A program made the position numbers and the translations under genes. The notes beneath the pieces were generated by a model. That model made no database searches and had not been told where the DNA came from. It saw only the letters and a program-made list of their open reading frames with translations. From Patellaria atrata CBS 101060 (lineage: Eukaryota), in the NCBI GenBank assembly GCA_010093705.1, contig MU006095.1, positions 1,116,001 to 1,152,815 of the forward strand: DNA of 36,815 nt, in the 5' to 3' direction. Position 1 is the stretch's first letter. Every line of letters starts with the position of its first letter. Below are positions 1 through 36,815 of the stretch, one piece after another.

Positions 1-559
1 TGATCATTGGAAGAATGTGGACATGTCTTTACGCGTAATGGAGCGCTTGCGGCCTGGAAATTTGTGGAGTTGATGGCAGCAACCCGCACCACATACGAGT
101 GATTGGGTTTTAAACCTGTTACAGTAATCCAATTATGTTGTTTAGATACCTCTCCGACTGTATTACGATTTTATTAGCAAGAGAATGTGTTAACATGTTC
201 GCTTCCAGATAGCGTACCGACAATCCCGTTAAGCCGCACCTGGTACTTTACAACACCACTTCGTCCATCGGGGGCCTTCCAGTGCAGTATTATACCGTCC
301 GCTTTTATACCAGCAAGAGCAACTTCTGGGGTAACAGGGACTTCGAGACCAAGGAGTGTGATAAGCTCGTCAACAGGCTTCACAAGGACAAGATAAGAGC
401 GATAGAATAGCCTAGGATATTGAAGAGTCAGCAGGGTATGTTTACAGGAAGGTATGGGGATTCCACGAGCAAGAAGGGTATTCAAACTCACCAGAGTAAA
501 GCGGCAATGGTGCATATTGTTCGAAGCCATGAAGAAGTGAAATAAGTGAGAGTCTCCAT
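1..559 (-). CDS. 5' portion of a fungal fibronectin type III domain protein with an N-terminal hydrophobic segment (runs off the left edge)
   Basis: Manual splice model: exons 559-492, 411-218, 157-<1, with introns GTGAGT..TAG (491-412) and GTACGC..CAG (217-158). Translation METLTYFTSSWLRTICTIAALLWLFYRSYLVLVKPVDELITLLGLEVP..ILHWKAP..YQVRLNGIVVGEVS..ITVTGLKPNHSYVVRVAAINS has FN3 hallmarks (W, Y-x-V, L-K-P-x-x-x-Y-x-V-R-V-x-A). Confidence 0.8.
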
Positions 560-1390
560 GCTGTCGATGCCATCAGCACGCCAATGGACGAACTGCGAAG
601 TGGAGGTCATGGATGGCCTTTGTTGTCTTTTTATGTCATCTTGAAGTTTGAAGTTTATGATCGAGTGGTGACAAGCGGATGTAGTCTGCTAACCGTGGTA
701 CTCGGTTTGTTGTTCGAAAGACTGGAGGTCGATGAAGTGTATTTGGTGTAGTTTGAATATTAGCAAAGGCGGTGGCACTTTTTTTGGTGGGCGTTGAAAG
801 CTTTCTCGTGGCCGATCTGCCGCATGCATGAGACGATGAGCTGCCCGCTTTCCGCCCATGCATAAGGCCAGAATAAGGGCGCCGTATGACCAAAATCGCC
901 GGACCAAACCCCCCAGCCTAAAGAGCATAAAGTGCATTCCAACAACTCAACAATCTGTTCACCAACCTCCTCCCTCTTCTGAGAAACTGCCTGTATTTCT
1001 ATTTTCTTCAAATTGTTCACATAGTTACCATCAATTGACACTTACATTTGACACTTTGACAGCAGAATTCGGACACCTCCGAGTATCCCTGCGCCAATTC
1101 TGATACCTTGCACTGTTCTTGGGTGACGGCATAATACTGCAAGGGCACAAGGGCACCTCGGCCCACCAAACTATCTCATCATCCCATGACCTTCAGCTGA
1201 ACTCCGTGATATCTCTATAAACTATCCTACAAGTCCCAGGAGGCCTCCTTGACTTACCACATACCCAACCAACACCTCCTGTCCACATTCTGCGCATACA
1301 CATCTTCCGACTAGCACATATCCCGATTACCTTCGGGGCCCTGCACCCACCCCATTCCTGTCTGCCTTAAGACACATCTTCTTCGGGGAT

Positions 1391-3849
1391 ATGAACTACG
1401 TGCGCTCCACCTTTGGCTCAGTCTCGAAGACATGGAATTCTATAAATCCAGCTACGCTCAGCGGTGCTGTCGATGTCATCGTTGTTGAGCATGAAGATGG
1501 TAGGCGAACCCGCATATCAAATCCCAGTCAGGCTGTGAGTTACTGACGAAATTACGTTCAGGTACACTAGCATGCTCTCCCTTCCACGTACGATTCGGCA
1601 AGATCTCTCTCCTACGACCGTACGATAAGAAGGTCGAGTTTACGGTCAATGATGTAAAACAGGATTTTCCCATGAAACTTGGGGAAGGTGGAGAGGCCTT
1701 TTTTGTCTTCGAGACATCTGCCAGCATCCCGGAGGATTTACAGACATCTCCTCTCGTTTCCCCAGCTTCCAGTCCTGAACCACGGCCAGTTGAGGTTGTA
1801 ACTCCCACACAAGAGCTTCCAGAGCCAGATCTTCTGGACATAACATCTGAGAACAGGCTACCTAGTTTGCGAAGGAACACCACATCACTCAATGCGGAGT
1901 CGATTCTTGCATTGGACAGTAGTGCTAAGAGCAGATTCGATCTTCCTAGGCCAGTTTCCGGTGACTGGTCTGGCCATATACCTTCGCATTTTGAACGTTC
2001 GGTCAGCGAGGACATCCTGCCATCAGCAAAACACGATTTAACAAACTTCAATGTCAAAACAGGAGACAAACACTGTGCATCTACCCCCGGTGGATCTGTG
2101 ATTTCTGATAGCTCATCCGCAAGACGTTCTACCAGCCCGCCACCCTTATCCACTAGCGACGCAGTTACCCGTGCTATTAATTTATCCAAAAAGTTATGGA
2201 CATCAAACATACCAACTCAGGTTACTGATAATGGTGACCTGATGCTTGATATGACTGGGTATAAGAGTAGTGAGGACGATGCCCTAAGAGCAGAAGTCGT
2301 CGCTAGAAAAATAATAGCTGAAGAGCTTGAGGGAAATTACGATATTGGGGCATTAATAGGGGCTGATGAAAAGGGCAATTTATGGATCTATAGTAGTGAG
2401 GAAGCTAAAGAAGCTGCCGCTAGGAAGATGACCCTTGACGGATACAACCCAGCCGCGATGACTTCTTCTGATGCCATATCGGACCCCGGATATCATAGCG
2501 ATGATGCTCGAAGCGATGCTAGCGGTGATACTGTTTCTGGAGACCGTCTACGGAGAGATTCCGATAGCGCCGTTGGCTTGTCTTCGCCTCCTAAATCCCC
2601 TGATGCAACGAAGAACTATGCCAAAACACTGAGGTTAACTAGTGAGCAACTAAAAACGCTCAATCTCAGACCTGGAGCGAACTCGATGAGTTTTAACGTA
2701 AATCGCGCCATATGCCAAGCAAACATTTTTCTTTGGCATTACGACGTCCCAATAGTGATTTCTGACATTGATGGTACGATCACAAAGTAAGTAGAATTAT
2801 GTTTAAATATGAGAAAAGTACTAAATATCAGTAGGTCTGATGCTTTAGGACATGTTCTTAACATGATCGGCCGTGACTGGACACATCTCGGAGTGGCCAA
2901 GCTTTATACTGACATTGCAGCAAATGGATACAACATATTCTACTTGACTAGCAGATCTGTAGGCCAAGCGGATTCTACAAGAGCTTATCTCAAAGGTGTC
3001 ATTCAAGATGGCTATAGGTTACCTAACGGTCCTGTTATCATGAGCCCAGACCGAACGATTGCAGCGTTACGACGGGAAATCTACCTTCGAAAACCGGAGG
3101 TTTTCAAAATGGCCTGTTTAAGAGATATCAGAAGCTTGTTCGGCAAGAGAGAAACGCCTTTCTACGCAGGCTTCGGAAACAGATTCACAGATGCGTTGAG
3201 CTACCGCTCCGTGAGCATTCCTTCAACAAGGATCTTTACGATCAATTCAAACGCGGAGGTGTCACTAGATGTGCTATCTCTAAATAAATATAAGACCGGA
3301 TACGCGTCGATGAGAGAGATTGTAGATCATTTCTTTCCACCTGTGGGTCTACTGGTAAAAGAAGGGGGTGAACAATTTACAGACTTCAATTATTGGAGAG
3401 AACAACCCCTCGAGTTAGACGACTTTACCGACAGTGAGAGCGAGGATAATGGAGACGGTAGAACTTTCCGCGGAAGTATTCGTAGCGAAGATGAAAGATC
3501 AGATGTTGGTGACGAAGACGAGCCGGTAGAAGACCTGGAGGCAAGTTACCTGACACGGTCATCCATCGATGAAGGTGATCTTGGTGACTCGATAATGGAG
3601 AGCATCGAAGGCGATGATATAGAAAGATCAATAATTCAAGAAGACGAGGGGGGTTATGAAGAAGATGATGAAGAATATGACGACGATGAGGACGCTACCG
3701 AGTCTATCACACAAGATGTCGACGCTCTTGATCTGGACTCGGAAACACCACCTGCTGGTCCTCGGGGTCCCACACAAAATGATCTGAAGAACCTCGCACA
3801 GGTACTTAACTCATCACCAGCTCAAGCTCAAGCTCAAGCTTCAGCATAA
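1391..3849 (+). CDS. PAH1: Lipin / phosphatidate phosphatase (Pah1/Smp2/Ned1 family)
   Basis: Exons 1391-1499, 1562-2786, 2835-3849. N-LIP motif WNSINPATLSGAVDVIVVE..GTLACSPFHVRFGK; HAD motif ISDIDGTITKSDALGH; YLTSRSVGQAD, LRREIYLRKPEVFKMACL, FYAGFGNR; acidic C-terminal tail. Confidence 0.97.
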
Positions 3850-4592
3850 CTTCCCAGCACGCTTTTGTCCAAAATATATCCTCAAAACAACGATTCCGGC
3901 TATGTCGTTGAGCATTTCAGTTTCTGTCTTCCTTGATTCCCCGTCTTATCTCCAAAGGCCTTTGCATTGGGAGGCGTTGTCTCTGTATTTCGTTTATTCC
4001 GGCGCCGTTGTTAGCACTGCTTCATATCATGCCTGGCGTTGGTCTGATATATCCATAAGCATAGAACTCTGTACTTAGTCTGTACTTCTACTGTACTGTA
4101 CGAGGTGATAGATGGTCAGTTTGGTTGTTGTACTCTACTGTACTGTATCTTCACAATGGACTAGATTATGAGAAGATAACCCCTTATCTTAGACTATCAT
4201 TTACAGCTCTCTCGTGAGACTGCAGGTACCGCGGAGTGCGTGCAAGCATTTCAGGGGGTAGCTCAAGGGTGCCGGTTCGGATGTTACCAAATTCGGCATA
4301 GTGACGCCGCTTCCCCAAGGTTCCCTTGTTCCTTCCAAAGAATCTGCCCCCAGGCCTCCCAACCAACACCAGAAACATTGCAACTTAAGACATTCTGAAT
4401 CCAATGCGTACACTATAATAATTATGAGAGAAAGGGCGAGAATCTAGACCCATAAGCTACTATTCATGCTAACCTTCGAAACCCATGAAACAGGACCCCC
4501 ATGGCTTCGGCAGGGCCCCCACTCCATTGTCCGATAATATCAGGGAGGGGAGCCGATGAGTGACAATATGGCTGTGTATACATGACCATTGG

Positions 4593-4598
4593 TATAAA
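4593..4598 (+). promoter_or_regulatory. Candidate TATA box of the scytalone dehydratase gene
   Basis: TATAAA about 80 nt upstream of the ATG at 4678, followed by a pyrimidine-rich leader. Confidence 0.4.
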
Positions 4599-4677
4599 GA
4601 TGACGGTTTCCCAAATATTGACAGTTGGGCTCTTTACTCCACTTTCCTCAGGAATTCTATATTTCATTTTACTAACC

Positions 4678-5398
4678 ATGGCTGCTGTTGAAAATACGAA
4701 GAACTTGTCCTTCGAGGGTACGCGTTCTCACTCAACAATGAGGAAAGATGAAGTGACAATATTGATCGTGATTGAACAGATTACTGTGGAATCATGACAG
4801 CCGTCTTCGAATGGGCAGATAGCTATGACTCCAAAGACTGGGATAGGTTGCGAAAATGCATTGCCCCAACTCTTAAGGTAGGGTTCGTCACACGGGTCCC
4901 TTCCCGTCTATACTCAACACAATAGTGTCTACATACTGATAATCGCCCCAGATCGACTACCGCTCATTCCTCGACAAAATTTGGGAAGCAATGCCCGCAG
5001 AAGAATTCGTAGCCATGGCATCTGACCCCAACGTTCTCGGGGATCCCCTGCTCAAGACACAACATTTCATCGGCGGCACGCGATTTGAGAAGATCAGTGA
5101 CGATGAAGTCGTCGGTTATCATCAGTTACGAGTACCACATCAGAAGTACACCGATGCGACCAGAACCAAGGTCGCAGTCAAGGGCCACGCGCACAGCACC
5201 AACACCCACTGGTACAGGAAAGTCGATGGGGTATGGAAGTTTGCTGGGTTGAGTCCTGATATCCGGTGGTACGAATATGACTTCGACAAGGTGTTCGCGA
5301 GCGGTCGTGATTCTTTTGGTGAAGCCAAACAGGCGAGCGGCATCCCAGAGTCGAGCGAGACGCCTGCACTCGCAACAACTGAGCCGGTTGCTGCGTAG
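4678..5398 (+). CDS. SCD1: Scytalone dehydratase (DHN-melanin biosynthesis)
   Basis: Exons 4678-4717, 4780-4877, 4952-5398. Motifs [97 protein letters not shown] are diagnostic of the family. Confidence 0.97.
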
Positions 5399-5785
5399 TT
5401 CAGCTCATGAATGGTCTATTTCTTACTCTCAGTCAATGTTTTATTGTACGAATAGTGTCTTGATTATATCAGTCAGATACCACGGATATCACTATGAAAT
5501 TTTTACGAAGAGACGTCTGGGAACACTTGGGAGGACAAACCGTTACAATTGGCTACAATTTATGACGGAGATTACTCCGTACGACCTATGGAAGAATTTT
5601 GTGATATCAATACGCAAAATGCTCTTCAACCTTGGGTACATACTTTCAATGTCCAAATCGCTAACTCGTATGATTGCATCCAAGATTATAGGCTAATAGG
5701 CGTGCTCATTGAATATTAATGCATCAGCACTACCGCCCTGTACTATTATTGGAACACAGCCTTCATAGGCCCCACATCATGTGCC

Positions 5786-5817
5786 GTACCTGTACTGTAC
5801 CTGTACTGTACCTGTAC
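5786..5817. repeat. Minisatellite, 11-bp unit GTACCTGTACT x~3
   Basis: Read directly from the sequence. Confidence 0.85.
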
Positions 5818-6592
5818 ACGGTCATTTCCCACGAATTCCCCTAGAAAAGGACGGAAAGTATCTTCAAGCGGGCAACTTCGGAAGATGAAATTTTAGACGA
5901 GAGGATCTACTCCACTACATTTATGTTTTCTAGTCATGGTGACACAATACCTGTGGCATGGGATATAGTGCAAAAAGAAAATGGCTCGTCGACGGGACCA
6001 TAGAGCGGGCGTACCGTAGAAATTGATATACGGAAGTACACGGTTGCCTAATTTTCTTTGAGGGAAGAAAGCGTGAGGCAATCCGGTAAGTTCGGCATGC
6101 ATCGCACTTTAGATCTAAACTCGATTGGAGTTGGGTTGAGGTCCGTCAGGAGTCCATCATATCTCATGGTATAGTACCATTATTACGCTCGGTAACCTTG
6201 GCCATGGTTGAATGACCGAGGTGCCCTGTATCCTTTGAAAACGGTTACCCCAAGAGGTTGAATATTGATATCTCCGCGTCCGAAGATACGTGGTGGTAAC
6301 AAAGAATAAGATACCATTGGGAACAGGGTTCATCCAGAATGGCACAGCTCCGGTGAGTCCAGTCTGCTCAAGGGTGATACAAGGCTCATGTCGTGCATAG
6401 AGGAAGATCAGTAGTTTAAGGTGGATTCAGCAAATAGGATGAGGCGTTGGATACGTGATTTTTGAAAAAAGATTGACTCTCGATCATCGGTGATTCGGTA
6501 GATCTGCCAAAGCTTGATTGACGGGTAAAAATTTCTCGCAGATATAGAACGAGATTCCTCGTCTCGTGAACGGCTGAGTTTGGAAATGGATA

Positions 6593-6637
6593 TACTGTAC
6601 CATTGTACTGTACCATTGTACTGTACCATTGTACTGT
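6593..6637. repeat. Minisatellite, 13-bp unit TACTGTACCATTG x3.5
   Basis: Read directly: units start at 6593, 6606 and 6619, with a partial unit at 6632. Confidence 0.9.
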
Positions 6638-6691
6638 GCTAGTAGTTCTACCGGGTTTCTGTTTTCATATCCAAGCTCAAGTTTGTTGGAT

Positions 6692-6746
6692 AGTTCCAGA
6701 GAAGTTCCAGAGGAGTTCCAGAGGAGTTCCAGAGGAGATCCAGAGG
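6692..6746. repeat. Minisatellite, 11-bp unit AGTTCCAGAGG x5
   Basis: Read directly: five units; the first and last each have one mismatch. Confidence 0.9.
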
Positions 6747-7364
6747 AGAAGAACAGCAGGTGAATTGATGGGATGGATATATAACCTGAGATGAGCAAAA
6801 AGATACTTTAAAGAAAGCTACAAGTCACATGATTGAATATTGACATCGATTTCCCTTGTTGAACAACGGCGCGGTTCACGCGTTTTATTGCAGTTTAGGT
6901 ATGGTGTTGTTGCTCCCGGTCCTTGGTATTCGTGGTTGGTATGGTTAGTATAATTAGTGGTAGGAAGGCCTCAAAGTCGGCCGTGCTCTCCGTGGTTGCT
7001 AACTTTGCTGGCCAAACCTCATCCACTACTCGGCATCCACTTCTGCAGCTTTTCCCTTCCATTATTTCCCTCTCGCCTGTTTCGACCTTGGAACCTTCGA
7101 CCCCTCCTTCTGGTTCAGGTTCTGCTCATCGCTCATCGCATCCACCTTCTCTCAGCAACCTTGAACCCCAACTCATCATCTCCACGTCCCGGACACTACA
7201 CATATCTATCTCTTTTCTTCTCTTTTTCTATCTCTCTGTTGATACTGTTTCTCCTCATCTCGTCTTCCTTTGCGTTGCGGGTCTTGGTGCTTTACTGCTT
7301 ACCTTCAATATCTGGAGTCTCAGTCTCGACCTTTTTGCATTGTTGCGGCTCTGCTTGTCATCTG

Positions 7365-8168
7365 GTAAGTGAGTGCTCTTTTTCCTTCATGATTTTTTTT
7401 TTATCGCATCATGCTACAGTACCCAATTCGCTCTGTTTCCCTGTCGCCTGCACCTCAACCTCGATCAGCCTCATCCGACCCCGCGGTCTCGCCCAACAAC
7501 CACTCCCGCGCTCGAGGTATATTTATACACCCTACGCTCACTGTGCGCATTGCAATGTTGCTCCCAATGACTTCGTCATCGCTTCAACATTCGACCTTCA
7601 CATGAGATCCTTTCACAAACTCCCAGTTTAACCGAAGGCCTACTGTCACCCCAGGGCACACGCTTTCGGCGCAACCTTTTTTGTACTTTGTACATTCCCC
7701 TCTTATCCAGCGCTAGTCCTGTAACCTCGTCATTCACCTATCTGTGTTCATAAAGCGTCCGTTCGGATTGCATTGCGACATGCGCATGCGCATGTGATTC
7801 TCCAAAGTGTCACCTAAGCTCACATTCGCATCTAGGTTCGCAAGTGACCTACCTATTCTACAGCGTCGAATATCCTTCAATCAAACAAACCTTCATTCAC
7901 GGATATCACGCGCTTTCGAGGTTCGGTCAACACAATCTTATCCCCGTACTTAAGAGTTCGTCCGCCAGCCAAATTTCTACGGGCAATAAACTTTTATCCA
8001 CATTCTCATTCGACGTAATCTACGTACCACACAACCGTACCTGCATCCGCTGTCTCACTTTTATAATCTGGCGAACGGCTTATAGCTCTATTCTTCCGCT
8101 GCTTGTATGCTACGTCATTCGGGATCCAGCCTATAACTGCACAACTTCCGCTAACCAATCCGGCGCAG
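7365..8168 (+). other. Long, possibly nested or multi-step, 5'-UTR intron of the Nam8-family gene
   Basis: Donor GTAAGT at 7365 overlaps GTGAGT at 7369, after a CT-rich leader. Branch GCTAAC 8150-8155 with CAG at 8168, then an ATG-free 120-nt leader to the ATG at 8289. Internal branch/acceptor GCTCAC..TAG at 7835 and internal donor GTATGC at 8105. Confidence 0.6.
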
Positions 8169-8288
8169 ACTTTAGAACTACTACCCTTCGCTCTCTTGCA
8201 ACGGTTTCGCACGAGTCTTCGACTTTCTTTGCGCAGTTCAATTTATCACTAGTGTTCATCTAGCTACTAGCAATACCTCGCAGTCAAG

Positions 8289-9750
8289 ATGAGTTTCCCA
8301 AACTATGATCAGTTTCAAGGTCAGCCTGGCGCTGAGGATGCTGGCGCTCCAGGCGCACCCGGTCAACAACAACAGCAACAGCAACCTGGCCAGCAGATAG
8401 AGAATGCTGCGGGACAATTTCAAGGTGGCAACATGGGTCCAGGATCTGCCGGTCAACAACAGCAAGGAGACAGCTCCAAGACAACTCTCTGGTACGTCAC
8501 TTGGAACGACAGGCTACAATAGAAGTTGAAATGCGAATGTATACGACAACATCATACTAACGGGCCTTGCAGGATGGGCGAATTGGAACCTTGGATTGAC
8601 GAAAACTTCGTCCGCAGTATTTGGTTTGGCATGGGGGAGCAAGTCAACGTCAAGATGATCCGCGACAAATTCTCAGGGTAAGGCAATCCAACCACCCCGA
8701 ATGATGATACAGTATTAACCAATTTCCGAAGAAGCAACGCCGGTTATTGCTTCGTTGATTTCGCTTCTCCTGAAGCCGCAGCGAAAGCCTTGAATTTGAA
8801 CGGAACTCTAATCCCGAACTCCAGTCGACCATTCAAGTTGAACTGGGCATCTGGTGGCGGGCTTGCTGATCGCAGGTATGTTACACCGCATTCTGGAATC
8901 GGCCAACTGACTTTCTCGATAGCCGAGACGACCGCGGACCCGAATTTTCCATTTTCGTCGGTGATCTCGGACCTGAGGTAAATGAATACGTACTTGTATC
9001 CCTTTTCCAAAATCGCTTCCCGTCATGCAAATCTGCCAAGATCATGTCCGATCCGCTCACTGGAATGTCGCGCGGCTATGGATTTGTCCGCTTCTCCGAC
9101 GAATCAGAGCAGCAGCGAGCATTGGTCGACATGCAAGGCGTGTACTGCGGTAACCGCCCGATGCGCATCTCTACCGCAACCCCAAAGAATAAGAGTGGGG
9201 GTCCAGGTCCCGCCGGTATGGCTATGGGCGCAGGTGGTGCTATGGGCGCCGGACCTGTTGGAATGTTCGGCATGGGGGCACCGCCGATGGGTTACTACGG
9301 CGGTGGTGCTGCACCATCACAGCCTATGAACCAGTTCACGGATCCAAACAACACCACAGTCTTTGTTGGCGGTCTTTCTGGTTACGTCACCGAGGATGAG
9401 TTACGGTCTTTCTTCCAGGGATTCGGTGAGATTACATACGTTAAGATTCCACCCGGCAAAGGTTGCGGTTTTGTTCAGTTCGTACAACGACACGCCGCAG
9501 AAATGGCAATCAACCAGATGCAGGGCTATCCGATTGGAAACTCTAGGGTCAGGCTTTCCTGGGGCCGTAGTCAGAACAATTCCGGTCCGGCCGGCACCCC
9601 TTACCGACCAGCACCACCACCGCCAGTCTACCCATCCATGGGAGGTATGCCTCCTCAAAATCATTACGGCAATTTCGCTCCTTTCAAGGTAAGTGCGGCA
9701 ACGGTAAACGCGTCCGTCTCCGCCGACAATGCTAACCTGGGTTTCAGTAA
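8289..9750 (+). CDS. NAM8: Three-RRM RNA-binding protein of the Nam8/Ngr1/Csx1 (TIA-1-related) family
   Basis: Exons 8289-8491, 8573-8677, 8732(or 8735)-8875, 8923-9688, 9748-9750 (stop only). RRM1 KTTLWMGELEPWIDENF..NAGYCFVDF..FKLNWASGG; RRM2 EFSIFVGDLGPEVNE..SRGYGFVRF..RPMRISTATPK; RRM3 DPNNTTVFVGGLS..GKGCGFVQF..RVRLSWGRS; Q-rich N-terminus. Nam8 versus Ngr1 orthology is not resolvable by eye. Confidence 0.9.
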
Positions 9751-10637
9751 GCGCATTCCATCCTTCTTGATGTTTCTTTAGCGGGGAGTTCATTACGTCG
9801 AGCACTGGTAGCTCTACAAACGATCGGCTGTTCATTATCTCTCATGTTGCATGCCACGTAACGAACCTACATCCCTCTCTTCACCAAAACATCTCTCATT
9901 GGACTTTACTCATGGGTGGTTTATGCCAATTCTTGCAAAAAAAAGTGTTTATTATCATTCTTTCCTTCTGCACGGTCTTATTTATTTTTCCCCCATACTC
10001 GGTGGTCTAGAGAAAATCAATGCCTCTTTGTACAACAGTGGGTTCCCCATGCACTGCTGGGCCTCTCATCGAACGGATTGCTCTTGCTGTTCTGTTTTCT
10101 TCATTCACTTCTGCCTTGTAGCTTAGCTATAGTTCTTGGTCAGTCTGATAGCGTTGGGGATGGCGGACTCGGCTTCTTCATTATACCGAGAACTTGCAAG
10201 TGCGAAGTCTCGACGTCTGACGGCTGTTGCTTGTCCCCGGCATCTGAAATAAGACTCATGATTTCACAATCAATTTCCTTGTTGCGGATGTTGGAAAAAA
10301 AAAAAATAAACAGCGTGTTCATGCATGAGTTTGTAATGTCATGTTCTGTCCGCTAAACGTTGTACAATTGTTTACCTTTGCTCGCAAAGCTTTGAGGTTC
10401 AGCAGTACAGTACTACTATTATGTCTAGTTACGTGTTTTACAGGTTGTGCGCTCCAGCGATTCTTGCATGCTTGTCCTGATCCAGTCAAGTATTTGGTTG
10501 AATTCTGCTCTGCTTACATGTACAGTCCACGCATTGCATCCGTCGTTTTGCGCGCATCTGCTACAGCAACACCCTTCTGGCCACGTTCGCTAACAAGACC
10601 GTCTGTTTAACACAGTCCTGTCAACTTCCCCTTCCAA

Positions 10638-10838
10638 ATGCATCCCGGTTACACATTTCCAGCTTTTGGCCCGCCTCGTCCTATGGCTCCGATCTCTCCC
10701 CTGACCGCGGAACCCACTCATACTACGCTCGATGCGCTCACCGACCGTATGAATGAGCTGGAAGTTGAGAAAAGGCGTCCGCGTGACAGCTTCGATCCTG
10801 ACACGAGTGGGCCCATAGTTCGTACTCCCAAACCTTGA
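10638..10838 (+). CDS. Small 66-aa hypothetical protein or uORF
   Basis: ATG in good context (CCAAATG) after a pyrimidine-rich leader, with protein-like composition (Pro-rich ends, helical core TLDALTDRMNELEVEKRR). No recognised domain. Confidence 0.5.
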   Translation: MHPGYTFPAFGPPRPMAPISPLTAEPTHTTLDALTDRMNELEVEKRRPRDSFDPDTSGPIVRTPKP

Positions 10839-11756
10839 TTGTCGTGGATCACTGGGGGAAAAGCGTTTTTGCAGTGAGCTTTTTTTTTTGGAAGGTATGT
10901 AATGTATATCGCTTTAAGTTAGTCATTCTTTAAACACCGGAAAATACCCCGGAATGTTTATATGGGTTTATACGGGTTTATGCGGGTTCGGAAAACAAAA
11001 AAGATTTTGAGCATCGGTTTATAGATGGGAGGCAGAGTTTGCTTACGGAACGGAGTTCGGTAAGGGGACGGTCTACAGTAGAAACTGGACCACCAGGTGC
11101 ATACGGTATAGACGAGACATGACATAAAGAAGGGTCATTTTAGCGTGGGCGCTGGAGGTCTTGGTGCTGTTGCTGCGTCTTTATCTTGATCTAGAGAGGC
11201 GCGAAAGTGTTACCTCCGTGGTCACTTCCGGAGGCAATAAATCGCTAATAATAATGGTTGCTGTTTTTTTTTTTTTGGTATCTATCAGGCTTCGATCAAA
11301 GTGTTGATCCGAAATTCTCCGTTTTATTTCTCTCTCCAATGTGTTTTGGTCTTCTTCAGTACTCGGGATACCTGATTTGCACGTCAAAATGAGTTTTCGA
11401 AAGAGCAGTAGACTTTCCATCATGATGGCATACTCCCCAGTCTGCACCTACTTATTTCAGTCGCTTCAGGAGTCGCTTCCTTTTCTTCAACTGCTCACCG
11501 AAGTTGCTTCCTTTCTATCAACTAGTCCCCACGATTATCATACGACGGTCCTAAGGTACTCGTATGCACCTTCCTCCAAATTCAAGACACGTAAACATCG
11601 AAGACTTCATCGCAGACGACGGGAAATTAAAAATCAAATCCCCTCAACATCTCGTAATGCTCTACGCCATCCTCATTCTTCTCTCCAACTTTTCTATTGA
11701 TTTCCCATTAGAACTACCTTACTTTGCCTTCATCATCTGTTTCTTCCATATCAACC

Positions 11757-13651
11757 ATGCGTTATCAGTTCTGGGACGTCCTCCTCTTCCCTCATGAGTG
11801 CTATGTACCCATCCAAGAGTTCAAAACTGCTTGTTACGCGGCACAAGATGGTGAGTCATTGAGGCATTGTTCAGCAGACGACGAACTAACCTTTAACGAA
11901 AGGTAGTGCAAAGGTCCCCATTCTGACATCTTTCATTCCCGCACTTCCCCGCGGAACTCGTTTTCGTATTTCTTTGCACTCCTGGAAGGGTTTGCAGCTG
12001 GCAGCCAAAGAAAAGCCTGGGAAGGAAAAAGATTCTGACGGAGTTGCGGAAACCGTGATGTACACCGTGAGAGTCTTGATTGATGGACTTGAAGTCGTGT
12101 ACGACATATATTCGGTCTATTTTCATGGCTATTGCTTACATCTTCCTAGTCGCAAATGCTATGATGAGAGTGTAAGCTGGCCCGAGACCATAGGTGGGTT
12201 TCATGATTTTGACCTTGGTAGATTTCTCGCTAACAAATCAGTAGAGAATACACACAGTATGACATGGTTCCTCCGTTGTCTCTTCGTAAATAGGTCATTG
12301 ACAAAGGTGCAGTCTCGGATGCAACCGGAGAAATCGAACCTCTCCGCTTCCCAGCTTTCCATCGCGAGGTGCTTGGGCAAGCACATTGGAATGCCGTCGA
12401 ATCCATCGGCCGTATCAAGGTGATCGTCTCGCAGAGGGTTAGGAAAGTAGGTCCTAAGAAACCATCGACTCCTCCAGCTGAGGAGGTTGTTTGCTTTTCA
12501 TTCCAACATGTTCCTCTCGGTAAGCTTTTACAACCTCACAATGACTTAACGGTTTATCTTAACTGACGCTGCGTCAGAGCTCCTAGAGCAAAAGGGTATC
12601 GCATGGCCAAATCCTGGTATATGGCATACGCCTATCCCCCATGCACCTCATAATATGAGGCCTTCAATGCCGCCGGGATACGTTCCCTACCCGACCATGA
12701 CAACTAGTTACTGGGATTACGGTTATTCGACGCCCCCGAAGCACCATAGCACTCCTACTGGCTGCTTTTCGGATCATGTATGGACTGATCCCCCCGATAG
12801 CATCGGGAACCGTGTGAACCGCAGCAGCGTCCCGTATATTCGGAGTGATCACGGAAGTGCCAAAAGTAGTTCTTCATTTGATACACCAATGCGCGACATC
12901 TCTGGTACTAGCAAGACATCGTCTATCCGTTCAGGCGATGGAACGAAACATATCATTGTTCAAGTCCGTGACGATCAGTTTAGTAAGTTTCTGGAGTCTT
13001 TGAGTCCTTCGAAAGACGACAGCACCGAACTACATGACACCTCCAGAAAAGTCAGTCTACCCACTGCCTTTGCGGTTCCTGCTCCCAAATTCCTGCTTCC
13101 TGCATCAACCGCGGAGACGATTGCACCTGCGGTCAGGCCTACTATTGCTGATACCAATGATGCGGACCAATTGCCGCAGTACCCTCATCTATCTGAAAAA
13201 GAAGATGTGAACATGAAGGAACCTTCTGACTATGAGGTGAGAAGTGAAAGGTCCAGCCCAGCGAAGAAGGTCAAGGAGAGTCCTTCGTTGAATATCAGGT
13301 CCAGGAAGGAAGGTAAGGAGAACAACACGTTGTCAATCAAAGGTATGTACTCATGTCGATAATGGATGAGACAATTTTACTGATTCATTACGAGATCCTA
13401 ACCTACCCACACTCATTTTGGAGACTCCAAAGAGACAGAATCTTATGATCAAGTTGAGGGTTACTCCGCAGAATAATACAGATAGTCCATCTGCTCTTTC
13501 ACCTGACTCACACAAGCGATCCAGAGCTGAGATGATGGGAAGTGAGATGAGTATTGACGAACCTGACATAACATCGCCTCTCAAAGCTATCAAGACAGGA
13601 AGTGATAGATTTGGCCTTGAATCTGATACCACAGAGGATCACGAGGACTAA
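11757..13651 (+). CDS. Conserved uncharacterised Pezizomycotina protein (globular N-terminal domain, low-complexity C-terminus)
   Basis: Exons 11757-11850, 11903-12098, 12150-12193, 12242/12245-12256, 12307/12313-12519, 12578-13342, ~13395-13651. Spliced motifs MRYQFWDVLLFP..VPIQEFKTAC, VPILTSFIPALP..FRISLHSW, LRFPAFHREVL..GRIKVIVS, FSFQHVPL-ELLEQKGIAWPNP resemble a fungal hypothetical family I recall. The last acceptor is a weak GAG, so the 3' end is uncertain. Confidence 0.75.
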
Positions 13652-14504
13652 GGTCTACATGATTTTCGTTTTTCAGAGCTTTAGGAAGTACTGTGTGCTG
13701 CATTTGGGATGTGAGATTGAAGAAGGAGCCTAATTTTTGCTACTGTGGAGCTTGTGTGCTATTTGATGCTCTTTGTCTGTACTTGCGATGGTTCCGGGTT
13801 CTCGGATGTATTATTATCGTGCTTCGTGAGTAGACTTTCATGTACATGTATTAGCAAGCTGCGGTTTCTCATCCTTTCTGTTTCCTTAATCTGCTAAACG
13901 GAGTGGAAAGTGCAGTGGAAGAAATATCAACTTCTCTTACCAAGGATAAGCGGTACTTGCTCAATGGTGTCTGAGATGGGAGCGGTTGCTCTTGTCGGGT
14001 ATCTCTGGTATCCATTGACTCCTTCCTATCACCCTACGCAGAGTTTCCTTGAGAAGGATATTTGACTGTTCTGGAATTACTAAAGTTTTTACTCCGATAC
14101 ATGTTTCATCCAACTGCGGACGTCTGTCCCTTTACATGTCATTCTTACCTTCTAACCTTTGAACAAATATTCTTTTCATTCTTTGGACATCGGTATCATC
14201 TATATTTGACCTATAGAACCTCTTATACCCTTCACGGTGCTGCTGATTTATCCTCTTACCTCTCCTCAGGCCCTCCCATCTCCTCTCCCAATACATTTCT
14301 TGAAGCGGCATCGGATTGGTTTAGAGGTTTTCTTTGCAAACGTATAGGACACAGTCCTCGATTTCTAACAAGTTTGCGAAGCTGACTGGGAACAGAGAAT
14401 CCGCTTCTCGATCACAGAGACGAAGGAGACTAGCATTACTTGGGACCTGCGCGTTTTACGCCAGCTCTTTGAACCGATCTCTATTTTATTCTCCCGATTT
14501 CCTC

Positions 14505-17500
14505 ATGGCAAATGTTGCCAGTACCAAGATCTCTTCCCTTCCAACTGCAGCTAAACCCTCTGGCAAACCGACTAGTAACGACAGTATGCCCGAAACAATC
14601 GCCTCATCCCAGTTTTTCGAGACAGTAACCACGAAAGCACCGAAGTCTGTACCGTTTTCGAGCACTCCCTTGAGCATCAGTGCTGTGGGGAGAACGTCCA
14701 GTGGAACTCTGTACACTCAGTCTAATAAAGATACAACTTCTCTACTTCCTAGGAGGCCCTTACCGTGGCTGGATGGAAAATCTGGCTATCGTAAAGATTC
14801 TTATCCAGATACTCGGCAAATTCCAGGTGCTTTCATCTCCTCCGCTGAGGTGACATCCTCCTCCGGTGATACTCCACCCTCACCTGCAGTAAAGGCCACA
14901 GATACAGGATTTCTCCGTAAGGATCCTAGTTTAAGACCGATTGGCTCAACCCCGTCTCTCAGGCGAAGATTCACCCAACCACCTGTAATACCACCAAGGC
15001 CTGCTATTTCCCAGGGCTCCCCGGTTGCTCCGGATATCGTTACAGTTCCTGTTCAAGTTCGTTCTCCTACGCGGTACAGTCCTACACGCCCAGGTATCCA
15101 TAGCGTGCATGCGGAAATTGTCTCTGTGGACTCTTCATCTACATCAGGTCCTGAAGCCGTCACTCGTCCTGTAGATCTCAACCTGGTGGATATCACAAGT
15201 CAGCTGCGAACGCCTTCTCCTGAACCGAATCTGGCCGGTCCCCTCAAAGATGAAGAGCTGTCTCCAAAAGCTGCCCGTAGAAAATCAAACCCCTTTGATG
15301 ATCGCAGACATTCATTGACCGATGCAATAAGCGGACTTGAAAATTTGATGCAGCAAGCAATCGATGTTGCCATGGATGCCGCCGAGCAGCAAAAGCCCCA
15401 AGAGGTTTCCCACATTCTGGGAGAAGCGACAAGAGCACTTCGCCGAGCGTCAGCAGTCAGTGACCGCCAGGGAACAATGTTCGATTCACCCCTACGAGCT
15501 TCAGATTCCGCATTCAGCACTTCAACTAGTTCGAGATCAAGGAGTTCGAGCGCCTCGAGCACCGTTTCAGACGCCATGATCACGAACCCTAGGGACAGCA
15601 TATTTCCCCCCTTGAGTCCAAACGGTCACAACATCGACCTCGAAAGAGGCAAACGCGGACGCAAGAAACACAGAAAGGGCAGCTCTCACGAATCCCTTTC
15701 ACCGACACCACCCCGGTTCTACGAACCTCAAGCCGGGAATCCCGTAGCGTTAGATTGGGCATACGCGCAGTCTCAACCGCAACGGCTACCTCCCAAACCT
15801 CCATCTCCATCTCCCTCGTCCTCGACATCCTCGAAGGACACGTCGCCCAGACGTGTCAAATCGGGCAAGCGCAAACTCGTGCAGCTACCCCCGGAACCAA
15901 TGCCCACGCATAACCCCCAAGAGTACGTTCGCACGCTCATCGGTACCCCGTGGGAAACTTGTATCGCCCCCAGTGGGAGGCGATCTCTCCCCGCTCAACT
16001 GGACGCTGCTGACGATTACATGTCGTACAGGCCGCGCCGATCTAGTTACTACCACATACACGAGCCCCCGGCTGGGCCACGGCGTCGGAAGACCGGTTTC
16101 GCGGACCAGTCGCGCAGGTCTAGCGGGACGGATAGACGACTCACGCAGGCGGCGTCGACGGCTTACTTGAACAGTTTGGACCCTACGCTTTCGGGGCTAA
16201 GTCTTAAGCATCCGAGACGGAATCATCATAGCTTGAAGGGGCGAGCTTCGAGGGGGTTTAGTTTGGGCAGGAGCAGTAGGCGACGGCAGCCGATTGCGAG
16301 GAACTGGAATACGGGGAGGAAGAGGATCGTGGCGACTATTGCGTGTGTGAATACGGGGTTGATGGGGTTTATAATTGGGGTTTATGTGAGTTATTGATGT
16401 TATGGATGGAAAGGGGACTTTTACTGATGTAAGATAGGCTGGTGAGGTTCCGAGGATACAGTATCAGCTTGCTGATCAAAGCCATCAGGTCATCCTGGGG
16501 AATGTGGTGTAAGGCTGAAAGGTACACTTACGCTTTAATTATCAGAGTTGACATAGAGCAGATTGTATCTAGGACTCGCCATCACGACCTTCATATTCTG
16601 GCCATTACCCCTGCTGCACGGACGGAAACCGTACATCCTTCTCGCTTTGGGACTCGCGCTCCCTCTCCAGTTTCCTCAAGCTGTTATAGTTGACTCCCCT
16701 AGATCGCCTAAGGACAGACAATACATAGCTGGCCTCCTACTTTCGAGAGCGGTCACAGGATTGATTCTAGGCTTCGCAAATATCAATTTTCTCCCTACCC
16801 TTTTTGATCTCTTCGGCGCCTCGTTGCAGAGTAGTAAACCACATCAGGAAATTGTCTACGTCCATGATATCCGTCGTCACGGGGGTGGAATGGGCATGTG
16901 GTTGGGCATCTGGACATGGTGCTTCATCGGCATGCTCGCGATCGGGTTCTGCACCGGGGCTGGCATCATCGCTGACCTCAATCCCTCATGGGGTTTCTAC
17001 ATCGTAGTCATCGTCACGGCATTCGTGTTGTTCTTGAATGTCGTTACCCCTGAAACGAGGAGGGAGCACTGGCGCAAGTCGGTCGCGGAGTTCGTGGATG
17101 AGGACGATGAGATCAAGAAGAGGGTCGCAAGGGGCGAGGTGAAGTTGCACATCTCGATGGATGGGCCGAAGTGGTGGCATGAAGAAGTTTCCGCGGGCGT
17201 CATGTTGAGTTTTCGGATGCTGTTCCAGCGCGGGTTTTTCCTTCTCGCGCTTTACCTTGGCTGGATCTATGCACAAGTCGTGCTTGTCATCGTTGTGCGT
17301 ACGTCCTCCCCCAAAATAAGAACCCCCCAATTGACTGACAGAAAATATAGTTACTCGGCGCTCTACTGTCAAGAGAGTACCGTATGCAACCCCAATACGT
17401 CGGCCTCGGCGTCTTCTCCCTCGCCATAGGCGCACTCCTCGCCACACCCCTAAGCAAAGCGGGAATCTTCTCCCGCGCCCGCAAAGAAGGTCCCCGTACC

Positions 17501-18205
17501 GACAGCATGACATTCCAAGAGCGCATAACCTGGACCTCTCACCTCGCGCGACGACTGATCTTCATGATCCTGCTCCCCTTCGCCGGCTTCGTCTACACGA
17601 TGGTATCCTGGGGCCGCCGCATCCCCTTCATCGTACCCTGCGTCTTCGCCGGTGTCATCGGATTCCTCTCAAACCTCGCCATCGCCGAGTGCTACGGCCT
17701 CGTCATGGAGACGTTCGATACCTCCGATCTCCAGCCCGGCGTGAACAGCAGACACAGACTGCAGAGCCTGGCCGAGGACGTGCGCAGACGCAGGACGAAC
17801 TACAGTTCCTTCCCGCGCGTCATCAGCGGCATTTTCGTCTCGCAGAGTTTCGCCTTCCTGCTCGCTGCCGCGGCCACCGGGGTCGGGGGCGCGTTGACCA
17901 GGCGGCTGGGCGCGCAGGCTGCCACGGGCGTCACGGCGGGTGTGTTGCTGTTCTTGACCATCGGGCTCACGCTCGCCCTGTGGAGGTTCAAGGAGGTCCA
18001 GGTCATCCCGAATCATGCGTTTGGGACTAGACGAAATACGGTTGCCCAGGAGAAGTTTGAGCTCGAGGATTGGAAACCGGTCGTTATTGGGAATCCGTCG
18101 GGGAAGATGAGGAGGGTTAATGTGCTGGAGTTGGGGCGGTTGAGCAGGTGGACGGAGATTAGGAGGTTGAACCGGTTGTTGAGGGATGGGGATGAGGGGT
18201 TTTAA
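14505..18205 (+). CDS. MFS transporter (DHA1/polyamine-transporter-like) with a ~600-aa S/P/R-rich disordered N-terminus
   Basis: Exons 14505-16385, 16438-16508, 16562-17294, 17351-18205 join in frame (..FIIGVY-AGEVPRIQYQLAD..GNVV-LYLGLAITTFIFWPLPLLHGRKPYIL..). Contains an MFS motif-A-like LHGRKP and many hydrophobic segments. Confidence 0.88.
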
Positions 18206-18883
18206 GGGGGATACGTGGGAGGTAGGGTGAAAGGTCCTAAGACAACCTTCTGGAAGAGGTACCGTGGAAGAGGTTCTACGATGAAGCGTGTGAAAGGTGG
18301 CTTTTGTCAAAGACTTAGGCCGGACGGTAAAGGGGAAGGGGGCTGGCAGGGGGTTAGGGATAGGGTTGAGGAGAAAGGTCAAGTTTAAATGGGTGCTTGA
18401 GGGGGTAGATTGGGTAATTAATATACCTGATTATCTTCATGTTATTGTGACTACCTATGCTAATACTTAAGAAATGTTGTCTGGAAACTGCTACGCCTGC
18501 TTGAGATTATTACGGAGAAGATCGCTTGAAGTTCAGATGGACCATCTCGGATTTTCTTTCGGCCCGACAATGGGAATTCTGCCGAGCTAACAATGGCAAG
18601 CTCGACATCACGGCTTCCATTCTTCACTTGTTCAAGGACATTTTCTCAACCCTCTTAATTTACTTTTGTACCCTCGAACAACGACGCGAACAGCAACTCA
18701 CCTCACCTCAAAGAATCATAAGCGCAGGCGCATTCATTCTAGCTATCTACTACACTACTTCCCAAGTCTCATCAAGGCCAACAGCACTCCAAGCTCCACG
18801 AGCTCCAACCTCACTTCACTCCACCTCTACCTCACGGTCTAAAACCACGGCCCAAACCCACGGCCTAAACCCACGATCTCACA

Positions 18884-19681
18884 ATGGTCTCACCAACCCT
18901 AAACGGCATCTCGACGCCGCCCTCGCACTCCCAACCCCCACAAACCACCCCCCCCGCCAACCCCCCCCCCGAACCCTCCCAATCCGCACCCGCACCCACC
19001 AACCTCGCCAACACCTCCGCCCCGCGGGACCCCCCCGCGAACCCCACCGACCTGGACGAAAAACGCCCCCGCGACGCCCGCCTCGTCCACGCCGTCCTCG
19101 CCGCCCTCGGTGTAACCGCCTACGCCGACCGCGTCCCGCTGCAACTCATGGACTTCGCGTACCGGTACACGGCCTCGATCCTGTCGGACGGGGTTCAGTT
19201 AACGTCAGACGGCTACACAGGTCCCACTTCCTCCACTTCCACCACCGCAAAAACCACGAAGGAGAAGAGTACAGTGGGCAAAGATGCGGAAGGTGTGGCG
19301 CTGCAGGCGCTACGACTGGCCATCGCGTCGAGGCTGCAATATCAGTTTACGGCGCCGCTGGCGAAGGAGTTCCTGCTTGAGCTTGCGGCGGAACGGAACA
19401 GAGTTGCACTGCCGAGGGTCGAGAGGGGATGGGGGGTTAGGCTGCCCGGGGAGAAGTATTGTTTTACGGGCACGGGGTGGGGGGTTAGGGGGGAGTGGGA
19501 GGATGAGGAGGAGGTTGATGGGGATGAGGGTGGCGATGGAGAGGGGGATGGGTTGGAGTTGTTGCTGGGTGAGGGGGGGGATGTGGAGATGGGTGGGGAG
19601 GAGGAGGGAGAGGGGGACTTTGAGGAGGTCATGGGTGTTGGTGTCGGTGGTGGTGGGGATGTCGGTATGGAGGGCGCTTAG
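18884..19681 (+). CDS. TAF9: TFIID/SAGA subunit TAF9 (TFIID-31kDa histone fold)
   Basis: Single exon. RPRDARLVHAVLAALGVTAYADRVPLQLMDFAYRYTASILSDG..LRLAIASRLQYQF..KEFLLELAAERNRVALP..GVRLPGEKYCFTG. Confidence 0.95.
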   Translation: MVSPTLNGISTPPSHSQPPQTTPPANPPPEPSQSAPAPTNLANTSAPRDPPANPTDLDEKRPRDARLVHAVLAALGVTAYADRVPLQLMDFAYRYTASILSDGVQLTSDGYTGPTSSTSTTAKTTKEKSTVGKDAEGVALQALRLAIASRLQYQFTAPLAKEFLLELAAERNRVALPRVERGWGVRLPGEKYCFTGTGWGVRGEWEDEEEVDGDEGGDGEGDGLELLLGEGGDVEMGGEEEGEGDFEEVMGVGVGGGGDVGMEGA

Positions 19682-20076
19682 GTTGTGTTGTGTTTGTTCT
19701 GTTCACGCGTGGAGTTGGGTATTATCTTAGGGGAATTATGGTTTAGGAAGATGGGTCGAAATACTCTTAAGAAATGGAATGGTGTTATGGCGAGGACATA
19801 TTCAAGCATTTAACGGCGTCTCATGGCGGGCGGCGGAGTCGGATGTAGCTAGGTACATCAGATTTACAGAGCACATCTCACAAAGACGGGAGGAACAAAG
19901 GAGAGATATTCAAACCACTCATTCGGAATATACATACCCCTTACATACACATTTTTTTTCTGTTTCATTTTCCAGTCTCCAACCCGACAAACCCAATCCC
20001 ACAATCAACACCCCAACTTACCTGTGAGCAACAAACCCCCCGACCCCCAAAAACCCCACAAGAAACACCCCGACAC

Positions 20077-22733
20077 CTACCCCCTCCTCCCCCCCATCGA
20101 AATCCTCGACTTCGCCTCCTTAGCCTTTCTCTCCATAACAATCTTCTTCCCCCTCTTCTCGCGTTTCGTATCCCTCATCTTCCTCTTCGCCTCCCGTCTC
20201 GCCTGCTCAAGCTGCTGCCTACTAGCACCCTGGACGCCCTTCTCCCTCAAAATCTCTGCCGTGAGCCGTTTCTGCACCGCCATCTTCTTCTCCATGCGCA
20301 GCTTGTGGCGCTCCTTCGCCGACAGGGGGTTTTTGCCCTTGGCGATGTTGCGGGCTTGGCGCCGGAGCCGCATCCATTCGCGGCGCGCGGCGCGCTCGGC
20401 TTTGGAGAGGGATTTGACGGGGCGGTCGGCCCAGATCCTGGGATCCGGGGGGAGGGGACCGGTGAGCTGGGCGGTGCGTTTGGCGAGGATGGTGGCGTCG
20501 CCTTTGGTGTCGATTATGAAGCCGTCTGCTTGGGAGGGTTGAGCGGTGCCGTCTGTGAGAGCGGCGTTGCCGACTGTGTCGACCATGAAGAGGTCGGTGG
20601 GGTTGGAGGGGGGAGCGCTCTGAGCGATGTTTTTGGCGCCTCTGGCGGCACGTTTGGTGAGGTAGGCTTCGAGTGAGATGCCCTTCACCTCGGCTTTGGC
20701 GGTGTATTTCGCTTTCTTCTTCTCGGGGAGGGAATCGATGTCGATAACGGCCGTGGTCGTTTCGTTGACGGTGCCGTTCTGCTCGACTGTGGTTTGATGA
20801 ACGGCGACAACACCATTGGTCGCAGGTGCGGTATTACCCATTTGAGCATCGTATTCTTTGATTTGTTCTGCAGCCCTTTCTTTCGCCTTGAGCCTGCGGA
20901 ACTCCTTGACTGTCATACCACCTCGTTTCTCTCTCAACTCGGCTATCTCCTTATCCTCCTCTGCTTTCTTTGCAGCTTTTTCGGCTCCTAGTTTTGCCAT
21001 GTAGTCTTCGTAAGGGATTCCCTCTTTCAGAGCCATGGCGATATTCTTCCTCTCGCGCTTTTCAGCAGCAGAAGGATATTTGTCAACTCTACCGATGCCA
21101 GGAACCTTCTTCACACGGCCCATTGTGTCAAGGCCGAGTTTGATTTCATCAGCACCGGTTTCAAACCCTGTAGTTCCCACAGCAGGTTTATCCTGCATGG
21201 TAAGGTCCATCTTATCCTCATTCTGTGCGTTCTGAAGCTCTTTCTGTAATTGATTCTGAGCAGCTTTGTCAGCTTCTTCCTGAGCCGCTTGTGCTCTAGC
21301 TGCTTCTTCCTGTGCTGCCTTTTCCGCAGCTTCCCTAGCCCTTTTCTCCTTGAGCTTAGCATGCAGCTCAGCAATAGCATCACCATCCTTTAGCTTTTCG
21401 GCCCTTCGAGCTTTCTTTGCTTCGCGACGCTCCTGCTTCGCCCTTTCCTTTGCTTCTTCGGCTGCTTTCCTGATAGCTGCTCTCTCTGCCCGTGCAGCTT
21501 TCTTTTGTTCCTTTTCCTCATCCCTTTTCCTCTTAATTTCTTCTTTTGAGAGTTTACTTGCCTCATCATCGGCGGAGACTGCAGCGGCTTGTTCAGGGAA
21601 CATCAAAGCTTTCAAACGTTCTTTCTCGGCGCGTTTAGCTTCACGAAGGAGTTTCTCCCGTTGGTACTTTTGAGCTTTGTAGGACAACTTCTTCGGAGGC
21701 TTTGGGGGGTCTATTTCCTTATTTGACTGGATAATATGTAAGTTTTACCTCTAATGGTAAAGGCAACTTAATGTTAGACATGTCTTACCAAAGGCCCATT
21801 ATTCTCAATCATAGCCAACCGATCTGCATGCATTGTTTTTTCCACATCAACCACCTGCTTAGGAGGGTCTGTCTTTTCACTCTTCTTCTCCTTCTTTGCT
21901 TTCTTGCTTTTGCCAATAGAAGGATGCTCCGGAACTTCTCCAAATACTCCAGCTCTCTTTTGCTGCTTAACATAAGCATTAGCCGCCTTGTTGAGCGCTT
22001 GAATTCTCTTTCTCTCCTCCTCAGCTTCAAAATCAAATGTACCTTCAGCTATTTTCCTCTCCCTAGCGGCACTGGCATCCCGTTTTGCATTCTCTTGCCG
22101 TGTCTGCTTTCGACGTTTGCGTACATCCTCTCGGCTTTCGCCGGCGCGCTTTCGCTTCTTTTCGATAGACATTGGAATGAGAGCGACTGCAGGTTTGGAT
22201 GGTTCTACTTGTACAAAAGGTTCGGGTGTCGGGCTAATTGTTGATATTGTGGTCGCAGTAGACTGTGAGCTATCGGATGACGAGTCCGGGTTGACTACTT
22301 CGGTGGATGAAGGAGTAATCGATTCTAGAGGTGTATTCGAGGCGATAATATTCTCTTGTAAACCAATTGAACCTTCAAGGCCTTCACCTTTCACGAAGAA
22401 ACCGTATAGACCTCCGCGATTGACACCGGTTTCCCTGATCTGAGCAAGTGCAGACTGAGAAGCGGTTATTTAATATGACACACCAGAAATCAATTGTTTT
22501 GCCATAAGATTTAGATTCCCTACCTTTTTACCTGTCCCAAGATCCCTTAGACTAGTATCAAAAGCTCTCAACCACCACTGATCGCTTGTAGCAGTATGCT
22601 TCTTAATACCAAGCCCAAGAACGTCAACTTTCTTCGAAACGAGCAGTGGCTTCTTGATGCCACGACCAGTTCTGTCAAGTGAGTGACCATCACCCTGCCA
22701 GCCTTGTGCTTTCAGATATGCGGCTGCGTCCAT
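20077..22733 (-). CDS. Tma23/G-patch-like nucleolar protein with long K/E/A/R-rich helical regions
   Basis: Exons 22733-22524, 22454-21789, 21726-20077 join in frame. N-terminus MDAAAYLKAQGWQGDGHSLD..GRGIKKPLLVSKKVDVLGLG..DQWWLRAFDTSL..GGLYGFFVKGEGLEGSI matches the Tma23-type degenerate G-patch. Confidence 0.8.
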
Positions 22734-22792
22734 AAAAAGTGGAAGTAGTAAAATGCGCAAAACGAAACGTTGGAGATTCAAAGGCGGTGGAG

Positions 22793-22842
22793 GAATATTT
22801 TTCGAAATCTTGGCGGAAAACACATTGGTCTGTGCGCTTATC
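22793..22842 (-). promoter_or_regulatory. Possible RRPE-like (GAAAAATATT) and PAC-like (GATAAG) ribosome-biogenesis promoter motifs
   Basis: On the minus strand, GATAAG at 22842-22837 and CGAAAAATATT at ~22804-22794, 60-110 nt upstream of the Tma23-like ATG. Short motifs, so inference only. Confidence 0.3.
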
Positions 22843-23758
22843 CGCGACCACACTTCGTTTTCCCGGGTTCAAGCTTGAATAGTTGTAAATAATGGCATAT
22901 CATGTTCACGAATGTTAAGGTAGTGACATTTGATAATTCTAATAGTCAACGGTTACCTATATTCTTCTTGCAAAGAGAGAAAGTAATATGCTCGACATAA
23001 GGGCATCGTAGAAACAGATATCCAAACACAATTGCTCCTATCCATAATATCCAACTCCTTGTGTCCACAGCAACAAGTTGCAATGGAAGACAAACTACCT
23101 AAGAAACTAGAAACCAAGTTGCAAGTGTGAACTACTCCACGATATCATAGATATCTCAGACCACAAACTGGCTGTCTTCATTCCAAATCCCCTAGGGCCG
23201 CATTGATCAATTCCCGCTTCTCATAGGTCTACACAATCCCATCCCCCACCGTCTCTAACGATGATCTTGCGCCCGTAACATTCTTCTTTCGTGTGATCTC
23301 ATGGACGCTCTAAGTCGCTTGTTCCTCCATGTGGGGACTCCAAAAGGAACCTATTTCGATGACGTTACATCTGCTAAGGTATAAAACACATGTCCCGTAT
23401 TGTACAGCTAAGACTCAGATATTGAATGAACTGTATACTGTACCCGAACCCTTCTCTAGATCAATTATATACTATGTCAAAACCGTGTCACAGGTGAAAA
23501 GGCACGTAGAACGATGAATTCAGCTGAGGACAGGGTTGCAGTACAGAAGGAGCGCGCTCGATATCGATTTGAGCTCGAGATGGACCTTAGTCTGGGTATC
23601 ATACATAAAACCTCAATAAAAGCAAGCAAACCCACCCCACCACAACCACCAGCGGCGTAAGAGAACGAAAACTTCCCGGTAATGATACTTATACACCACC
23701 ATAAACCAGACAAAAGCACCACTCCACTTCCGGAACGCACTTTCCCGCTGACAACACC

Positions 23759-26577
23759 TCAAGAGAGGGTGCCGAGCCAGTCGGCCTTCTCATCCGCCAG
23801 GTAATTCTCGATATTCGAGAATTCGTCCACCCGCTGTCCCCCCGCTGCCTCCCCTCCCCCAATGCTCCCCTCCGCCCTGGTATCCGGGACGCCCACGCCG
23901 CCCAGATAACCCCTCATACTCTCCGGCAGCCGTGGTAGATTGAACTCATTGAAGAGGTCCGCCAAAGCCAGATCGAAGGAGCCGTGGCGTCTGGCGGCGG
24001 AATCTCTGCTCGCCAGGGCCGCGTCTCCTCGAGCTTGCGGCTGCCGGGAGATGAGGAGGTCTAGGTCGAACGCGGTGCGGCGCATGTCCGCAAGGATCTT
24101 GACACTTGAGGGGGTAACCCTTTCTCCGTTTTGCCCGAGGATGGGCGCGATATTGCTCTCCCGGTACTCGTCCAGGACGCGACTGAGCAAGGTCGCGTAC
24201 CGAGCCGCCACCTGCCAGTGCGCGCCCATTTCCTTGAGCGCATCAACGAAATTGTCGATTGAAGGCGAGACTTGACCTGCCCTTGTCGATGCGTCGACGA
24301 GAAGTACGCGCGCGGCCACCCAGAGAGAGAATGCGAAGTGTGGGCCGAGCCTGGGGAGAAGAGGTTGCGACCGCACGTACGAGCAGAGCTCAGAGAGGTT
24401 TGAGACAGCGGAGAGACAACGGGCGGTTGCTCCCGCGGATGCCTTGAACACCGCTGAGCGCGTGGTGGCGTACGCTGCAGAGGAGTGGAGGCGGATAACG
24501 GTACTGGTACGGGATCAGTCAAAGTTCTGAAAAGTATTGGAGTAGAGGGAGAACTTGCGTGTGATAAGCTGCACGCAACATGCAATCTTCAACTGTACGT
24601 CCAGCTGATCCATCAATTATGTTTGCATACTCTGTTGGTAACTCGCATACCCATGCACTGATCATCGTATCAAGCCTCCTGTACTCGGCTTTCCATTGCT
24701 CTACATCGGACTCCATGCGAATATCAACAGGCTTCCTATGGAACTGGTGGATTTGCGACAGTATACCGACAATTTCGATATAGTATGAAAATGGTCCGAG
24801 ATTTTCGGGCCTGTCGGTGCTGTAATCAGCCCGTTGTGGTGTTTTGAACCACCGAGTTTCAACTTGATGGTTGTTGGAAAACAGTTCTTCCCGACAAGGC
24901 AACATTCGATCGATTTCTTTCTCGTCTAACGAAAACTCAAAAGACGTAGCTAGGTTTGCGTATCGATCAAGTACGTACGTCATCCATAGTAGTCTACGTC
25001 GACTTTCATCCTCAAGCCAGTCTTGGGGCTCTGGAAGCACAACTGCCCTCAGGGTGTAGATGGAAACATACTTTGGAGAAACGGACGAGGAAGTCATTTC
25101 AGTATGGAGGCCAAGTTCAACGATTGACTTGGCAATTAGGGCTAGTATTTTCCTTCCAGGTGATTCATTCGAAGAACCAACGAGATCTACGGCAAGAATA
25201 ACTAGAGCTTGAAGGCTTTTCACGGATGTATTCTTCAAGCTGTAGTACCAGACCTTCTGCTCCGCGATCGAGCGGTAGCGTTCCCGGCTTACTTGATCAA
25301 GAGCTGGATCGTGTAAAAATCGTAAAGTAGTGGCGACGATGGCGTGTAAAAGGATTCTGTCCGCCTCATCTCGGGAAGCGGACGGTCCAAATAATGCGTC
25401 GACAAAGCTTTCCATGTGAAGAATGGGGCACCAAGGGCCAATGTGTTTGAAGAATAACTCGGTAAGCTTGAATAAAACTCCATGCGGCGGGAGCTCGTCG
25501 TCTGGTACGGTAGTGACGGGTGTTGGGGGGGGAATACCAATACTCGAGTTTCTAGGTTGAAGAGGGTTGTTAAGCTGTGAATAAGCTTCTTGTAATGTTA
25601 CCGGAGGAAACCCGGTAGAATAAGCATGTTGCGATGTTACGGCCGCAAGATTAGGATGAGTGAATTGTGAAGTTAGCGGTATGTGCATTCCATAATTCTG
25701 GATACCAGAAGCCTGATGTGAGTGGCCATATCCATTAGTTCGCTGGATCGTTGCGGAGATTTGCTGGGTTGGAGCCATTGATCGCGGTGCAATTCCTCCA
25801 TACTCACTCGCAAGTGGTGCAGTTGAAGTGAATGATGATGGTCTCTCGTAGAAAAGAGCAGTTTCGGCTCGAGCTAGGTGAGGAGGGTTGTGGATACTGG
25901 GCCGCCTGGGGTAGATGGAAGGATCATGCTGCTGCTGCTGCTGCTGCTGCTGGTGGAACTGCTGAGGAGCATGATTGCTACTGGTACCTATGATCTGTGC
26001 AAAGAGAGCTTCATGTCGCTGGACAACATTATCTATGCGATCTAATATTTCCGTTAGTTGTTTTCGATCGTTCGTGATATGATAAAGCAGCAACAACGAG
26101 TAGTGCCTTGTGTACGAGGACAGCACAAAAGATGGTTGGCTTAACGGGGTAGAAAATCAATGAATAGATGTTAATGCTCGAGGTTCAATTAAAATTCGAA
26201 AGGTGTTACAACGTGTAACGATGCTAGGATATTTTAATAGGAGAGAACTTACCCAGTCGTGCTTCCAGTTCTTTACCATATCCAGCCCGAAGACCAGGCT
26301 TCTTCCTTTCTTTATATTCGCAGAGTTGCTTGTTTCGAACACACCATCCACAAGCCGGTTGCCCACGGTCACATCTCACTTTTCGTTGCTTACACAATTC
26401 GCAGGACACTGACATTGGCCTCTTTCGTTTGCGTGAGTTGTCGTCGCCATTTTCTTCCCCAGCTTCGCTATCCTCACCACTTGGATTACTGTCTTCATTT
26501 TGCTCGGCTCCAAAAGGTGTCTGTTTTGAGCCGGGTCGTGAGAATTCCCCGTTGGGACTCTGTATCTGGGTATTCAT
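23759..26577 (-). CDS. rhaR: Zn(II)2Cys6 transcription factor with fungal-specific TF domain; probable L-rhamnose regulator (RhaR/PDR-1-like) by its position next to lraC
   Basis: Exons 26577 (or 26676)-26253, 26041-24559, 24503-23759. Zn cluster CELCKQRKVRCDRGQPACGWCVRNKQLCEY; middle-homology region ESRRRLLWMTYVLDRY; second intron is GC-AG. The TF call is secure; the rhaR orthology rests on gene neighbourhood only. Confidence 0.75.
25929..25952 (-). repeat. (CAG)8 coding microsatellite encoding polyQ in the Zn2Cys6 factor
   Basis: Seen as a CTG repeat on the + strand; translates as HQQQQQQQQH. Confidence 0.9.
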
Positions 26578-27394
26578 TGCGTATGAAGCTGGTGAGGCCA
26601 GGCTTGTTGGTGGAGAATTGCTCGTGTTACTCTCTTCCGAGATGATGCAGCAGTGTGTGTTTCGGTAGATGTCCAAAGCCGAGTCGAGTCTAAAATCTGG
26701 TTGTGGAGAAAAAGTGTGGAGGAGGGGTTGTGCTCTGGACGATCAAAAACAAGGCCACCCATGTTTAGCCTACCACGCCCAAAACGCACACCTCTTTCCT
26801 CCATCAGTCCTCTCGTTCCTTCCACGGCTGCATCCTCGGCTCGTTCGGGTAGTTTTCGCCAAAGCCGTAACCCCCACCCCCTAGACCCCTCCTATTCCCC
26901 GGCCGTCGTTGCCTTACATACAAGATGTTAGTCCTCAGGTCAGCTTTCCCATTGCGTCCGTCTTGGAACTCTCTGGATCTTCGATTGGTCATTTTGACCG
27001 CAAAGTTCCAAAGGAGAGCATGCATCTTGACCTTAGAAGCAAAAAGAGGATCCACCCGGCATCCAGCGCTTGCCGTTGATATGCCACCATAATCCCACGC
27101 CGCTATGTTTTTCTGCACCTCCGATCGGCTCTTGAATAGGGCGAGATGTACCGAGAGGTCGAGGATCCAGCTCATCCATCTGTCGGAAGCTGGATACAAA
27201 ATTCCACCGTATACAGTGGCCTTGACCGTATTTAAATAATACGTCTCGCTCCGGTCCGCTTGTACTTCCCTGGTAGCATTCTAATCTTGATAGAGTTTCC
27301 AATTGCCTTTTTTCTTTTCTTGAGCTGAACCAGCCTTGTTAGCATTCTTCTACTAATGCTCCCCCTCTTATTTTGCCGCTCTTAGTAAATCAAG

Positions 27395-28768
27395 ATGGTT
27401 CAAGACACTACTCCCGGGGTGAAGAAGTTTCCAACCATCAAGAATGTGCGGACATTTGTTATACAAGGCGTGGGGTCAGGGGGAGATTATCACAATGTAA
27501 AAGGGGGGCATTGGTTGATCGACTCTAAAATCTCCACACCAATGTCACAATACGAACAGTACAGAAAGTCTCGAACAAGTTGGGGTATCAATGTTTTGGG
27601 ATCCTTCTTCGTAGAAATTGAAGCTACAGATGGGACAAAAGGTTTTGCTACCGGCTTTGGAGGGCCACCGGCAAGCTGGCTAGTCGCGGAACACTTCCAA
27701 AGATTTCTCATTGGGGCTGGTAAGTTTTCTGTGAAGAGAGAAATAGCACGGATCAAGTCTATTCTAACTATCACTATAACAGATCCTAGGGATACAAATC
27801 ATCTGTTCGAACAGATGTATCGAGCGTCCATGTTCTACGGAAGGAAAGGTCTTCCAGTCGCCGTAATCTCCGTCATTGATCTAGCTATTTGGGACCTGCT
27901 GGGCAAAATTAGAAATGAACCGGTATATAAGATGATTGGAGGAGCTACACGCGAAAGACTTAACTTCTACTGCACTGGGCCTGAACCAGCAGCAGCAAAG
28001 GAAATGGGATTCTCCGGTGCGAAGGTGCCGCTACCATATGGACCCGGTGAGGGTGTGGAGGGTATGAAAAAGAACGTTGAATTCTTACGTAAACATCGTG
28101 AGAGCGTGGGTCCTGACTTTCCACTTATGGTGGACTGCTACATGAGCTTGAATGTGCCATACACAATCGAGGTCGCAGAAAAATGCAAAGATCTAAACAT
28201 CAATTGGTGGGAAGAGTGTCTGTCTCCTGACGATTCAGATGGCTTCGAGCGGATCAAACGTGCTCATCCGACCCTCAAGTTCACCACTGGAGAACACGAG
28301 TATTCGCGTTACGGTTTCCGTAAGCTGATCGAAGGACGAAACCTTGATATTCTTCAACCAGATGTCATGTGGGTTGGGGGTATGACCGAGCTCTTGAAAG
28401 TTGCTGCAATGGCAGCAGCATACGACATCCCTGTGGTGCCCCATGCCAGTGGACCTTATAGCTACCATTTCGTGGTTTCTCAAGCAAATTCTCCTTTCCA
28501 GGAATATCTTGCTAATTCTCCAGATGGTAAATCAGTCTTTCCTGTCTTCGGAGATCTCTTCATCAACGAGCCAATTCCTGTCAATGGTTATCTGGATGTA
28601 TCAGTTCTTGACAAGCCAGGATTTGGCCTTGAGCTTAACCCATCGGCACCTTTGATTGATGCTACCAACATCCTCAAACCTGCTCCAGGGAGATCACTGA
28701 AGCTTGATAATGAGAAGGAGAAGTTGCAAACTGATGGCGAGGTAGAAATTAATGGTCATTCCTTGTAA
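27395..28768 (+). CDS. lraC: L-rhamnonate dehydratase (enolase superfamily, RhmD/LRA3/LraC type)
   Basis: Exons 27395-27719 and 27783-28768 (63-nt intron GTAAGT..CTAAC..CAG). Motifs GGDYH..HW..ISTPMS.Y..SRTSWGINVLG, DLAIWDLLGK, LMVDCYMSL, WWEECL, TTGEHE, QPDVMWVGG, VVPH, PGFGLELN parallel E. coli RhmD. Confidence 0.92.
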   Translation: MVQDTTPGVKKFPTIKNVRTFVIQGVGSGGDYHNVKGGHWLIDSKISTPMSQYEQYRKSRTSWGINVLGSFFVEIEATDGTKGFATGFGGPPASWLVAEHFQRFLIGAGKFSVKREIARIKSILTITITDPRDTNHLFEQMYRASMFYGRKGLPVAVISVIDLAIWDLLGKIRNEPVYKMIGGATRERLNFYCTGPEPAAAKEMGFSGAKVPLPYGPGEGVEGMKKNVEFLRKHRESVGPDFPLMVDCYMSLNVPYTIEVAEKCKDLNINWWEECLSPDDSDGFERIKRAHPTLKFTTGEHEYSRYGFRKLIEGRNLDILQPDVMWVGGMTELLKVAAMAAAYDIPVVPHASGPYSYHFVVSQANSPFQEYLANSPDGKSVFPVFGDLFINEPIPVNGYLDVSVLDKPGFGLELNPSAPLIDATNILKPAPGRSLKLDNEKEKLQTDGEVEINGHSL

Positions 28769-29333
28769 AAAGAGTTATTAGAGGGACGGGCGGCCTTTTC
28801 CTGGCGTATAGAGCATTTATTAATGCGACTGGAGCATCATCATTGATTTATGGCATCGGGATATCGGGTCCAGCATGTAGAGAGGGCTTCCTCCTGTAGG
28901 CAAATCACGTGTACTGTATAACGCGTGCGGTGTGCTACGGCGTCTACTTCCGTATGGAGTACAGATTACCGTAAGGTCAAATACCTTGGTAATAACATTT
29001 CATGTAAGCTCATACCAAAGATGAACAATAATAGCCCACGATCGAGATGGATGATTTTTGCAGTTGTTTGAAAATGACAAAGAAACGTACCTGACATCGC
29101 TGCTAATAATAGCGGTGAAACAGCCCAGTTGCGTTGCGTAACTGTGCGCATCCCCGAAAACGCATTGACGTGGGGTTAGTTCTAGGGTGGGCTGTGGCAG
29201 AGCAGATGGTCACTAACATCAAAGCTCAAAAACAAGGAAAACATACAAATTCCCTCAACTTGCTTCTTTTCTTTGTTTCTCTACATCACAATTGGTGGTT
29301 ATTACCTCCATATCTCATTCAAATACCTATCTC

Positions 29334-29353
29334 CACACAAACACACACACACA
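29334..29353. repeat. Imperfect (CA)n microsatellite immediately upstream of the UAP1 start codon
   Basis: CACACAAACACACACACACA read directly. Confidence 0.8.
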
Positions 29354-29355
29354 GC

Positions 29356-30963
29356 ATGGCTGCCGCTGTAAAAGAAACTGTTTCTAATCTTCTCGAAAAG
29401 CTGAACATCACAAGTCCAAGCGGGGAACCGCCAAAGGAGCCCAGTGAAGAAGAAGTGAAAGAGCTCAGGGAGAAGTATGAAAAAGCTGGGCAAGAGCAGG
29501 TCTTTACCTTTTACGATGACCTCGACGTAGCGGAGAAAGCATCCCTTTTCTCACAGCTCTCCAACATCGATCCAAACCATATCAACGAGATTACGAAGAG
29601 GGCGCTAAATCCTCCCAAGGATGAGGGGGAGGACTCCACCCCGCAGCTTGAACCATTACCTGGAGCCGCGTGCTGCTCCGTCCTAGACTCCAAACCAGAA
29701 GATCTTGAGAAGTGGTATAATGCTGGCTTGGAGCTCATCGCTGAAAACAAAGTTGCTGTTGTACTCATGGCAGGTGGTCAGGGAACACGACTGGGAAGTT
29801 CGGCACCAAAGGGATGCTTCGATATCGGTTTACCCAGCCGGAAGTCTCTATTTCAATTGCAAGCAGAGAGGATATATAAGGTTCAGGCCTTAGCAAAGAA
29901 GAAGCATGAGAAAGATGAGGTCATTGTGCCATGGTATGTCATGACCAGCGGTCCTACAAGAAAGGCAACAGCGGATTTCTTCGAAGAAAAGGACTATTTC
30001 GGGCTAGACAAAGAGAACGTCGTAATTTTCGAACAGGGCACCCTACCCTGCATTTCCAATGAAGGCAAGATTCTTCTAGAAAGCAAGTCGAAGGTTGCAG
30101 TAGCACCAGATGGCAACGGCGGCCTATATCACGCACTGATTACCTCGGAAGTTGTTGGAGATATGGGAAACCGGGGAATCAAGCACATTCATGCTTACTG
30201 TGTGGATAACTGCTTGGTTAAAGTGGCGGACCCGACTTTTATCGGCTTCTCAGCATCAAAAGAAGTCGACATCGCCACGAAAGTGGTACGAAAGCGTAAC
30301 GCTAAAGAATCCGTTGGTTTGATTCTCCAAAAGAACGGCAAGCCTGATGTGGTTGAATATTCGGAGATCGATACAGAAACAGCCGAAGCAAAGGATTCTC
30401 ATCATGAAGATCTTCTCAAATTCCGCGCTGCTAACATAGTGAATCACTACTATTCGTACGGCTTCCTCGAAAATATTCCAGAGTGGTCTCACCGCCTCCC
30501 CCACCATGTTGCGCGCAAGAAGATCCCATACGTGGATACCGAGAAAGGGGAGACCATCAGACCCGAAAAGCCGAATGGAATTAAGTTGGAACAATTTGTC
30601 TTCGATTGCTTTCCCTTCCTCTCTATGGATAAATTTGCATGTATGGAGGTTAAGCGTGAGGATGAATTCTCGCCTCTTAAGAATGCTAAAGGTACTGGGG
30701 AGGACGATCCCGACACGAGTAAGAAGGACATCATGCAACAAGGTAAGAAATGGGTTCAAGCAGCAGGAGGTACAGTTGTGGGAGAAGATGAGAGTGCTGG
30801 TGTTGAAATATCTCCATTGATTAGCTATGTAAGTGTAACATCTATTTCTACGCCGCGTAAACACGAAGACACTAACAAAATCATCTAGGGTGGCGAGGGA
30901 CTCGATTTCCTCAAGAACCGAACCATAAAAGCACCTGCCGTCATTGAGAGAGAAGAAGAATAG
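29356..30963 (+). CDS. UAP1: UDP-N-acetylglucosamine pyrophosphorylase
   Basis: Exons 29356-30828 and 30889-30963. Motifs [74 protein letters not shown]. Confidence 0.97.
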
Positions 30964-31679
30964 GGGAGAGGAGGTTGCAGGACGGTGCTGGCCCTGAGGC
31001 TACCTTATCATGCATGGAATCTCTTGGAGTCAAGGCTTATGTAGTGCGGTAGCAATGAACTACTAGTACTCCGTTACTCCGTACTGCGGAGCAAATGATC
31101 AAATCTCATATATTTCAGGCCTTAAGACTCTGAAATAAGATCCATTGCAATGCGGTTATATCCCTGTAAAAGGGATCACAAAGCATGAATGCGATTGGTG
31201 ATGCTAAGGAAGATTTTACTTCGCTCGGCTGCGCAGATCCTGCAGAACATTGCATCTAGATGGGATAAAGTTACACTCCGTAATGGAAGGCCTTAGAATA
31301 ATCTTAGGCTATTGCGGAACGAGTGCAAAATTCGCAGCTTTATGCCTCTGTGATTGGATTGTAGAGAAGTTTTGGGTGTTGTGTCTGCAGAGTTTTGTTC
31401 GGAAACCCGAGGTCTAGATGCGAATCTCTGTGTGGACCTGTGGAGGGAAAGTTCAAGGGACCAGCAAGCATGATACGCTCGCCTGAAAGGGGGCAAAATC
31501 GGTCGGCTTAGGTTACTGGTCGCCTACCCTGCCGCCGACCTTGCATAACAAACCCAACTTATATACTGTACGGGGAAAAAAACTTTCACATATATACATC
31601 GCTGCCTCGTCATACCGCGCGCGCTGGAGGAAGGTCGAGTTTTGGTCGCTGTGGGAAAGGAGGATTTTGGAACAGAAGT

Positions 31680-32040
31680 GTGAGTCTTCGAACTTTTGTC
31701 TGCAGGGTACACCGGGCTCTTGTATTCCCTACTGTCCCTCGCCTATTATCTTTGCGTCTTGAAAGATCTCGTGCTTTTACTGACCTGCGCGTGCTGTAGT
31801 TGAAAGGAACCCGACTGTAGGAAGAGAAAAGGTACATTCACCATGTTCAAATTTATCAATGGCTCATCAAGCCCAATACGCGCACAATCCATCCGGTTCT
31901 ACATCTTGCACCTTACACAACCTTCTGCGATAATGCAACGCATTTACCCCTTCAACAACCTCCTACCCATGTCCAAGATGGATTCTGTCTCCGGGAATCG
32001 TCACTATAGCATAGAGCTTACTGACGATGCTATTCCGCAG
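31680..32040 (+). other. Two predicted 5'-UTR introns of the GIS2/CNBP gene (31680-31799 and 31832-32040) flanking a 32-nt non-coding exon
   Basis: GTGAGT..ACTGAC..TAG (31799) and GTACAT..ACTGAC..CAG (32040); both have branch sites properly spaced from the acceptor. Confidence 0.6.
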
Positions 32041-32061
32041 CTTTACGAAGAGGAAAACAAG

Positions 32062-32970
32062 ATGTCCTCATTATCACGCCGCGCATGCTATAAGTGCGGT
32101 AACGTTGGCCACTACGCTGGTATGTGGGAGTTCTATGGTCATTGTGAACTCGTTTTGATATAGTATATTAGAAGTGTGCTCATCTTCGGAACGTTTATGC
32201 TATAACTGTAAGTTGCCTCTTTTCCAAGTAAGTAGGCCGAGTACTGACAGAGATTGTTAGGCAAGCAACCTGGTGTGCGATGCTTCGCGGGAAATAAATG
32301 CGCTTAGACTAATGCTGTTCCAGGCCACGAGTCCAATGGTTGCCCACATCCAAGAACAACCGAAAGTAAGGGATATTTCACGTCTACTTGAGATACAACT
32401 AGCTGACTGGCCTCAGCTAAGCAATGTTATCATTGCCAGGGTCTAGGACACGTTCAGGCAGATTGTCCTACCTTGCGTTTGAGTGGTGCCGGAACTAGCG
32501 GAAGATGTTATTCCTGCGGTCAACCCGGGCATCTTGCCGTACGCCTCAAACCCCCTTGACAAAGTGATATCAATATTGACAGCATGTAGCGGAATTGCCC
32601 AACTCCCGGTCTTGCGGCTGGAAGAGGAGCTGGTATTCCCCGTGGAGGATACGGCGGTTTCCGCGGTGGATTCGGCGGTGGAGCAACCCGTCCAGCAACC
32701 TGCTATAAGTGCGGTGGTCCTAACCATTATGCGCGGGATTGCCAAGCTCAAGCCATGAAGTGCTACGCATGTGGCAAACTTGGACACATCTCCAGGGATT
32801 GCACTGCTCCTAACGGCGGACCTCTTAACACTGCTGGAAAGACTTGCTACCGATGTGGTGAAGCTGGACATATTTCCAGGGAGTGCCCTCAAGCTGAAGT
32901 CAATGGTGATGGCCTTCCCCAAGTGAATCAAAGCACCGCGGTCCCTCCACCCAATGCGACCGTTGCTTAG
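32062..32970 (+). CDS. GIS2: CNBP/Gis2/Byr3-type CCHC zinc-knuckle nucleic-acid-binding protein with RGG segment
   Basis: Exons 32062-32119, 32172-32207, 32261-32272, 32324-32365, 32417-32538, 32590-32970. Seven CX2CX4HX4C knuckles (CYKCGNVGHYAEVC, CYNCKQPGHESNGC, CYHCQGLGHVQADC, CYSCGQPGHLARNC, CYKCGGPNHYARDC, CYACGKLGHISRDC, CYRCGEAGHISREC) and RGGYGGFRGGFGGG. Confidence 0.95.
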
Positions 32971-33954
32971 AATACTCGGACAGGGCACCATCTACCACTT
33001 GGAGGGTTCGAATATGGTGGTGCCTTGAGATTTATAGGTCCCTCCTCTGTATTGGATGTTTCTTAAAGATCGGTCATAATTTCACAACTTCATTATCTCA
33101 TCCCCTACTATCATTTCTACCGACCCCTTCGGTTGCCATTTATTCCTTTCTCTCGGCACCGACACGTAACGTCACACGACCCGAATACAAAGCAGAGATT
33201 TCACGAGATTCCCGATACCCACGATTTGCATAGCATCCCATTAAAGTAACCATACCTAAATTCGATTTGGCGCTGCGAAAGAAGGGTTCCTTGTCTTTTT
33301 TTTTTAATCATGGCATTGGATAATGTTAAGACAAGAGCGAGACCTGAGCGGAAGAAAAAGGGTGGAAGCTGGACGAGTACCTTAGGACGGGGTATTGAGG
33401 AAGATGAGAGACAGAGACGGATAGGTTATGTTGTGTCGGACGGGATTGGGACGATTTGGTATCAAAGAGCTTGGTGTGCTTTTATTAGTTCCCTGGTCAT
33501 TAGTGTCCCACTGCCGAATAAAATCAGTTCCCAGTTTGTCAATATCACATTTTCTCCTTCCTGTCCTTGAATTTCAACACTTCTAATCCCGTGAGTTCAT
33601 GAGTTTATACCTTAGAGTCTCTAACCAAATTATACTAATGTGAGTCTCCCGGCATATCTGCGCACCTTAGTCAGGTCGAGGTGGACTCCCTTTCCTGGTA
33701 AGTACTACCCTTGAACAATCCAGTAGTCGCAACTTCCACAAACGGATGTTCACGAGTATCCTTACGGGAGGGACGACCTATCCTAGTTCCAACACTGTTC
33801 CATCGGCCTCGGTCTCCATTACAAACCTTGCTTTTTCCCTAGTTTGCGCTCTACCGCCATCAAAATCTTCCTCTCACTTCAAATTCTCATCTATCTCCTT
33901 CAAATCAAAGTATCTGTGATTAGTACTTGATAAACAGCCATTTGAAGAGCAAGA

Positions 33955-35779
33955 ATGCCTGGCTCTGTATCCAGCGATGTATCCGACGATGTATAACTGT
34001 CTCTCCCTGGCTTACAACTTTGCGCTCACACAATGGTTGTAGGACTTCATTGTTGATATCGATTCTATCCAAGCGCACGGTAGAACATCCCCCCGCGTTA
34101 GTCCTCTAACAACATCTTAAGTAGCGCAGGAATCGGCGCTGTAGATATTGCGAAGCTCAAAGCGAATGGATACTTCACCATCGCGGTAGGTCGTCTTAAC
34201 GCATCGATTTGTAAGACGTATATAGTGGAGACATTATTGATATGTTTCTTGTACCAATAGTCCGTTCATGCAGCAACACGTCGAACGCTCTTGAAAATCA
34301 AGGGTTTCAGTGAGATCAAGGTTGAAAAAGTCAAGGAAGCAATTCAGAAATGCCAGGTTTGTCATACTCCTTGACTAAATCCCCTTACCATAGAGCAATA
34401 TACTCACCAAGAGCGATCAAAATCGAATCACTAACTTTAACCTCAGCCTAACGCTAATGGTTTCATGACTGCCCAAGAACTTGGTCAACAGAGGCGGAGA
34501 GTCGTCAAGATTTCGACTGGGAGTAAACAGCTTGATGGGATTCTTGGAGGGTGGGTTGGTAAAACTTTTACTGTATTCACCCTGTCTTAATTATTCCAGG
34601 GGCTTTCAGAGCATGAGTATTAGCGAAGTAAGGTGTTTATTCCGTCGACTGCATTTATCTCTAACAATGTACAGGTCTTTGGAGAATTTCGTATGTTATC
34701 TATGTGTAGGAGTTCTTTCCCCTTCTAATTGATATAGGATGCGGTAAAACACAGCTATCGCATACTATGTCGGTGATCGCACAGTTGCCAAAGGTAAATT
34801 GGTAGTAACTGTAGAAATATCTTGTTCTAACCCTCAAAGGAACTGGGAGGTGCTGAAGGGAAAGTGGCTTATATAGGTAAGTATGCTACTCTCAGGCTCA
34901 ACCGGAGATTCTAACTTGGACTCAGATACTGAAGGCACATTCAGACCTGAGAGGTAAGACTGTAGTATCATAACTTGAAGTGACCTTATATTAATCATTC
35001 GTAGGATTGCACAAATCTGCGAGCGCTTCGGAGGTATGTGAAAAGATAATTTAACATCACAACTAACTGAAACTCTCAAAGTGGATCCTGATCAGGCGCA
35101 AGAGAACATTCTTTATGCCAGAGCTGTCAATAGCGAGGTAAACTAGATCTCCTTCAGGTTCCAACCAGGTTTTCTAATAGGCGATACCTAGCATCAACAC
35201 GAACTTCTCAATCAACTCGCGGAGTCCTTCAAGTCCAATGAATACCGCTTGTTGGTCATCGATAGCATCATGGCATGTTTCCGTGTCGATTATGCCGGTC
35301 GTGGAGAACTCAACGAGAGGCAGCAGAAGCTCAATCAATTCCTTCACAAGCTGACCCACATGGCGGAAGGTAAGTACTTTCGATTATTCAGTAACAGATG
35401 TATGGCTAACCAGATTCTTATAGAATTCAACATATGCGTATTGATGGTAGATACATTTTCTCACTGGTAGACGTATGAGGCTGATCACAGTTTCAGACAA
35501 ATCAAGTCCAGAGTGACCCCGGAGCAAGCGCCCTGTTCGCGGGAGCTGATGGCCGTAAACCTGTTGGTGGCCATATTCTTGCTCATGCGTCGACCACTCG
35601 ACTTCTACTACGAAAGGGTCGAGGCGAAGAGAGAGTTGCGAAAATTCAGGACTCTCCTGGTAAATAGATGAAACCCTTTTCCGTCCAGATTCAACAAACT
35701 GACTATGGCAGACTGTCCTGAACGCGAAGCCACCTATGTGATCACGAATGGCGGCATCAATGATCCTGAAAAAGCATGA
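33955..35779 (+). CDS. DMC1: Meiotic recombinase Dmc1
   Basis: 16 exons and 15 introns assembled manually into [193 protein letters not shown] and ERQQKL are Dmc1-type rather than Rad51-type. Confidence 0.95.
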
Positions 35780-36289
35780 TGGCTTAATCTATCATGTGAT
35801 CTCCTTATCAGATCTTCGTCTGTCGTCTGTTTCCCCTATCTATGTTATGTCTACTCTTTTTTATTATATATATCAAAACAAATTCTGCCACATTACATGC
35901 TTATTATCTCATGAATTTATATGGAGTGTACCCTAGCTCATAATGATAACTAGTATCTCTTCTACTTTCCGAACAATCATATCAAATTGTTGGAGGCAGC
36001 ATGTCAGAATATATTTCCCCCTTTTCTCCTTGACCTTGAGACTTTCGATTGGGAAATACCCGCCGTAAACCTCTCCCTAAAAGCAACCATCTCTCCTTGA
36101 CCCTAAAACCCCCGCTCCAATCCCTCGTCCTCCACTTCTCCCATTCAGCACCCTAGCCCGTCCCATAAAACAAGCTACCACTCGCGAGCCCACCATAACG
36201 GCAGTTTCAAGCACCAAACCCGGACACGTCGCCCACCATCGGAGCACATAAACCACCACACGCTCCCAACCGAGAAACGAGAAAACCCA

Positions 36290-36815
36290 TTATCCCCCAC
36301 CGATCCACCTCTCCCCAGTCCAATACTCCGTATCTTCCGTCAGCGCCTCGCTCTCGGGTATATGCCTAAACCCGGCCGGAAGCACGAAACAAGCCTCAGG
36401 CACGGCGACGAAACCCATACGCCGCCAGAACGGTCCCGTGGCTCCCTCGACCGTCCCGACCACGAGCTTGATGCGGATGGACGGGTGGGAGGAGAGGATG
36501 TGGGAGTAGAGGGTCGAGAGGAGAACCCGCGAGAGTCCCATGCCGCGGTAGGCGTGCGCGGTCACGACGAAGAGGAGTTCGTAGGCTGGTTCGGGATGGG
36601 AGGGGGTGCGGTCTACAGCGGCCTCGTTGGACGAATCCCCGGCAGTGGTCGAGTGCGAGTGCGATCCTTTCCGGGGTAGGAATCCGGCACACGCGATTGG
36701 GGTCGGAGGGTCTGCGGAGGTGAAGGCGAGGAGGAGGGAGCCAAGGGGGGTCAGTTCGTGGATTAGTTGAGCGATGCCGGTGGTAGGGGAGGGGTGGAGA
36801 CGGCGGAAGTTGGGG
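36290..36815 (-). CDS. 3' part of a GNAT-family acetyltransferase (5' end beyond the right edge)
   Basis: Frame is open from the window edge: ..LLLAFTSADPPTPIACAGFLP..AYELLFVVTAHAYRGMGLSRVLL..KLVVGTVEGATGPFWRRMGF. Contains GNAT motif A (V....YRGxGL) and an F(W/Y)xxxGF motif B. Confidence 0.8.
   Translation of the reverse strand, partial: PNFRRLHPSPTTGIAQLIHELTPLGSLLLAFTSADPPTPIACAGFLPRKGSHSHSTTAGDSSNEAAVDRTPSHPEPAYELLFVVTAHAYRGMGLSRVLLSTLYSHILSSHPSIRIKLVVGTVEGATGPFWRRMGFVAVPEACFVLPAGFRHIPESEALTEDTEYWTGERWIGGG

Follow-up and report, generated by a model that had tools for sequence, protein, structure and literature searches.

The window analysed here, a 36,815-nt stretch of the Patellaria atrata CBS 101060 genome, carries on its forward strand a gene for a Nam8-like protein of 406 amino acids, encoded downstream of a long leader. 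In the gene model, the coding part of exon 3 runs from the start codon at 8289 to 8491. The remaining coding sequence, 8573..9750, comprises exons 8573-8677, 8732-8875, and 8923-9688 and a stop codon (9748-9750) that directly abuts the last coding intron. The four coding introns measure 81, 54, 47, and 59 nt, and each has its branch site, CTRAC-type or TTAAC, at a distance of 12-13 nt from the AG. Within coding exon 4, the Pfam family RRM_1 matches two stretches (E=4.7e-34). The best solved relative of this exon is yeast NAM8 (chain 5zwn_V, E=1.3e-58), and the next families, SECP43, TIA-1, and PUB1, all score about 1e-23. Yeast Nam8, a U1 snRNP protein, and the Ngr1/Pub1/TIA-1 group are three-RRM proteins, among which exon 4 lies nearest to NAM8; the NAM8 chain is the longer protein at 523 aa. 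Similarity supports a product of the Nam8-family three-RRM type, and at that level the Nam8-family label attached to this gene in the first-pass annotation is borne out, an Ngr1-type paralogue being also compatible. From similarity only, we infer a putative U1 snRNP role in 5' splice-site choice.

How is the leader of this gene spliced? In the first-pass annotation, 7365-8168 was put forward as a single intron of about 800 nt that may be excised in two steps, making it a candidate [D4,5] stwintron, that is, an intron nested within the donor site of another. A script check found every motif of that reading in its place. The sequence GTAAGTGAGT at 7365-7374 yields two donors, 7365 and 7369; GCTCAC occupies 7818-7823, a TAG ends at 7835, and GTTCGC begins at 7836; GTATGC lies at 8105, GCTAAC at 8150-8155, and a CAG ends at 8168. 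Joining 7368 to 7836 gives GTAAGT, and the regeneration of a donor on paper is thus also correct. A permissive motif scan of 7300-8288 returned donors at 7365, 7369, 7543, 7836, 7956, and 8105 and two branch-site plus YAG combinations only, 7822/7835 and 8154/8168. The same motifs make up two introns, each with its own donor, branch site, and YAG: 7365/7822/7835 and 8105/8154/8168.

Motif content by itself is not above chance. At least one complete short intron appeared in 17.5% of 2000 shuffles of 7836-8288. Across the 80 related loci described below, 18 of 545 GT[AG]AGT hexamers (3.3%) have a second donor at +4, and GT follows YAG in 2004 of 39900 cases (5.0%). Donor 7365, acceptor 7835, and the 8105-8168 intron exceed chance because their positions are conserved in relatives. 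As to other content, the open reading frames 6957-7631 and 7844-8263, the latter in the exon 2 region, were rejected as coding; they have no ATG start and no Pfam match. An Rfam search over 6800-8400 gave nothing credible, one miRNA model scoring 22 bits against a gathering score of 70, and there is thus no support for a snoRNA or another known RNA being encoded in the long first intron. RNAalifold returned no consensus structure in the conserved block of exon 1 or at the start of exon 2.

Two sequencing runs were listed as covering 6900-10300; both are DNA contigs identical to the window, show no joints, and may be its source. Our verdict on splicing rests on comparison with 80 orthologous fungal loci, the best 80 of 462 related metagenome stretches, for which coding exon 4 (8924-9688 of the window) served as the search reference. 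These loci are metagenome or metatranscriptome contigs and all are distant, with 77-89% protein identity and 73-77% exon 4 DNA identity to the window. Thirteen of them have no coding introns, the spacing from coding exon 2 to coding exon 4 being 243-249 nt (306 nt in one) versus 350 nt in the window, and these are presumably transcript contigs. With blastn, the leader had only two weak matches among the 80 loci, and profiles and alignments were then used. The set includes sister sequences (L005/L031; also L043/L046/L047), and the lineages counted below are therefore not independent. A megablast search among the loci for transcript/genome pairs yielded a single near-identical pair that could be used, L056/L068; no intron interrupts the stretch of leader covered by this pair, and its leader is not linked to the conserved blocks.

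The 3' part of exon 1 (7252..7364, forward strand) is a conserved non-coding leader block of about 110 nt. It aligns with L004, L006, L020, L005, and L031 and ends at a G followed by GT[AG/C]..., homologous to 7365. A profile of the block also finds the genomic loci L038, L022, L037/39, the L078/63/70/75/76 group, and L066, as well as the transcript contigs L007 and L067 and, more weakly, L042 and L080; in a second clade (L043, L046, L047) a GTATGT donor follows a similar block. GT stands directly after the block in 12 of 12 distinct relatives in which it was found, and GTAAGT at 7365..7370 is thereby the conserved donor of leader intron 1. The overlapping donor-like GTGAGT at 7369..7374 is specific to the window, a second donor at +4 being present in 0 of the 12. 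With its G at -1 and its GTAAGT, donor 7365 also fits the U1-complementary consensus better than donor 7369 does. Transcription most likely starts upstream of 7365, because the block that ends at 7364 occurs in the spliced transcript contigs L007, L067, and L042. These contigs also speak to a start downstream of 7365, an event that the first-pass annotation had named as fatal to its proposal and that is not favoured. The forward strand has no ATG from 6944 to 7388.

Leader intron 1 (7365..7835, forward strand; 471 nt) contains 8 ATGs and a U-rich tract after the donor; its counterparts in relatives are 347-447 nt long. Its branch-site-like GCTCAC, with the A at 7822, and its acceptor TAG (7818..7835) have a homologous site in relatives. 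The distance from the A to the final G is 13 nt, compared with 12-13 nt in the four coding introns. Local alignments and a motif scan place a conserved CT[GCA]AC-type branch site plus YAG in L004/6, L020, L005, L031, L009, L043, L041/45/46, and L047. Where the window reads GCTCAC...TAG followed by GTTCGCAAGTGACC, eight distinct relatives (L004, L020, L005, L031, L009, L043, L046, and L047) have a branch site and YAG, then NTTCGCGAGTGA. The two bases directly after the acceptor in these eight are, in that order, AT, CT, AC, AC, TT, AT, AT, and CT, and in L038 and L022, whose acceptors are set by the L007 transcript, they are AT. A GT after acceptor 1 is thus found in 0 of 10 relatives, and exon 2 begins with GT in the window alone. 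For the internal YAG/GT, whose conservation in orthologous leaders the first-pass annotation had put forward as a check, the outcome is divided: the branch site and YAG are conserved in eight relatives, and the GT is absent from all ten.

In our first splice model of the relatives, acceptor 1 was a CAG about 95 nt further downstream; this model was replaced, the conserved branch site, YAG, and exon start lying upstream. A related reading of the window ends intron 1 at the CAG at 7863 instead of the TAG at 7835, so that exon 2 would start 28 nt later and would lack the initial GT. The CTACAG at 7858-7863 does resemble a CTACAG in L004, and the sequence after it matched L004 and L020 in the first alignment. 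Better local alignments and the motif scan nonetheless put branch site, YAG, and exon start at 7835, and no branch-site motif lies 8-22 nt upstream of the CAG, which leaves this reading highly doubtful.

Taking the acceptor at 7835, non-coding exon 2 (7836..8104, forward strand) is 269 nt long and has no ATG. It opens with the conserved start just described and holds an inner conserved element (TTCATT[CA]ACG...) about 60-90 nt into the segment. The transcript contig L042 contains both this inner element and the exon 1 block. Exon 2 is nearly constant in length among those relatives in which it was measured, at 269 nt in L004, 268 nt in L009, and 254 nt in L020. It is followed in the window by leader intron 2 (8105..8168, forward strand), 64 nt reading GTATGC ... 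GCTAAC ... CAG. An intron of 64-94 nt, with a good donor, a CTRAC-type branch site, and YAG, sits at the equivalent place in 7 of 7 modelled genomic relatives, 52-144 nt before the start codon. The sixth base of the donor at 8105 is C, and the sequence flanking this donor is not conserved. Exon 3 (8169..8491, forward strand) begins with 120 nt of ATG-free leader before the ATG at 8289, and ATGAGTTTCC within it is conserved in relatives.

Transcript contigs of relatives bear on the same arrangement. In L009, intron 2 is gone: a 268-nt exon 2 equivalent continues directly into 102 nt that correspond to the exon 3 leader, and no donor-like hexamer lies between the two. L007 has a 550-nt leader without an upstream ATG. 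Placed on the genomic loci L038 and L022, it divides into exon 1, exon 2, and exon 3, and the gaps have GT..AG borders: their first bases are GTAAGT or GTAAGC/GTGAGC, and at their 3' ends a CTGAC or CTAAT branch site precedes TAG. In this third clade, too, a non-coding exon 2 (about 200 nt) lies between exon 1, which carries the conserved block, and exon 3. Upstream ATGs are absent from 9 of 11 transcript contigs, whose leaders span 280-772 nt; the exceptions are L009 (3 ATGs) and L064 (6 ATGs).

Could the main transcription start lie inside what we call intron 1, upstream of 7836, so that exon 1 derives from a minor promoter only and the usual leader consists of 7793-8104 plus exon 3? In favour of this, L009 starts some 260 nt ahead of its acceptor homologue, without extending to an exon 1 block, and in the window the zone free of ATGs opens at 7793, 43 nt before the acceptor. 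That upstream part of L009, however, carries 3 ATGs, all of them upstream of the acceptor, whereas 9 of the 11 transcript contigs carry none; it looks like retained intron 1. L007, L067, and L042 hold the exon 1 block, and the conserved branch site and YAG at 7818-7835 are best explained as an acceptor in use. An internal main start is, on this evidence, quite improbable. In some relatives (L009, L064) intron retention or an internal start does appear to occur.

Upstream ATGs are selected against in leaders and not in introns, and their distribution therefore discriminates between a retained exon and intronic sequence. On the forward strand of the window, 8 ATGs lie between 7389 and 7792; from 7793 to the start codon there is one, at 8107, inside the GTATGC donor of intron 2. 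In the window alone, exon 2 has 0 ATGs against 3.0 expected (about P=0.05) and intron 1 has 8 against 4.8. Counts were pooled over the window and L004, L020, L005, L031, L043, L046, and L047, leaving out the near-duplicates L006, L041, and L045 and the transcript contig L009. In 2119 nt of pooled exon 2, no ATG was observed against 25.8 expected, or 19.0 under a first-order Markov model. The exon 3 leader (0 observed, 8.0 expected) and the last 100 nt of exon 1 (0 observed, 5.6 expected) are likewise empty, while intron 1 (29 observed, 32.7 expected) and intron 2 (7 observed, 7.2 expected) hold about the expected number. Exon 2 is without ATG in 8 of 8 lineages, the window and seven relatives, and this holds under both splice models of the relatives. 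Intron 1 of L005 and of L031 has 1 ATG each against 4.5-4.9 expected, so the depletion is not perfectly exon-specific. The pooled pattern is predicted by a retained exon between two introns and not by one long intron.

This bears on the simplest alternative, a single ordinary long intron, 7365-8168, that is removed in one step with its internal sites unused. Its donor at 7365 and its branch site and acceptor at 8154/8168 are both good. Against it, the internal acceptor, the exon start, and the second donor at 8105 are conserved, exon 2 is depleted of ATGs and kept in relatives' transcripts, and at 804 nt the intron would be longer than the coding introns by a factor of about 10. We consider this alternative extremely improbable.

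The explanation that we hold to be highly probable is that two ordinary spliceosomal introns flank a non-coding exon 2 in the leader of the Nam8-like gene. Non-coding exon 1 would end at 7364, and the 471 nt of 7365-7835 would be removed as intron 1; exon 2, the 269 nt from 7836 to 8104, would be kept in the mature mRNA; and the 64 nt of 8105-8168 would be removed as intron 2, with exon 3 beginning at 8169 and translation at ATG 8289. The mature leader, predicted to be free of upstream ATGs, would measure 113+269+120 nt as a minimum and probably some 700 nt, and such a long ATG-free leader matches the orthologous mRNAs of related fungi. From these relatives we infer that the junctions 7364^7836 and 8104^8169 are used in Patellaria atrata. 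The two observations that one would look for under this explanation, positional conservation of the splice sites in orthologues and presence of the middle exon in relatives' transcripts, were both made.

The two introns share with ordinary 5'-UTR introns of filamentous ascomycetes the GT..AG boundaries, a CTRAC-type branch site 12-14 nt from the acceptor, a short second intron, and ATG-free leader exons. They differ from such introns in that intron 1 is 6-10 times longer than the coding introns of its own gene, and in that the architecture and two sequence blocks are conserved where the remaining leader has diverged. As a fallback to the nested intron, the first-pass annotation had also offered an ATG-free cassette exon, 7836-8104, with donor 8105. 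The exon survives the comparison, being ATG-free in every lineage and kept in relatives' transcripts; the word cassette does not, since exon 2 has the look of a regular exon that is conserved, and not of a proven cassette.

Why, then, does the sequence resemble a nested intron so closely? Stwintrons are known in Pezizomycotina. By definition, the external intron of a stwintron works only once the internal intron has been removed, so that two consecutive reactions are needed (PMC5639578, PMC5587772, as excerpted). The types named in the excerpts of PMC5639578, PMC5587772, PMC6616335, PMC9024468, and PMC12403724 are [D1,2], [D2,3], [A2,3], and [D5,6], and almost all stwintrons found so far are, according to the authors, [D1,2]. 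The [D4,5] type is not named in those excerpts; bracketed strings are not text-searchable in these sources, and this carries no claim about what is in print.

Under the original proposal, the whole of 7365-8168 would be a [D4,5]-type stwintron spliced in two obligatory steps, first 7369-7835 and then from the rebuilt GTAAGT to 8168, with 7836-8104 lost from the leader. The geometry exists in the sequence. As in the donor-disrupted stwintrons of Pezizomycotina, the six donor nucleotides of an outer intron are, on paper, interrupted by an inner GT..AG intron, and GTAAGT is restored once the inner intron is excised; formally, 7369-7835 is a canonical internal U2 intron (GTGAGT, GCTCAC, TAG) whose excision leaves a canonical donor. 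A partial precedent is the 'secondary stwintron' of Aspergillus niger rtnA, whose outer unit, like the one proposed here, swallows an exon and the next intron; in the excerpted account it is a minority route, seen in <5% of clones, by which the primary stwintron is lost together with the exon and the intron that follow it (PMC6616335).

In three respects the locus departs from the donor-disrupted class. The outer donor is already complete before any excision: the unspliced transcript reads GTAAGT at 7365-7370, with G5 and T6 contributed by the inner intron. Two-step splicing is consequently not forced, and 7365, the better of the two donors, is usable directly with 7835 or with 8168. The hybrid motifs are not kept in orthologues: none of the 12 relatives has the doubled donor, and none of 10 has GT following the acceptor. 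Finally, the sequence between the two acceptors, which in a class [D] stwintron would all be intronic, behaves by comparison with relatives as a conserved exon, ATG-free in all 8 lineages and with its equivalent kept in the transcripts L009, L042, and L007. In view of the complete outer donor, the unconserved hybrid motifs, and the exon-like 7836-8104, the proposal of obligatory two-step removal is not supported, and we regard it as very improbable. Most probably, the overlapping donor at 7369 and the GT that opens exon 2 arose by chance in this one lineage and between them mimic a nested intron.

A weaker form of the idea is compatible with the two-intron explanation. On occasion, 7369 might be spliced to 7835, and the rebuilt GTAAGT might then compete with donor 8105 for acceptor 8168, so that exon 2 would be skipped by a minor route gained in this lineage only. 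The sequence allows it, and the rebuilt GTAAGT is a better donor than GTATGC at 8105. Besides the rtnA case, recursive splicing of annotated exons is known in animals (PMC6224609, as excerpted). The enabling features, however, are unconserved and occur at background frequency (3.3% and 5.0%), and donor 7365 should outcompete 7369; we think this route unlikely. That exon 2 skipping amounts to a detectable minor path is decidedly unlikely in our analysis, and the same can be said of the claim that this lineage alone gained, through the +4 donor and the GT at the exon 2 start, a route to 8168 like a 'secondary [D4,5] stwintron'. If such a route were true, it would be, to our knowledge, the first one in a leader. 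The short-leader transcripts L080 and L018 are too diverged from L042 for an alignment that bears on exon 2 skipping.

The AG/GT at 7835/7836 also recalls the recursive splicing of RS-exons, where, as here, a GT at the beginning of an exon could re-form a 5' splice site on joining to the upstream exon (PMC6224609, as excerpted). It differs from an RS-exon in what is recreated: the conserved donor 7365 gives the weak GTTCGC, and the strong GTAAGT comes only from the unconserved 7369; the GT itself is also unconserved. No fungal precedent for an RS-exon was present among the matches listed.

These results carry a caution: where two neighbouring introns enclose an exon whose first bases happen to be GT, motifs alone can by coincidence spell out a nested intron. 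The chance of such mimicry here is about 3% times 5% for each intron pair. The readings can be told apart inexpensively, with no need for RNA from the organism itself, by asking whether upstream ATGs are absent from the disputed segment across relatives and whether the segment is retained in relatives' transcripts. As a by-product, the analysis brings out a Nam8-like gene with a conserved three-exon leader that is long and ATG-free and that has a long first intron and conserved blocks. Among the matches listed in a literature search, no paper joined Nam8 with 'UTR intron' in filamentous fungi. Since the gene encodes a splicing factor, feedback control could reasonably be sought in such a leader. 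If exon 2 skipping were true, the leader downstream of exon 1 would shrink from about 390 to about 120 nt, and this could act as a splicing-dependent switch by which a U1 snRNP factor influences the translation or stability of its own mRNA.

Nam8 and TIA-1 have a preference for U-rich stretches lying downstream of a 5′ splice site. In the leader of this Nam8-like gene, the first donor (GTAAGT at 7365) is followed by a T-rich tract at 7371-7410 that contains runs of T5 and T10. When the 40 intron bases past this donor (+7 to +46) were compared with the remainder of intron 1 in the window and its relatives, the T fraction was 0.33-0.55 versus 0.23-0.28 in eight of ten lineages. The same base-composition comparison of 10 lineages detected no T enrichment after the donor in L038 and L022, both genomic loci of related fungi. 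Given the preference of Nam8 and TIA-1 and the position of the tract, we speculate that the Nam8-like protein might act on the leader intron of its own gene.

Over 7001-8000 the + strand is strongly pyrimidine-biased (GC skew -0.35, AT skew -0.25), and this bias spans the entire leader, in its exons as well as its introns. Two + strand blocks are conserved at an evolutionary distance at which the remaining leader can no longer be aligned: one in exon 1 (7252-7364), the other (7836-7975) comprising the exon 2 start, NTTCGCGAGTGA, and an inner TTCATT[CA]ACG element. Since RNAalifold found no common structure in either block, both may represent protein-binding or other primary-sequence signals.

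Where does transcription of this leader begin? The final upstream ATG, at 6941, adjoins a TATAAT-like string at 6949-6954, and the + strand is then free of ATG for 445 nt. This arrangement would fit a transcription start a short way downstream of 6941-6955, in which case exon 1 would measure some 300-400 nt. Reading of the sequence also showed two short tandem repeat arrays upstream of the gene (6600-6740), with units like CCATTGTACTGTA, then AGAGGAGTTCCAG. In L009, an apparent transcript contig of a relative, every CDS intron and leader intron 2 have been spliced out, and ~260 nt (L009:1-261), with three ATGs and a T10 run, are kept upstream of the homologue of the intron 1 acceptor. This extra sequence points either to the long first intron having been retained or to a transcript that starts within it.

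In the gene model, the final CDS intron (59 nt; 9689-9750 region) directly abuts the stop codon TAA on its 3′ side. If this intron were retained, the stop would give way to a C-terminal extension translated from the intron.
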